A stretch of 64,000 bases of DNA, from NCBI GenBank assembly GCA_963663865.1, contig OY760686.1, positions 2,176,001 through 2,240,000 of the forward strand. Reading direction: 5' to 3'. The stretch's first letter is position 1. Each line of letters opens with the position of its first letter. Source of the DNA: Spirochaetota bacterium. Lineage in GTDB: Bacteria > Spirochaetota > UBA4802 > UBA5550. This document shows, piece by piece, positions 1 through 64,000 of the stretch. A program made the translations under genes and the position numbers. The notes beneath the pieces were generated by a model that saw only the letters and a list, made by a program, of their open reading frames with translations, had not been told where the DNA came from and ran no database searches.

Positions 1-1
1 T

Positions 2-772
2 TGAAAGCTGGCCTATTCTTTCCGCCTGCCGGACTGCTGGATAGTACTGCGACATGAGCGATACATGCAGCTTCACCGACAGCTCGCAGGCAATCCGCCG
101 CAAGACCCCTTTGCTCTCTTCAACCTCTCCCGGAAGAATCAGGTGCCTGATTATTATACCGGAAAGCGCGCGGCCGTCATCATCAAGCACAAGAGAGGAA
201 CCTTTCTGACTCATCATCTCCCCGACGGCGTCAAAGGCCCTGTCCGGATAATCCTCTGCACCAGAATAAAGCGCCGCCTTTTCGGGAGAGCAGTACTTTA
301 TATCTGGCAAATATACGTCCACCAGGCCTTCAAGCGAACGGATTGTGTTTACAGTATCATACCCACCCGTGTTGTACACAACTACAGGCCTTCGCCCACG
401 GCGGTGAAGCTCTTGCATGATTTTAATCAACTGGGGGATATTGTGGGTCGGTGATACAAAGCCCAGCATATTCTCAGACCGATCAAGGCAAGACTCTATC
501 AGTTCGATTAGCCGTTCAAAGGGAACAGCACTGTTCCTCTGCAAAGAAAGGTTGTCGGATATGCTGTGGTTCTGACAGTACACGCACTGCAGCACACAGC
601 CCCTGAAAAAGACATTACAGACACCCTTATCGCCTGAAAGAGGAGGCTCTTCTCCGAAATGAACGCAAACAGAGGCGACTTCAAATCCAGTGCCGCCTCC
701 GCAGTATCCTCTCTCACCGGCAAGCCTGTTTACGTGGCAGGACCTGGGACATAGTTCACAGCTCTGTATCAT
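2..772 (-). CDS. PflX-family (COG1313-like) radical SAM protein, 3' end runs off the window
   Basis: Absent from the ORF track; manual minus-strand translation from ATG 772 gives MIQSCELCPRSCHVNRLAGERGYC...HFGEEPPLSG...VFFRGCVLQCVYCQNHSIS...GIIIRHLILPG...VSLMSQYYP. This has a CxxxCxxC motif plus the N-terminal CxxCPxxC and the EEP, RHLxLPG and SLMSQY motifs. ATGA overlap with the cheB stop. Confidence 0.88.
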   Translation of the reverse strand, partial: MIQSCELCPRSCHVNRLAGERGYCGGGTGFEVASVCVHFGEEPPLSGDKGVCNVFFRGCVLQCVYCQNHSISDNLSLQRNSAVPFERLIELIESCLDRSENMLGFVSPTHNIPQLIKIMQELHRRGRRPVVVYNTGGYDTVNTIRSLEGLVDVYLPDIKYCSPEKAALYSGAEDYPDRAFDAVGEMMSQKGSSLVLDDDGRALSGIIIRHLILPGEVEESKGVLRRIACELSVKLHVSLMSQYYPAVRQAERIGQLS

Positions 773-1839
773 TTCCCCTGCTTCACTATAAACTGAACGA
801 TGGAGACCGGATTCATTACCGCCTCTGCCGCGCCACGCTTGATTGCTTCCCTCGGCATGCCAAAAACTACCGAGCTGTCCTCGTCCTGAGCTATGGTGTA
901 GGAGCCGCTTTCCTTCATCTCAAGCAGGCCGTCAGCTCCGTCGGCCCCCATTCCTGTCAGCAGAATACCCGTGGCAGTCGGCCCGCAGAGCCCGGCTACA
1001 GAGCGGAACATAACATCAACAGAAGGCCTGTGCCGGTTGACCGGAAGGCCGTCATTTATTTCGACATAGTAACCTTTTGCATCACGCTTAAGCAGCATGT
1101 GCCGGTTACCCGGAGCGATAAGCGCTGATCCTCTCATCACCCTGTCACCGTCGGCCCCTTCTTTAACGAATATTTTAGAAAGCCCGTTCACCCTGTTTGC
1201 AAAGGCCTCTGTGAACTTTTCCGGCATGTGCTGAACGACCAGGATGCCCGGAACATCCTCGGGCAGAGAACTCAGGATATCCGCGATAACCTCGGTCCCT
1301 CCCGTTGAAGCCCCGATAGCAATCAGCGATTCGCTCTGGACACCCGGCCTGTATTCATTACGCCGCGGCAAAATAACATCAGCGTTGTACTTCTGCTCAA
1401 CACGCATAGACTCGAATAAAATTGGTTTCTTTTTCACTGACCGGGCAGCCGCTATGACCTTGTCGACAAGGCCGGCGGCAAAATCGTCCCACCTGTTCAT
1501 ATCCTCAGCCGTCGGTTTCGGAATAAAATCGAAAGCACCGGCCTTAAGGGCTTTCATCGTTTTCTCGGCGCCCTCAACAGTAACAGCGCTGACCATTAGA
1601 ACGGGCATTGGCCGCCACTGCATAAGCTTTGAAAGAAAAGTCAGCCCGTCCATTCTGGGCATTTCAATATCAAGGGTAATGACATCAGGGTTGAGGCGTT
1701 TTATTTTATCCGCCGCAATTATAGGGTCAAGGGCCGTTCCCACAACCTCAATCTGTTTGGACACTGACAGAGCGTCAGTGAGCATTTTTCTCATGACGGC
1801 TGAATCATCAACAATCAGCACTTTTATCTTTTCACCCAT
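769..1839 (-). CDS. cheB: Chemotaxis response regulator methylesterase CheB
   Basis: N-terminal REC domain (VDDS, DIEMP) plus methylesterase motifs GASTGG, VQHMP and LTGMGADG. Start placed at MGEKIK behind GGGAG. Confidence 0.97.
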   Translation of the reverse strand: MGEKIKVLIVDDSAVMRKMLTDALSVSKQIEVVGTALDPIIAADKIKRLNPDVITLDIEMPRMDGLTFLSKLMQWRPMPVLMVSAVTVEGAEKTMKALKAGAFDFIPKPTAEDMNRWDDFAAGLVDKVIAAARSVKKKPILFESMRVEQKYNADVILPRRNEYRPGVQSESLIAIGASTGGTEVIADILSSLPEDVPGILVVQHMPEKFTEAFANRVNGLSKIFVKEGADGDRVMRGSALIAPGNRHMLLKRDAKGYYVEINDGLPVNRHRPSVDVMFRSVAGLCGPTATGILLTGMGADGADGLLEMKESGSYTIAQDEDSSVVFGMPREAIKRGAAEAVMNPVSIVQFIVKQGK

Positions 1840-1841
1840 CT

Positions 1842-2390
1842 TCACTCCCTGCATCGAATGTCTGGCACGCGTACCTGTGCCGTGGGGCAGTAGGTTTTAC
1901 TGATGGTCTTCTTCAAAAAGACCTTGCCGCTTGTGACATCCATAAAAAGCTTTCTCATATAGTTTCCGCCGTGGTCTACATGTGTAATGCTGATATCCTC
2001 AATCTCCAATATGGCCCGGGCAAGCCTGACATTGTCCTGAGAAATGCCGCTTCCAGTATCATCAATATCAATTACCCTGCCCCCTCCAAAGACCTTTGCG
2101 GAAATACACTCCCTTCGGGCTCCCTTCTTCTCCATGCTTTCAATAAGCTCCCTTATTGCCACAATCCCGTATTTGGCGGAATTATCCGCAAACAGGTCAG
2201 CCTTGCATACCCTTCCCGGCAGCATGAAGTGGTTCATGCCTGAGATCAGCTTTTTGCTGTCGTAGAGACATACCGCAACGCAAGAGCCGAGCACTGTGCC
2301 AATGACCTCATCTTCCGATGATACGTAAAGCTCTCCCGCGTTGATCGTGACAAGATTTTTACCGAATCTGGCTTCATGCCTGATATACAT
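1842..2390 (-). CDS. cheD: Chemoreceptor glutamine deamidase CheD
   Basis: TVLGSCVAVCLYD, GMNHFMLP, AKVFGGG and DHGG...R motifs. Confidence 0.93.
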   Translation of the reverse strand: MYIRHEARFGKNLVTINAGELYVSSEDEVIGTVLGSCVAVCLYDSKKLISGMNHFMLPGRVCKADLFADNSAKYGIVAIRELIESMEKKGARRECISAKVFGGGRVIDIDDTGSGISQDNVRLARAILEIEDISITHVDHGGNYMRKLFMDVTSGKVFLKKTISKTYCPTAQVRVPDIRCRE

Positions 2391-3214
2391 TAATCAATCC
2401 TGACATATATCGACTTCCCATAACATCTGAAAATGTCCTGCAAACCGGTCAGTGTTTCAGAATGGCCAATCAGGAGATATCCGTCTTTATCGAGATAATT
2501 ATAAAATTTTTTGAATAAGGATTTCTGCGTATCTCTATCGAAATATATTACAACATTTCTGCAAAATATTACATCAAACTTTTTCTTCATAGGATAGTTT
2601 TCGTCAAGAAAATTAAGCCTCGCAAACGATATCATTTTTCTAACATTTTCTTTAACCATCACCTTGCCGTTGTTGACTCCGCTGCCCTTCAGGAAATACC
2701 TTTTTGCAAAATCCTTCTTCATCTGAGACAGTGCGGCATCGGGATATACGCCCCCGCGGGCGGTATCAAGGACTTTTGTATCGATATCGGTGGCAAGTAT
2801 CCGGACAGGACAGAGAGGAATACGCAGACTGTATTCAAGGATGGTAATAGCAATTGAATAGGCTTCTTCACCAGTGGAACATCCTGCACACCAGATCCTG
2901 AGTTCCTTCCGCTCCTTTGTAACAGCAGGAAGATACTCGTTAGTTAAAAAATCAAAGTGGGCTGATTCTCTGAAGAACTCGGTCTTATTCGTGGTAATAC
3001 AGTTGATAAAATCGAAGAGCTCGCTGCTGTAGTTTTCGACAAGATATGCGTAATAATCCTCGTAATCGGGCAGTGAAAGCTCCCTCATCCGCCGCATGAG
3101 CCTTGACTGAACCAAAGACTTTTTCATCGGCGACATTTTTATTCCGCTCTCGCGGTATATTATCTCGCGAAAACGGTCAAAGGTTTTATCACTCAGCTCT
3201 CGCACCTGAAGCAT
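2390..3214 (-). CDS. cheR: Chemotaxis methyltransferase CheR
   Basis: TTNKTEFFRE, WCAGCSTGEEAYS, ATDID, FCRNVVIYF and GHSE motifs. Confidence 0.97.
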   Translation of the reverse strand: MLQVRELSDKTFDRFREIIYRESGIKMSPMKKSLVQSRLMRRMRELSLPDYEDYYAYLVENYSSELFDFINCITTNKTEFFRESAHFDFLTNEYLPAVTKERKELRIWCAGCSTGEEAYSIAITILEYSLRIPLCPVRILATDIDTKVLDTARGGVYPDAALSQMKKDFAKRYFLKGSGVNNGKVMVKENVRKMISFARLNFLDENYPMKKKFDVIFCRNVVIYFDRDTQKSLFKKFYNYLDKDGYLLIGHSETLTGLQDIFRCYGKSIYVRID

Positions 3215-3219
3215 CAGAT

Positions 3220-3816
3220 TTACTTCCCGCCGAAAAGTATAACTTTGCCGTACTTCTTGCCGCTTCTAAGCTCCCTGTCAATATACTCCCTCTCCATAAC
3301 GGAAAACTCTGAAGATTCACTGTTATTCACAAGTAATTTCCTCAAGACCTTTCCGGTACGGGGGAAAAATATTATTTTCCTGCGGTTTCCCCCTCCAATG
3401 TCCTGAGCGGCAACCGGAATTTTTTCTGACAGGGAATACTCCCTGATAAACCTAGTTGTACTCTCAACAACCTCAGAGATCCTTGCCGTTTCACCTGAAA
3501 GGTGGGCGCCTCCGAAAACCTTTCCGGTCAGGTCCCTTCTGTCCCCCCCCTGCTTGACGATCTCACCGATAAGGATCTCCATTTTTGATACCGCATGGGC
3601 CGCGACATCGTCCCGGAAAATACCCTCAGTACCCAGAGTACCGTGCACAATAAAGTGAGTCATTGCCCCAATGCCCCTGCTGGTATCGTACAGACATACA
3701 ACAACACATGAGCCGGTTACTGTTGAAAGGATACAGTCTTCAGTCGTTGCCAGACAATCACCGGGATAAAGTATATACATGTCCTTCCCGGACTTCCTGT
3801 CATGGCTCTTTATCAT
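3220..3816 (-). CDS. cheD: Second, divergent CheD-family protein
   Basis: TVTGSCVVVCLYD...MTHF, KVFGGA and DIGGGNRRKI motifs; ends in GKVILF. Confidence 0.85.
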   Translation of the reverse strand: MIKSHDRKSGKDMYILYPGDCLATTEDCILSTVTGSCVVVCLYDTSRGIGAMTHFIVHGTLGTEGIFRDDVAAHAVSKMEILIGEIVKQGGDRRDLTGKVFGGAHLSGETARISEVVESTTRFIREYSLSEKIPVAAQDIGGGNRRKIIFFPRTGKVLRKLLVNNSESSEFSVMEREYIDRELRSGKKYGKVILFGGK

Positions 3817-3826
3817 TTCAAGCTGC

Positions 3827-4366
3827 CTAAAGCTCCGCTCTTTCCTTCTTCAGGGAGTTTATCTCATCAACCGACAAAATCCTGTCCACATCAAGAAGAA
3901 TAACAAGCTGATCGTCCAGCTTTCCTATTCCCCTTATGTAATCAGTATCAATATTCACGCTGAAGTGGGGCGTGTCCTGCACAGAAGATATCGGCATTGA
4001 AATAACGTCTGATACTGAATCGACTATCATTCCGATCAACATACCCCTCGTTTCAACGATCAGAATGACCGTGTACTGGTCATACTCGCGCTCGTCCATC
4101 CTGAGCTTCAATCTCATATCTACGACCGGAACAACTGACCCTCTGAGGTTAATAACCCCTTTCATAAAACTCATGCTGTTTGGCATATGGGTTATCTGGG
4201 TCATACCGATGATTTCCTGAACCTTTAAGACCTCAACGCCGTAAACCTCATTGTGAATAAGAAAAGTCACGAACTGTACTGTATCTTGTCCAGAAGCATC
4301 CTGTCCCTTCGATTCTTTTTTCTGGATCTCTTCATTTATCTTCTCGGTTGAAACAGCGCTTTCCAT
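3827..4366 (-). CDS. cheW: Chemotaxis scaffold CheW
   Basis: QFVTF...YGVEVLKVQEII, GVINLRGSVVPVVD and GMIVDSVSDV motifs. Start at MESAV behind CAGGAGG. Confidence 0.96.
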   Translation of the reverse strand: MESAVSTEKINEEIQKKESKGQDASGQDTVQFVTFLIHNEVYGVEVLKVQEIIGMTQITHMPNSMSFMKGVINLRGSVVPVVDMRLKLRMDEREYDQYTVILIVETRGMLIGMIVDSVSDVISMPISSVQDTPHFSVNIDTDYIRGIGKLDDQLVILLDVDRILSVDEINSLKKERAEL

Positions 4367-4379
4367 GGGAACCTCCTGA

Positions 4380-4751
4380 TTACCTGACAAGTTTTTTTAC
4401 TACATCAAGAAGCTGAGCTGGCTGAAACGGCTTCACAAGCCATCCTGACGCTCCGGCCTCTTTACCCCTGCTGATCATTGAATCCTCGCACTCTGTAGTA
4501 AGGACTACAACCGGTGTAAACTGGTCTTTCTTTCGAAATTCTCCGATAAATGTGATACCGTCCATCTCCGGCATATTCACATCCACGATTACAAGCGCTA
4601 TTTCGTCACCCCCGGCCGTAATCTCTTCGGCTTTTTCGAGCCCGTCGAGACCGTTTACCGCCTGAACCACCGGGTATCCGGTTTCCTTTAAAGAGACCTG
4701 CACGCTCATTCGAATTGTGCTGGAATCATCAATCGCTAAAATCTTCTTCAT
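4380..4751 (-). CDS. cheY: Single-domain response regulator CheY
   Basis: IDDS, DVNMPEMDG, LTTE and GASGWLVKPF motifs; lies inside the che operon. Confidence 0.92.
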   Translation of the reverse strand: MKKILAIDDSSTIRMSVQVSLKETGYPVVQAVNGLDGLEKAEEITAGGDEIALVIVDVNMPEMDGITFIGEFRKKDQFTPVVVLTTECEDSMISRGKEAGASGWLVKPFQPAQLLDVVKKLVR

Positions 4752-5020
4752 TGAGCTCTATCCTCCTGCCTGATTATACCCGTCATTTTCATCTGGTTTT
4801 TAACTGCCTCAGAAACATTGCTGAAAAGCATTTTTTTGCCCGATAATCTGAGGCTCTTTCGGGCGGAAATGAGAAGCTGAATCATGGACAGGTCGAGCGA
4901 CTCAAGCTCACTGAAATCAATCCGGATGTCTTCTCCTCTCTGCACATTTTTTTTCATCTCTTCGTAGAGCAATGAAATATTTCTGATGCCGGCAGATTTA
5001 TCAAGACGTATTTCTATCAT
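4748..5020 (-). CDS. STAS-domain protein
   Basis: IDFSELESLDLSMIQLLIS STAS-like pattern, about 90 aa; start at MIEIR behind GGAGG. STAS genes are common in F7/F8-type che clusters. Confidence 0.82.
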   Translation of the reverse strand: MIEIRLDKSAGIRNISLLYEEMKKNVQRGEDIRIDFSELESLDLSMIQLLISARKSLRLSGKKMLFSNVSEAVKNQMKMTGIIRQEDRAQ

Positions 5021-5048
5021 TACTTCATCCTCCGCAAATTCAAGATAG

Positions 5049-7142
5049 TCAAACCTGGGACAATTCACCTATAAGGCCGTGAATATCAATAATAAGGGCG
5101 ACGCTCCCATCACCAAGTATCGCGGCGCCCGATATTGCTCTGCTTTCAGTTATTCCTTTATCAAGACTCTTTATAACAGTCTGATGCTGACCTAAGAGAT
5201 CGTCTACCATAATGCCTATTTTTCTGTCGCCAGACTCAACAATAACAACAAGCGCCTCATGAGGTTCTGTCCTGTCAGCATCGACCCCGAAAAGCCTGTG
5301 CAGCCTGACAAGTGATATATAATTACCCCGGACTTTTATTATCTCCCCTTTTCCCTCAACTGTTTTGACATCTGTTTCCGAAGGCTGCATTGACTCAACA
5401 ATCGAGAGAAGCGGTACAATATAGGCTTCCCTGCCAACCCGAACAAGCATACCGTCAATTATTGCCATAGTCAGAGGAAGCTTTATCCTGAACACTGTCC
5501 CCTCGCCCTCTCTTGAGTCAATTTCAATCACCCCGCGCAGGGAGTCAATGTTGGTGCGTACAACATCCATCCCTACGCCCCTTCCGGAAAGAGCGCCTAC
5601 CGATTCGGCTGTGGAAAATCCAGGAGCAAATATAAAGCTATAGAGTCTGCTGTCGGTAACATCCTCATCATAAGCCAGCATTTCCTTCTGGATAGCCCTC
5701 TCGCGCAGCTTCTTCCTGTTCAGCCCTCTACCGTCATCCTCAATTTCAATATAGACACTTCCTTCCTGGTGATAGGCCCTCAGGCTGATTCTGCCGGCGG
5801 CTGGTTTGCCCGAGGCAATCCTCTCTTCCGAAGTCTCTATCCCGTGGTCAATTGAGTTGCGTATCATGTGCTTCAGCGGATCGCCGATTTTCTCGATAAC
5901 GGTCTTGTCAAGTTCAGTCTCGCGCCCTTCTATCTGGAGCTGAATCTCCTTCCCCGTTTCAAGAGCAGCATCCCTGACGAACCTTCTGAACTGTTCAAAG
6001 GTGGGTCCAACCGGCACCATCCTGATGGACATGATCTGTTCCTGAAACTCCCTCGTGGTACGGTCGAGGCCGTGAAGGGCGTTTTTTAACCTGAAACTCA
6101 CCTCGTCATCAATCTCATCTGATATCCTTGATATTGACGACTGCCCAATAACAATCTCGCCGAGAAGGTTCATCAGCCTGTCAAGCTTGCCTGCATCAAC
6201 ACGGACCGTGCCGGTCTCAATCTTACTCCTGATCTTTTCCTGGTCAGAAAGAGCTTTCCCTATTTCCTTCTTGCTGGCGTAACCTTTTTCAACCACCACA
6301 TCGCCGAGCCTGAGATTTTTTTTCTCCTGAACGGCTATGGCCTCCGCGAGTTCACCCTCTGTCAAAATACCGCGGCTTACCAGCATCTCTCCAAGCCTGA
6401 GTTCCCCGCGAGGCACCCCGGATTCAGACAAATCATAGCCGGCTGATACATCGGTGATCTCTATGCCTCCGTCATCAGCGAAAAGAAAGATGTTTCTCAG
6501 TTCCTGAATATCAGCTTCAGTCTTTATCACGCATTTCCATGTGAGGTAACATCTATGAGGGTCGAATTTATCAAGCGGGGGTACAGCTTTTCTATCCGGG
6601 ATGCTGAGGACTATCTCACCCTTCGAACACAGCTCCTCAATAAGGATGAGAGGGTCAATCCCCTGCCTGAAGATATTATGATTAAATGAAGCCCTGACCA
6701 TGTAGTATCTTTCCGTTCGGGACTCAGCCTGCTGAATCGAGTCCCCGACCCCTGCCCCGTCTGAGATTCCAGGCTTAACCTCCTCAATCCTTCGTATAAG
6801 CTCATCAGCGATCTCACGGCCCTCGCCTTCGGCAAAACCCGAAGCCAGTTCCTGTCTTATCCAATCAACACTGCCGAGGAGTATATCCACAATCTCCCTG
6901 TCGGCCTCCAGCTTACCGGAGCGCACGTGATCCATCAGGTTCTCAAGCCTGTGGCTGAACTCACTGACCCCAGTAAAGCCGGCAATGCCGGAACTGCCCT
7001 TTATGGTGTGCACTAACCTGAAAAGCTCGTTGACAATCTCCTGGCTGTACTGCTCCTCAAGACTCACAATATCAAGCTCAATCCTTTCAAGAAGCTCACC
7101 CGCCTCCTGAAGAAAGACTTCCTTTATGCCGTTATCTGTCAC
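5049..7142 (-). CDS. cheA: Chemotaxis histidine kinase CheA with internal MshEN-like tandem motif
   Basis: Hpt motif FRLVHTIKGSSG, dimerisation RVDAGKLDRLMNLLGE, HATPase motifs HMIRNSIDHG, DDGRG and GRGVGMDVV, and a C-terminal CheW domain. GTG start behind GGGAGG. Confidence 0.97.
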   Translation of the reverse strand: MTDNGIKEVFLQEAGELLERIELDIVSLEEQYSQEIVNELFRLVHTIKGSSGIAGFTGVSEFSHRLENLMDHVRSGKLEADREIVDILLGSVDWIRQELASGFAEGEGREIADELIRRIEEVKPGISDGAGVGDSIQQAESRTERYYMVRASFNHNIFRQGIDPLILIEELCSKGEIVLSIPDRKAVPPLDKFDPHRCYLTWKCVIKTEADIQELRNIFLFADDGGIEITDVSAGYDLSESGVPRGELRLGEMLVSRGILTEGELAEAIAVQEKKNLRLGDVVVEKGYASKKEIGKALSDQEKIRSKIETGTVRVDAGKLDRLMNLLGEIVIGQSSISRISDEIDDEVSFRLKNALHGLDRTTREFQEQIMSIRMVPVGPTFEQFRRFVRDAALETGKEIQLQIEGRETELDKTVIEKIGDPLKHMIRNSIDHGIETSEERIASGKPAAGRISLRAYHQEGSVYIEIEDDGRGLNRKKLRERAIQKEMLAYDEDVTDSRLYSFIFAPGFSTAESVGALSGRGVGMDVVRTNIDSLRGVIEIDSREGEGTVFRIKLPLTMAIIDGMLVRVGREAYIVPLLSIVESMQPSETDVKTVEGKGEIIKVRGNYISLVRLHRLFGVDADRTEPHEALVVIVESGDRKIGIMVDDLLGQHQTVIKSLDKGITESRAISGAAILGDGSVALIIDIHGLIGELSQV

Positions 7143-7169
7143 ACAGTCCTCCCATAATCGCGGGTGTTC

Positions 7170-8900
7170 CTAAAACTCTTCAAATCCGTCAACATTCATG
7201 GTCTGCTCCACTTTTCCGTCTTTAGTTCCGGACGCCTTTTTCTCGGCTTTCTTTACACCTTCATCCGGCTTTTTGTCATAGGCCTGATGAGTGAGCTTTA
7301 GATGAGTTTCCTTGTGCTTATGGGAATATGCACTGCTCTTCGTGTTATCTGAGATCTTGAACATCTCCATCATGCCAAGAAGTTCCTGTGCCTGATTGGC
7401 CATCTCTTCACTTGCCGAGGCGGTTTCCTCAACCAGCGCGGAGTTCTGCTGTGTCATGTTGTCCATTTCTGAAATTGCAATGTTGATCTGGGCCATACCG
7501 CGCTTCTGTTCTTCGGTAGCAGCGGCTATCTCTGATATCAGAACGCTAACACCCTTAACGGCGGCAATAATCTCTTTCAGTGCCTCGCCGCTCTTGTTAG
7601 CCAATCCGGTAGCTTTCTCCACCTTGTCAACAGAATCATTGATCAGGTTGCCAATCTCCTTTGCCGCTCCGCCGGCACGCTGAGCAAGATTTCTGACCTC
7701 GCCGGCGACAACAGCAAAGCCGCGTCCCTGTTCTCCAGCCCTGGCGGCTTCAACCGCGGCATTCAGAGCCAGAAGGTTTGTCTGAAAGGCTATCTCGTTA
7801 ATGACTGAAATAATCTCGGCGATTTTCTTGCTCGACTGGTTGACATCGTTTATGGACTGCACCGCTTCATTGACGACATCGCCTCCTTCAACGGCCATCT
7901 TTGACGCGTTGTCGCTGTTCTTGTTAGCCTCGAGGGCATTGTCAGTATTCTGTGTTATCGTGGCTGAAGCCTCCTCAATAGTTGAGGCAATCTCCTCGAT
8001 TGATGAAGCCTGTTCAGATGTTCTCTGTGAAAGATTTTCGTTACCACTCGAAATCTCCTGTACTGCCTGGGTGAGGTTCTGCGAAGCAACGATAACCTCT
8101 GAAATGAGTTTCTCAAGATTGTCAGCGGCTGTGTTGAGGGCATGGCCAAGTTGACCAAGCTCATCCTTCTGATTCAGGTCAATTCTCTTGGTAAAGTCAC
8201 CCTCTGCAATCCTCTTCGCAAACGCAAGCCCCTTGTTGACAGGACCTGAAACAGAACGGCTCAGCACAATCGTTATGAGGATTCCAAGGCCAATCGCACC
8301 GGACAGCAGGATAATTGAAAGTATGAACACCGACCTGGCATCGTCATTTTGTGCCTTAATCATCTCTTCCGCTTTTGTCTGTTGAAGTTGAATGAGGTCA
8401 TCCGTTATTGCCCGCAGTTTTCTGAAATCATTCAGCCAGTCGTTCTGTGGGGCCACTGCGCCGTCAAAATCACGTCTTTGAAGAAACTGGGACAATCTGG
8501 TTCTTGCATCCTGCATAGAAGCAATATATCCGTCCCATTCTTCGATCATCTTTTTTTCCTGTTCGCTGTGCGTCAGTTTTTTAAATTCATTCCATCTATC
8601 CATGTAAACTTCAGCAAGCCTGGCTGTATCATCAGATCTTTTCTTCGCCTCACCGTAATTCATGGCTTTAATAGACTCTATCTCCTGGAGTACATTTATC
8701 CTTATCTGAAGTACATTCCTCATGATTCGGTTGAGCTGTCTGACCGGAGTGAATCTGTTCTGAAAAAAATCATTGAAGCCGTTTGACGAAGATCTGACTG
8801 CCACAATCCCCTGAACGGCTATCACCGAAATCAATATCATGAATGCAAGACAGCATAAAAAGACCTTCGATGCAACCTTTAGATCATTGAACCACTTCAT
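7170..8900 (-). CDS. Methyl-accepting chemotaxis protein (four-helix-bundle sensor, HAMP, signalling domain, C-terminal pentapeptide GFEEF)
   Basis: Two TM segments, HAMP DELGQL, hairpin tip [35 protein letters not shown]-like tail. Confidence 0.96.
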
Positions 8901-9244
8901 TGTTGTCCTCCCTGGAATTCAGTTATACAGCTGCCGCTCAAGATGAAGGAAGAAATAATCTATGTCCCATAAACTTATCTTAAAGAATCAGCCGGTGGCC
9001 CCTATTCTACATTTCCGATCCCGATTAGTCAACACGCGGAATGGACGTACATGTGGGGAATTTGATTTAATTTGTGTAGTCAAATCCCCCTACATTTTTA
9101 TAATCATTACAAATCTGAAATATGTTGAAACTATAACAGCTAAAACCTCAAAAAGTGTTTGCCTTAATAGAGCATGATTCAATAATTAATCATTTTGTGC
9201 GGTATTACTCGAACGGAAAACACCTATCTGCAACGGAAGGTCTA

Positions 9245-10813
9245 ATGAACTCACTCAGAACAGAAGTCATAATCAACTGGATTCGACTGATATTCTCCTT
9301 TTTTTTCCTCGCCTCAGGGCTCTCCGCGTGGAAGACGGGTTCATCAGAATCCGTATATACCTACATTATTACGGGAAGCTTTATCCACTTCACGATAGTA
9401 TTTGTAAACGCCGTCGCCATCAAAATCAAGAAGATGCCCTCATGGCTGATCTATGCTTCAGTTACAGCGGAGCTGCTCAACCTTACGACGGTGAAATACG
9501 GATTTCACTTTGACCCTCATAACTCATGGGGCCTTTCAATTCGCGAAGAATCCACATTTATTCTCTACATCATTTTCGGTGTTATTCACGCGATGCGGTT
9601 TAACAGGAAGCTAAACGTCTACGCCGGAAGCGTGTCTGTGGCATGCTATGTTTTTCTCATGTACTGCGGCATCAGCAGCGGATTCATGCAATTCGTAAGG
9701 GAATCGTCGCTCATATTCAATGCGTCTTCTCTCAGAGTTCCAACAGAGCTGGCCAAGATCCTGTTCATGATAGGAAGCACAACATTCCTGAGCATCATGG
9801 CCCGTTTCACGACAGGCTACATCCGCCAGATAGAAAATTCCAAAGAGATCACAGCGCGTAATCTTGATGCCACAAACCGCCTCATTGACGATGTAAAACG
9901 AGTAACATCACAGCTCAGCAGCGCCGCTGAAGAGATATCCGCGACAACTATGTCCCTTGCCCGCAACGCTCAAACTCAGAGCCAGATGGAGCAGAGCATA
10001 TCCGAATCAAGCTCCGATAACGTTAAAAGCATTAATGAAATCGCGGAAAGCTCAGAGCTCCAGACACTGGCATTCACCGGCCTCTCCGACAGGGTTAGGG
10101 AGCTGTCCAGATCTATTGCCGAGCTCGGGAAGGAGGCATCATCAGCTGCCGCCCAGACGACGCTTCTGACAGAGAGGGTGACCTCGGGCCAGAACGCCAT
10201 TGCCTCGACCGAAAACAGCATGACCGCCATTGAAAACAGCTCGGAAGAGATGACGAATATCATGGAACTTATAAATGACATTTCGGATCAGATAAATCTT
10301 CTCTCGCTGAATGCCGCCATCGAATCAGCAAGAGCTGGTGAGGCCGGAAGGGGATTCGCCGTGGTTGCCGATGAGATTTCAAAGCTTGCCGATAAAACGG
10401 CAAGCAGTATTAAGGAAATCGAAGCCCTCTTAGCCAAAAACCGCACAGAGATAAAAAGCGGCCGCGAAAACGTATCCTATCTGAGCGGAATAATCAGAAT
10501 GATCATACAGGATATATCATCCGTGACCGGACTGCTATCGAAGTTTTCAGGCTATGTTAAAGTGCAAAGCGAGCAGAACGAAAAGGTCAACAGGGAATCA
10601 GAAAATATGGGAACGGTATCCATACGAATCGAAAAATCCCTCGAATCTCACAGAGAGGCGGTTAAAAAAATATCTGAAGCCATTGAGCAGATAGGAATCG
10701 TGGGCAGCGAGAACACAAGCGCAGCCGAAGAGATGGCGGCAAACGCGGAAGACCTCGCCGGCATGGCAGACAGGCTCAAAAGGCTCGTCGACGAGTTCCA
10801 ATTCGCGAAATAA
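9245..10813 (+). CDS. Methyl-accepting chemotaxis protein with multi-TM N-terminal sensor
   Basis: Several hydrophobic helices followed by [32 protein letters not shown]. Start moved from TTG 9155 to ATG 9245 behind GGAAGG. Confidence 0.93.
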
Positions 10814-10852
10814 TTACACCAGCTTTTCGGAGATGGGACTCGCTCAATGCAC

Positions 10853-12373
10853 TTAGAATTTTCTCCTCATCGCCCTGAGCATGAGCATCAGCCCTTTCAG
10901 CCTGGCCGGCACTGACCGGCCGAACAGAAAGTCAAGCGCTCCCTTAAGCCCTTCGTAGACCACACGGCCGCCCGGATACCACCAGAAGTTCATCCGTCCG
11001 GCAGCCCTGACGTCCTCCACGACAACTCTGGTTCGTGTCACCTCCATGAACCCTTCTTTCCCATGAGTCCTCCCTGAACCGGAATGCTTTATCCCTCCCC
11101 ACGGCACCGAGGGAATTCCATGACTCATGAGATGGTCATTAACGGTGACTGTACCGCTGTTAAGCTTTCGTGATATTCGCTGTGCCGTCCTTCGCTCTGA
11201 AGTCCAAACGGACGCTGTCAGCCCGAGCAGCGACCTGTTTGCCATCTCAACGGCCTCCTCTTCTTTCTCATACGGGACAACCGCAATGACCGGGCCGAAT
11301 ATCTCCTCGTTCATTACCCGCATACTGCTGCCAACATTGATCAAAACACGGCATGGAACAGCAAGCTCTGTCCCACCTGAAGCTGACTCCGCGTAAACTG
11401 AGGCGCCCTTCGAAAGCGCGTCATCGAGAATGCCCTTTATGGAATCTGCCTGTTTCGTCGACGCAACAGGCCCAATATCGCATGCCGCCCCACTGCCCGC
11501 GCAAATGGTATCAGTCCTGCGCTTCAACGCTTCCAGGAATTCTCTGTATATTTCACTGTGGACATAGACCCTCTCAACCGCTCCGCATGACTGACCGGCA
11601 TTGTGAAACCCGGCCCATACAGCTCCCGCGGCAGCCGTCTCAATATCGGCATCGGAGCAAACTATCATCGGGTCATTGCCTCCGAGTTCAAGAGAAAGGG
11701 GAGTAAGCGTCTCAGCGGCCTTTCGCGACAGATATTTTCCAGCCTCAACCGAGCCTGTAAACAGAAGCTTGTCCACACCTCCATCCAGAAAGGCATCTCC
11801 CGCCTCAGGACCCGGCATGTTTACATAATTGAACAGACCCGTTGGAAGTGAAGCTGATTCAATCGTCTCTTTCAGTATATTACCCGTTATCTGAGTTGCC
11901 GACGCGGTTTTTAATATGACAGCGTTACCGGCCAGAAGAGCGGTCAAGACTTCGGAAAAAGGTATCGAGAAGGGATAGTTCCAGGGTGAGATAATCCCTA
12001 TTACACCATAGGGCTCCCGGAATATGTGTGTCCTTTTATTATAGAAAAGGATTGTTCCCGTCCCGGGGCTTTCAGGCTTTAAAAATCGCGGCGCCATTTT
12101 GCAATAGTACCCTGCCGCGGCGACAGCCGGAACCAGCTCAGCAGCGAGCGCGTCAAGTGCTGTTTTACCGCAGTCACGCGAAATCCCCTCCGCGATCCGG
12201 TCAATATTCTCAAGCAGGAAGGCTTTGACACCGTTAAGGATCCGGCAGCGCTCCTTTACGCTGATTGAGGACCACTCTCTCTGAGCGGAGCGGGCCCGCT
12301 CAACTATTGCTTTCACCTCTGCGGCGCCGGTCCTGCTCAGCGTTGCGGTATTATTGTCAGGACTCTCTTCCAT
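10853..12373 (-). CDS. Aldehyde dehydrogenase family protein
   Basis: ISPWNYP, FTGS, LELGGND, NAGQSC (catalytic Cys), EEIFGP and GGIKHSG motifs. Confidence 0.95.
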   Translation of the reverse strand: MEESPDNNTATLSRTGAAEVKAIVERARSAQREWSSISVKERCRILNGVKAFLLENIDRIAEGISRDCGKTALDALAAELVPAVAAAGYYCKMAPRFLKPESPGTGTILFYNKRTHIFREPYGVIGIISPWNYPFSIPFSEVLTALLAGNAVILKTASATQITGNILKETIESASLPTGLFNYVNMPGPEAGDAFLDGGVDKLLFTGSVEAGKYLSRKAAETLTPLSLELGGNDPMIVCSDADIETAAAGAVWAGFHNAGQSCGAVERVYVHSEIYREFLEALKRRTDTICAGSGAACDIGPVASTKQADSIKGILDDALSKGASVYAESASGGTELAVPCRVLINVGSSMRVMNEEIFGPVIAVVPYEKEEEAVEMANRSLLGLTASVWTSERRTAQRISRKLNSGTVTVNDHLMSHGIPSVPWGGIKHSGSGRTHGKEGFMEVTRTRVVVEDVRAAGRMNFWWYPGGRVVYEGLKGALDFLFGRSVPARLKGLMLMLRAMRRKF

Positions 12374-12438
12374 TGTCTCCTTTCCTCCGGCTGTATTAAA
12401 ACTCGTTTAGCGTATGCTTCTCCTTAAACCGTCCCAAA

Positions 12439-14418
12439 CTACAACTTAACACTCTTTTCCTTATTCAAAATCACTTCTTCAATCACCGGTCCAAGCTCAT
12501 CGATTTTTATCGGTTTGGAGATATAGTGATCCATACCGACTGCCATAGACTTTTCTCTTATACTGTCGATAACATGGGCTGTCATCGCAATTATTGGAAT
12601 ATCACGGTTTCTTTTACCGGCCTCCCCGCGCCTTATCAGCTCAGTTGCCTCGATTCCGTCCATTTCGGGCATCTCTATATCCATTAAAATCACATTAAAT
12701 TTTTTTGACTGCAGCTCCTTCAGAGCTTCTCTGCCGTTCTCTACGAGTGAATGGGTGTGGCCCAGCTTCTTCAGCACCATTGATGTCAGCTTCTGATTGA
12801 CGGGGTTGTCCTCGGCCACCAGAACATTCAGAGACCTGACGCTTTCCTGAAGCGCCATTGACGTGTGACCATTCTCCATTATCTCCCTGCCCGGCTGCAG
12901 CGGAATCTCGCATGAAAAAACGCTGCCCCTGCCCGGTTCAGATTCCACGTGAATACGCCCATTCATAAGCTCCACAAGCTGCCTGGAAATTGCAAGCCCG
13001 AGCCCTGTCCCGCCGTACTTTCTCGCGGTGCTCTGCTCGGCCTGCGTAAAGCTTTCGAAAATTGATGCAAGCCTCTCTTGCTTAATTCCGATACCGGTAT
13101 CACTGACGGTAAATCTCAGATTATTTATCCCTTTACCGCCGGACAAAGTTCCTTCTGTTGAACTGACTTCCTCAACCGCCAGGTTGACTCCACCCTTTTC
13201 TGTAAATTTGACCGCGTTCCCCACAATGTTCAGCAATATCTGCCTCAGCCTTGACGGATCCCCTCTGAAGTAATTCCCAACGCCGTCGGATATAATTACA
13301 GAAAAATCCAAATGTTTCTCAGCAGCCTTTACTTTCATGGGCTTGACTATGCTGCTCACCAGTTTTCTCAGGTCGAAATCTATTTTTTCGAGAATCATCC
13401 CCCCGGCTTCAGCGCGTGAAAAATCCAGAATATCGTTGATTATTGACAATAGATGCTGTGAGGATTCCCTCACTGTATTCAGGTAGTCTATTCTTTCGTC
13501 CTCATCAGCGGTCAGGAGAGCCAGGTTGGTCATCCCGACTATCGCGTTCATTGGTGTCCTTATTTCATGGCTCATACTTGCGAGAAACTGGGACTTGGCA
13601 ATAGTAGCAAGTTCCGCCTTTTCCTTTGCGGCTATCAGGTTATCATGCTGCTCTTTGATGAGCTTTTCCGCGTTTTTCCTCTCGGAAATATCTGTAATAA
13701 AAACAATATTCTCTCTCCTGCTGCTGCCATTGAGCCTTTCAATAGAAAAACCAGCTTCAAAAGGGCCGGCATCCTTTCTGACCAGGACGGTTTCAAACTG
13801 GATCGAAGAAACCTCTGAATTAAGATACTCTCTGACTGCCCGGAGAAACGCCGGCCTGGCCTCATCAGAGACAAAGTCCTTTATCGGATCTCCGTAAAGC
13901 TCCTCCTCTCTGCAGTTAAGCATTCGGCACAGGCTCTGATTAACGAAAGATAACTCTGTTCCATCGAGAATAGCGATTCCTTCGCTTGTTCTCTGTATCA
14001 GATTGTGATATCTGGTTTCTGTTTCAATTATCTCAGCCTGCATAACCTCGCTTTCAGTGATATTGTAAAAATACACAGCTGCGTACCGCTGTCCCGAGAT
14101 TTCCCACGGCGCTGCATAAAATGAGAAGACAGCCGGATACGAAGAAGAATCCTTTCCGGCAGAACGAATAAAGTTTACCGTCTTACCGCTTATCAGGACA
14201 TTGTCCACATATTCCGAGAAGCCGGTATTCCTGAAGACAGCAATATCATCATATCTTGACGCGCGCAACTCCAGGGGGCTCTGTCCAAGAATATCGGGGA
14301 CTCTATCATTGAACGCTGCAACGCTCCCGTCCTCACTCAAAACGATTATACCGCCGGGATATGTTCCCATTATTAGTCCGCCAATACCCGCGGCGTCTAT
14401 CGTGCTCTTTTTTTTCAT
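12439..14418 (-). CDS. Cytoplasmic hybrid sensor kinase (PAS-PAS-HisKA-HATPase-REC)
   Basis: MSHEIRTPMN H-box, NAVKFT, DTGIG and GGTGLGL boxes, and a C-terminal REC domain (AEDN, MDIEMP, KP). Confidence 0.95.
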   Translation of the reverse strand: MKKKSTIDAAGIGGLIMGTYPGGIIVLSEDGSVAAFNDRVPDILGQSPLELRASRYDDIAVFRNTGFSEYVDNVLISGKTVNFIRSAGKDSSSYPAVFSFYAAPWEISGQRYAAVYFYNITESEVMQAEIIETETRYHNLIQRTSEGIAILDGTELSFVNQSLCRMLNCREEELYGDPIKDFVSDEARPAFLRAVREYLNSEVSSIQFETVLVRKDAGPFEAGFSIERLNGSSRRENIVFITDISERKNAEKLIKEQHDNLIAAKEKAELATIAKSQFLASMSHEIRTPMNAIVGMTNLALLTADEDERIDYLNTVRESSQHLLSIINDILDFSRAEAGGMILEKIDFDLRKLVSSIVKPMKVKAAEKHLDFSVIISDGVGNYFRGDPSRLRQILLNIVGNAVKFTEKGGVNLAVEEVSSTEGTLSGGKGINNLRFTVSDTGIGIKQERLASIFESFTQAEQSTARKYGGTGLGLAISRQLVELMNGRIHVESEPGRGSVFSCEIPLQPGREIMENGHTSMALQESVRSLNVLVAEDNPVNQKLTSMVLKKLGHTHSLVENGREALKELQSKKFNVILMDIEMPEMDGIEATELIRRGEAGKRNRDIPIIAMTAHVIDSIREKSMAVGMDHYISKPIKIDELGPVIEEVILNKEKSVKL

Positions 14419-14588
14419 GCCTGGTACCTGATGTTTTCAGTTTCACTATGATTGAATTGCAAAGACCGCCACAATAATACATCATTTAATGAATATTGCA
14501 ATCAAATGTTTGAGGTGGAATACATATAACCGAATGAAAACCCGGCTATGTTTTTTGGAGGGTGGATAAAGCCTTTCTTAAAAATGAC

Positions 14589-14616
14589 AGAAGGCCGGCT
14601 ATTAAACCGGCCTTCT
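14589..14616 (-). terminator. Hairpin terminator downstream of the tRNA-Leu/tRNA-Gly pair
   Basis: AGAAGGCCGG...CCGGCCTTCT inverted repeat directly 3' of tRNA-Gly, followed by GTCATTTTT on the minus strand. Confidence 0.7.
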
Positions 14617-14619
14617 ATG

Positions 14620-14691
<72 letters not shown>

Positions 14692-14697
14692 GTAATA

Positions 14698-14779
14698 TGC
14701 GAGCGAAGGGAATCGAACCCCCACGCCTTGCGGCACTAGATCCTAAGTCTAGCGTGTCTGCCAGTTCCACCACGCTCGC
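14698..14779 (-). tRNA. tRNA-Leu (TAG)
   Basis: Reverse complement GCGAGCGTGGTGGAACTGGCAGACACGCTAGACTTAGGATCTAG...GGTTCGATTCCCTTCGCTCGCA, with a long variable arm. Confidence 0.97.
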
Positions 14780-15066
14780 CCTTCGCTACGATGATTAACC
14801 AGTAATTTTTACACCATTATTTTGCAAGCATTTTTTGAAAACCCGAAAAGCATAATGACTGAATTTTCATCAAAAAAGAACTTATATACAAATTCAATAA
14901 TTATTCTCTATATCAAGCTTAGCATGATTGATTTTAATCCAATTGCTGCGGAATTATTACTGACAAATCAGGACAACGTCTTAATCAGGTTACTTGCGGT
15001 AATGAGGCCAGGCAAAAGCAAGCACACAAAAAAAGCTCCATCCGGCAACCCTGAAGAGGCGATTTG

Positions 15067-15798
15067 ATGAAATTCAGCATTCTTTACGAAGACAACCACA
15101 TTATAGCCGTGGATAAACCCGCGGGTATGCTGGTGCAGCAGGACTATTCAGGAAGCGATTCTCTGCTTGACCATGTTAAGCAGTACATTAAGGAGAGCCG
15201 CGGCAAACCCGGAAACGTCTACCTGGGCCTCGTCCACAGACTTGACCGGCCCGTCTCGGGGGCTGTTGTCCTGGCAAAGACATCAAAGGCCGCTTCAAGG
15301 CTGTCTGAGGCTTTCAAAAGCAGAAATGTCGAAAAGCTCTACACAGCACTCGTCCACTCCGGCGATAAAGCCCCGGGAAAGGGCTGGACAACCCTCGAGA
15401 GTGAGCTTACCAGGGTGAGGGGAAAATCAAGGGAATCCCGCTCAGGCGACTACGGGATAAAACCTTCAAAGCTTGAATACTCTCAAATCTGCTCGAGCCG
15501 TTGCTACTCCCTTTTGCTGATAAGGCTGCATACAGGCAGAAAGCACCAGATCAGAGCACAGATGTCAGCGGCAGGAATGCCTGTCGTCGGCGACAGAGAA
15601 TACGGTTCAACAGAGACGGTAAGCGGCGGAATCTGTCTTCACTCGTGTCTGATAAGCTTTAAACATCCTGTCAGAGATGATGTAATTACTGTCAAATCGT
15701 CAGCTCCATCAAGAATTACAGAATTAATAAAGATGCCGGCTGAAGATATACAAAAAATCATTGACGCGCAGCACTCTGAGACGATAAGCTGCACTTAA
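15067..15798 (+). CDS. RluA-family RNA pseudouridine synthase
   Basis: YEDNHIIAVDKPAG, VHRLDRPVSG (catalytic Asp), TGRKHQIR and GDREYG motifs. Confidence 0.94.
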   Translation: MKFSILYEDNHIIAVDKPAGMLVQQDYSGSDSLLDHVKQYIKESRGKPGNVYLGLVHRLDRPVSGAVVLAKTSKAASRLSEAFKSRNVEKLYTALVHSGDKAPGKGWTTLESELTRVRGKSRESRSGDYGIKPSKLEYSQICSSRCYSLLLIRLHTGRKHQIRAQMSAAGMPVVGDREYGSTETVSGGICLHSCLISFKHPVRDDVITVKSSAPSRITELIKMPAEDIQKIIDAQHSETISCT

Positions 15799-15817
15799 TT
15801 CCACTCTGGTGTGTTTA

Positions 15818-16339
15818 ATGCTAAAGATTATACGACATAAAATATTGGCTGTTGCGTTTCTGTCAGCCGTGCTGCTGTCTTCAGCCCCTGCCTCAGCCTA
15901 TGTTTTCAACTCTTCATACAGCGGCTCAATAACCATACAGCTTGACTCGGGCATTGATTCCGAAGACCACGGAACCCTGTACAGAGGGCTAAGCGGAGCT
16001 TTTACAACATTTTCGCAGCTCAGTACCAGTATGAGTATTTTTACGACCAGCGTTCTTTACTTTACCGGATATTCCCCGGAGCAGGCTTCCGGAGAACTCG
16101 GGCCGATATCCCTCAGACAAAATCAGTCCTATGAACACAGAAGCAGCACCGGAGAACTTTTCATGTTCATGGGAGTTCTCGGCTCGTCGCTGGCCGGCTA
16201 CCGTTTCGGCTTTTCAAATGATCTTCTCGCCGTATTGCCTGTAGTTCCAAGCTGGGATTCAGCTTCATCAGTGCCCGGCAAATACGACGTCTACGAATTC
16301 GACTACGGCCTCTTCGTCTACTTTTCTAAAGATTTCTGA
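15818..16339 (+). CDS. Exported hypothetical protein
   Basis: Signal peptide ending PASA; C-terminal aromatic tail YFSKDF. Confidence 0.65.
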   Translation: MLKIIRHKILAVAFLSAVLLSSAPASAYVFNSSYSGSITIQLDSGIDSEDHGTLYRGLSGAFTTFSQLSTSMSIFTTSVLYFTGYSPEQASGELGPISLRQNQSYEHRSSTGELFMFMGVLGSSLAGYRFGFSNDLLAVLPVVPSWDSASSVPGKYDVYEFDYGLFVYFSKDF

Positions 16340-16395
16340 CAGGATTCTCCGGTCAGCCTTGAGAAGCCCTTCAGTCATCAACAAAGGGGTTTGCG

Positions 16396-17562
16396 ATGTC
16401 AGACAGAATTGAAACATACAGAAACAGACCCACCAGAGCCCTTATATCGGTCGCAGCACTTGAGAACAACTTCCGTATTGTGCAGAAGTGCGTTGGACCT
16501 GAGAGAACAATAATGGCCATGGTGAAGGCAGACGCGTACGGCCACGGCATTCTTGAAATCTCAAGAATAATGCTCAACCTGGGAGCGGGTTACCTGGGCG
16601 TTGCGTACCTCGAAGAAGCTGTGTACCTGAGAAAAAACGGTATAGAAGCCCCGATTCTCGTCCTCGGCGCCATTAACACCGACCAGATTGATGATTTCCT
16701 CGAAAACGGCATTGAAATTACCGCCTCTTCAATCGATAAGTCCAGAGCAATATCAGAAGCGGCTGTCAGAAAAGGCGTTACAGCGAAAGTCCACCTTAAA
16801 ATAGACACAGGGATGGAGCGAATCGGAGTACACTGGTACAATGCTGAACGCTTTATAGCTGAAACACTTGATATGCCGGGAATCGACATCAGAGGGATTT
16901 TCTCACACCTGGCCAAAGCTGAATCAGATACGTCCTTTACAGCGGCTCAGCTGGACCGATTTGAAGAAACACTTGAGATATACGGGAAGCTCAGTCCGCT
17001 GCCTCCATACGTTCACATAGCTAATTCCGCGGCAGTGCTGAATTATCCGCGCTCATATTACACAATGGTCAGGCCAGGGATACTTCTCTACGGATACGAC
17101 CCGGCAGGCCTGCATCACGGCAGGCCCTGCGAGGGAATGGCGATTGAACCCGCTATGAGCCTGATAAGCAAGGTCTCCTACTTCAAGGTATGTCCGCCGG
17201 AGACAGGCATCAGCTACGGGCATACTTACAAAACACAGTCTCAGACACGGGTTGTGACGCTTCCAGTCGGATACGGCGACGGCTATTCCAGGCTGCTTTC
17301 AAATCAGGGCGAGACCATTATCCGCGGAAAGACCTGCCCTGTAGCAGGAACCATATGCATGGATCAGATGATGGTGGATATCGGCCCGGACGGGACAGGA
17401 TACAACGGGGATGACGCCCTTCTTTTCGGCAAATACGGTGAATCATACATCCCCCTCGAATCACTTTGTTCCAAAATCGGCACCATCCCATATGAGTTTC
17501 TCTGCGGGATAAGCGGAAGGGTGCCGAGAATATATATAAACCGCGGGCAAGAAAGTCTGTGA
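16396..17562 (+). CDS. alr: Alanine racemase
   Basis: AMVKADAYGHG PLP-lysine motif, HLKIDTGMERIG, SYG, GYGDG and ICMDQ. Confidence 0.97.
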   Translation: MSDRIETYRNRPTRALISVAALENNFRIVQKCVGPERTIMAMVKADAYGHGILEISRIMLNLGAGYLGVAYLEEAVYLRKNGIEAPILVLGAINTDQIDDFLENGIEITASSIDKSRAISEAAVRKGVTAKVHLKIDTGMERIGVHWYNAERFIAETLDMPGIDIRGIFSHLAKAESDTSFTAAQLDRFEETLEIYGKLSPLPPYVHIANSAAVLNYPRSYYTMVRPGILLYGYDPAGLHHGRPCEGMAIEPAMSLISKVSYFKVCPPETGISYGHTYKTQSQTRVVTLPVGYGDGYSRLLSNQGETIIRGKTCPVAGTICMDQMMVDIGPDGTGYNGDDALLFGKYGESYIPLESLCSKIGTIPYEFLCGISGRVPRIYINRGQESL

Positions 17563-17586
17563 CAATTACAAATACGAGCTCTTATA

Positions 17587-18471
17587 ATGAATGTAAACGA
17601 TAGCGATTTCGGTTCCCTGTTTGACGACAACGGCTCTCAGCAGGAAGACTTCCTTTCTGATTCAGATATCTCGCTCGACGATGCTCCCGACCTGGATTTC
17701 GGACTTGATGACTCTGAAATTAAGCTGACGGATACAGTCGAAGACGTTCTCGGGCAGACGGCTCCGGCAGCCCGAAAAAAGAGAACATCTGAGGATTTTT
17801 CACCCGATATGGACATGATACTCATCACGGCCCAATCCTCCATGATAATCGAAGGAACACGCATGATGAGCATTAAAAAATATGGGGCGTCAACCCTCGA
17901 AACCTACAGAGAAGCGATCAACGGCATTGAGCTTTACATCAAGCTCATTGAAAGAAATCCCGCGAGCTTTCACAAGCTGTTAAAACAATGCAGCGCGGAT
18001 ATCGATTGTCAGGAAGTCTCCAACATAGTGATAAATCTTTACAAAACAAGGTTCGGAGAAGAACCGGACTCGGATGAAAGAAAGCTCAAGGCATTTGAAA
18101 TTCTCAGAGACAGGCTGAAAAACGCCTACTACAAAGCGCTCATCAGCCGGACAATGTCTTCCATGAAAAAATACTTTCTGCTGTCGGGCGACCTCGACAC
18201 CGCAAAGGTCAGCAGGCTTATTGAAACTCAGAATCGCGAACTCGCCTCGGATGTTCTGACTGTCAGCGAGCATATCAAAATAGCCCTTGCGCTTCTAAAA
18301 AGCGGCAACGCCGAAATCATTCAGGGAATGAAGGGTAAGGATATGAACGTCTTCATCATCAAGGCAAGCAGCCTTCTCTCCCACTACTCAAGATTGACGG
18401 GGCAGTCCGAAGCGGCCGATTACTACATGCGAATGTACAGCACATACTCAAGGTACTTTATCATCAGGTAG
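17587..18471 (+). CDS. Hypothetical protein with very acidic N-terminus and helical body
   Basis: 294-aa ORF filling the gap between alr and hemW; no family recognised. Confidence 0.75.
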   Translation: MNVNDSDFGSLFDDNGSQQEDFLSDSDISLDDAPDLDFGLDDSEIKLTDTVEDVLGQTAPAARKKRTSEDFSPDMDMILITAQSSMIIEGTRMMSIKKYGASTLETYREAINGIELYIKLIERNPASFHKLLKQCSADIDCQEVSNIVINLYKTRFGEEPDSDERKLKAFEILRDRLKNAYYKALISRTMSSMKKYFLLSGDLDTAKVSRLIETQNRELASDVLTVSEHIKIALALLKSGNAEIIQGMKGKDMNVFIIKASSLLSHYSRLTGQSEAADYYMRMYSTYSRYFIIR

Positions 18472-18477
18472 GCCCGA

Positions 18478-19608
18478 CTACAGAAGGGGCTCTGTCAGCC
18501 TGAACACTATACTGTCGGTTAGAATGATTTTATCCGCGGGGATTCTGATATTGCCCGTCAAGGCAGCGACCTCCAGAAGGCCCTCATCCTCAAGCCGTTC
18601 CAGAATCTGAACCGATTCGGCAGGAAGCCCCCTGCCGAAAACCCTGGTAAACCGTTCAAGGCTGATTCCGGCTGCGAGCCTCAAACCCGTCATGAGGAAT
18701 TCAGCCATCGCTGATTTTTCACCTCTGGAATCAAGCTCAGGCTCCATGTAAGCTCCGCCCATATAAAGACCGGCATCAGGCGGATTGTGAGTGCGATACC
18801 CTCCGAAAAAGCTGTGAGCTGAAGGACCCAGCCCGATGTATGGGCTGAAATCCCAGTATTTCATGTTGTGCCTGGAGTAAAATCCCGGCAAAGAGAAGTT
18901 CGACACCTCATACTGCTCATATCCGGCTGAATGCAGCTGTGAACAGAGAACGCTGAACGACTCCGCCTGGTGCTTTTCAAAGGCATCGTCAGCAGCGATA
19001 CGCCCTGCGAGAGGCGTGCCGTGCTCAAGCGTCAGCATATAGGCGGAAACATGCGCTGGTCTGTAAGATATAAGGGTATTAAGTACATTTTCAAGCTCCT
19101 TCATCGACTGACCCGGAATTCCGTAAATCACATCAACGCAGTGAGAAAAGCCGCCGGCCGCAAAGAACATATCGAGCACTTCACAGGTACATAGCTTTGT
19201 TGAGCGCCCTATAACGCTGTGCGCGGCTGCATCAAGGGTCTGAACTCCCAAAACCATGCGGTTGATGCCCGCGCTGGCAAGAAATTCAAGCCTGGCCGGG
19301 CTTACATCCTCGGGATTGAGCTCAATCGAAATTTCAGCCTCATCATCTACGCCGAAGACCCCACGGGCGAGCTCCATTATCTCTTCAATTCCGTGGCCTG
19401 ACAGGAGCCCGGGGCTGCCGCCTCCCAGGTAGAGGGTGTCGCAGTTCGGGCCCCGGCTGCCGAAACGCGAAGCCGCTTCTCTCTTGAGCGAGGATATGAA
19501 TTCCTGTTCAGGTACGCCCTTCTCACCGCCGCAGGGCAAAGAATAGAAGGCACAGTACGCGCAGCTTGACCTGCAAAAAGGAAAGTGGACGTAGAGGCCG
19601 GGCTTCAC
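18478..19608 (-). CDS. hemW: Radical SAM heme chaperone HemW (HemN-like)
   Basis: YVHFPFCRSSCAYCAF, GGGSP, YEVSNF and the HemW-type HNMKYW motif. Confidence 0.9.
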   Translation of the reverse strand: MKPGLYVHFPFCRSSCAYCAFYSLPCGGEKGVPEQEFISSLKREAASRFGSRGPNCDTLYLGGGSPGLLSGHGIEEIMELARGVFGVDDEAEISIELNPEDVSPARLEFLASAGINRMVLGVQTLDAAAHSVIGRSTKLCTCEVLDMFFAAGGFSHCVDVIYGIPGQSMKELENVLNTLISYRPAHVSAYMLTLEHGTPLAGRIAADDAFEKHQAESFSVLCSQLHSAGYEQYEVSNFSLPGFYSRHNMKYWDFSPYIGLGPSAHSFFGGYRTHNPPDAGLYMGGAYMEPELDSRGEKSAMAEFLMTGLRLAAGISLERFTRVFGRGLPAESVQILERLEDEGLLEVAALTGNIRIPADKIILTDSIVFRLTEPLL

Positions 19609-21245
19609 TATTCAGTCCGCGGAGTCAGCATGAGAGGAGCGCTCTGAGCCGGAATTATCTCTCCTGAAAAGACACCGGCAGCAGCCCTCATTGACTCAGC
19701 CGTTGTTGAAAAAGTATAAAGGACGGTAATACCATCAAGCGCCGCGGCCACTGGGAAGGGGTTCCCTGTCGAAATGACAACCGGCTCGCAACCAGCGTTT
19801 TCCAACTCGCCGGCAGCCTTTCGGAGGGCTCTGATGCTGAACGACTCAGCGTGCAGAACAACAAGCGCCCCCTTCACGCTTCCCGCCTCTTTCATAGCCG
19901 AGGTGAGAGTTTCGTGAACCATACTTCCAGTCCTGTTCTTTATTTCTTCAGCAAGAGCTTTACTCCGCGAGACGAATATCTTTCGAAAATCCTTGCTTTT
20001 AAGCTTTGACGCGTCCCCAACGCAGAGCAGACCTTTTTCTGAAAGCTCCCTGTTTACCGATGCCGCCTTTTTCAGCAGAGAGGCCCCCTCTTCGCCGGGG
20101 TTGTATTCAGCCGACACGAATTCCCTGCCGTTTCTTTTCATGATGCCCCGGGTAAGCTTGAGTGACATTACCCTCTTCACCGATTCATTTATCCTCATCT
20201 CCGTGAGCCGGCCTGCCCTGTAAGCGTTCATAAGGGCGTCTCGAATTTTGCGGATATTCTTCCCGTATGAGCTTATCAGCACAATGTCCGCTCCCGCTTC
20301 TACAGACCTCATCGCGGCTTCACCGATATCGATCCGCTTCGAGACAGCGTTCATCTCCATGTCGTCGGTCATTACTATTCCCCTGAAGTTCATCCGCTTT
20401 CTCAAAACCTCAGTCAAAAAGAAGGGGGATATCGTAGCGGAATCCATACTGCCTACTATCTCCGGAAAGGCTATATGTGCAGTCATGACGCAATCAACCC
20501 CCGACTCCACTGCCTTTCTGAAAGGCATCAGCTCAACCTGTTCCAGGCGCTCCATCCTGTGCCTTACAACCGGCAGAGAGCGGTGAGAATCTGTATCCGT
20601 GTCGCCATGCCCCGGGAAATGTTTTGCAACGGCGGCACAGCCGGACTCCTGAAGTCCCCTTATGTAGGCGGCTCCCAGTTTTGAAACAAGAACAGGGTCC
20701 GAACCAAAGGACCTGGTGTTGATAACAGGGTTTGCCGGGTTGTTGTTTACGTCAACATCGGGAGCGAGATTCATGTTAACACCGCACATGCCGAGCTCAG
20801 TCCCGAGAATCCGTCCCCAGCTGTAAACAAGTTCCGCGTCTCCTGAAACACCCGCCGCCATATTCCCCGGGAACTGAGTAACTCCATCTTTAAGCCTGAC
20901 CACCCTGCCTCCTTCCTGGTCCATTGAAACGAAAAGAGGCAGCGATTTGGCGGCAGCTGACTGATTTTGAAGGTCTTTTATATACTGCTTAACTCCCTCC
21001 ATAGAGGAAACATTGTAGCCAAAGAGAATGACTCCACCAGGCCTGATATCATCTATGATATCAGAAGCGGCTTTGTTAATAGACTTTCCCGGAATCGATA
21101 CCATGAGCATCTGGCCAACTTTTTCCTCGACGCTCAGGCTGCTTATTTCATCCTCTGAGCACTCAACAGCAAGTGACTTCCTGCCGCATGAGAGCAGAAG
21201 GCTGAAACAGGCTATTAAAAGTATCGCAAAAAGGCGTTTTTCCAT
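19608..21245 (-). CDS. nagZ: GH3 beta-N-acetylhexosaminidase, lipoprotein
   Basis: DQEGGRV, KHFPGHGDTDTDSH and TDDMEM motifs; lipobox LLSC after start MEKRL. Confidence 0.88.
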   Translation of the reverse strand: MEKRLFAILLIACFSLLLSCGRKSLAVECSEDEISSLSVEEKVGQMLMVSIPGKSINKAASDIIDDIRPGGVILFGYNVSSMEGVKQYIKDLQNQSAAAKSLPLFVSMDQEGGRVVRLKDGVTQFPGNMAAGVSGDAELVYSWGRILGTELGMCGVNMNLAPDVDVNNNPANPVINTRSFGSDPVLVSKLGAAYIRGLQESGCAAVAKHFPGHGDTDTDSHRSLPVVRHRMERLEQVELMPFRKAVESGVDCVMTAHIAFPEIVGSMDSATISPFFLTEVLRKRMNFRGIVMTDDMEMNAVSKRIDIGEAAMRSVEAGADIVLISSYGKNIRKIRDALMNAYRAGRLTEMRINESVKRVMSLKLTRGIMKRNGREFVSAEYNPGEEGASLLKKAASVNRELSEKGLLCVGDASKLKSKDFRKIFVSRSKALAEEIKNRTGSMVHETLTSAMKEAGSVKGALVVLHAESFSIRALRKAAGELENAGCEPVVISTGNPFPVAAALDGITVLYTFSTTAESMRAAAGVFSGEIIPAQSAPLMLTPRTE

Positions 21246-21523
21246 ATAATTCCTCTGATATTTTGAAAATAATTTCCCTAAATCAGGACTTTTAAAAGAA
21301 AATTTTAGAGCCAACCTGTACTATATCAGGTCTGACTGATCTAATCGTATTATTATCACTTTTAAGACAGATTGAGCACAAGACCTTTTTGAAGTAAAAT
21401 TAATTTAATTATTGCTTTTTATGTCATATGGTGACAGACAAAGAATAAAGAGATGTTTTCGACGTTGCGGCTCAAGCTTATATTAACATTTTTGTTAAGC
21501 TGTTTACTTTCTCCTGACGAGTA

Positions 21524-22141
21524 ATGAAGAATTTGAATGAACCTGCGGATATGACCATTAAAAAAAAAGAAATTACCTTTCTGGACAGCTTTGAAGCTGA
21601 TGTATCGGTTGTTCCCGTAATAATTGACACACTCATCGGCCACCTCAGGGACCAGCGCTATCCTCAGCCTGACATAGATGAAATAGTCCTGTCTATGGAC
21701 GAATCTGTAACAAATGCCATACAGGGCACAATTAAAAAAAACCGCTCAATGGGCTTCTCCGGAGGCATGAAAGAGATAACAATAAGATACACTATCAGCA
21801 GCGACGAGTTTCACGCGACAGTCATCGACCATGGAAGCGGCCTGGACCTTTTCAACAAGCTCGAAGAGGTGCCTGACATGAATTCAGACAGCTACCATAA
21901 CCAGGTAATCCTATACGCCTCTGATTCAGAGAAAAATAAAATAAGGGTAACAGTCAACGGTGAGGAGATACCGCTTAAGGGGATCGGAGCCGGCCTCAAA
22001 ATCATTCTGCACTTTATGGATTCGGTCACGATTGATCTCATAGACAGAAAACACATGATTTCACCAATGGTGTCCGAAACCACGGACGGTACCATCCTCA
22101 ACATGAAAAGATGCCCAAGATACAGGGAAACACGAAGATGA
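21524..22141 (+). CDS. RsbW/SpoIIAB-like ATP-binding anti-sigma factor kinase
   Basis: DESVTNAI N-box, DHGSG, GAGLKII...FMD and GT motifs. Confidence 0.8.
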   Translation: MKNLNEPADMTIKKKEITFLDSFEADVSVVPVIIDTLIGHLRDQRYPQPDIDEIVLSMDESVTNAIQGTIKKNRSMGFSGGMKEITIRYTISSDEFHATVIDHGSGLDLFNKLEEVPDMNSDSYHNQVILYASDSEKNKIRVTVNGEEIPLKGIGAGLKIILHFMDSVTIDLIDRKHMISPMVSETTDGTILNMKRCPRYRETRR

Positions 22142-22875
22142 AAACAGAACCCAGACTGGCATATGAAAATGAAGAGTTTCTGCACTCAAGAGAAGCAAGA
22201 CCTCTGCGGATACTGAGCGAATATCTTGACGCCGAAAAGCGCTTCAACCGCATGAACGTCATGCATACAGTCGTATTTTTCGGCTCGGCGCGTACGGCCC
22301 CCGGAAGTCCCTGGTACAGCGCAGCCGAAGAATTCGCTTTTCGGCTGACCGCGCTAAGCCGGGAGATTGAGAAAGTGAGCGGCCATGGATTTTACATCTG
22401 CACCGGAGGCGGCCCCGGCATCATGGAAGCCGCTAACAGGGGCGCGTCAAGGGGCGGCGCGGAAACAATCGGACTCAACATAGAGCTGCCCTTCGAGCAG
22501 GGAAGCAATCCGTACATAACCGATGACCTGAACTTTCAGTTCAACTACTTCTTCATGCGAAAATACTGGTTCCTCTACCACGCGAAGGCCGTTGTAGTTT
22601 TCCCCGGCGGTTTTGGAACCCTCGATGAACTCTTTGAAACGCTCACCCTTGCCCAGACCCACAAGCTGCTAAAAAAGGATCTTCCTGTACTTCTCTACGA
22701 TGAAAGTTTCTGGAAAAGACTCGTCAACTTTGATACCCTGGTCGAAGAAGGGCTGATATCTCCTGAAGACCTGGGGCTCGTCCGCTTTTTTCAGGATCCT
22801 GAAGAGGGCATTGAACTCATACGCCCGGGCCTTACTAAGCTTATAAGCCATATTGCATACTATCACGGTATATAG
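22138..22875 (+). CDS. LOG family (TIGR00730-like) nucleotide monophosphate nucleosidase
   Basis: FFGSAR, TGGGPGIMEAAN, LPFEQ, FFMRK and PGGFGTLDE motifs; ATGA overlap with the upstream gene. Confidence 0.93.
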   Translation: MKTEPRLAYENEEFLHSREARPLRILSEYLDAEKRFNRMNVMHTVVFFGSARTAPGSPWYSAAEEFAFRLTALSREIEKVSGHGFYICTGGGPGIMEAANRGASRGGAETIGLNIELPFEQGSNPYITDDLNFQFNYFFMRKYWFLYHAKAVVVFPGGFGTLDELFETLTLAQTHKLLKKDLPVLLYDESFWKRLVNFDTLVEEGLISPEDLGLVRFFQDPEEGIELIRPGLTKLISHIAYYHGI

Positions 22876-22877
22876 CT

Positions 22878-23456
22878 ATGTTCATGCCGGAACAAAAAAA
22901 GAGATCCTGCCATGCAGTCATAATGCTGATACTCCTGACAGCATCGGTATCGAATATTTATCCGGATGAGAAGTACAGTCGAATAGGCATTGGTGAGTTT
23001 GGAATCTCGTTCCTTGCTCCGGAATCATTTTCCCGCACAGAATCGGCAACCTCATACCGCTGCGTAATAGTCATGAACGGCCCCGGCAGCGCCAGAATTA
23101 CAATCTACACGGCGCTGCGCGATGACGAAGAGACACGCCGATGGGCCAGTTTCAAAGAGTGGTACTTCAAAGACAGGCCTCGCCCCGTCAGGTCGATTCT
23201 TGGCGTGCGGGAGGCCAATGTATTCTCCGGCCAGAAGGGCGATATTCACATATATGAGTCAGGACGCGGGAAAAACAGGCTCATATCAAGACTGATGATA
23301 ATTACAGGCGACAGACATGTAACTTCAGTTGAGTGCACAGCGCCTACAAAAGGATTCTATCAAAACACCGAAATATTCAACACGGTCATGGCAAGCATTA
23401 TACCTGAAGGAATTCAGAGAAATAAAAATCAAGGGTTGGATGAGGACTTACATTAG
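22878..23456 (+). CDS. Exported hypothetical protein (possible PsbP/DcrB-like fold)
   Basis: Hydrophobic N-terminus, GISFLAPESF and C-terminal FNTVMASI pattern. Confidence 0.6.
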   Translation: MFMPEQKKRSCHAVIMLILLTASVSNIYPDEKYSRIGIGEFGISFLAPESFSRTESATSYRCVIVMNGPGSARITIYTALRDDEETRRWASFKEWYFKDRPRPVRSILGVREANVFSGQKGDIHIYESGRGKNRLISRLMIITGDRHVTSVECTAPTKGFYQNTEIFNTVMASIIPEGIQRNKNQGLDEDLH

Positions 23457-23464
23457 AAAGTATG

Positions 23465-23549
23465 TGCCCAGGGAGGGAATCGAACCCTCACGGACACAAG
23501 GTCCAAGGGATTTTAAGTCCCTTGTGTCTACCAATTCCACCACCTGGGC
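23465..23549 (-). tRNA. tRNA-Leu (TAA)
   Basis: Reverse complement GCCCAGGTGGTGGAATTGGTAGACACAAGGGACTTAAAATCCCTT...GGTTCGATTCCCTCCCTGGGCA. Confidence 0.97.
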
Positions 23550-23560
23550 AAAAAAAAATG

Positions 23561-23632
23561 AGGCGCCGAGCGGATTCGAACCGCTGCATGAAGGCTTTGC
23601 AGGCCTCTCCCTTACCGCTTGGGTACGGCGCC
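23561..23632 (-). tRNA. tRNA-Cys (GCA)
   Basis: Reverse complement GGCGCCGTACCCAAGCGGTAAGGGAGAGGCCTGCAAAGCCTTCATGCAGCGGTTCGAATCCGCTCGGCGCCT. Confidence 0.96.
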
Positions 23633-23734
23633 GTTGAAGTATAGGTATCCATATATTTTACGGGCCTGTATTGTCAACTCAAATAATTATTAGACTATAC
23701 AAACAGTGTACATTCGCTGAAGAAGGAGAGATTG

Positions 23735-24940
23735 ATGAATAACGCAATGATTGTAACATACCTTCGAACACCCGTATGCCGTAAAGATAAAGGCGCGCTG
23801 GCAACAACCAGACCGGAAGATCTGATATCGCATGTCATGAAGAGCACATTGAACAAATCAGGCCTTCCTGCGGATAAGCTTGACGACGTAATGATAGGCT
23901 GCGCCTTCCCCGAAGCGGAACAGGGCTCGAACATAGGGCGCATGGCAGTACATCTCGCGGGCTTTCCTGACACTGTACCGGGCGCTACCATCAACAGACT
24001 TTGCGCCTCCGGACTCGAGGCGGCAGCAATCTGCTCCATGCGCATAATGTCAGGCTGGTCTGAAGCGTCCATCGCTGGAGGGGTTGAATCTATGAGCCAT
24101 GTTCCCATGTGGGGGAACCGGCACTCTCCCCATCCGGTTCTGCAGTCTGAACGCCCTGACGTCTACACCCCGATGGGCATTACCGCCGAAAATATAGCCG
24201 CCAGATATAACATAAGCAGGGACGACCAGGACATATTCGCCTACAACTCGCACATGAAGGCCGCGAAAGCCCGTGAAGAATCCCTGTTCACAGAGATTGA
24301 TCCCTTTCCGGTCATAACAACCTTTCACAACCCTGACGGCAACTATACGACTGAAACCAGGCTTCAGACTTTCGACGACGGCATCAGGGCGGACACCAAT
24401 CTGGAAAAGCTGAGCACTCTGAAGCCGGCCTTCCTGGAGAACGGCACCGTAACAGCCGGAAACAGCTCGCAGATGAGCGACGGAGCCGCCGCGATCCTGT
24501 TTGCTTCAGAAAAAACCTGCTCCGAATACGCCCTGAAGCCGGCTGCTCAGTTCATGCACTATTCAACGGCGGGTTGCAGGCCCGACGAAATGGGAGCCGG
24601 GCCTGTATACGCAGTCAGAAAGCTCCTCAAGGAAACTTCTTTAAAGCCTGAGGATATTGACCTCTGGGAAATCAACGAGGCTTTCGCTTCCCAGGCGATT
24701 TACTGCGCGCGAGAGCTCGGTATCGGCGACGAAAAGTACTGGGAAGCCGGAAGCCCGTCTCTAAAGCTCAATATCAACGGAGGTGCGATAGCCATAGGTC
24801 ATCCGTTAGGCTGTTCAGGTGCGCGAATCACAGCCTCGCTCGTCAACTCAATGGTGGAGAGAGGCTCCAGATACGGCATTGCTGCCCTGTGTATCGGCGG
24901 AGGCATGGGGGCCGCAGCACTTATCAGGCTTGCGGAATGA
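23735..24940 (+). CDS. Thiolase (acetyl-CoA C-acyltransferase)
   Basis: NRLCASG, NEAFA, GAIAIGHPLG and CIGGGMG motifs. Confidence 0.96.
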   Translation: MNNAMIVTYLRTPVCRKDKGALATTRPEDLISHVMKSTLNKSGLPADKLDDVMIGCAFPEAEQGSNIGRMAVHLAGFPDTVPGATINRLCASGLEAAAICSMRIMSGWSEASIAGGVESMSHVPMWGNRHSPHPVLQSERPDVYTPMGITAENIAARYNISRDDQDIFAYNSHMKAAKAREESLFTEIDPFPVITTFHNPDGNYTTETRLQTFDDGIRADTNLEKLSTLKPAFLENGTVTAGNSSQMSDGAAAILFASEKTCSEYALKPAAQFMHYSTAGCRPDEMGAGPVYAVRKLLKETSLKPEDIDLWEINEAFASQAIYCARELGIGDEKYWEAGSPSLKLNINGGAIAIGHPLGCSGARITASLVNSMVERGSRYGIAALCIGGGMGAAALIRLAE

Positions 24941-25124
24941 AGTTCTCTACAGAAAGTCTGTTATTTTTCCGATAATGACATATAGCATTGGTTTTTATTT
25001 AGTGGAGTGGTCTAATAAAAACAGACTGGACTATGCCGGACTTGATTTCTCAGCAGCACATTTCCAGTTAATTCAGAAATTGTGACGCTGATGCGGCACA
25101 ATAAAAGTTGACGGAGTAACCAAT

Positions 25125-25271
25125 ATGCCAAAACTAACTGAAGGAAGCAGCGTAAGGCAGAGACAGATAGACTGCTTCAGAAAATATCTCGCGACCTTTA
25201 ACACCGGCAGCCCGCAGTACAGGCGAATTCTTGAAGGTATCGAGCAGTTGGAACGAATTTCCGCGGGTTGA
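25125..25271 (+). CDS. Small hypothetical protein (48 aa)
   Basis: Below the ORF-track cutoff: MPKLTEGSSVRQRQIDCFRKYLATFNTGSPQYRRILEGIEQLERISAG, with GGAG upstream and 7 nt to the next start. Confidence 0.55.
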   Translation: MPKLTEGSSVRQRQIDCFRKYLATFNTGSPQYRRILEGIEQLERISAG

Positions 25272-25278
25272 TTTGATA

Positions 25279-25884
25279 ATGAGTGATGATAAGAGTTTCA
25301 GAGACAGGATTCTTGACAGAGTATATGGAAACACCAGAGACACCAGAAAATCCGGGAAAAAAAAGTACTCAAAAATCGTCCTGTTGATTGACATTGCGCT
25401 GCTTGCCGTGATCTTTATGCTCTACTACAATAGAGATGACGACAGCATATATGAATCATCTGTCGTAAACTACGGCGATGTAAAAATCCGCTTCTCCGCG
25501 GCATCGGAACACGATGAAAAATCGGTTATCTACACCCTTTCGATGAAGTCTTCCTCCAAAGTGCCTCTCACGTTGAGGTTCCCCGGTGAAGTCGGAAAAA
25601 TCTGCATCCGCACAGGCGAAACAGATGTCGACTGTATCGGTTTAGGCGAAGGGGTTGACAGCATTACACTGCAGCCGGATACTCCGAAGACCTTCGCCGC
25701 CCAGTTCAATATTTCAAGCCTGCGAAGGGCCTTCAGACTGACATCGGAATACAAGCCTCCAAAACCCAGTCTGTTCTCGCCCGCAGAAACTACCGCGGCA
25801 ATCGTATCAACGGCTTCGATCAACCTCGAACCACGTATTGAAACATCCATTACTTACAGAATTGGAGTTCCTTATGAAAAATAG
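25279..25884 (+). CDS. Single-pass membrane hypothetical protein
   Basis: Basic N-terminus, one TM helix ([18 protein letters not shown]) and a beta-rich C-terminal domain. Confidence 0.7.
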
Positions 25885-26341
25885 GCCCGGATGGGACGAA
25901 TACTTTATGAAGATTGCGCATGATGTTGCTACCAGGTCGACCTGTATTAGACGTAATGTCGGGGCCGTCATTATCAGGGATAAGCGCATTCTTTCCACCG
26001 GTTATAACGGCCCTCCAACTGGAATCTCACACTGCACTCCTGAAACCTGTCTCAGGACAAAGTTCAATGTTCCATCAGGAGAAAAGCATGAGCTGTGCCG
26101 GGGGCTTCATGCTGAGCAGAATGCAATTATTCAAGCCGCCTATCACGGCGTTCAGATTAAGGGCGGAACGATATACGTGACACATCAGCCGTGTTCCATC
26201 TGTACAAAGATGCTGATCAACAGCGGAATTGTCCGGTTTATTTTCCGCCACCCCTACTCCGACCCTCTCGCGATTGAGATGTCCGAGGAAGCCGGAATCG
26301 AACTCGTAAAATTTGATTCAGATGAAAACAACATTAAATAG
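25874..26341 (+). CDS. dCMP deaminase / ComEB-family zinc deaminase
   Basis: [20 protein letters not shown] and PCSIC motifs. Confidence 0.94.
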
Positions 26342-26416
26342 ACACGAACCAGATTTATTTTTGTATCTTGAAGCAGTAACTATTGAGTTATTAAGGATAT
26401 TAACGCGGAGTTTTTG

Positions 26417-27127
26417 ATGAGACTATTCACTGCATGCACCGCCCTGTTATTATCGTTTTTTATGACTTTCAGCGCGGCTGTCCTGTCGCAGGAAAACCGT
26501 GATGACCCTTTCAAAAGAGGGGCGGCATATTTCTTTCAGAAAAAATATGAGATGGCCGAGGTTCTTCTTCAGGAAGCGCTGAAGAAAGATCCTGAGAACT
26601 GGCGTATTTACGCCTATCTTGGCGATATCTTTCTGACAAAGAAACGCTATGACGCAGCAATGAACATGTATTTAAAAACAGTGGATATTGCTCCATCAGT
26701 CGCTGAAAACTATTTCAGACTCGGCCAGGTGTATTACTATAAAAAAATGGGGGATGAAGCCGTCCGGAATTTCAAGCTCGCTGAAGGGCTTGACCCGACC
26801 ATGAAGTTTGCAGCTTACCACACCGGCCTCACCTATCTCATGCTTCTGCGCGACAAACAGAATACTATCAGCAGCTGGGAAAGGTTTCTACAATTGGCTC
26901 CGGAGGATCCCCAATATGACAGCATCAAACGTGTTGTAGAGCTTCTAAAAAACCCGGATTTCGTAATACCCCCGCAGGGCAGTGAGATTACAATAGAGGA
27001 AGCGCTGCTTCTGGGTGGCGCTGCCTTAACGACTGCCGAAAGGAAGGCCGCTGACAGGAAAGCGGGAGCTGAGACAAAAAAAACCAAAAACACCGTCGAA
27101 GGGCTGTATCTTGACGACGAACTGTAA
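26417..27127 (+). CDS. Exported tetratricopeptide repeat protein
   Basis: Signal peptide followed by about 4 TPR units (YAYLGDIF, YFRLGQVY). Confidence 0.85.
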   Translation: MRLFTACTALLLSFFMTFSAAVLSQENRDDPFKRGAAYFFQKKYEMAEVLLQEALKKDPENWRIYAYLGDIFLTKKRYDAAMNMYLKTVDIAPSVAENYFRLGQVYYYKKMGDEAVRNFKLAEGLDPTMKFAAYHTGLTYLMLLRDKQNTISSWERFLQLAPEDPQYDSIKRVVELLKNPDFVIPPQGSEITIEEALLLGGAALTTAERKAADRKAGAETKKTKNTVEGLYLDDEL

Positions 27128-27142
27128 TCAGGGAGGAAATAC

Positions 27143-29515
27143 ATGTTCAACGATATAGACATACGCAAGGCGGGCGCTGCCGTTCTTGCGATTATCCTGC
27201 TCATTGGAGTTTACTTTTTTTTCAGCGGAGACCCATCCACGGAAATAGAGGATCTTCGATACCGCAAGATCAAACTATACCAGGAGATACTTTACGCTGA
27301 TCCGGCCGACACCAATACGCTTTTTCAGCTCGGAATGCTTTACAAGCAGGTCGGAGAATACAGCAATGCGGCTGAGCAATTTGAAAAAATCCTGAAACTT
27401 GATCCGGAAAATTACGCGGCGCTTAACGAACTTGGACATACCTACGCGCTTATGGGTAAATACGATAAAGCCATAAAACTGTTCGAAAAAGCAAAAAAGA
27501 CCAGACCGAAACTCCCCACCGCATACAACAGGCTGGGAAACGTTTACGATGATCAGCTGAAATACGCGCAGGCCATGAAGGAGTATAACCTCGCGATGAA
27601 AAACGCCCCCGCTGATCAGGAAAGCTACAGGAACATGGCTGAATCGAAGTACAGAGCCGGCGACATAAAGGGCGCCATAAGGATGCTTGAAAAAGGCATA
27701 AAAGCCGCCGACAAAAATCCAGAGGGATACTACAATCTCGGCATGATGAGAATGAAGCAGAAGAACTACCGCTCTGCCCTCAACAATTTTAACCGTGCAA
27801 TTTCCATAAAACCCGATGAATCCAGATATCACGCGGCAAAAGCAGAAGCTCTTCTCAAGCTGGGCCGCACATCTGAAGCGCTCGCCGCTCTTATTAAAGC
27901 CGTTGAGCTTGACCGGACCAACGCAGGCGCTGCAGAATCCGCGGGCGACATACTCCTCTCCAGATCAGAATACGGACCTGCAGAAAAATACTACAAAAAA
28001 GCCCTGCAATTTAACAGCAAAGACTCAGGGCTCAGAAAAAAATATGAAAAAACAAGAAGTGCCCTCTCTGATGAGCAAGCGCGCAACGAAAAAACCGCAC
28101 AACCGGCTGCCAAACAGCTGCCTGCCGATGATCCGGAGTCTCAAGTTCCTGATGCTTCAATCGCATCAAGGGACATTTCAGAAACACCTGACAGCATGCT
28201 CAAACAGCCAAAAAAACAAAATCAGGATCCAGGGGCTGAAAAGTGGCGCGAGCTCGGCGATAGAAAGCGGATAGAAAAATCGTACAACGACTCGCTCAAG
28301 GCCTATTTAAAGGCAACAGCCATCGACAACAGCGACGATTATTCATACTACTGGCAGGGAAGAATCTACGAGCACAACAAAATGCCGGCCCAGGCAATTG
28401 AGGCCTACAGAAAGTCCCTGCTGGCAAATCCCAAAAACGCTGAAGCTCATTACAGGCTCGGGCTGATGTATTATACTGAGGGTAAATACGCTGCCGCTTC
28501 AAAATCCTTTTCATCCGCAGTAGATCACAAACCTGATTTCCCCAGGGCCTACTATTCAAGAGGCCTTTCCAATATGCAGCTGAATAGAAATTCAAACGCC
28601 GTCAGGGATTTCTCGACAGCCCTTAAACAGGACCCTTCCCTTGACAGAGCGTACTTCAACCTTGGCAATCTTTACCTCAAAAACAAAAACTACAAGGAAG
28701 CGCTTAAAAACTTCACAAAAGACCTTGAATTGAGGCCCGACAACCCTGACACAAACTTCAAGGTTGCTGAAACCTATCATGAAATGAAATCCTATTCAAG
28801 CGCGGAACAGTTTTACGATAAAGCGATCTCTCTTGACAGCCAGCACTATCAGGCTGTTTTCAATCTGGGCTTGATAAACTATACTCGAAAGCAGTATGAC
28901 AAAGCACTTCAGCAATTTCAGAGAGCGTCAGAGATCAGGGGAAACGACGCCGCGGCGTTCTATCAAACGGGAAAGGTATACGAAGCGATAAATAACGAAC
29001 AAAAGGCAATTGACGCGTATAATCAGGCGATTAAGATCAATCCCTCTTATTCAAAAGCTCATATCAACCTGGGACAAATCTACGCCAAAAACGGCCTATA
29101 CGACAGGGCAATCGAACAATACAGACAGGCAGCGCTTAACGACCCCAAGTCCTTTGACGCACACTTCAACCTCGCAAACGCTTACCGCGAATCAAAGATG
29201 TACGACAAAGCTGCTGAAGAATATCGCACATGCCTCAATCTTAATCCAGTTAATTCAAAGGTACACTTCTTTCTCGGAGTTACATACCGGGACAAGGGCG
29301 TTTACCGCGACGCCATTTCATCTTTCGAAAGAGCGGTACAGCTTGACAAGTCACTCTACTCAGCCCACGAAGAAATGGGCATGATTTACTACAGACAGCT
29401 TAAGGATAATGCAAAGGCAATCGAACACTTTGAGAAGATGCTTTCGATGAAACCGGATCATCCGAAGGCTGACAGTATACAGAGCATTATCAATCACCTG
29501 AAGGGAAACAGATGA
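27143..29515 (+). CDS. Large membrane-anchored TPR protein
   Basis: One N-terminal TM helix, then two long TPR arrays (many xxLGxxY...A...P units) split by a Pro/acidic linker. Confidence 0.9.
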   Translation: MFNDIDIRKAGAAVLAIILLIGVYFFFSGDPSTEIEDLRYRKIKLYQEILYADPADTNTLFQLGMLYKQVGEYSNAAEQFEKILKLDPENYAALNELGHTYALMGKYDKAIKLFEKAKKTRPKLPTAYNRLGNVYDDQLKYAQAMKEYNLAMKNAPADQESYRNMAESKYRAGDIKGAIRMLEKGIKAADKNPEGYYNLGMMRMKQKNYRSALNNFNRAISIKPDESRYHAAKAEALLKLGRTSEALAALIKAVELDRTNAGAAESAGDILLSRSEYGPAEKYYKKALQFNSKDSGLRKKYEKTRSALSDEQARNEKTAQPAAKQLPADDPESQVPDASIASRDISETPDSMLKQPKKQNQDPGAEKWRELGDRKRIEKSYNDSLKAYLKATAIDNSDDYSYYWQGRIYEHNKMPAQAIEAYRKSLLANPKNAEAHYRLGLMYYTEGKYAAASKSFSSAVDHKPDFPRAYYSRGLSNMQLNRNSNAVRDFSTALKQDPSLDRAYFNLGNLYLKNKNYKEALKNFTKDLELRPDNPDTNFKVAETYHEMKSYSSAEQFYDKAISLDSQHYQAVFNLGLINYTRKQYDKALQQFQRASEIRGNDAAAFYQTGKVYEAINNEQKAIDAYNQAIKINPSYSKAHINLGQIYAKNGLYDRAIEQYRQAALNDPKSFDAHFNLANAYRESKMYDKAAEEYRTCLNLNPVNSKVHFFLGVTYRDKGVYRDAISSFERAVQLDKSLYSAHEEMGMIYYRQLKDNAKAIEHFEKMLSMKPDHPKADSIQSIINHLKGNR

Positions 29516-29994
29516 CATTCAAAATCAGATATTTGTTAACGGCCGCCTGTGCGGCAATGACATTACACGCCTCCTGCACGTCCGCGATTCAAAATGCGAA
29601 TCAGCCTTTTGAAAGCCCGGCTGAGGGTTTCATTAACCCTGACTGCTTTCAGGTAATTGTTAACCAGAAGCCCTCTGCAACCGCCGAGGGCGTGGTAGGG
29701 AAACGGGAGAGCGCTTTTTTTGAAGCGAAGGCCGGTATGTACGACAGAGCAGCAGAGAGCCTTCTTGCTTACTCACGCAGCATTTTCCCTGACGGCTGTG
29801 TCAATCCGGACGAGATCACTGACAATCAGCTGAAGGACAGCCTGATCGAATATGCCCGCAGAGGTTTTATCTTTGAGGAATACTATGACAGAGACGGTTC
29901 AGTAAACCTGGTCTACAGAATAATCGCCAGATCACTACAAAACGAAATTAACAGCACAATAATTGAAATAAAGAAAAGCTATTGTTCCAGATAA
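29512..29994 (+). CDS. Hypothetical lipoprotein
   Basis: Lipobox-like HASC; ATGA overlap with the TPR gene; EGFINPDCFQVIV motif. Confidence 0.7.
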   Translation: MTFKIRYLLTAACAAMTLHASCTSAIQNANQPFESPAEGFINPDCFQVIVNQKPSATAEGVVGKRESAFFEAKAGMYDRAAESLLAYSRSIFPDGCVNPDEITDNQLKDSLIEYARRGFIFEEYYDRDGSVNLVYRIIARSLQNEINSTIIEIKKSYCSR

Positions 29995-30024
29995 GTTATT
30001 ATATCTATTAACACGGAGAATCCC

Positions 30025-30468
30025 ATGTCAGGACCAGGCCTTTCAGCAATTTTCATAGCATCCGTATCGGTTTTGCTTTTTTTCGCAGCCTGCACACGGC
30101 CGGCAGCAGTCAGGACAGAAAAAACCAGCGCCGCTGAAGCAATTGAATCCTATATGGATGAGGGTTTTGTATCAGACGAACTTTTCCGGGTAGTAATCTT
30201 CGCAAGCGACAGTGAATTATCATCGAAAGATTCGAACCTGATGCAGAAATCAAAAACAAGAGCTCTTGCGTATATGAGAAAGTACCTCACCGAATCAGGA
30301 AAAAACTCCTTCGAAAAAATTCAACCAGACATTATAGGAATAATTAACTCACTGGGCAAGACCCGGATCCTGCCTGAAAAGAGCAATGGCGACAGAATAG
30401 TACTTTTCGAGATCAGACAGATCGGCCTAAAGAAAAGAATTGATGGGCTAACTGACAGAAGATACTGA
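30025..30468 (+). CDS. Hypothetical lipoprotein, probable paralog of the upstream gene
   Basis: Lipobox FAAC; EGFVSDELFRVVI motif. Confidence 0.7.
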   Translation: MSGPGLSAIFIASVSVLLFFAACTRPAAVRTEKTSAAEAIESYMDEGFVSDELFRVVIFASDSELSSKDSNLMQKSKTRALAYMRKYLTESGKNSFEKIQPDIIGIINSLGKTRILPEKSNGDRIVLFEIRQIGLKKRIDGLTDRRY

Positions 30469-30470
30469 TA

Positions 30471-31028
30471 CTATTCGCCATAAATGAGGTCAGAAATATT
30501 TTTAAGGATGAAAGTATCAATACAGCGTTTGCCTGTGTCGTAAATACTGCTGAACATTATACCAATTCCATAATTTCCAGGGAGCATATCGCAACGGACT
30601 GCCATAGCCAGAGCTTCAACATCATTGAGCTGCCTGTCGATTCTGCTGAAATCAATTGTCACCTTGATTATTGACGACACATTAAAAGGGACACTGCTTC
30701 TGAAATAAAGCCCTCCCCTGCTGATATTAACTATCCTGCCGGTAATGTTTTCCCCGAGTTCACCGCAATCCTCACCATCGACGAGGGTTTCAATTACTGT
30801 AATTGGAATCTCGACATTTAGCCTGTAGTGGTTTCTCATATCCGAGTCAGAACCCGCACCCGAGGAGAATCGCTCATTAAGCCACCTGTTAAAATAGTCC
30901 TTAAACCAGGCCGCAGTGCTTTCTTCGTAAGTCTGGCTCTCTTTGAGAGAACCCAATTTTTCATGAAGAAGGGATATCTGTTTTTTTATCTCTTGAGACA
31001 GATTCTCATATTTTATTGCATCTTCCAT
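30471..31028 (-). CDS. PilZ-domain protein
   Basis: RNHYR (RxxxR) and NISRGG ([D/N]xSxxG) c-di-GMP motifs, after a helical N-terminal extension. Confidence 0.85.
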   Translation of the reverse strand: MEDAIKYENLSQEIKKQISLLHEKLGSLKESQTYEESTAAWFKDYFNRWLNERFSSGAGSDSDMRNHYRLNVEIPITVIETLVDGEDCGELGENITGRIVNISRGGLYFRSSVPFNVSSIIKVTIDFSRIDRQLNDVEALAMAVRCDMLPGNYGIGIMFSSIYDTGKRCIDTFILKNISDLIYGE

Positions 31029-31303
31029 CCGCTAACCCCCGCGTATTCGGATCGACCAACATTGAACAGAATGGTAAATATCGATATTCGCACACCTGTA
31101 ATCAAATAGCCTGTAAAAAATACAAAATCTGATTCCACATCAATAACATAGCAATTTTTATTTATAAAATGTTAAAAAAATCAAATATTTTCTTATTCTC
31201 ATGATTATTTTTTACAGTTTATTCTCTTCCGATATCCTTTATAAATTAGAGATACAAGCCGACTTTTGTTATAGGGGGGCTTGTTAATCTCTTAAATAAT
31301 TTA

Positions 31304-31332
31304 TTGTTGCATGTTTCAAATAGTGGTATAAT
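31304..31332 (+). promoter_or_regulatory. Putative sigma70 promoter for the amidase-radical SAM-mnmA run
   Basis: TTGTTG-17 nt-TATAAT with an extended -10 TG. Confidence 0.55.
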
Positions 31333-31436
31333 CGGGTGATTAACCCTCTTATATTTCACTTTGAGGCAGAGGTATTTTTTGGTCACCAAAAACTGTCTTC
31401 ATGATAATGACTAATTCGACAGGATTATTGATATAT

Positions 31437-33173
31437 ATGAAATTTCATTTATTAGCCTTTCTTTTATCCGTTATTACTCTAATACTTTCATCAGAGCAGC
31501 ACGCCTTTTCGAGGACACCCGGTGAAACACTGAGAAATCAAAGTAAAACCATCATCTCCATCATGAAAAAAGAGAAGAAAATGGAGTATGCCCGGAAAAT
31601 AACAGGCCTGATTGAAAGCATTGACGCCATATACGGCAATGCCTATGCCAGGCTGCAGAAAGGAGAAAAACTTGTAGTCTTTTTAGATCCTGCCCACGGG
31701 AAAATGTCCAACGGCGAATGGCAGGGAGGGCTTGCAAGCCTCAGACAAAGCTGCAGGGAGCTTCCTGAAGAGTATTATTCTATTCCACTATCAAGAAAGC
31801 TTTACCGGATACTCAGCGCCAACCCTTTCATAGAAGTAAAATCAACAGACGATTACATGGAGCTTCTGGAAGGCAATTCCGATGAATACAGGAATATCCC
31901 TTTCTCAACGACTGTTGAGCTGGCTAACAAAGCCGGAGCCTTCATTATTCTGTCACAGCATCTCAACAACGTTTCAATGATACACAAGGCGGGCGGCACA
32001 AGCAATATCCCCGGAATCCACGTCGTTAAATCAAGATGGGGAAAAACCATGCTCAGCTATGTACGTGATGTGTATACCGGCTTTCTCACTCTTTACAACA
32101 AACTCGACGCGAGCGGATTCTCCAGACAGTATGCTGTCAATCTCCGATCCCTTCATATCGAAGACAACATGAAAGCCAACAACTGGCAGCGTGGCGCGGT
32201 CGCCGATGACAGGTTCTCATACTTCGCCGAATTCCCCGTTTCGATTATATATGAATCAGGTTTCATTTCACATCCTGGTGAAGAAGAAAAACTCAGAGAC
32301 AGCATCCACCAGGACACTATTGTGCAAAACCAGTATCTGGCGCTTCTGAAAACAGTTAAAGAGGTCTTCGGCATTGACATAAGCGGTGCTGAAGCGCTGC
32401 TGGTGAATAATAGCGGACCTTCTTCCACAGAGCTGCTTAAACTGTCACGCATTGCCCTTTACTACATCAAGAATGGCGAAAGCGAAAGGGCGTTCTCTGT
32501 CATCAACAAGATGAGCCATATTTACGGGAAAAGCCGGTTCAGCAAAGACATTTCATATTACAAGCAGATTAAAACCACCATCCAGAGAGCAGACAGAGAG
32601 TACTCAACAGCGCTGAAATACACAAAGAAAAAGTGGCACAAAACCGCTGCCAGGCATTACAGAAAGGCTTTGAATATTGTCGGGAATGCGCCTGTTTATT
32701 CGTTTTACAGAGACAAATTCAAATCAAGTCTCAGCCCGGTTCGCAAAACAGCCGCCCGGCAAAGAGAAACCGTAACAGAAAAGCAAAGCCGCTCGACTCC
32801 CCTTATTGCGCAAAAGGCGTCCCTTAACCGCAAAATTATTCTTGCCGTCGGAACCGGAATGTCACTTGAGAAAGCACTAACAAACGCACTCGCTCCAGAC
32901 GCTGAAACACTGAAAAAGCTCCTGAAATCATTTCAAAATGCAAAAAAAGTGTCCTGGGTCAAAAAGAAGGCAAAAAAGAAAACCAGTTGGGTAAAGGTCG
33001 TTCGGAATATAAACTTCAAGGAAGGAATATACATCGTTAGTCTTGACAAAAAGCTCAACATTGTCAAGGCTGACCGTGTTAACAGCGTCAGTCTTGATGC
33101 AGACAAATACCAGAATCAACAATATCTAAAGAATTCATATTTTGCGCGAAGAGAAAAACAAAGAGCACTTTAA
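31437..33173 (+). CDS. Exported N-acetylmuramoyl-L-alanine amidase (Amidase_3-like) with basic C-terminal extension
   Basis: Signal peptide; VFLDPAHG, PEE, SQHLN and IYESGFISH match the zinc-amidase H/E/H/E layout. Confidence 0.72.
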   Translation: MKFHLLAFLLSVITLILSSEQHAFSRTPGETLRNQSKTIISIMKKEKKMEYARKITGLIESIDAIYGNAYARLQKGEKLVVFLDPAHGKMSNGEWQGGLASLRQSCRELPEEYYSIPLSRKLYRILSANPFIEVKSTDDYMELLEGNSDEYRNIPFSTTVELANKAGAFIILSQHLNNVSMIHKAGGTSNIPGIHVVKSRWGKTMLSYVRDVYTGFLTLYNKLDASGFSRQYAVNLRSLHIEDNMKANNWQRGAVADDRFSYFAEFPVSIIYESGFISHPGEEEKLRDSIHQDTIVQNQYLALLKTVKEVFGIDISGAEALLVNNSGPSSTELLKLSRIALYYIKNGESERAFSVINKMSHIYGKSRFSKDISYYKQIKTTIQRADREYSTALKYTKKKWHKTAARHYRKALNIVGNAPVYSFYRDKFKSSLSPVRKTAARQRETVTEKQSRSTPLIAQKASLNRKIILAVGTGMSLEKALTNALAPDAETLKKLLKSFQNAKKVSWVKKKAKKKTSWVKVVRNINFKEGIYIVSLDKKLNIVKADRVNSVSLDADKYQNQQYLKNSYFARREKQRAL

Positions 33174-34110
33174 GCCGTCCTCATGGAAAGGGCTTCCATA
33201 CAATCACTTCGGCGATTATCTGAAGGATAAGTACCATACGCGGATTTTGAAAGTGCCGATAAACGCGGGGCTTATCTGCCCCAACAGAGACGGCACAATC
33301 TCGGACAGGGGATGCATATTCTGCAGCGAAGACGGTTCGGCATCGTCAACCGCGGACAATTCGTTATCCATTGAAGAGCAGATGGACAGAGCGGTCTCAG
33401 GGTTCTCCCGAAAAGACGACGAAACGAGATACATCGCGTATTTCCAGGCCTTTACCAACACATACGCTCCTGTAAATTCCCTCAGAAAACTTTACGACAG
33501 AGCTTTATCCACGGAAAAAATAATCGGCCTGATGATCGGAACACGCCCTGACTGCCTTCCCGACGATGTGATTGAACTGATTTCTTCTTACAGCAAGCCG
33601 GGTTTTGAGCTCTGGGTTGAACTCGGCATGCAGAGCTCCTGCGACAAAAGCTTGAGGTATCTGAACAGGGGCCACAGCCACCCGGACACGGCTGACTCGG
33701 TCGTCAGGCTCGCAGCAAAAGGGATTCCTGTGTGCGCCCACATAATACTCGGAATTCCAGGAGAATCCTGGAACGATATGATGGAAACAGCTGAAGAGGT
33801 ATCAAGGCTTCCCATCAGCGGCGTAAAAATTCACCAGCTCCACATAATCAGCGGTACGCCTCTTGCTGAAATGAACGCCATTGATCCGGTTAAGCTGATG
33901 TCAATGCGTGAGTATGTTTCCACAATATGCGATTTTATTGAAAGGCTGAGGCCCGACATCCTTATTCACCGGCTCACTGGCGACAGAGATGCAGCCTCCC
34001 TGATCGGCCCTGATTGGGGCCTGAACAAAGGTACCATACAGCAGGCAATACTCGAAGAATTCAGCAAGCGACAGACATTTCAGGGTTTTCTCAGACAGGA
34101 TAAATATTAA
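33142..34110 (+). CDS. TIGR01212 (YhcC/YtqA-like) radical SAM protein
   Basis: CPNRDG...GCIFC, YFQAFTNTY, GTRPDC, ELGMQS, KIHQLH and HRLTGD motifs. Confidence 0.92.
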   Translation: MREEKNKEHFKPSSWKGLPYNHFGDYLKDKYHTRILKVPINAGLICPNRDGTISDRGCIFCSEDGSASSTADNSLSIEEQMDRAVSGFSRKDDETRYIAYFQAFTNTYAPVNSLRKLYDRALSTEKIIGLMIGTRPDCLPDDVIELISSYSKPGFELWVELGMQSSCDKSLRYLNRGHSHPDTADSVVRLAAKGIPVCAHIILGIPGESWNDMMETAEEVSRLPISGVKIHQLHIISGTPLAEMNAIDPVKLMSMREYVSTICDFIERLRPDILIHRLTGDRDAASLIGPDWGLNKGTIQQAILEEFSKRQTFQGFLRQDKY

Positions 34111-34120
34111 GAAGGTCAAT

Positions 34121-35197
34121 ATGAAAATAGCAGTTGCAATGAGCGGAGGGATTGACTCCTCCATCGCCGCCATAATGCTCAAAGAACAGGGCCATGAGGT
34201 AATCGGCATTACTGGAAATTTCAACACAGGCTTTCCAGAAGGCAAAATTTCCGGTTTGAATTCGGCAGAGGCGTCGCGAAAGTCGGCTCTGATTGCGGAT
34301 ATGTTTTCTTTCAAGCATTACACCTTTGATATTGAAGATGACTTCTTTAAGACCATTGTCTCCCCTTTTTGTACAGATTACCTGAACGGACGGACTCCTA
34401 ACCCCTGCATATTCTGCAACCCGCTGATCAAGTTCAAATCCCTTCTCGCTGCCGCAAACAGCTATGGCTGCGAAAAGCTGGCAACAGGACACTACTCGTT
34501 TATCAGGCTTGATGAAACCTCAGGAAGGTATTACATCTCAAGAGGCGTCGACCCTGCCAAGGACCAGTCTTACTTCCTTTACAGGCTTGAACAGGACACG
34601 TTACGGAATATTACCTTCCCGCTGGGAGGTTACCTAAAATCAGAGGTTAAGGCAAAAGCGATGAAACTCATGCTCCCTTCAGCTGAAGACGAAGAGAGCC
34701 AGGAAATTTGCTTTGTACCAGAAGACGCATATCCTGCCTTTATTGAGAACATGAGCGGGAATACCCCTGAACCGGGCAATATCGTTGACACATCAGGCAA
34801 GGTGCTGGGGACACACAGAGGCATACACCATTACACCATCGGACAGCGCAGGGGCCTTGGAATAGCCGCCCCCCGCCCCCTTTACGTCAAATCAATAAAT
34901 GTTGCAGACAATACAATTACCGCAGGATACATTGAGGAGATTATGCGCCAGAGGCTGACGGCTTCTGACATAGTACACATGAAAACTGAGAACCTCACTC
35001 ATTCAGGCGTTTATGTCAAAACAAGATCTGTGCAGAAACCCGTTGCTGCCGACACAATTGAAGCAGACGGAGTTCTGAAAGTAACGTTGAAAGAAGGCAT
35101 GGCAGGCATAACACCCGGACAGTCATGCGTCATCTACGACGCAGAAGGCTGTGTTCTTGGCGGAGGCATCATCTCTGATCAGGAACACTTTGAATAG
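34121..35197 (+). CDS. mnmA: tRNA-specific 2-thiouridylase
   Basis: MSGGIDSS PP-loop, TPNPCIFCN, ATGHY, KDQSYFL, SQEICF, YTIGQRRGL and TPGQ motifs. Confidence 0.97.
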   Translation: MKIAVAMSGGIDSSIAAIMLKEQGHEVIGITGNFNTGFPEGKISGLNSAEASRKSALIADMFSFKHYTFDIEDDFFKTIVSPFCTDYLNGRTPNPCIFCNPLIKFKSLLAAANSYGCEKLATGHYSFIRLDETSGRYYISRGVDPAKDQSYFLYRLEQDTLRNITFPLGGYLKSEVKAKAMKLMLPSAEDEESQEICFVPEDAYPAFIENMSGNTPEPGNIVDTSGKVLGTHRGIHHYTIGQRRGLGIAAPRPLYVKSINVADNTITAGYIEEIMRQRLTASDIVHMKTENLTHSGVYVKTRSVQKPVAADTIEADGVLKVTLKEGMAGITPGQSCVIYDAEGCVLGGGIISDQEHFE

Positions 35198-37089
35198 ACA
35201 ACAACCCTGTTTCTTCCGGAACCCTTGGCCTCATAGAGCGCCCTGTCGGCACAGCCGAGAGCACTTTCTACTGAGGAACCGGCTTCCTCATTAAGGTAAA
35301 CCTCCGCTGCTCCGATACTCACCGTAACAGAGAAAGCCTCACCGCGGTCATTTTTGAAAGTCAAGTGTTCAACTGCAGACCTTATTCTCTCTGCGGCAGG
35401 TTCAAGCTCACTCGATGAAATGTTGATCATAGTAACCGCAAACTCTTCTCCGCCAAGTCTACCGAAGAAATCATTGCTCCTGAGCAGAGAACCAATACCC
35501 GCAGCAAGCTCCTTAATGACCATGTCTCCCGTATGATGGCCGTAATTGTCATTTATGCCTTTGAAGCGGTCAATATCAATCATCATCACCGAAACGGAAC
35601 CCCCATATCTCTTAGCCCTTTCAACCTCAACTTCTGACATCTGAAGATAGGCCCTTCTGTTAAGGATACCTGTCAGAGGATCGGTTCTTGCCAACTGCTC
35701 AAGTTCTTTCTCGATCATCTTCTTTCGGCTAATATCATTCAACGAAATCAGGAGGCAGTCATCCTGCCTGTACTCCATGTATATTACAGAAATCAATGCC
35801 CAGAAAGAAGTACCATCCTGCTTTTTTAACTTTATTTCCTGATTGTCGACTTTTCCCTTTGATCTGATCTGGTCAATAATCAACGCTGTTTCATTCGCAT
35901 CCTGAACATAGTCATCCACATTGATGCTGCCAGGAGCAGCATCTTCCCTCAGGCCGAAAAGTTTGACAGAACTCGCATTAAGATAGACAATCTTTCTGGT
36001 TTTTCTGGCAAGAATCACAAGAGGGAACATCGACGAATCCAGAATTGATTTAAGCTGGTCCTCGCTTTCCCTGAGAGCCAGATCATTTGCCACTACAGCG
36101 GTTTCATCTCTCATGATGGCTTCAACCGAGAAGTTTCCATCAGCATCGTAGACAATTCTTCCATTCAGAGAAACGTAGATTATAAAGCTGTCCCCGTGCC
36201 TGAGCTTAACAATGCTCTTCTCGGCGAATCCGTACTTTCTCAGTACATCCACAAACGACTCAACCTCGGCCCTTTCCGGAAACAGCTTAAACACCGAACC
36301 GCCCGCAAGCTGATCTCTGGAATAGCCGGCGACTCTTTCAATGGAGGGTGTCAGGTATTGAATGACATAATCGCTGTCAAATTTTATGAAAACATCGTAG
36401 AGGTTTTCAAGAATAGTCCGCTTTTCCTCCTCTCTGTCCGCGAGGAGCTTCATAGCCTCAGTCAACGCCTTTTCCGCTGAAGACCTCCCCTCAACAGCAA
36501 AGTCAAGTTCTGAGGAAAGAGCGGATATTCTCCTTGTCTGTTCAAGAGTCCTGTAGTTAAGGATACTCCTGGCCTCGCTGAGAAGCCTGTTTACGGTTTT
36601 CTGTATTGAGATATCGCGAACCATGATAACCGTAAACCTTTCCCTTGCTATCTCAATAACATTTAATGATATTTCGCAGTCAAACTCACCGCCGTCAAAC
36701 TGCAATCCCCTGAGTTCAAAAACAGCCCTGGTGTGCATTCCACTGTTTCCGCTGAAAATCTCCGCAAGAGAAAATAGCCCGCTTTCAGAATCATTATAAA
36801 CTGAAAAAAGCGATTCAATGCTGATTCCTTCTAAATGCCTGTGCTTGCACATAAACAGCTCTGAAAACTTCAGATTGAAGTCATATATCCTGCCTTCTTT
36901 AACAATCACGATCGCGTAGCTGGCAAGCTCAAAGAGAGTATTATACCAAATCCCGCCATCGGTAATGTATGAGCTTTCTTGGTACACTTTCCTGCGGTTT
37001 TTCCCTCCAGCCCTCTTCCCGACAAAGTAGGCTGCCGGCACAGTAACGCTTACCAAGATCAAAAAGACAATCACACAGTATAGAATCAT
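35179..37089 (-). CDS. Membrane-anchored PAS-domain diguanylate cyclase
   Basis: N-terminal TM helix, about 3 PAS-like domains, DPLTGILNRR, DIDRFK, RSND I-site and GGEEF. Confidence 0.94.
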   Translation of the reverse strand: MILYCVIVFLILVSVTVPAAYFVGKRAGGKNRRKVYQESSYITDGGIWYNTLFELASYAIVIVKEGRIYDFNLKFSELFMCKHRHLEGISIESLFSVYNDSESGLFSLAEIFSGNSGMHTRAVFELRGLQFDGGEFDCEISLNVIEIARERFTVIMVRDISIQKTVNRLLSEARSILNYRTLEQTRRISALSSELDFAVEGRSSAEKALTEAMKLLADREEEKRTILENLYDVFIKFDSDYVIQYLTPSIERVAGYSRDQLAGGSVFKLFPERAEVESFVDVLRKYGFAEKSIVKLRHGDSFIIYVSLNGRIVYDADGNFSVEAIMRDETAVVANDLALRESEDQLKSILDSSMFPLVILARKTRKIVYLNASSVKLFGLREDAAPGSINVDDYVQDANETALIIDQIRSKGKVDNQEIKLKKQDGTSFWALISVIYMEYRQDDCLLISLNDISRKKMIEKELEQLARTDPLTGILNRRAYLQMSEVEVERAKRYGGSVSVMMIDIDRFKGINDNYGHHTGDMVIKELAAGIGSLLRSNDFFGRLGGEEFAVTMINISSSELEPAAERIRSAVEHLTFKNDRGEAFSVTVSIGAAEVYLNEEAGSSVESALGCADRALYEAKGSGRNRVVVYSKCS

Positions 37090-37163
37090 ATTAATCCCGC
37101 CTGTTAGTTGGTATAATGTAAGTCAGACTGCCCCGTGAAACAGATCTGGAGTCAGCCGCGGAT

Positions 37164-38117
37164 CTATTCATCTGCTGATTTGCGGGCACGTGCATGAGGA
37201 TGAGCACGCTCGTAGACCTCTTTCAGCCTCTCCCTCGTTGTATGAGTGTACTTCTGCGTTGATGACAAACTCCTGTGACCCAGCATCTCCTGTACGGCCC
37301 TCAGATCGGCTCCCCGGTTTAACAGCTCAGTCGCGAAACTGTGTCTGAATGTGTGTGGAGAGACCCGGCCCCCGAGTCCCGCTTTTGCCGATCTGATTTT
37401 AACTACCTTAAATGCGCCGCGCTCTGAGAGCCTGCTCCCGGCACAGTTCACAAAAAGCGGATCAGTCAGAACCCCGAACTTTTTCAAACGCTCATTAAAA
37501 TATTGACTGAGGGCAGTCATTGCATCATCCGTAATGAAGACATACCTTTCAGCCCTTCCCTTACCGTAAACCTTCATCCTTCGGGATTCCCGGTTCACAG
37601 ACGAGATGTCAGCCCCCAGAACCTCGCTTATCCTGCACCCGGTCGAATACAGCAGGCTCATTAGCGCTCTGTCTCTGAAATCAGAAAAGCTAACCGGGGT
37701 AAAATCGAGAATCTTATCAATCTCACTGTCAAAAAGAAACACTGGAAGTCTGCGGTTTTTTCTCGGATAAATCAGATTGGCTGCGGGGTTGGCGGGGATA
37801 TAATCCCGATTGTAGAGAAATTTAAAGAAAGTCTTGATAGAAGCCGTTTTGCGTTCAATCGTTGATTTGCTGAAACCTGAATCATAGCAGAACTCAATAT
37901 AGCTGACAATGTCCTCTTTGTTTATTGCAGAGATATCGACTCCATCAGGGGTCACAGCGCTGCTGACCTCATAGGCAGCCCCCTCTCCCTGCCTTGCTGT
38001 CTCAGTCAGAAAACCGTACAGCAATGACAGATCCGAATAGTATGACTCAGCTGTGTTTTCGGCAAGGTTCTTCTCGTATCGGAGATAGGACATATAGCAG
38101 TCTATGGCGTCAAGCAA
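37164..38117 (-). CDS. xerC: Tyrosine recombinase XerC/XerD
   Basis: GCRISE, GKG, HTFRHSFAT, LGH and TQKY catalytic residues; located downstream of topA. Start uncertain (TTG 38117 behind GAGGGGAG chosen). Confidence 0.85.
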   Translation of the reverse strand: MLDAIDCYMSYLRYEKNLAENTAESYYSDLSLLYGFLTETARQGEGAAYEVSSAVTPDGVDISAINKEDIVSYIEFCYDSGFSKSTIERKTASIKTFFKFLYNRDYIPANPAANLIYPRKNRRLPVFLFDSEIDKILDFTPVSFSDFRDRALMSLLYSTGCRISEVLGADISSVNRESRRMKVYGKGRAERYVFITDDAMTALSQYFNERLKKFGVLTDPLFVNCAGSRLSERGAFKVVKIRSAKAGLGGRVSPHTFRHSFATELLNRGADLRAVQEMLGHRSLSSTQKYTHTTRERLKEVYERAHPHARARKSADE

Positions 38118-38130
38118 GTCCGCACTCCCC

Positions 38131-40221
38131 TCAGGATTTCCCCGGATCATCATCAAGGAGTTCAACCCTGTAGTCACACTGGCTGTTATAGCACACAAGC
38201 TCGTACCCCTTGCCCTTAATTTTCCTCGAGAACAGTATTTTGCCGCATTTCGGGCAGCTGTGTTCAACCGGTGCGTCTCTGGTAAGGAATTCGCATTCCG
38301 GATAATTGGTGCAGGAATAAAAAGTGCCCCGGCCTTTCTTTGATGAGCGCTTGACGATATCGCCCTCGCATTGCGGGCATTTACCCAGAGGATAGGGCTT
38401 GGCGTTTCTGCACTCGGGAAATCCTGAGCAGGCGAGAAAATAGCCGTATTTACCCAGCTTTTTTTTCATCATACTCCCGCATTTTTCGCAGACGAGATCA
38501 GTATCCTCATCGAGAATTCCTTTCATCTCCTCTATGTTGTTTTCGGCCTCCTGGACGGTTTTAATAAAGGGGGGATAGAACTTTTCGAGCATCTCAACCC
38601 AGTCCGATTCCGACTCTTCAATAAGGTCAAGCTGCTCCTCCATCTCCGCCGTAAAATCAACCGTAATGAAGGATGAGAAGTGTTCCATCATAATCCGGTT
38701 TACAAGCTTTCCGAGAACTGTCGGGACAAGCTGCCTGCCCGTCCTCGTAACATAGTATCTTGAAATAATTGTGTTGATCGTAGGGGCGTAAGTTGAAGGC
38801 CTTCCCACACCTGATTCTTCCAGGAACTTAATAAGAGAGGCATCGTTAAATCTGGGAGGAGGTGAAGTAAAATGCTGTTCTGGTGTAAATTTCTCAATCA
38901 GAACATTGTCTCCCTCGCTGAGTACGGGAAGTTTGCTTTTTTCCTGCTTTGCAGGCTTCTCAACAGCTCCGAAGCCCGGGAATACGACCCTGCTTCCCGA
39001 AGCCCTGAACTGGCAATTCCCCGCGTCAACAGAAACCGTCGTGACCTCCGAGACTTCAGGTGTCATCTGAGAGCTGACAAAACGGTTCCAGATCATCTCA
39101 TACAGCCTGAACTGGTCCCGTGAAAGGTCTTTCTTTACTGCAACCGGGGTCCTGTGCACGTCTGACGGCCTTATTGCCTCGTGGGCATCCTGCGAGCCCT
39201 TCTTGTTTCGATAGGTGTTCGGCTTATCAGGAAGATATTCCCCGTCAAAGTTGGAGGAAATATACTCACGCAAAGACTTCATTGCCACGTCGGAAACCCT
39301 TGTTGAATCGGTCCTCATATAGGTTATGAGACCCACAAGCCCTTCCCCGGCAATATCAACACCCTGATAAAGCTGCTGGGCAACCATCATGGTCTTCTGT
39401 GAGGTAAAACCGAGCCTGTTGGCTCCGTCCTGCTGAAGCTTGCTTGTAATGTATGGAGGCTGCGGATTTCTTTTTCTGTCCTTGACCCTGACTTCAGAAA
39501 CAACTGCCTTTTCGCCCCTGATTGACTCAACCAGAGCTTCAGTCTCTTCACCGTTTTTCAGTTCGGCTTTTTTTCCGTCAATCGAATACAGAGAGGCAGT
39601 GAACTTTTTGCCTTCTGAGCTGCATTCCGCGTCAAGAGTCCAGTACTCCTCCGGCATAAAGCCTTCAATCTGCTCCTCGCGGTCGCAGATGACCTTAAGC
39701 GCTACGGACTGAACCCTTCCTGCAGATAGACCGCGTTTTACCTTTTTCCAGAGTACAGGGCTTATTTTGTAACCGACAATTCTGTCGAGAATTCTTCTCG
39801 CCTGCTGAGCGTTGACCATGGCTGTGTTGATATCACGCGGGTGTGCGACAGCTTCCTTGACCGCGTTTTCAGTGATCTCATTAAATTCTATTCTCTTTAT
39901 GTTCGGATTTTTTACGGAAAGGGCATTGTAAAGGTGAAAGGATATAGCCTCTCCTTCGCGGTCAGGGTCAGTCGCCAAAAGAACCCTCTCCACTGACCCG
40001 GCAAGCTTTTTCAGCTCATTGAGAATCTTTGCCTTGCCTCTTATGGTAATATACTCAGGCTTAAATCCGTTATCCACGTCAATTGCAAGCCTGGACTTAG
40101 GAAGATCAATAATATGACCTACGGAAGAGGAGATCACATAGCTCTTGCCCAGATACTTATTAATGGTTTTTGCTTTTGACGGTGACTCTACAATAACGAG
40201 CGTTTCCGGTTTTTTCGACAT
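38131..40221 (-). CDS. topA: DNA topoisomerase I
   Basis: LVIVESPSKAKTI TOPRIM, ATDPDREGE, SAGRVQS, ITYMRTDS and C-terminal zinc ribbons. Confidence 0.98.
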   Translation of the reverse strand: MSKKPETLVIVESPSKAKTINKYLGKSYVISSSVGHIIDLPKSRLAIDVDNGFKPEYITIRGKAKILNELKKLAGSVERVLLATDPDREGEAISFHLYNALSVKNPNIKRIEFNEITENAVKEAVAHPRDINTAMVNAQQARRILDRIVGYKISPVLWKKVKRGLSAGRVQSVALKVICDREEQIEGFMPEEYWTLDAECSSEGKKFTASLYSIDGKKAELKNGEETEALVESIRGEKAVVSEVRVKDRKRNPQPPYITSKLQQDGANRLGFTSQKTMMVAQQLYQGVDIAGEGLVGLITYMRTDSTRVSDVAMKSLREYISSNFDGEYLPDKPNTYRNKKGSQDAHEAIRPSDVHRTPVAVKKDLSRDQFRLYEMIWNRFVSSQMTPEVSEVTTVSVDAGNCQFRASGSRVVFPGFGAVEKPAKQEKSKLPVLSEGDNVLIEKFTPEQHFTSPPPRFNDASLIKFLEESGVGRPSTYAPTINTIISRYYVTRTGRQLVPTVLGKLVNRIMMEHFSSFITVDFTAEMEEQLDLIEESESDWVEMLEKFYPPFIKTVQEAENNIEEMKGILDEDTDLVCEKCGSMMKKKLGKYGYFLACSGFPECRNAKPYPLGKCPQCEGDIVKRSSKKGRGTFYSCTNYPECEFLTRDAPVEHSCPKCGKILFSRKIKGKGYELVCYNSQCDYRVELLDDDPGKS

Positions 40222-40319
40222 TTTCAACCTTCATCAAGAATTTCAGACCGCTCAGGAAGGCAGCCCGGCCAACGGAATATCCATTTTGGATCCGATAACG
40301 GCAATCTGTTACTAAAAAC

Positions 40320-40925
40320 TCATTTGTCAAATATTTCTTTTACACTGTCATATGGTCTCCATCTGACAAGAATAATCAGAGCAACAATCAGTAACGCTGT
40401 TGTCAGTGTAAAAAGAAGGATTCTTTCCCTGGAATAGTAGACACCGGTATCGTAGTCCATCATTACCTCAAGAACCCCCGATGGCTTTGAAGGGCTCCCG
40501 CCATGGACGATGCCTCCGGAAGAGCTGACTGGAAGGGCCAGATTGCATACAAATAAACCATCCCTGACCCCGCAAACCGCTCCATCCCCCGGATTCAGAA
40601 TAGCCTTGAGAGCCTCTGTGCTCACGCTTCGCTGTTCGGCATCTCTCACTCTCAAAGAGGCTCCTGACGCACTGTACAGACGAGTCCTGATGCCGTATCT
40701 TTTTTCGATATCATCAATATATACATCAGCAAAGTCCGGATCTACCCCCCTGAGGAAGGTGTACGACTCGGCAATAATCCGGGCCTTTTCCTCAAGCTCG
40801 CTGAAATATCCCGAACGGTAAATCGGATATACATCCTCAGCATGAGGATAGATATTAAACACCTGAGACAAAGAAACTGCCACCAGGATGATCAGGAATA
40901 ATGCAGAAATCAATTTATAATTCAA
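40320..40925 (-). CDS. Membrane protein with two TM helices flanking an extracytoplasmic domain
   Basis: Hydrophobic helices at both ends; fills the gap between dprA and topA. Confidence 0.7.
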   Translation of the reverse strand: MNYKLISALFLIILVAVSLSQVFNIYPHAEDVYPIYRSGYFSELEEKARIIAESYTFLRGVDPDFADVYIDDIEKRYGIRTRLYSASGASLRVRDAEQRSVSTEALKAILNPGDGAVCGVRDGLFVCNLALPVSSSGGIVHGGSPSKPSGVLEVMMDYDTGVYYSRERILLFTLTTALLIVALIILVRWRPYDSVKEIFDK

Positions 40926-40930
40926 TATCT

Positions 40931-42082
40931 TTAACCTCCAATGCCTCTTGCTGGTATGATGACATTCCCGTTTCTCAGAACGGCCCCGGAAAGCTCCAGC
41001 TCAATCAGAGCCTCTGCAACCTCTTCGGGGCTGAGCCTCGTAGCGCGGACAATGCTGTCAGGTTCAGAGGCGCCGCCGCGTATCACGGAAAGCACCCTCA
41101 TGTTCACTCCGTTCATATCCGCTTCGATGATGGAGGCTTCATGATTAGCCGCTCGACTCTGAGGCCCGCCCTTTATAGCCCCTGAAGAAGCTGTAAAGTG
41201 CCGTTTCGGGACAAACGGCATTGACGAGAGCTCACGCAGCAGATCTTCAGTACAGCTTATCAGACCAGCCCCGTCCCTTATGAGAGAATGACATCCTTCG
41301 AACCTCATGTCAAATGAATTACCGGAACAGGCAAATACTTCCCGGTTCTGCTCCATAGCGTATCCTGCGGTCATCAGGGCACCGCTGTTTCGCCCAGCCT
41401 GAACTACCACGGTTGCGTTCGACAATCCGCTGATAATTCTGTTTCTGCGGACAAATGTCCACTTTCCTGCTATTGACCCCGGCGGATACTCGGAAATCAG
41501 GGCGGAACTGCCTGATTCAAGAATCATCCTGCGGAGATCGCTGTTGGCATAGGGATACAATCTGTCTATACCGTTAGCAAGCACCCCTATTGTAGTCCCT
41601 CCTGAATTTAGCGCCCCGAGATGAGCCTCACGGTCAATTCCCACCGCCATTCCGCTTACAATTACATATCCCGCTTCAGATGTTTCAGCGGCAATCCGTC
41701 TCGCAATCGCCTGGGACTTCGGATCAGGTTTTCTTGTTCCGACAACAGCTACAGCCGGACCCTGCGGAAGCTTACCGAGGACATAGAGCACAACTGGAGG
41801 ATGATTTATCATCTTCAGGCTGTCCGGATACATATCGGACCAGTAGTGTATTATCCGGGCTCCCGCCCCGTGAGCCCTTTCAATAATACTGCCCGCAGCC
41901 ACGTAAGGATCATCCGAATACTCATCCAGGAGATATGACTGCACCTCAAGCTTGAAATGCCTCTCTAACCCGGAATAGACATCTTCCGGACCGGTCAGCT
42001 GAATTTTGTCCCATAGCCCTTTGCTCTGTGGAGCGGCGAGAACTGACAATGCACATGCAAACCGGGTTTCTCTTTCATCCAT
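40931..42082 (-). CDS. dprA: DNA-processing protein DprA
   Basis: AVVGTR, SGMAVGIDREAH, FVRRNRIISGLS and SGAL motifs, plus a C-terminal winged helix. Confidence 0.96.
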   Translation of the reverse strand: MDERETRFACALSVLAAPQSKGLWDKIQLTGPEDVYSGLERHFKLEVQSYLLDEYSDDPYVAAGSIIERAHGAGARIIHYWSDMYPDSLKMINHPPVVLYVLGKLPQGPAVAVVGTRKPDPKSQAIARRIAAETSEAGYVIVSGMAVGIDREAHLGALNSGGTTIGVLANGIDRLYPYANSDLRRMILESGSSALISEYPPGSIAGKWTFVRRNRIISGLSNATVVVQAGRNSGALMTAGYAMEQNREVFACSGNSFDMRFEGCHSLIRDGAGLISCTEDLLRELSSMPFVPKRHFTASSGAIKGGPQSRAANHEASIIEADMNGVNMRVLSVIRGGASEPDSIVRATRLSPEEVAEALIELELSGAVLRNGNVIIPARGIGG

Positions 42083-42322
42083 ATTACACTCCTTATGCCT
42101 ACATTAAAACGCCCGGATATCCACCCGAATAAAAATAATTTGACCAATTAATCTAAAATCACCGATATACGCATGGTATTAACGGCCGAAAGGATTGCCG
42201 CATTATCCATACAAAAACACAGCCGCCCATTGCGGAAAATATGCAGGTTTGCCTGAATTTTTCTTGCTATAACAACCCATCAGATGCCCCCTTGCAGTAG
42301 AGATAATAATACGGCAGGAAAT

Positions 42323-43531
42323 ATGACCATTACAGAAACAATAAGCACAGTGAAGACTGAACTGCATGAGGACAATGTTCACCTCTTGACCTTCGAAGAC
42401 GGAAAGCGGCTGTATCTGATAGGAACCGCTCATGTTTCAGAATCGTCGGTCAAACTGGTTGAAAAGATTATCGTCGAGGTTAAACCTGACACGATATGCG
42501 TCGAGCTCGACGAGGGGCGCCGTAAAAGTCTGCAGAAATCAGACTATTATGATGACGTTGATATCATTAAAATTATAAGAGATAAACAGCTGTTCTTCTT
42601 CATCGGACAGTTTATAATGTCGTCATATCAGAAAAAGATCTCCGATAAAACCGGAAGCCGGCCCGGAATGGAGTTCTTAAAGGCGATGGAGCTCGCGGAG
42701 CAAAGCGGCGCCCGTCTTGTGATGGCAGACAGGAATATCGGCGTAACGCTGAAACGGGCTTACAGATGCACCCCCTTAAGCCACAAGATGAAGCTTCTCG
42801 CCGGCCTTTTCACCTCTGACAACGAAGAAATTGAAAGCCTCGACATCGAAAAAATGAAACAGCACGACGCGATAGACCGTATTGTAAGCGCGTTTGCCGA
42901 TGAGCTGCCGGTCACAAAGAGGGTACTGATCGACGAGAGAGACGAATATCTGAGCACTGAGATACGCGAAAACATGGGAATGACAACCGTCGCGGTCGTA
43001 GGCGCCGGTCATGTGCCCGGTATGCTCAAAATTCTCGGTTCCTCTGAAACCGCTGACAACCGGGATGAGCTGATGAGGATACCCGGGAAATCCCTTTTCT
43101 CAAAGGTAATTCCCTGGCTGATTCCGGCACTCATTGCCGGTCTGTTTGCCTGGGGAATAGCCGGCGGAAGCCGCGAAGCCGCGCTTGACGGACTCTACTA
43201 CTGGATCCTCTCAAACGGCCTCATGGCGGCAGCAGGCTGCATTATCGCGCTCGGACATCCGCTCACAATAATTACCGGAATGGTTGCGGCTCCAATCACA
43301 AGCCTGTCGCCGGCTATAGGCGTAGGCTTTTTCACGGCCCTTGTACAGACCCTCATGCGCAAACCGAGGGTAAAAGACTTTGAAGAAATGCGGTCATCCA
43401 CAATGCGCTTCAGGGACTGGTGGAAAAACAGATTGACAAGAGTCTTTCTTGTCTTTATATTTTCATCGATAGGCTCTTCTATTGCCACATTTGTTGCAAT
43501 TCCTGTTCTAAAAAAATTGTTTACAAATTAA
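42323..43531 (+). CDS. TraB/GumN (PrgY-like) family protein with C-terminal TM helices
   Basis: LIGTAHVS, CVELD, PGMEF, LIDERD and VVGAGH motifs. Confidence 0.92.
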   Translation: MTITETISTVKTELHEDNVHLLTFEDGKRLYLIGTAHVSESSVKLVEKIIVEVKPDTICVELDEGRRKSLQKSDYYDDVDIIKIIRDKQLFFFIGQFIMSSYQKKISDKTGSRPGMEFLKAMELAEQSGARLVMADRNIGVTLKRAYRCTPLSHKMKLLAGLFTSDNEEIESLDIEKMKQHDAIDRIVSAFADELPVTKRVLIDERDEYLSTEIRENMGMTTVAVVGAGHVPGMLKILGSSETADNRDELMRIPGKSLFSKVIPWLIPALIAGLFAWGIAGGSREAALDGLYYWILSNGLMAAAGCIIALGHPLTIITGMVAAPITSLSPAIGVGFFTALVQTLMRKPRVKDFEEMRSSTMRFRDWWKNRLTRVFLVFIFSSIGSSIATFVAIPVLKKLFTN

Positions 43532-43594
43532 GGCCTTAATGTCTTTATTAAAATTATGCAATATTTTAATGCACAACATTATAAGGAGAATTAC

Positions 43595-44089
43595 ATGAAA
43601 AAACTAACAGCAGTCTTATTCGCAGCTTCAGTGGCCTTTTTCATGGCCTGTGGTGGCGGACAGCAGGTTCAGACAGCCGCTCCATCTTCAGACATCTGGG
43701 TACAGACAAGCAACGCACAGCTCGCTCAAATCCCTGTTGAAGGATTCGGATACAAGAGCTCAAACGTACCGGCCACTAACTGGGACAAATGGGCCGCTGC
43801 CAGCGCACCTGTCGTACAGAAGGTTATCGACGGACTTCCTGAGGGATACGTTCTTCAGGTAACAGGACATGCTGACGCCCGCGGACCTGAGTATCCAGAA
43901 GGCAACAAGCCTGGAAACATCAAGATCTCAGAAGAAAGAGCCAAAGCAGTTCATTCTGCCCTCAAAAAGAAAGGCATTGATTCTCCAAAATTCACCTACA
44001 AAGGTGCTGGTTCATCAGAGCCTCTTGAAGGAGTTGATCCAAGAGATCCGAAACAGAGAAGAGTAACATTTGTTGTTGTTCCTCAGTAA
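43595..44089 (+). CDS. OmpA-domain lipoprotein, Loa22-like
   Basis: Lipobox FMAC, strong TAAGGAG RBS, TGHADARGP...SEERAKAV...GAGSSEP...RRVTF. Confidence 0.88.
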   Translation: MKKLTAVLFAASVAFFMACGGGQQVQTAAPSSDIWVQTSNAQLAQIPVEGFGYKSSNVPATNWDKWAAASAPVVQKVIDGLPEGYVLQVTGHADARGPEYPEGNKPGNIKISEERAKAVHSALKKKGIDSPKFTYKGAGSSEPLEGVDPRDPKQRRVTFVVVPQ

Positions 44090-44109
44090 TTTTCTTAAAG
44101 ACTATAACA

Positions 44110-44141
44110 GGCCGGTCTCCCGCAGGGTGGCCGGCTTTTTT
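44110..44141 (+). terminator. Rho-independent terminator after the OmpA lipoprotein gene
   Basis: GCCGGTC...GGCCGGC stem followed by TTTTTT. Confidence 0.8.
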
Positions 44142-44167
44142 ATGACCGTTTTACAGGGGATACTGCC

Positions 44168-45217
44168 ATCAGACAAATAAATACACTCCTTATATTTATT
44201 CTGCTTCTGACTTCATGCTCCGGAGTAACAGTGCCAAGAACGCACACCATCCCGCGAAGTGATTACACAATCCTTCTGACGGGCGATATCCTGATGGCTG
44301 AAGGCGTTCTTGAATATATGGACGAACAGGGACGCGGCTACCCTTTTGAGAAGGTCAAAACAGAGCTTGAGCAATACGACTTTGTCTTTTCCAACCTCGA
44401 AACACCCATAACAGACGACGGCAAAATGCTCGCCGAAAAACCCTACATCTTCGCGCTTGATCCTGACTATGCTTCAGTTTTAAACACAGTTAAACTTGAT
44501 GCTGTTTCAATAGCCAACAATCACATAATGGACTACGGCCGGACCGGACTTGAAAACACATTGCAATGGCTGGATAAATACGGCATAGCCCGCGCCGGGG
44601 CGGGAAGAAACCTTGAGGAAGCGAGAAAACCCGCCATATTCAGGGCAGGAACCACAGACATCATTATACTGGCCTACAATGAAAGGCCGCCGGCAGAGTT
44701 CGACGCCGGAGCCAGGACGCCAGGGGCCGCCCCGCTCGACATGCATGTGTTGAAAGAAGATATCCGGAGGCACAGAACATCGACAAACCTCGTGCTGGTA
44801 TCGCTGCACTGGGGCATCGAACAGACGCTCTACCCCAGGTCGTATCAGGTCAGGCTTGCCAGGGCAATCATAGATGCAGGAGCCGACGCCATTATCGGCC
44901 ATCATCCTCACTGGCCGCAGGGAATTGAGATATATAGAAGTAAGCCGATATTTTACTCGCTGGGTAACTTTATCAACGGATTCTACAATCTCGTGGAAAA
45001 GAACAACTTTTTCGCTGTATTGCACTGCAAAGGAAACAATATTCACAGACTTGAGATTATCCCCATTGCCGGAAAAAACACCGCCATAGACTTTCAACCA
45101 TATATATTGACCGGAAAAGAAGCAACCGCCCAGCTGAGGTTGATAAGGTATATTTCAAGCCATTTCAAGACGGAAATGACCATCAAAAAAGACAGGGGTT
45201 ATATTCGCATTGATTAA
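44168..45217 (+). CDS. CapA (PGA_cap) family metallophosphatase, probable lipoprotein
   Basis: TGDIL, NLETP, ANNHIMDYG, HWG, GHHPH and YSLGNF motifs. First canonical start is GTG 44231, but the frame extends up to an ATC with an RBS and a signal peptide. Confidence 0.88.
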   Translation: MRQINTLLIFILLLTSCSGVTVPRTHTIPRSDYTILLTGDILMAEGVLEYMDEQGRGYPFEKVKTELEQYDFVFSNLETPITDDGKMLAEKPYIFALDPDYASVLNTVKLDAVSIANNHIMDYGRTGLENTLQWLDKYGIARAGAGRNLEEARKPAIFRAGTTDIIILAYNERPPAEFDAGARTPGAAPLDMHVLKEDIRRHRTSTNLVLVSLHWGIEQTLYPRSYQVRLARAIIDAGADAIIGHHPHWPQGIEIYRSKPIFYSLGNFINGFYNLVEKNNFFAVLHCKGNNIHRLEIIPIAGKNTAIDFQPYILTGKEATAQLRLIRYISSHFKTEMTIKKDRGYIRID

Positions 45218-45226
45218 ACCCGCCTC

Positions 45227-45255
45227 TTGACACTCGACTCTTCACGGTATATATT
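45227..45255 (+). promoter_or_regulatory. Sigma70-type promoter
   Basis: TTGACA-17 nt-TATATT upstream of a GGGAGG RBS. Confidence 0.7.
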
Positions 45256-45275
45256 GAAGTAAACGGGAGGCTTAT

Positions 45276-45431
45276 ATGGAAATCCAGAATATTACCGGAA
45301 CAGGCGTCATGCCTACAGCCCTCAATGAGAATTCAAGACCTGAACCGCCCGCGGAAAACACTGAACAGAACAGGCCCGCTCCAGAGGCGAGGGATGAATC
45401 GCGGGGCAATAGCATCGACACAAGGGCTTAA
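45276..45431 (+). CDS. Small protein (51 aa) with YjfB-like C-terminal GxxIDxxA motif
   Basis: Below the ORF-track cutoff: MEIQNITGTG...RDESRGNSIDTRA, with its own promoter and RBS. Confidence 0.72.
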   Translation: MEIQNITGTGVMPTALNENSRPEPPAENTEQNRPAPEARDESRGNSIDTRA

Positions 45432-45491
45432 ATCTCAGCATAAAACTTGACATTCGGAAAGCCTCATACATTACCCGAAACAGGTTAATGT

Positions 45492-46652
45492 ATGAGGCTC
45501 TCCGCTATGATAATATTTTTTGCCATCTTCATTTCGCTTTATTTTCTCGCGAACTCCTATATTTTTATCCGGGGATATCAGTCCCTGCCATCCGGATGCC
45601 TGTTGCGTCTGGCCTATACCTCAATCTTTGTTCTGCTTTCAGGATCGTTTATCGCCGGAAGATTTATCGAACGGATTTCTTCAGGCCCGGCGGTAAATGC
45701 CGTAATTTGGATAGGCTCATTCTGGATTGCCATGATGCTTTACCTGATACTGGGAGCGCTGCTTGTCGACCTGCTCAGAGCAATCAATCACTTCAAGCCG
45801 TTTTTCCCGGCTTTAATCGCCATAAATCCTCAGAACTCGGCCTTTTACGCCGCAATCGCTGTTTTACTGATGGCGCTTGTGACATCAGGAGCGGGTTTTA
45901 TTAACGCGGCAAATCCCGTTCTCAGAAAGGTTTCATTCTCAATTCCGGGAAAGTCTGCAAATATTGATTCGCTGAGAGCAGTTTTTATCAGCGACATTCA
46001 CCTGGGCAACATCATACGCAATTCAAAGCTCGAGCGTATTGTCCGGCTCTCCAACAGCGCTGATCCGGACATAGTTCTGCTCGGAGGCGATATCGTTGAT
46101 GAGGACATTGAACCGGTAATAAGATTCGATCCAGGCAAGGTTCTTTCCTCCTTCAAAACAAAATACGGTGTCTACGGAGTAACAGGGAACCATGAGTACA
46201 TTGGGGGGGCTGAACCCGCGGTAGAGTACCTTGAAACGGTTGGCATCAAGATGCTCAGGGACAGCTTCGTAACAATTGATGACTCATTCGTAATTGCAGG
46301 ACGGGAAGATGCGAGCTCAAAGCGCTTCAGCGGGCGTGAGCGTAAAAGCCTCAGGGATGTACTGGCTGGTGCTCCGAAAGACCTTCCTGTAATCCTCATG
46401 GATCACCAGCCCGGAGCCCTTGATGAGTCCGCTGAAAACGGCATTGACCTGCACCTCTCCGGCCACACACACTACGGCCAGCTCTGGCCGATGAACTACG
46501 TTCTCGACGCGATATGGCGTGTAAGCTACGGGAAGGCCCGGATTGCCGACACACATATATACGTCTCGTGCGGTGCCGGCACATGGGGCCCGCCGGTAAG
46601 GACGAGCAGCCGCCCCGAGGTCATACTTCTCGACATTGTGTTCACAAAATAA
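45492..46652 (+). CDS. Membrane-bound calcineurin-like metallophosphoesterase (YkuE-like)
   Basis: N-terminal TM helices, then SDIH, GDIVD, GNHE, DHQP and SGHTHYGQ motifs. Confidence 0.93.
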   Translation: MRLSAMIIFFAIFISLYFLANSYIFIRGYQSLPSGCLLRLAYTSIFVLLSGSFIAGRFIERISSGPAVNAVIWIGSFWIAMMLYLILGALLVDLLRAINHFKPFFPALIAINPQNSAFYAAIAVLLMALVTSGAGFINAANPVLRKVSFSIPGKSANIDSLRAVFISDIHLGNIIRNSKLERIVRLSNSADPDIVLLGGDIVDEDIEPVIRFDPGKVLSSFKTKYGVYGVTGNHEYIGGAEPAVEYLETVGIKMLRDSFVTIDDSFVIAGREDASSKRFSGRERKSLRDVLAGAPKDLPVILMDHQPGALDESAENGIDLHLSGHTHYGQLWPMNYVLDAIWRVSYGKARIADTHIYVSCGAGTWGPPVRTSSRPEVILLDIVFTK

Positions 46653-46778
46653 CATTCAGGGTGTCCGTCTGTAACAAACATGTAAACTTTTATCTGCCAG
46701 GCCATTATCCGGCATATAATAAATGACTTATTCCATTACGGTGTTCTTATGTACTTAAACATCGTAATGGAGGCCACC

Positions 46779-47459
46779 ATGCGCTACCACTGTCTAAAAC
46801 ATGTCCCCTTTGAGGGCCCGGGGGCAATAAGGCAATACGCCCTCGCACACGGAATTGTAATGAGCGGAACTGACGTTTTCAATGAAGAGCCTTTTCCCTC
46901 ACCCGATGATTTCGATGCCCTTTTTGTGATGGGCGGCCCCATGAGTGCCAACGATGAAAACATCCACAGCTGGCTCAAACCGGAAAAACGCTTCATTGAA
47001 GATTGCATAAAATCAGGTAAAAAAGTCGCAGGCATATGCCTTGGAGCTCAACTCATTGCCGATATTCTCGGAGCCCGTATCAAAAAAAACAAACACAGGG
47101 AAATCGGCTGGTTTGATGTAAAGAACCTCGGAGAGCCGTGCGCCTTCCCGGCTGGTATACCAGGCGTGTTCAGCGCGTTTCACTGGCACGGCGAAACCTT
47201 TGACATCCCGGCCGGGGCCGTCAGAGCGGCGCAAAGCGAAGCATGTACCAACCAGGCCTTCTTCTACGGGGAGAATGTGCTCGCGCTGCAGTTTCACCTT
47301 GAATGTACTGAAGAGAGCATTTCCGGACTCATCAGCAACTGCGGAAAAGAGCTCGAAGAAGTCGGACCCTATGTACAGCCGGCTGAAGCTCTCATCAAAG
47401 AGGAGATGATTGATTCCTCAAACCGCCTGATGGAACTCATTCTAAAAGATTTCGCATAA
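46779..47459 (+). CDS. Type 1 glutamine amidotransferase
   Basis: HVPFEGPG, GGPMS, GICLGAQ, WHGE and QFHLE motifs. Confidence 0.93.
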   Translation: MRYHCLKHVPFEGPGAIRQYALAHGIVMSGTDVFNEEPFPSPDDFDALFVMGGPMSANDENIHSWLKPEKRFIEDCIKSGKKVAGICLGAQLIADILGARIKKNKHREIGWFDVKNLGEPCAFPAGIPGVFSAFHWHGETFDIPAGAVRAAQSEACTNQAFFYGENVLALQFHLECTEESISGLISNCGKELEEVGPYVQPAEALIKEEMIDSSNRLMELILKDFA

Positions 47460-47475
47460 TCATCTCAGGACGGCA

Positions 47476-49659
47476 TCAGACGTCTCTGAGGGATTTACGA
47501 AGCGTAAGCGAATTCAGCACCACCGAAACTGAACTGAAGGCCATGGCTGCCCCCGCTATGTAGGGATTTAAAAATCCAAGGGCGGCGAAAGGTATTGCAG
47601 CTGCGTTATAGAAGAAAGCCCAGAACAGGTTCTGTCTGATTTTATTCATTATTTTACGCGACACTATGAGCGAAGAGTAGACTCCTTTCAAGCCGCCATG
47701 CACGAGCGCTATGTCGCCTGAATCTACAGCTATATCTGAACCGCCAGCCATCGAAATCCCCGTATCAGCAGCCGCCAGAGCAGGAGCATCGTTTATTCCG
47801 TCTCCCGCCATTATCACCCTCAGTCCCCGTTGCCTCAGCTCCGATATCTTTGCTGCTTTTTGCCCGGGAAGCAGGCCGGCAAAGACATTGATGCTTTTTA
47901 TTCCAGCTTCGGAAGCGGTCTTCAGAGCAGACGCATGGTTGTCGCCGGTTAGCATGAATACCTCAAGCCCCAGGCCTTGAAGCTTATTAATTGCTTCAGC
48001 CGAGTCACTCCTAAGAGTATCACCCGCCGTAATAATTCCAGCTGCGTTTCCATCTATTGCTACGTACACAGCTGTTAGACCTGATCTGTGAACTCTATCT
48101 TCTACAGGTGAAAAAGCTTCTGTGTAAACGCCGGCCCCGTCCAGAAAGACCGGTGTCCCTGCAATAACCTGTTTGCCGTTGACCATAGCTGAAACTCCCT
48201 GCCCCGGAAAGACCCTGAAGCTTCCGGCATCTGAAATTGCTGCACCTGATTGAGCAGCATAGCCGACTATCGTCTTTGCCAGCGGATGCTCCGACATTCG
48301 CTCTACCGATGCCGCGGCTGACAGAATTTCTTCAGCGGTGTAGCCATCCAGAGGAATAACATCTTCCACCTCCGGAACACCCCCTGTTATTGTGCCGGTC
48401 TTGTCGAGCACGACGGCATTAATACGCCTTGAATTCTCAATGGGAACGCTGTTCTTGATGATGATTCCCCTGAGCGCCGCGGCCCCCGCACCTGAGACAA
48501 TGGCCGCGGGAGTCGCCAGCCCGAGCGCGCATGGACATGCTATTACCAGCACCGAAACGGCATTTAGAAGGGCGGCTTCAAGACCTATCCCGTAAGCCAT
48601 CCATCCCGCGAATACAGCCGCAGCTATCAGTATTACCGTTGGCGCGAAAACAGCTGACACCCTGTCAACCGTCTTCTGAATCCCGGTCCGTGAAGCCCCG
48701 GCGTCTCGCACTGCCCTTATTATTCCTGAGAGTACAGTAGATTCGCCGGCATTTTTAACGCGGCATACAAGATATCCTGCCGAGCATACCGTTCCCGCGC
48801 TAACTGCTTTACCGGGACCCTTTGCCTGTGGAAAAGGCTCTCCGGTCATCATACTTTCGCTTACATCGGCGTTCCCTTCAATCACAACAGCATCGGCTGG
48901 AATAGTCTCTCCGGATTTTACGGCTATAACTTGTCCCTCTTTAAGTTCCTCCGCTCTGACCTTACGTTCAGCACCGTTTTCAAGGAGTGTTGCCCAGGCC
49001 GGCCTCAGCTTTATCAGCTTCTTCAGGGCTGCAGTGGTCTTCTCTTTTGCGCGGCCCTCAAGATGCTTGCCCAGCAGGACAAGCGTTATCACCATGGCTG
49101 AAGCCTCATAGTAAAGATGGCCTTCCGCGCCTGTAAATCCGGTGTACAGGCTGTAAAAAAAAGCCGCCCCGGTTCCAAGAACTACAAGAATGTCCATGCC
49201 AGGACTTCTGTTAATCAGACTCGACAAAGCCCTTCTGTAAAAGCCCGCGCCTGCCACAAACTGAACCGGGGCGGCAAGAACAAGCTGGAATATATGGCTG
49301 TTAAAAAGATGTGAATGTACACCCGCGAACATAAGAAGCATGTTAATTACCAGCGGAAGGGTCAGAAACGCGGCTAAAATAAGCGGAAGAGACCTTTTTA
49401 ATCCGGACCGCTTATCCTCGTCATCCTCTGAGCCATCGTCCTCCGAGGGAGTAAACCCGCTGCGCTCTATTGCTTCGTTTATTGAATCAGTGCTGGCCAA
49501 CTGATCGTTAAATATAACCTTCGCTGTTCCTGCAGCGAGGTTGACAGAAGCGGAGACAACCCCCTTGCTGCCCGTCAGCACCTTTTGAAGCCTGGCTGAA
49601 CACGCAGCACAGCTCATGCCGTCGACTTTTACATTGTATTCTCTAATATTCATAAGCAT
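47476..49659 (-). CDS. copA: Copper-translocating P1B-type ATPase
   Basis: GMSCAAC HMA domain, TGE, CPC, DKTGT, SEHP, GDGIND, YN and MAFSS motifs. Confidence 0.95.
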   Translation of the reverse strand: MLMNIREYNVKVDGMSCAACSARLQKVLTGSKGVVSASVNLAAGTAKVIFNDQLASTDSINEAIERSGFTPSEDDGSEDDEDKRSGLKRSLPLILAAFLTLPLVINMLLMFAGVHSHLFNSHIFQLVLAAPVQFVAGAGFYRRALSSLINRSPGMDILVVLGTGAAFFYSLYTGFTGAEGHLYYEASAMVITLVLLGKHLEGRAKEKTTAALKKLIKLRPAWATLLENGAERKVRAEELKEGQVIAVKSGETIPADAVVIEGNADVSESMMTGEPFPQAKGPGKAVSAGTVCSAGYLVCRVKNAGESTVLSGIIRAVRDAGASRTGIQKTVDRVSAVFAPTVILIAAAVFAGWMAYGIGLEAALLNAVSVLVIACPCALGLATPAAIVSGAGAAALRGIIIKNSVPIENSRRINAVVLDKTGTITGGVPEVEDVIPLDGYTAEEILSAAASVERMSEHPLAKTIVGYAAQSGAAISDAGSFRVFPGQGVSAMVNGKQVIAGTPVFLDGAGVYTEAFSPVEDRVHRSGLTAVYVAIDGNAAGIITAGDTLRSDSAEAINKLQGLGLEVFMLTGDNHASALKTASEAGIKSINVFAGLLPGQKAAKISELRQRGLRVIMAGDGINDAPALAAADTGISMAGGSDIAVDSGDIALVHGGLKGVYSSLIVSRKIMNKIRQNLFWAFFYNAAAIPFAALGFLNPYIAGAAMAFSSVSVVLNSLTLRKSLRDV

Positions 49660-49665
49660 TCTCCT

Positions 49666-49968
49666 CTATCTCATGAGACGTCTTACCGTCTTCATCACTT
49701 CATCCACGACCTCGACCCTTCCCTCAAGAATCTGATCGACTATGCAGCTCTTCATGTGTGCGGTTAAGAGTTCCTGTTTAACTCCCTTAAGCGCCGATTC
49801 AACAGCCGCGATCTGGTTAAGCACTCCATCACAGTAAACCTCGGATTCTATCATTCTCGTTATGCCCCTGATCTGCCCTTCAACGCGCCTGAGTCTTCCC
49901 GATAGCCTTTTTTTTACATCGTCAGAATGAGCCGCTTTCCTGCCGCAGCCGCTTTCATCGCATTTCAT
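49666..49968 (-). CDS. csoR: CsoR-family copper-sensing repressor
   Basis: RLRRVEGQIRGI, YC...Q and HMKSC (C-H-C ligands); start MKCDE behind GGAGG. Confidence 0.92.
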   Translation of the reverse strand: MKCDESGCGRKAAHSDDVKKRLSGRLRRVEGQIRGITRMIESEVYCDGVLNQIAAVESALKGVKQELLTAHMKSCIVDQILEGRVEVVDEVMKTVRRLMR

Positions 49969-49979
49969 ACATCCTCCAC

Positions 49980-49996
49980 ATACCCCATGGGGGTAT
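49980..49996. promoter_or_regulatory. CsoR operator
   Basis: ATACCCCATGGGGGTAT pseudo-palindrome with C/G tracts directly upstream of csoR-copA, as in known CsoR boxes. Confidence 0.85.
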
Positions 49997-50008
49997 ATTA
50001 AAAATACT

Positions 50009-50039
50009 AAAAAAAAGCGTGCAGGCAAGCACGCTTTTT
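50009..50039 (-). terminator. Terminator after pepN
   Basis: AAAAAGCGTGC-loop-GCACGCTTTTT hairpin with a T8 tract on the minus strand. Confidence 0.7.
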
Positions 50040-50068
50040 AGAATATTCTAAATATTTGAAATATTTTC

Positions 50069-52681
50069 CTATTTATTCATCCCGAGGGTCTTTGATACTA
50101 TCTCGTAGGCGTTTTTTGAAAGCCCCGGGCCAGCAAGAACATCTTCGAGGGCTTTACGCATTTCAAGCCTTCTTGCCTCATCAAGCCTTCCATACATTTT
50201 AAATGATCCGGCAAGCATTGACGACATTGACGGGTTTATGGGGTCAATCTCTTTGATTTTTTCAGCGATATACCTGTAACCATCACCGCGTTGAGAGTTA
50301 AATCTCAGCTGATTTTTTGAAAATGTAACAAGCAGCGATCTTACGATATTTGGCACTTTAACATTGTAAGCGCTGTCCAATTCGAGCTGCTTTACTTTAT
50401 CAAGCGTTCCAGGAAGCGAAGATGCAGCCTGGACAGCAAACCACTTGTTCATGACCAGCATATTATCTTGCCACTTTTCCCTGAAGATGGAAAGGCATTC
50501 CAGAGACACCGGGCTGTCAATACCGGCAAGCACCCTGAGTGAACCTATGCTGTCCGTCATATTCCCGGCATTCAGAAAGTGATCTTTACACAACTCAATT
50601 GATTCGACGCTGTTCAACTCGGATATATATTCAAGACAGCGGAGCCTCAGCGATCTTCTGCCGATACTCTCCATATCTGGAGAATATGCTGAATCATCCT
50701 CAAGTTCACGGTACAGTTTGAGCAGGCTGTCTCTGAAATTATGCGCTACAGCTGATTTCAGTGAACGCCTTGCAGCATGTACAGCCTCGAAGTCAACAGG
50801 GTTCATTTCCTGACAGATAAGCTGCTCAGAGGGCAGAAGCAGAGCGAGGGCCTTAAATGAATTATCGATATTTTTATCTTCGATAACTGATCCGTACGCC
50901 TGCAATAGCGAGTCCGGATATACGGCCCCGCCGCCTCTGCTAAAGGCCTCTACCGCGCTCCGAAGCGATTTGAGCGCGGCACTCTGACCCGCGTCCCATC
51001 TGCAGAATGAATCGCTGTCATTAGCGAACAAAAAGCGTAGCTCATCATCGCCGTGCCCTGATTTAACCTTGACAGGCGCTGTAAAACCACGATTGACTGA
51101 CAGCGCCGGCCTCTGTTGTATATTGTTAAAAATAAATGTCTGCTCATTTTCCATGAGGTGGATAAGGCCTTCATTCGGCAGATCAGCCTCGCCGTTATCG
51201 TATAGAAGTCCAATTTTTATTGGAATATGCAGCGGTTCAGCATCCGGAGGATACCGCCTGTCAGAGTTCTGCTGCCTGAGCTTCAGCGTGTAAGCTTTTT
51301 TCTCAGTGTCATAGCTGCCGTCGACACACAGGACGGGCGTGCCTGCTCTCCCGTACCATCTCCTGAATACGCTGAGATCGATACCGGAAGCATCCTGCAT
51401 GGCATCTACAAAGTCGTCGCATGTTACAGCTCTGCCGTCATGCCTTTCAAAATAGAGCTTCATCCCCCCCATGAACCTCTCCTCACCAAGCATGGTGTGA
51501 ATCATTCTTATAACCTCAGCCCCTTTTTCGTACACTGTCCGGGTGTAGAAGTTGTTTATCTCAATATAGCTGTCGGGACGCACTGGATGTGAATTTGGTC
51601 CGGCGTCTTCCTCGAACTGGTCGGCCCTCAGCGAATCCACGTCCATTATTCTGTTCACAGTCGGCGACTGGACGTCCGCTGAGAATTCCTGATCGCGAAA
51701 CACGGTAAGCCCCTCTTTGAGCGTGAGCTGAAACCAGTCACGGCAGGTTACCCGGTTGCCTGTCCAGTTATGAAAGTATTCGTGTGCGATTACGCTCTCA
51801 ATGCCGAGGTAGTCAGAGTCGGTGGCTGTTTCGGGAGCCGCAAGAACATAGGATGAGTTAAAGATATTGAGTCCCTTGTTCTCCATCGCGCCCATATTAA
51901 ATGAATCAGCAGCCACTATAGAATAGGTATCAAGATCGTATTCAAGACCGAATCTTTCTTCATCCCACTTCATGGCCTTTTTTAGCGAAGCCATCGCGTG
52001 AAAGCATCTGTCCGCGTTGCCCCTGTCAGAGTATATGTTAAGCTCAATTCTTCTTCCGCCGCGGGTAGTAAAGCTGTCAGAGATTCGGTCCAGGTCGCCG
52101 GCGACAACCGCGAACAGATATGACGGCTTTGGAAACGGATCCACGTAGACAACAGAGTGTTTTCCGCCCGGAAGCTCTGTTTCTGAAATCCTGTTGCCGT
52201 TAGAAAGAAGTACCGGATAGTTTTTCTTGTCCGCGATAAGCTCCACCGCGAACCGCGTCATATTGTCCGGCCTGTCGATAGAGTAAGTTATACGCCTGAA
52301 GCCTTCAGGTTCATTCTGGGTGCAGAACATGCTTCCTGACATGTACAGCCCTTCGAGCGCTGTGTTCTCAGAGGGATTAATCTCTACAAACGTTGTTACT
52401 TGAAACTTATCTGCGTCTATATTGAGAACAAGCTCCCTGTCATTTACCGTGTACTCTCCATTCTTAAGCTTTTTCCCGTCAATGCTGACTTCAATAAGCT
52501 TCATGCATTCGCCGCTTAGAACCAGCGGGGAATGCTGTTTACTTTTGTTTCTTTCAAGCGACAAAACGCTTCTTATCAGCGTCGACTCTGGATTAAGCTC
52601 AAAAGACATTCTTATTTCAGGAGTATAGTAATCCGGTTCAGTGTAATCCTCTCTGTGTATTGTCCTATGGTTTGTTTTCAT
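50069..52681 (-). CDS. pepN: Aminopeptidase N (M1 family)
   Basis: TQNEPEGFRRI, GAMEN, HEYFH...LKEG and YEKGAEV motifs. Confidence 0.97.
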   Translation of the reverse strand: MKTNHRTIHREDYTEPDYYTPEIRMSFELNPESTLIRSVLSLERNKSKQHSPLVLSGECMKLIEVSIDGKKLKNGEYTVNDRELVLNIDADKFQVTTFVEINPSENTALEGLYMSGSMFCTQNEPEGFRRITYSIDRPDNMTRFAVELIADKKNYPVLLSNGNRISETELPGGKHSVVYVDPFPKPSYLFAVVAGDLDRISDSFTTRGGRRIELNIYSDRGNADRCFHAMASLKKAMKWDEERFGLEYDLDTYSIVAADSFNMGAMENKGLNIFNSSYVLAAPETATDSDYLGIESVIAHEYFHNWTGNRVTCRDWFQLTLKEGLTVFRDQEFSADVQSPTVNRIMDVDSLRADQFEEDAGPNSHPVRPDSYIEINNFYTRTVYEKGAEVIRMIHTMLGEERFMGGMKLYFERHDGRAVTCDDFVDAMQDASGIDLSVFRRWYGRAGTPVLCVDGSYDTEKKAYTLKLRQQNSDRRYPPDAEPLHIPIKIGLLYDNGEADLPNEGLIHLMENEQTFIFNNIQQRPALSVNRGFTAPVKVKSGHGDDELRFLFANDSDSFCRWDAGQSAALKSLRSAVEAFSRGGGAVYPDSLLQAYGSVIEDKNIDNSFKALALLLPSEQLICQEMNPVDFEAVHAARRSLKSAVAHNFRDSLLKLYRELEDDSAYSPDMESIGRRSLRLRCLEYISELNSVESIELCKDHFLNAGNMTDSIGSLRVLAGIDSPVSLECLSIFREKWQDNMLVMNKWFAVQAASSLPGTLDKVKQLELDSAYNVKVPNIVRSLLVTFSKNQLRFNSQRGDGYRYIAEKIKEIDPINPSMSSMLAGSFKMYGRLDEARRLEMRKALEDVLAGPGLSKNAYEIVSKTLGMNK

Positions 52682-52789
52682 TGATGTATCCCTGTAAATA
52701 GTTGCTCAAGACTTTTCCCATACTACTGACAGCTCTCCATTTTGTCAGTAAAAACAATGTTATATTTTGGCATTTTTTTTGTTTTATCC

Positions 52790-52818
52790 TTGCCGATTGA
52801 GTTTTTTTAATATATATT
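52790..52818 (+). promoter_or_regulatory. Putative sigma70 promoter
   Basis: TTGCCG-17 nt-TATATT in an AT-rich divergent region. Confidence 0.45.
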
Positions 52819-52966
52819 CGTGGGATTTGTTTTCAGGATCAATAATCTTTGGAAGCTGAATTTTCTCACACTTTTGTTTCCACTTCGGAATTTAATCATA
52901 CCGGCCGGGAACATGACTACAGGGATTATCGGACTTGAAAATGAAATTTTTCCAGGAGGCTGTTAA

Positions 52967-53494
52967 ATGAAATCATCAAACTTAGAGAATATTCAAAAGG
53001 ACCTCAAAAAGATCCGTTCCGCGGCCGCAATTATTCTCCGCGAACTTGAGGTTGACGATATCAGGCATAAGCTTGAGACTCTGAAAAAACTTGAAGGACT
53101 GCCTGAGCTGCCGGTTGACAGCGTAACGAGAGAGCTAAAAGAATACGCCGAAACAAGGGACGTTTACAAGCGCCTTTACACGTCTTGCGCGAGGACCATT
53201 ATGACAATCATATCTTCGAATTTTTTAACCGGGACAGGAGATCCGGCAAACTCCTTTAACTACTCTGAACCCCTCGCGCCCCTGCAGGCTGCACAGATGA
53301 TTGCGTTCCTTCCAAAGGCATATATGGGAGGCCCGATAAAGGCAGCAGCGGCAAGCCAGTTTCCGAATGTCCGCGATAAGGCCGCGGAATTCTACGACAG
53401 CCTGCCCCATGAGATGAAGTACTCCGGCTCTTTCCCTCCCGGATTCAGGAATTACATAAGAACCCTCAAGTCAACAGCAGCGGCTCACAACTGA
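52967..53494 (+). CDS. Hypothetical protein
   Basis: AGGAGG RBS and its own terminator; no family recognised. Confidence 0.75.
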   Translation: MKSSNLENIQKDLKKIRSAAAIILRELEVDDIRHKLETLKKLEGLPELPVDSVTRELKEYAETRDVYKRLYTSCARTIMTIISSNFLTGTGDPANSFNYSEPLAPLQAAQMIAFLPKAYMGGPIKAAAASQFPNVRDKAAEFYDSLPHEMKYSGSFPPGFRNYIRTLKSTAAAHN

Positions 53495-53508
53495 GCCGCT
53501 TTTCTTTT
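53479..53508 (+). terminator. Rho-independent terminator overlapping the stop codon
   Basis: AGCGGCTCA-caac-TGAGCCGCT perfect 9-bp stem followed by TTTCTTTT. Confidence 0.75.
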
Positions 53509-53700
53509 GGCAACTTGTAAAAAAAACATTTATAAAGTAAATTTTGCTTGCCATTTTATATTTAAACTTTAATAATTTACAGTTATCTTTATCAGCAGTC
53601 CGCTGATAAACGCAGCAACTTTTCGGAGGTATATAAAGCATCAGATATTCATTTAAGGATTAGGCGTTGTTGTTATTAAAAAAAGCAAAGGAGCAAATCC

Positions 53701-53913
53701 ATGACCGAACAGCAATTACTTACCGATCTTGCAGTTGCCGAAAGAAACATGAAGCGCAAATCGAGCATTTACAGCATAGATTTTTTTAAGAATGTTACTG
53801 ATGCTTTCAAAATGACCCGGACGAACTCCTTTGCAGACCTGATAAAAACAGATCCGCAAAAGGCACTCGCCCTCAGAGATCTTGCAGTGAAGGAAAAGCT
53901 TCTAAGGCCATAG
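53701..53913 (+). CDS. Small hypothetical protein (70 aa)
   Basis: AAGGAG RBS; converges on the macroglobulin gene. Confidence 0.7.
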   Translation: MTEQQLLTDLAVAERNMKRKSSIYSIDFFKNVTDAFKMTRTNSFADLIKTDPQKALALRDLAVKEKLLRP

Positions 53914-53914
53914 G

Positions 53915-56900
53915 TCAGTCCTTTTCCCTTACTTCAATCAGGGCAGGCTTCGACCAGCCCTGAACTGACGGTTCGTACATACACTCCATCCGGGCAGGCC
54001 GCGCCATGTAGATGCCCGGCAGCTCGGCGCGTATGGTGTAGCCGATTTCATAGACCTCGCCTTTTTTAAGACTGTGTAGAAAGTATATTACCCTGTTATC
54101 CCACCGCTCAGCCCTGAATTCTCCAGCACCAAATGCGTCAGTGTCCGCAACCTCAAATCCCGACGGCAGAAAATCCTCCAGCATCAGATATTCAAAATCA
54201 TCCTGCGCGGTGAATCTAAGCTTAACCAAAATCTCTTCACCCACATCCGCAGCCCCTTCTGAAGGCGAAGGAACCAGATACTCTCGGCTTGAGATATCTT
54301 TCACTCTTGTGAGAGACTCAAAGGTTCTGACGAGACTAATTCCGTTTGAAAGCGAGTCAAGCGCGCCCTTCTCACCTCCGGAAAGCGACTGCATCAGTCC
54401 TTTTTTGAAGTAGAGGGTGCCGCTTACAACCGCTTCATAGGCTATTCCCTCAGCGCCCTTTCCTTGAGCGACAACGGTTAATTTCTGCGGATTAATCTTA
54501 TCGGTCAAATCAACCACTGCCGTCAGTGCTGAGGCAGCTGATCTAACAGCGGGATCATAGCTTATCGAAGCTGCATCCCTTCCATTTAACTTAAACTGTG
54601 CTATAAACGGCCTTCCAGCCGATACACCGGCTTTTTCCAGATACTCGCACGCTGAATATATAACCAGCGACGTCTCGCGGGTCGATGACCAGCGCCCCTC
54701 TCTGCTTTCGGCCATAAGGGTTGACATTGCCCCCGCCGGAAGCTCTCTCTCGCCGGCCGAGACGAGAGCGCGCATTGCCCTTGCCGTTATTTCAGTCTTT
54801 CCGCCTGGCCATCCGTACCTCTGGCCACCAACAGCTTCCCAGTATATTCCTGAGCCGTCCTTTTTGACAAGGGATATGAGCTCCTTCACAAGCCGCCTGT
54901 AATCGTCTTTTAGTTCAGCCGCATCCCCGTTCTTATTATTAATTCCTTTTCCTCCTACCCTGGACGACAGGGCTGAAAGAAGCATTGAAGCGCCATACGG
55001 ATTCTTAGAGACGGATTTGCTCAGCGAGGCGTAAGCCTTATCGTCCCACTTGCCGTAAAGCGAAACAGCATAAAGAAGATATGCCCTCTCATCAATCCGC
55101 TTAGGGTCAAGGTCTGAGAGCATTCTGCCGGCAGCCTGAAGGCCGTCCTTAAGTGTGACGATGTTCACCGAGTGGCCCTCCCGCGAAGCCGCGTACAGGG
55201 ATTCAAGCACAAACCCTGTTAAAAAGGCGTTTCCTCTGTCACCTGACCACCAGCCCCAGCTGCCGTCGCTGTTCTGAATTGTTGTGATTCTGCGAAGCCC
55301 TGCGGCGGTCTTTTCTTTAACCTTTGCGACGTCAGCTTCATCCGCTAAATGCAGAAGATTGGTTTTTTTCAAAAATGAATGCAGCCTCATAACGGGCATG
55401 AAGCTGTTTACTGTTTGCTCAACACAGCCATAAGGGTACCTTATGAGATAGCCGGATGACTCTACAAGTTTTATCAGAGGCGTAGGGCTTACAGATATCT
55501 TCAAGGTTTCCGGAACAAAGTCAAAACCGGAAATATCCCTGACAGACTCCAGCTTCAGCTCAGAGGCTCCGATGACTCCTGTTCCCTGTATCTTATACAG
55601 TGAACCACGGCGCTCAACTGGTATAGTGATTTTAACAGCATCTGAAACACCGCTGCCGGCATCGGCTGTGTATTGCATGTCCACTGCCTTCGGGCCTGAC
55701 GGCACTTCAAATCTGAAGAGCTCCCGCGCCGCTCCGAACGGCGGAAGGCTCATTCGAACCTCTTTTGCAGGCTTGAGTTTTGATCCGGCAAGTCTCATAT
55801 CAGTCCCGATCTGAGTCATTCCAGCAGAAGTGTTGCTGTTCACCAGGCCGAGGCATGACGCGCTGTCGCCCTCAACCATGAAGCGCGGACTTCCGATTCT
55901 GGCGATAAGGTCCTGTGTACACTTAAACTTTCTCTTCGTCTCACCCATCCTTCCCGATTTATCATGCCCTCTTGCTGTTATGCGCCAGGTAGTCAGATTG
56001 TCGGGCAGCTTAAAGCTCACGGCGGCCCGGCCGTCTTTGCCTGTACGCACGCGGGGATTCCAGTATGCTGTATCCTCAAACTTTTCGCGGACCTTGATTT
56101 TACCGTCCTTGCCCGCTCCGGCGAGCACATTTACCGGATATGAGTACGTGGTAAGTACCCAGTTTGATATTTTTGAATAGAAGAAGTCTCTCATGTGCGG
56201 AGTAAAATCACTGCGAATACTGTAAATGGCCTCATCAACAACTCCTATCGATATGTCAGAGGAAACCGGCATGCCCTCCCCGCTCAAGGTCCTGACATTA
56301 ATTTTTACTGTTTCACCGGGCAGGTAGCTCTCTCTGTCTGGTTCCGCTGTAACTTCAAGCTCTGTTCCCTCAACCGGGATGGACACCTCTGATGATGCCG
56401 TAAAGAGGGCACGCTTCTGCTGAAGTATAGCCGAAACATAGAAGTTCGGCGCCCAATCCTGCCTCGCGTGAATTACAACGGGCATTACATTGCCCTTCAT
56501 GCGAACAACTTTCGACCAGTAAATATCCTTACCCTCAGCTGTAAGAAGGACGTGGGCGTCAGGGTAGCGTGTCTTCAGAAGGCAGGTGATGTCTCCGTCG
56601 GTTTTAAGCTCATTAGTACTCAGCTCCATTTCAAGGTTTTTAAATCGGCTGTCGACCCTGCCTCCGTGAGGGTGATAAACCCACACCACCCTTGAAGCTG
56701 TAATGCGGTTTCCCCTTTTATCAAACCCGCTGACTATAATATCGTATTCACCATAACGGCTGAAGTCCTTCGTTATATTAATATCCGCCGAACCTTTTGA
56801 ATCAGTCGTGATTTTACCCGAAAATACCGGACGGCTGTCATGAACGTAGACCCTCTGATACGGCTTCCAGATATAGGGGTACATCTCAACCTTGAGATCG

Positions 56901-59248
56901 GCCCTGACCGGCTGGCCGGCCTGGTTCAGTGTTTTAAACGCAATTTTTTTGCCGGCCCCGGCCTCAAAGAAGTTTGCCTCAGGATCAACCTTTATATAGT
57001 ACTCGCCTCTTCCGACACGCACAGAGGCAGAGGATGTAATACTGACATTTGATGAATCTGTCACAGTCACTTCAACCCTCACCTCCCTGTCATAGGGATA
57101 GTTGCCTGCCTCAAGCTTCAATGAAGCCATGCCGTTTTCGTTGAGATACTTCTGGCCGTCAAGCCTCAGGCGGCTGTAGCCGGAGGAGCCGGAATCGTCC
57201 TCTTCCCACCAGTATGTGGTCTCGCTGTCCTTCAGGCGGGTTTCGTAAAACCGGTAGCGCATAACAGAGTCTTTTACAGGAGCTCCGAAGAAGTATTTGG
57301 CGTCGACCCTGAACTCGATATCATCCCCATTAATAAAGAACTCCTTAACCGGAGAGGCTTCGACCTTGAACTCGGGTTTCCGGTACTGTTCGGCATAGAA
57401 CCTTCCCGACGCGTAGAGGTTTTTTTCAGCAGGCCCCGCCTGAATAACATAGGCGCCAAGTCCCCAGTCAGCCTCAAGCCTGACCGTGGAAGACCATGCG
57501 CCCCACTCGTCAAGAGTCCCCTGCCCCTCTAAAACCGTACGGCCATTGCCGGTATTTACTATTTTGAAATAAACCGGGGCCGGTTTCATGGGCACAAAAA
57601 GACCTGCAGCCTGTTTGCCTACAACCTTGAAATGTACGGTGTCGCCGGAGCGGTAAACCGGCCTTTCAGTGTATATCATGTACTTGTTTTTTTCCTTCTC
57701 GAATGCCGAAGCCGATCCGGTATTGCATATCGCGTAGCTGCCGTCAGGCGACACTGCGAGCACCGAAAGCCTCTCAGCGCTGCCCAGCGTGAAGGCACAG
57801 GTTCCGCTGCTGTCAGTCACTGATCTTCTTAAAACCCTGTACGGCAGATCTTCAATATTCTCAGGATTGGTTGTTTTTTTTCGTTTGCTTCCCGGATCGA
57901 AAACAAGCACTGAAGCCTTTTCAAGGGGTTTGCTTTCAACAAGGTCGGTCGCGTAAACGAACACTCCGCCGGGGGTCCGCTTCGTTACGATGCCAATTGA
58001 TGTCACAGTAAAAAAGCGCCGCTGGTAGAGCCTGCCTGCGCCTCTGATATCAATACAGTATCCGCCGGTTGGCAGGGCCTCCTTGATTGAAAGAGTGCTG
58101 TACATCCAATCATAGGGTTTAAATCTTTCGATCGGCTCCTCCCATGAGGCAACCTTTTTAAAGCCGCGTGCATCATCTCCGGCACCATAGCTGAAATTGT
58201 CTCCTCCCGCAATTGACGCCGGCGGAACGCTGTAGACCGTTACGTTAACAGTCTCAAGCCTGATAGTCCTCAGGCTGAACTCAAGCTTGTTTCCCGGGGC
58301 AAAGGTGTACCTGTAAGAATGGAGGTGAGCCTCAGGATTTCGTGGCTCTGCTGTAAAATTGCTGTCTTTTATCTCAACACCTTCAGTTAAATTAATATCA
58401 ATCTTTTTATCGCATGTAAATCCCTGGTGGGTCATATACAGCTCATATCTGCCGGGCTTAAGGTCTTCAATAATGTATGTTCCGTCGTCAAATGTCTGAG
58501 CCGAATGATATTCCCGGCCTCTGGCCGTCACCCTGATTCCGGGGGCGGGAATATTAAGGCCTCCTATCATGACCTTGCCGCTGATGGCCGAAGGTCTGTA
58601 CAGCTTCATTGGCAGTTTGGTCTTTTCTCCCGCTTTCACTGAGTCAAGAGAAGCCGTCTCGGTTATATGCCCTGCCTTTGCAAACGAGAGGCTGTACGCG
58701 CCGGATGGCAGCCTTCCGAACCTGTAACTGCCGTCATCATTTGTTATGTAGAATTCAGGCTTTGATGAGCTGTAGGCCCCATAGCCCCTGTTGAGCCTGA
58801 CCTCGGCGCCCTTTACCGGTTTTCCAGAGGAATCAGTCACGGCACCTTCAATTACGGCTTCCGGTGCAAGGCTGATCTTGATATGCCCCGGTGTTATTAT
58901 GCCTTCGGAATTGTAGTCTACATAGCTTTCAGCCTGAACAGCCATGACATATTTAATGCTCTTTATAAATCCGGTTATCTCGAAGACTCCATCGCTTCCG
59001 GAAAGGGCTTTGTAGTAGCCCACGCCCATGTTGGCGTTCTTTATCTCTACGGCCGCTCCTGAGATGCCCCTGCCGGTGACTGAATCAACGACCCTGCCTG
59101 TTATAGTTTCCGAACTGGACAGCTCACTGCCGCCGCCGTAAACGCGTGTGCCGTCCTTTCTGACTTTAATATCCGTTCCGGCACAGGAAACTGCCGCAAA
59201 TAAAAGCAGCATAAATCCAGCGGTTTTCATCCTGTCGGCTGTTCTCAT
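53915..59248 (-). CDS. Bacterial alpha-2-macroglobulin lipoprotein with thioester motif and N-terminal carboxypeptidase-regulatory-like repeats
   Basis: Lipobox AVSC; three beta-sandwich repeats (ITGRVVDS, IEGAVTDS, ISGKV); MG2 YTERPVYRSGDTV and YRKPEF; REKFEDTAYW, LPDNLTTW, PYGCVEQ, QNSDGSWGWW and EDFLPSG motifs. Confidence 0.95.
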   Translation of the reverse strand: MRTADRMKTAGFMLLLFAAVSCAGTDIKVRKDGTRVYGGGSELSSSETITGRVVDSVTGRGISGAAVEIKNANMGVGYYKALSGSDGVFEITGFIKSIKYVMAVQAESYVDYNSEGIITPGHIKISLAPEAVIEGAVTDSSGKPVKGAEVRLNRGYGAYSSSKPEFYITNDDGSYRFGRLPSGAYSLSFAKAGHITETASLDSVKAGEKTKLPMKLYRPSAISGKVMIGGLNIPAPGIRVTARGREYHSAQTFDDGTYIIEDLKPGRYELYMTHQGFTCDKKIDINLTEGVEIKDSNFTAEPRNPEAHLHSYRYTFAPGNKLEFSLRTIRLETVNVTVYSVPPASIAGGDNFSYGAGDDARGFKKVASWEEPIERFKPYDWMYSTLSIKEALPTGGYCIDIRGAGRLYQRRFFTVTSIGIVTKRTPGGVFVYATDLVESKPLEKASVLVFDPGSKRKKTTNPENIEDLPYRVLRRSVTDSSGTCAFTLGSAERLSVLAVSPDGSYAICNTGSASAFEKEKNKYMIYTERPVYRSGDTVHFKVVGKQAAGLFVPMKPAPVYFKIVNTGNGRTVLEGQGTLDEWGAWSSTVRLEADWGLGAYVIQAGPAEKNLYASGRFYAEQYRKPEFKVEASPVKEFFINGDDIEFRVDAKYFFGAPVKDSVMRYRFYETRLKDSETTYWWEEDDSGSSGYSRLRLDGQKYLNENGMASLKLEAGNYPYDREVRVEVTVTDSSNVSITSSASVRVGRGEYYIKVDPEANFFEAGAGKKIAFKTLNQAGQPVRADLKVEMYPYIWKPYQRVYVHDSRPVFSGKITTDSKGSADINITKDFSRYGEYDIIVSGFDKRGNRITASRVVWVYHPHGGRVDSRFKNLEMELSTNELKTDGDITCLLKTRYPDAHVLLTAEGKDIYWSKVVRMKGNVMPVVIHARQDWAPNFYVSAILQQKRALFTASSEVSIPVEGTELEVTAEPDRESYLPGETVKINVRTLSGEGMPVSSDISIGVVDEAIYSIRSDFTPHMRDFFYSKISNWVLTTYSYPVNVLAGAGKDGKIKVREKFEDTAYWNPRVRTGKDGRAAVSFKLPDNLTTWRITARGHDKSGRMGETKRKFKCTQDLIARIGSPRFMVEGDSASCLGLVNSNTSAGMTQIGTDMRLAGSKLKPAKEVRMSLPPFGAARELFRFEVPSGPKAVDMQYTADAGSGVSDAVKITIPVERRGSLYKIQGTGVIGASELKLESVRDISGFDFVPETLKISVSPTPLIKLVESSGYLIRYPYGCVEQTVNSFMPVMRLHSFLKKTNLLHLADEADVAKVKEKTAAGLRRITTIQNSDGSWGWWSGDRGNAFLTGFVLESLYAASREGHSVNIVTLKDGLQAAGRMLSDLDPKRIDERAYLLYAVSLYGKWDDKAYASLSKSVSKNPYGASMLLSALSSRVGGKGINNKNGDAAELKDDYRRLVKELISLVKKDGSGIYWEAVGGQRYGWPGGKTEITARAMRALVSAGERELPAGAMSTLMAESREGRWSSTRETSLVIYSACEYLEKAGVSAGRPFIAQFKLNGRDAASISYDPAVRSAASALTAVVDLTDKINPQKLTVVAQGKGAEGIAYEAVVSGTLYFKKGLMQSLSGGEKGALDSLSNGISLVRTFESLTRVKDISSREYLVPSPSEGAADVGEEILVKLRFTAQDDFEYLMLEDFLPSGFEVADTDAFGAGEFRAERWDNRVIYFLHSLKKGEVYEIGYTIRAELPGIYMARPARMECMYEPSVQGWSKPALIEVREKD

Positions 59249-59249
59249 T

Positions 59250-59855
59250 TCACAACTCCTCTTTTCCCTTTTTGATGATCAGAGTAAACGCTCTGAAGGC
59301 ATATATTGAACTATCCCCTGTCCGGGGTGAAATCTTCTCGAGATACTCATGCGTCTTTATCTCTGCGGGAACGTACACAGTTGAAGTTCCGGAAGTCCCT
59401 TGAAAAACAACTCCAAAAGTTTTAATATTTACCGAGGATAAATCTCTCACCGGAACCGGCCTCTCCGCGACCGTAATGATGATCTCTGAGTCCGACAGCT
59501 CTTCAAGCTTCAGGGGCTCATACCTGGGGTCACACCTCAATGCGCCGTGAAGGTATTCGCGAATGACTTCATCCGTGCTTCCCGATGGATAAAATGAGCC
59601 GTAGCATCCCCTCACCCGGCCCCGATACCTGATAGTGACGAAAAGCCCCGACTCAGCCGCCGGGAGCTCCGGTCCGGAGTACCCCGGTACATCACCACGA
59701 ATTATTCCTTCCGCGGCTTCGTAAAGCCAGCATCGAAAACCGATGAACGCGGTGCTGTCTTCGAGGGGCTTCCACTCCGAACGGACATCCTCAGCTGCCG
59801 CCGAAGTGGTAAGCATAACCGCTGCGAGGAGCATTATCCACCCCTTGATTTTCAT
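59250..59855 (-). CDS. AMMECR1-domain protein with signal peptide
   Basis: GLFVT...VRGCYG and DPRYEPLKLEEL motifs; N-terminal signal peptide ending SAAA. Confidence 0.82.
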   Translation of the reverse strand: MKIKGWIMLLAAVMLTTSAAAEDVRSEWKPLEDSTAFIGFRCWLYEAAEGIIRGDVPGYSGPELPAAESGLFVTIRYRGRVRGCYGSFYPSGSTDEVIREYLHGALRCDPRYEPLKLEELSDSEIIITVAERPVPVRDLSSVNIKTFGVVFQGTSGTSTVYVPAEIKTHEYLEKISPRTGDSSIYAFRAFTLIIKKGKEEL

Positions 59856-60562
59856 TGATACCTCACTGGCGGGTAGAAGTCACGGTATAAAAGCGAACGG
59901 TCAATCAGCTTTTCTCCCCTGTAGCGGTTGCGGAAAACCAGAACTGTGATGCCGTTGCGAATATTCTCATCATCGCCGAAGGGTATCTGCATGTGCTCTT
60001 CTTCAGTTTCAACACGGTATGTAAACTTAAACGGGCCGGGGGACACAATCATTGCTGTAAGTGTATTGCCGGTAAGATTCATGTGAATAGTTATATCGTG
60101 ATCAGATATGTTTTTAATTTTGAGATCCTTCTTGCCGTAAAGGATCGTGGCGTCAAGGCCAAGGGGCACATAGCTGACCGGCTGATAGTGGCGGTGTCTT
60201 TCGACGATCGACAGCCCGGAGTTTATTAACGCGTTAAACAGCGTTGACGAGACCTGGCATACACCGCCTCCGGGCTCCATACGAAGCGTATCGGCGTAAA
60301 GTACAGCCCCGTCCACAAAGCCGTTTTCCGCTGAAGCCTCGCCCGCCACCGCGTTGAACGAGAATACTGAGCCGGAACGTACGACTGTTCCGTCGACCTT
60401 TGAAGCAGCCAGCTGAATGTTGCGCTTTACTCCCGGGGCCTGTCCATTAACCGACGTTGCGAAGGAGGCTATGATGACCATGCCGTCCTCTTGACCGGGA
60501 ACCGGATATGAATACAGGGCGGCCGAGGAGAACACTACGATAATAAAAATAATACGTGTCAT
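59852..60562 (-). CDS. VanW-domain exported protein
   Basis: RNIQLAA, FSFNAVAG, GGGVCQVSSTLFNA, ERHRH, YVPLGLDAT and DLKIKN motifs; signal peptide from MTRII. Confidence 0.9.
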   Translation of the reverse strand: MTRIIFIIVVFSSAALYSYPVPGQEDGMVIIASFATSVNGQAPGVKRNIQLAASKVDGTVVRSGSVFSFNAVAGEASAENGFVDGAVLYADTLRMEPGGGVCQVSSTLFNALINSGLSIVERHRHYQPVSYVPLGLDATILYGKKDLKIKNISDHDITIHMNLTGNTLTAMIVSPGPFKFTYRVETEEEHMQIPFGDDENIRNGITVLVFRNRYRGEKLIDRSLLYRDFYPPVRYQ

Positions 60563-60689
60563 GTGCTTGATTTTCTCACGAAGAAGCGCACTGTCAACTC
60601 TATTTTGGCTGGTTCTGATTGAGGAAGAGCCGCCCAAACGCCCACCGGGTAGTGAAGCGCATAAGCTATAACAGCGGCTGTTGCGTTTT

Positions 60690-61091
60690 TTATTCTTTTA
60701 CCCAGTTCTCAAGCTTCAGACCTTCTACTCTTTCAAATTCTTTTATATTGTTCGTAACAAGAATTAATTTTTTTGACTTTGCCTGTCCCGCAATCAATAG
60801 ATCCTTTGGTCCAATTAGCTTGCCTTTTGTTTCTAAATCTGTTTTAATTATTCCGAATTCGACAGCATCAGTATCATCAAACGGCAAAATAATAAAGATT
60901 GATAAAAACTCAATCAAAGCTATTTTGTTCTTTTCTGGAAATTTACTATTCGCAACTCCATATTCCAGTTCAGCAATTGTTATTGATGAAACATAAATGT
61001 CTTTCTTTGATTTTGTTTTTAATGTCTTTAATACATCAACCGGCTTCTTCTTAATGATATTAATACAGATATTCGTATCCAGCAAATACAT
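60690..61091 (-). CDS. vapC: VapC PIN-domain toxin
   Basis: YLLDTNI, ITIAELEYG, IGPKDLLIA and LVTNNIKEF motifs. Confidence 0.95.
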   Translation of the reverse strand: MYLLDTNICINIIKKKPVDVLKTLKTKSKKDIYVSSITIAELEYGVANSKFPEKNKIALIEFLSIFIILPFDDTDAVEFGIIKTDLETKGKLIGPKDLLIAGQAKSKKLILVTNNIKEFERVEGLKLENWVKE

Positions 61092-61303
61092 CAGAAATTT
61101 TCTCTTTTTTGATTTTCACCTTAATCACGGCTTTCTTTCATGAAATCATCAGTAAAATTATTCAGCCCATGAAGAAATACTTACCAGGATTTATTATGAG
61201 GAAGTAGAATCACGGCATCTCCAACTTTTTGGATAAGCACATCGTTGCCGGAAAATTGAAATTCTTTAGGTAAGCGTACTGCCTGCCCTCGGTTTTTAAT
61301 CAT
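61091..61303 (-). pseudogene. vapB: VapB (AbrB/MazE-type) antitoxin pseudogene
   Basis: QAVRLPKEFQF...W*VFLHGLNNFTDDFMKESRD*GENQKRENF: in-frame TAA at 61181-61183 and 61121-61123, N-terminus shortened, TGATG overlap with vapC. Confidence 0.9.
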
Positions 61304-61636
61304 TTAATTCCTTATTAATCTTCTTAAAATTATATCTTCGAAATTTCTTCTAGAGTCAATCATTGAAAGAATATATACTTTATGTTCTTCGATTCTATAG
61401 ATTATTCGCCACGGAGTTATAATCAACTCCCGATAGTTGCTAATATTATGAAAATCAAGTTCAGGAATAATCCTTCCTCGTTCAGGATAATTTTCTAATT
61501 TAACCGTTTGCTTTTTAATTTTTTCAAATATTTTTTCAGCTATATTCAGGCTGTCGAATGAAATATATTCAATTATTTCAATAAGATCATCTTGTGCCAA
61601 CCTGGTCCAGAATACAGTATATTTTTTTGATGTCAT
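61304..61636 (-). CDS. RelE/ParE-family toxin
   Basis: WTRLAQDDL...YPERGRIIPEL...YREL...WRIIYR pattern. Confidence 0.9.
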   Translation of the reverse strand: MTSKKYTVFWTRLAQDDLIEIIEYISFDSLNIAEKIFEKIKKQTVKLENYPERGRIIPELDFHNISNYRELIITPWRIIYRIEEHKVYILSMIDSRRNFEDIILRRLIRN

Positions 61637-61640
61637 AAAC

Positions 61641-61919
61641 TTATCTTTTTTTTAGAATTTTATCTTCAACAGAAGAAAAAAATGTGCTCTGCTCAATAAA
61701 TTTTCCATTTTTAACATCTTTTTCTCCCATCGAAATTAATTTAAAAATTCTTATCGCATTTTGCATCGAATCATAGCTCTCGGTATCCATTAATACAGCC
61801 TTTGCTTCACCATTTTGAGTAATTATTATTGGTCGATGGGTTTCGTTTACTTGATCCAGCATGTTTGCAGCATTTGCTTTTACAAAAGAAATTGGGCGTA
61901 TATCTTGTTTAGTATTCAT
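61641..61919 (-). CDS. Phd/YefM-family antitoxin
   Basis: DIRPISFVK...PIIITQNGEAKAVL pattern; directly upstream of the toxin. Confidence 0.92.
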   Translation of the reverse strand: MNTKQDIRPISFVKANAANMLDQVNETHRPIIITQNGEAKAVLMDTESYDSMQNAIRIFKLISMGEKDVKNGKFIEQSTFFSSVEDKILKKR

Positions 61920-61955
61920 TATTTTATCCTTTAATGCATTTCATTTGATCTAAAT

Positions 61956-61983
61956 ATAGTACCAAATTAAGTTTACAGGTCAA
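61956..61983 (-). promoter_or_regulatory. Putative promoter of the phd-relE/parE module
   Basis: TTGACC-16 nt-TACTAT with an extended -10 TG. Confidence 0.55.
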
Positions 61984-62099
61984 GAATAATTTTCTAATAC
62001 GGTTGGAGCAACTTTCTTACTACATTTCGTTTAAATCATTGCGAATATCTCATATTTACCTCCTAATGGAGGCGACAACTTTCCTGATTATGAGGATAT

Positions 62100-62140
62100 G
62101 CCACGTTTTCACCGTAGCGCAGCAAAGGTGAAAACATGGC
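62100..62140. repeat. 14-bp inverted repeat (hairpin), possible attC/REP-like remnant
   Basis: GCCACGTTTTCACC-13 nt-GGTGAAAACATGGC with one mismatch, 4 nt beyond the stop of the upstream minus-strand gene. Confidence 0.6.
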
Positions 62141-62144
62141 TAAG

Positions 62145-63506
62145 TCATTTCTTTCCCTCATATTTTGACCAAAAGCTGTATTTGCGGCCATGGGCCTGCA
62201 TAATTTGATCTTTAAAGGCAATATTATTACTATGATTTTCCCAATCATCAACATATATGGACATTTTGTCCAACTTCTTTAGATACCGGACTCCATGGGG
62301 ATAGGCTTTGGTATAACCACGCTCCAGAATAGATACCAGCAAACTCCGGTAAATAAGGCTGGACGCAAGATGTCGCTTTTCTGATTCCATAATTTCTGCC
62401 AATGGAATAAGGCTTCCATAAAAATTACCGTCGAATTGCTCAGCTCGCTTTATGAGATATTCTTCGGCTTCATTGATCTTTCCTGTTTCGATCAGAAACC
62501 CTGCATCCGATAAACAAAGGCTTTCGTTTTTTAAAATTTGTGCCACCTCAACAGCAATGACTTCATCCCTTTTATCATGTCCAATCACATCCAGAAGAGC
62601 CTGCAGGGTGTAGGTTGAGTGGTAAGATTTGAATTTATGAAAAAGAAGTTCTGTCAGCTTTTCTGTGTCGCCCTGTTTTTCATAAATTTCCTGAAGAAGC
62701 TTGTCCCTTTCATATGCCTGAAATGTTTCTCCCTTCGGGATTTTTTTGAGCCATAAGTATGCTGTTTCAACATCTTCGTTTTCCAGATATACCTGGGCTA
62801 TATCAATGAAAGCCGCAGTGGAAAGCTTTCCCCATGAAGCAATTCGAGTTTTTTCAAACAGTCTGGCATCACCAATCTGTCTGGCCAGAGATTCAATAAG
62901 CATCAGATGATGTCTCTTATTATAATCCGCGCTCTCTTTGTCAGCCCGTAACTGCAGTACTGTAATCATTCTCCTGACAGCATCTTCGGGCAGACATTCT
63001 CCGGCGCAGGCAATCAAAGTATCCCGGATACCGTAATCATCCTTTTGATTTACTTTAAGGATAATTTCGGCGACTTTTTCCTTATCAGCACAACGAGAAG
63101 CATAGTCAACAAACAGCTCCCTGGCATCATAGCGGAAGACATCACCAATATTTCCATTGGAATCATCGCACATTTCAAAGATAACATTGTCAGCCTCGTA
63201 AAAAGAAGCTACCATTTCCATGCCGGTTAAGGGGTCATCCATACCTGCCTTCAAATCCTTCAGAAGCATTTCCAGTTCCCGGGCAAATCCATCTGCACCA
63301 TGCCAATCGATAAAGCGTCTGGAACGCTTAAGGCCGGAGAGTTTCTTTCAGAACCGCTGAACATTTTCCTTCGGCGGTGCAATCAGTCGTTCTATCAAAT
63401 CATCAGCTTCATCAGAACTTAACGAAAGGTCCAGAAGCGCGTCCGCAAGAACTTCCGGACCTTGATCAATCAATTTCTCCCTGCGGTCATTCCCTGAGTT
63501 TTCCAT
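62145..63506 (-). pseudogene. Helical-repeat hypothetical protein (DUF6880-like) interrupted by a nonsense codon
   Basis: Frame continues upstream of the 374-aa ORF to ATG 63506 with a single in-frame TGA at 63348-63350; CDDSNGNIGD and HGRKYSFW motifs. Confidence 0.78.
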
Positions 63507-63514
63507 AAACAGCA

Positions 63515-64000
63515 TTATTCTTCTTTTACATAATCATAAAATTCATAAACAAGATTCCCGATTTCATCATGAAATCCCCAGCCTATTCCTTCCGTTTCAT
63601 CTATAAAACCGAAACACCGGTCTTTGTATTTCTCCAGCATATCGTTTTTACTTATATGTACAAGGAACCGTTCCAATGCTTTTTCAATATTTTCGTAAAA
63701 ACGTTCACCAATATCGCCGTATTCATTGGTGAAATCTATCCCGCATTTGACATGCGTAAATAGAAGTTCCGCCAAATAACCGGGATCGTTTGAGATTTTT
63801 ATAAACTTTGAAAGAACGTCTCTGATATTGGCATATCTTAGTTTTCCAAATCCTTTTTCAGGAAAAAACTCATCAATGATCTGCTTTCTGTATTTCCGGA
63901 AAACTTCTTCAGGATTTGAAAAACTATTTTTTTCATCAAGAATCTCTTTTGCAAGAGGCACTTTTCTGTATAAATCAATGATTATTTCCATCAATTCATT
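63515..64000 (-). CDS. Hypothetical protein (DUF6155-like), 5' end outside the window
   Basis: EFFP...GKL, FTNEYGDI...FYE and GIGWGFHD motifs; frame stays open to the window edge. Confidence 0.7.
   Translation of the reverse strand, partial: NELMEIIIDLYRKVPLAKEILDEKNSFSNPEEVFRKYRKQIIDEFFPEKGFGKLRYANIRDVLSKFIKISNDPGYLAELLFTHVKCGIDFTNEYGDIGERFYENIEKALERFLVHISKNDMLEKYKDRCFGFIDETEGIGWGFHDEIGNLVYEFYDYVKEE

Follow-up and report, generated by a model that had tools for sequence, protein, structure and literature searches.

A vanW gene, a gene for an exported AMMECR1-like protein and the gene for a predicted thioester alpha-2-macroglobulin (A2M) lipoprotein form a conserved unit in Spirochaetota, not a chance neighbourhood, and the full module to which they belong has four genes, the last encoding a fusion of SpoIID/LytB with a penicillin-binding transpeptidase (SpoIID-PBP fusion). 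The vanW-AMMECR1-A2M module most likely adds a third variant to the known A2M operons. We see about an even chance that the locus described here is the version with three genes of an envelope module conserved in spirochaetes, which acts in the periplasm by trapping proteases and mending the wall.

Within the window, by which we mean the whole 64-kb stretch of DNA that was analysed, the ORF list and the sequence place the three genes in direct succession on the minus strand (Table 1). The stop codon of vanW and the start codon of the AMMECR1-like gene overlap by 4 nt at 59852-59855 (tatcaATGAaaatc), and a 1-nt gap at 59249 separates the AMMECR1-like gene from the A2M gene (gttgTGAaATGaga). The first-pass annotation had described three coupled minus-strand genes whose products all carry export signals, followed by a convergent gene with no pbpC after it. 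This description is borne out by the ORFs, the two junctions and the 70-aa ORF at the 3' boundary, and by motif and hydropathy, on which the export signals of all three products are predicted. The vanW frame (59852..60637, minus strand) is open as far as a TTG at 60637, and the ATG at 60562 was preferred as the start because it matches the N-termini of the orthologues. The promoter-like match upstream of this ATG is weak evidence, given that the region scanned holds 19 promoter-like sites against 9.5 expected. A terminator scan returned no convincing minus-strand terminator 3' of the A2M gene. Pfam searches detected no Memo or radical-SAM neighbours at the locus and no DUF1175 or DUF2135 genes among the window neighbours of the A2M gene, and no van genes lie near vanW.

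Table 1. Positions of genes, motifs and predicted catalytic residues, numbered from the first letter of the window
Feature	Position	Strand	Remarks
vanW	59852..60562	-	236 aa from ATG at 60562
Exported AMMECR1-like gene	59250..59855	-	201 aa; start overlaps vanW stop (ATGA)
Thioester A2M lipoprotein gene (predicted)	53915..59248	-	1777 aa
Sigma-70-like promoter match	60570..60597	-	TTGACA-16-GAAAAT, with TG; just 5' of the vanW ATG; consensus match only
Convergent ORF	53701..53913	+	70 aa, no family; operon 3' boundary; position taken by the SpoIID-PBP fusion gene in most relatives
CVEQ thioester motif	55415..55426	-	Translation RYPYGCVEQTVNSF
VanW Cys102	60257-60259	-	Invariant in 21 orthologues
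VanW His125	60188-60190	-	Invariant in 21 orthologues
VanW Asp137	60152-60154	-	Invariant in 21 orthologues
AMMECR1-like Cys84 (VRGCYG)	59604-59606	-	Predicted catalytic

The domain set, the CxEQ motif and the lipobox of the A2M mark it as a probable thioester bacterial alpha-2-macroglobulin of the YfhM/ECAM type, for which protease trapping is predicted. The Pfam domains MG2, A2M_BRD, A2M, TED_complement and bMG10 all score above cut-off, and three CarboxypepD_reg repeats precede them at the N-terminus. The thioester motif reported at first pass is intact in the translation, with GCVEQ at residue 1274, and CxEQ is likewise intact in all 24 full-length orthologues. The lipoprotein signal is assigned by motif only (lipobox LFAAVS-C22). 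Escherichia coli YfhM and the Salmonella A2M are the best sequence relatives in the PDB, and the genome holds a single A2M gene.

The product of vanW is a predicted L,D-transpeptidase, given a full-length domain (Pfam score of 151.4 bits against a cut-off of 27, covering positions 4-129 of the 130 in PF04294) and the invariant Cys, His and Asp. Earlier annotation had called VanW domains poorly characterised, which is out of date, since a 2024 PNAS paper (PMC11348318) presents them as a proven L,D-transpeptidase family with an essential Cys and a Cys-His-Asp triad. In that same study, 4 of the 7 foreign VanW proteins tested lacked L,D-transpeptidase activity, and a VanW domain alone is therefore not proof of activity. 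The spirochaete protein resembles Ldt4 and Ldt5 of Clostridioides difficile (PMC11348318) in its full-length VanW domain, its conserved Cys, His and Asp, its predicted extracytoplasmic location and the G5-like domain that follows the VanW domain; unlike them, it is a far shorter protein (236 aa) of a diderm, lacks PG_binding_4, has a predicted activity and is encoded by a gene coupled to AMMECR1 and A2M genes.

The VanW protein begins with a signal or anchor helix (MTRIIFIIVVFSSAALY), and an N-terminal hydrophobic stretch is found in 21/21 aligned orthologues. The VanW catalytic domain comes next, and a G5-like domain ends the protein, the AF2 model having a pLDDT of 88.3; the C-terminal ~70 aa are similar to G5 domains, and no whole-domain PDB match was found for them. 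Only one VanW gene is present in the genome. Its product is not the VanW of vancomycin-resistance clusters, scoring 88 bits with the NCBIfam vanW-gen equivalog against a cut-off of 365, and PG_binding_4, which it lacks, occurs in about half of VanW proteins. When longer VanW proteins of up to 2000 aa were searched, the best 120 of 1255 matches measured 458-728 aa and mostly combined PG_binding_4, VanW and G5, and none of these 120 was an A2M fusion to VanW. Another protein, P0071, was considered as a pairing of VanW with a BiPBP_C-like stretch and rejected, its BiPBP_C match (25.7 bits) falling below the 26.8 cut-off.

The AMMECR1 family is widespread, normally cytoplasmic and includes a human disease gene. 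The protein encoded at this locus has the same fold as its structurally known members (PH0010, 1vaj; MM0484, 1zq7; ST0229, 1wsc), shows their RGC and DPR motifs and differs from them in having a predicted signal peptide and in being co-encoded with envelope proteins. It scores 66.5 bits with Pfam AMMECR1 (PF01871; cut-off 25), and its AF2 model (pLDDT 90.7) matches 1zq7, 1wsc and 1vaj with a Foldseek probability of 1.0; matches in the ESM Atlas were to AMMECR1 clusters only. The N-terminus (MKIKGWIMLLAAVMLTTSAAA/ED) has a Sec-type signal by motif and hydropathy, and all 24 aligned orthologues have an N-terminal hydrophobic stretch. The cysteine of the family's RGC(I/Y)G motif is present along with the DPR motif, and 24 orthologues show no variation at R82-G83-C84, D109, R111, P163 or E165. 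Elsewhere, the genome encodes a second AMMECR1, which is canonical (188 bits). The AMMECR1-like protein reaches 46.3 bits with TIGR04335 (AmmeMemoRadiSam protein A), under the cut-off of 99. An RNA-modification role is proposed for cytoplasmic AMMECR1 in PMC4075521, and this role could not apply to a protein outside the cytoplasm. Complex prediction for VanW (residues 24-236) with the AMMECR1-like protein (residues 22-201), each supplied as an alignment, gave a score of 0.00 (mark 0.32), which speaks neither for nor against a complex.

The genes are also distributed jointly across 401 Spirochaetota genomes. The exported AMMECR1-like subfamily, delimited at E<=1e-17 and well separated from canonical AMMECR1, which scores <=53 bits, occurs in 48 of the 401; an orthologous A2M is present in all 48 carriers and in no other genome surveyed, and a VanW orthologue in 47 of them. 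All three genes lie within 300 nt on the same strand in 34/48 carriers. Where a locus has both vanW and the AMMECR1-like gene, the gap between them is <=30 nt or the two overlap (25/26 loci), and the same 4-nt overlap recurs in nine loci. These counts are not independent, given that the sampled genomes are related, that the two surveys drew on overlapping genome collections and that adjacent genes may be lost jointly in a single deletion. The first-pass annotation had called for a search for co-occurrence and had allowed that the trio might be unconserved, or that the A2Ms might sit by pbpC with vanW and AMMECR1 unlinked; what we found is a conserved trio.

The fourth gene changes how the relation to PBP1C should be read. 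The SpoIID-PBP fusion gene was detected in 37/401 genomes, all of which carry the AMMECR1-like gene (37/48), and it usually lies directly after the A2M gene. All 15 fusion orthologues compared retain SxxK, SxN and KTG as well as the GLGHG motif of SpoIID unchanged; 14 of them match Pfam Transpeptidase and 7 match SpoIID, and NCBIfam SpoIID_LytB matches the fusion proteins at E values of 1e-16 to 1e-18. No DUF2300 match was detected in Pfam (E<=1) or NCBIfam (E<=0.01), and kinship with YfaQ was rejected on this basis. The source genome lacks the gene, as do the three genomes closest to it (G325, G340 and G382), and a tblastn search of the window with the fusion protein found nothing at E<=1. 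A proposed search of the genome for pbpC was also negative, with no BiPBP_C domain in the whole assembly (1 contig, 98% complete); the four class A PBP (Transgly) genes are all far from the A2M locus, which thus has no adjacent gene combining GT51, transpeptidase and BiPBP_C. The idea of a third partner set stands, in that the set is conserved and differs from the pbpC and yfaS-type contexts. Its wording that VanW and AMMECR1 replace PBP1C does not, since the presence of the fusion in 37/48 carriers means that the two proteins accompany a PBP-like partner.

Thioester "type I" A2M YfhM (ECAM) is paired with PBP1C in the yfhM-pbpC operon of E. coli, where a periplasmic trap role has been proposed for YfhM and wall re-sealing assigned to PBP1C; this trap-and-repair role is itself a hypothesis. 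The spirochaete A2M is similarly a lipoprotein (by motif) with a CxEQ thioester motif, a bait-region domain and MG10, has YfhM as its best PDB sequence match and is co-encoded with a predicted peptidoglycan cross-linking enzyme, here VanW. Unlike yfhM-pbpC, the locus has no pbpC, a predicted Cys-based L,D-transpeptidase in place of a Ser-based class A PBP, partner genes upstream of the A2M gene, an added exported AMMECR1 and three extra N-terminal CarboxypepD_reg repeats in the A2M, and its relatives have the SpoIID-PBP fusion as opposed to a GT51-TP-BiPBP_C protein. The "type II" cluster, E. coli yfaA-T-S-Q-P or the Pseudomonas aeruginosa mag operon, is likewise a multi-gene envelope operon centred on an A2M, and differs from the spirochaete locus in its DUF1175 and DUF2135 genes. 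Both classical arrangements exist in other Spirochaetota, the A2M plus Transgly/transpeptidase (pbpC-like) pair at L042 and yfaS-type clusters (DUF1175-A2M-DUF2135x2-transpeptidase-like) at L036, L037 and L039. To our knowledge, only two A2M partner sets, pbpC and the yfaS/mag cluster, have been described in print. The literature searched yielded no paper on a set of vanW, exported AMMECR1 and A2M, so that "undescribed", the term used at first pass, still holds.

Bacterial A2Ms are believed to protect the periplasm, and the trap-and-mend reading that we favor would assign the proteins as follows. The A2M lipoprotein would reside in the periplasm, where a protease that had passed the outer membrane would cleave its bait region and be captured covalently by the CVEQ thioester, by analogy with YfhM. 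The Cys-His-Asp site of VanW may then strengthen or re-seal the peptidoglycan by forming 3-3 (L,D) cross-links, a wall role like that proposed for PBP1C in yfhM-pbpC. In most relatives, the SpoIID-PBP fusion would cut glycan strands and act as a D,D-transpeptidase or carboxypeptidase, and might in this way provide the tetrapeptide donors needed by an L,D-transpeptidase; this step cannot operate in the source genome because the fourth gene is missing there. The AMMECR1-like protein, in which the active site predicted for the family (RGC, DxR, PxE) is intact and whose gene is the one most tightly coupled to vanW, could assist the cross-linking step, either as a Cys-dependent accessory enzyme or as a cofactor. 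A third A2M partner set with a Cys-based L,D-transpeptidase would connect the VanW enzymes with defence of the envelope in diderms.

We considered that VanW might anchor rather than repair, attaching the A2M or an A2M-protease complex to peptidoglycan through a Lys in the C-terminal tail, much as YkuD-type L,D-transpeptidases of E. coli attach Braun's lipoprotein by its C-terminal Lys. A putative lipoprotein A2M is indeed encoded beside a predicted L,D-transpeptidase, and module A2Ms bear a short Lys-containing extension past the last strand (VKKK, VKKKD, VQKK and similar; VREKD in the source genome), whereas six non-module spirochaete A2Ms stop at the strand (…EINVQ, …EILVD, …ITINE and similar). 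A Lys falls within the last five residues of 23/24 module A2Ms, but this signal is weak because 3 of the 6 non-module A2Ms share it, and only about half of the module A2Ms have Lys as their very last residue, which in the source genome is Asp. Given also that VanW enzymes have no known attachment chemistry and that anchoring leaves no role for AMMECR1 or the SpoIID-PBP fusion, we regard it as unlikely.

It is similarly improbable that the module is a housekeeping wall-remodelling complex, a morphogenetic machine built on VanW, AMMECR1 and the SpoIID-PBP fusion in which the A2M serves as a scaffold, or inhibits periplasmic proteases or autolysins of the cell itself, and not in defence against foreign proteases. 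Of the four module genes, three either code for a wall enzyme or are coupled to a gene that does, and in genus g30 the vanW-AMMECR1 pair lies after smc, away from A2M. However, the thioester and the bait-region domain are strictly kept (24/24), which points to covalent protease capture, and of the 39 genomes sampled from the same family, 11 (five from genus g4) lack the whole set, so the module is dispensable.

Rather doubtful, too, is a trap-and-tether module for envelope immunity in which the AMMECR1-like protein would be a periplasmic Cys-dependent enzyme acting on acyl or thioester intermediates. Such an enzyme might, for example, pass peptidoglycan stem peptides to VanW or edit them; alternatively, it might couple activated A2M, or the captured protease, to the wall. 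If this were true, the small, substrate-poor compartment would make it possible to assign a reaction to the AMMECR1 family for the first time. An extracytoplasmic AMMECR1, having few candidate substrates and two set partners, is a workable way into the function of the family.

That the gene order was simply passed down in one clade without a common function is very unlikely: the carriers are related genomes almost wholly within one order, but start/stop overlaps are kept at 26-51% protein identity, the four families are limited to the same carrier genomes, every gene is retained where the order is broken, and the same set is found on contigs binned to other phyla. Such breaks place vanW 23-51 kb off or on another contig in six genomes (G188, G198, G307, G319, G391 and G394), and the g30 arrangement is found in three genomes. 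The two loci binned outside Spirochaetota came from an AMMECR1-like pattern scan (L027, "Syntrophorhabdus", and L011, "Cloacimonadota"). The remainder of the A2M is present in the genome of the former, G401, which was alone among 181 genomes sampled from its phylum in giving a match at E<=1e-15; its set may reflect transfer or mis-binning, between which the AMMECR1-like query does not discriminate.

The vanW gene, the exported AMMECR1-like gene and the thioester alpha-2-macroglobulin (A2M) gene form a coupled, conserved and exported module with intact motifs. This set is a genuine variant of bacterial A2M operons that is both conserved and unpublished. The first-pass annotation had described three coupled minus-strand genes with leaders, a CVEQ motif and a convergent downstream gene, and this was confirmed by the ORFs, junctions, Pfam domains and motifs. 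Read from the sequence, vanW and the AMMECR1-like gene share a 4-nt ATGA stop/start overlap (59852-59855), and the AMMECR1-like stop and the A2M start are one base apart; the next ORF downstream of A2M is a convergent 70-aa frame. The A2M protein carries three CarboxypepD_reg-like repeats followed by MG2, A2M bait-region, A2M, thioester (TED) and bacterial MG10 domains (Pfam). Its N-terminus is a lipobox (…LFAAVS-C), and CVEQ is encoded exactly at 55415-55426, within RYPYGCVEQTVNSF. The CxEQ motif is kept in all 24 full-length A2M orthologues and the lipobox in most of them; among solved structures, E. coli YfhM and the A2M of Salmonella are the best relatives.

Features of the vanW-AMMECR1-A2M locus and its upstream flank
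Feature	Position	Strand	Description
A2M gene	53915..59248	-	ORF, 1777 aa
AMMECR1-like gene	59250..59855	-	ORF, 201 aa
vanW gene	59852..60637	-	ORF; 236 aa from the ATG at 60562
VapC PIN toxin	60690-61091		First pair
MazE/AbrB-like antitoxin fragment	61181-61303		First pair, with VapC; 40 aa
ParE toxin	61304-61636		Second pair
Phd/YefM antitoxin	61641-61919		Second pair, with ParE
DUF6880-family protein	62145-63269	-	374 aa; beyond the toxin-antitoxin genes

The window's genome (98% complete, single contig) encodes one A2M, and its four class A PBP genes all lie far from the trio. The lack of a partner pbpC held genome-wide, given that no BiPBP_C domain (the PBP1C C-terminal domain) was found anywhere in the genome. 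Other Spirochaetota have a pbpC-like context, with A2M beside a Transgly/transpeptidase gene (L042), and a DUF1175-A2M-DUF2135 cluster (L036, L037 and L039); the vanW-AMMECR1-A2M set is a third A2M context beside these two. Full-text literature searches for macroglobulin with AMMECR1 or VanW, and for "VanW domain," yielded no description of the set among the matches listed.

A pattern scan of species-representative genomes, built on an alignment of AMMECR1-like relatives, returned 24 loci, of which 22 were labelled Spirochaetota, Spirochaetes or Leptospirales, one Cloacimonadota and one Syntrophorhabdus. By tblastn, the order vanW-AMMECR1-A2M was present in 13/24, AMMECR1-A2M without an adjacent vanW in 5/24, and vanW-AMMECR1 without an A2M match on the locus in 5/24, including one (L019) whose contig ends just past the AMMECR1-like gene; the remaining 3.3-kb contig (L011) held the AMMECR1-like gene alone. 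The vanW-AMMECR1-like spacing was 30 nt or less, or overlapping, in 25 of 26 loci, and nine loci had the identical 4-nt overlap. We also searched 401 Spirochaetota genomes with each trio protein and cross-tabulated the coordinates, the co-occurrence survey that the first-pass annotation had proposed. The AMMECR1-like subfamily was found in 48/401 genomes (E<=1e-17; canonical AMMECR1 proteins came next at <=53 bits), an orthologous A2M in exactly those 48 and no others, a VanW orthologue in 47, and all three genes within 300 nt on one strand in 34, counts that are not independent because the genomes are related and both surveys share sources. In the one carrier lacking a VanW orthologue, the AMMECR1 gene lies at the first base of a contig. 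The A2M orthologues are about 1790 aa long and mostly 42-52% identical where full length (33% in the most distant, G290). Carriers made up 29/40 genomes of the window's own family (own genome counted); the others came from sister families within that order, apart from one that belongs to a different family. Outside the main order, G290 holds a complete divergent trio (L040, contig C18; 26-35% identity), and G035, beyond the 48 carriers, has diverged copies of vanW and AMMECR1 side by side, truncated where the contig ends (L041, contig C219).

The arrangement could be an inherited gene order without shared function, and a single deletion can remove neighbouring genes together, which is a caveat on co-occurrence. 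In six genomes (G188, G198, G307, G319, G391 and G394), vanW lies 23-51 kb off or on a different contig, and in one genus (g30) vanW and AMMECR1 stand together behind smc with A2M elsewhere; all of the genes are kept in each case. This retention after dispersal is a stronger argument for the trio than raw co-occurrence. The g30 type loci (L010, L013, L015 and L018) run from a radical-SAM/LAM_C gene through smc and the gene for a 330-aa protein without a family assignment to the vanW-AMMECR1 pair; their A2M is on another contig, and in these genomes a second A2M, 27% identical, sits within a DUF2135/transpeptidase-like/SpoIID-like cluster (L039).

In relatives, a gene of 650-730 aa comes after A2M, and its product was matched there in 15/24 loci plus 3/6 further loci from close relatives. 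This product fuses a SpoIID/LytB domain (NCBIfam E 1e-16 to 1e-18; Pfam SpoIID in 7/15 members) to a penicillin-binding transpeptidase domain (Pfam, 14/15), with SxxK, SxN, KTG and the SpoIID GLGHG invariant across 15 orthologues. The fusion gene occurs in 37/401 genomes, all module carriers. It was not found in the window's genome or its three closest relatives (G325, G340 and G382), where only weak matches to stand-alone SpoIID-like proteins and housekeeping PBPs appeared, and no remnant was found in the window. Since the fusion is confined to carriers and missing here, we consider the usual module to have four genes and the window's genome to hold a reduced three-gene form. Between pepN and A2M, the window encodes a 175-aa protein (52967-53494, +) of no Pfam or NCBIfam family, with a strong hairpin terminator at the end of its gene (53479-53500); homologues (39-54% identity) lie near A2M in the two closest relatives (L030 and L031), which are likewise without the SpoIID-PBP gene.

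The VanW protein, the only one in this genome, has a VanW domain (Pfam, 151.4 bits) behind an N-terminal hydrophobic helix, a stretch present in 21/21 orthologues by a hydropathy heuristic rather than a signal-peptide predictor. C102 (GGGxCQVSS), H125 (ERHRH) and D137 (GLDATI) are invariant across these 21. According to PMC11348318, work from 2024 established VanW domains as L,D-transpeptidases; their cysteine is essential, a Cys-His-Asp triad is proposed, and they are inhibited by meropenem and scarce outside Gram-positive bacteria. A confident AF2 model (pLDDT 88.3) had no whole-domain PDB match, in agreement with that paper. The last ~70 residues resemble G5 domains, the type found behind VanW in C. 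difficile Ldt4; PG_binding_4 is absent. The genome's one YkuD gene lies elsewhere. A 527-aa metagenomic VanW protein with a Big_2 domain (P0071) also contains a region similar to the C-terminal domain of PBP1C (BiPBP_C at 25.7 bits, slightly below the 26.8 cut-off).

The most interesting part of the module is the secreted AMMECR1. The middle protein has an AMMECR1 domain (Pfam, 66.5 bits) and a classic signal (…TTSAAA/ED), and its confident model (pLDDT 90.7) shows the AMMECR1 fold, with 1zq7, 1wsc and 1vaj each matched at probability 1.0. An N-terminal hydrophobic stretch was present in 24/24 orthologues by the same heuristic, and a word-based search gave few relatives, every one with such a leader. 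All 24 retain R82-G83-C84, D109, R111, P163 and E165; RGC and DPR are AMMECR1 family motifs (PDB alignment). A second AMMECR1 of the genome, a canonical one (188 bits), is encoded elsewhere. [quoted passage not shown]

We infer that the module overall may act as a periplasmic trap-and-mend device. A2M would covalently capture intruding proteases, VanW would strengthen the wall with L,D cross-links, occupying the place of PBP1C in the E. coli yfhM-pbpC pair, and the SpoIID-PBP fusion, where present, would reshape glycan and stem peptides. Our guess, based on its gene being the one most tightly joined to vanW, is that the AMMECR1-like protein might assist cross-linking as a Cys-dependent accessory. 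Alternatively, the module could be a housekeeping remodelling complex. That the VanW transpeptidase anchors A2M to the wall via its Lys-containing C-terminal tail is a further alternative, for which the signal is weak.

Directly upstream of vanW, two type II toxin-antitoxin pairs occupy 60690-61919, a stretch with a G+C content of ~30% versus ~50% around it that looks like an inserted islet.
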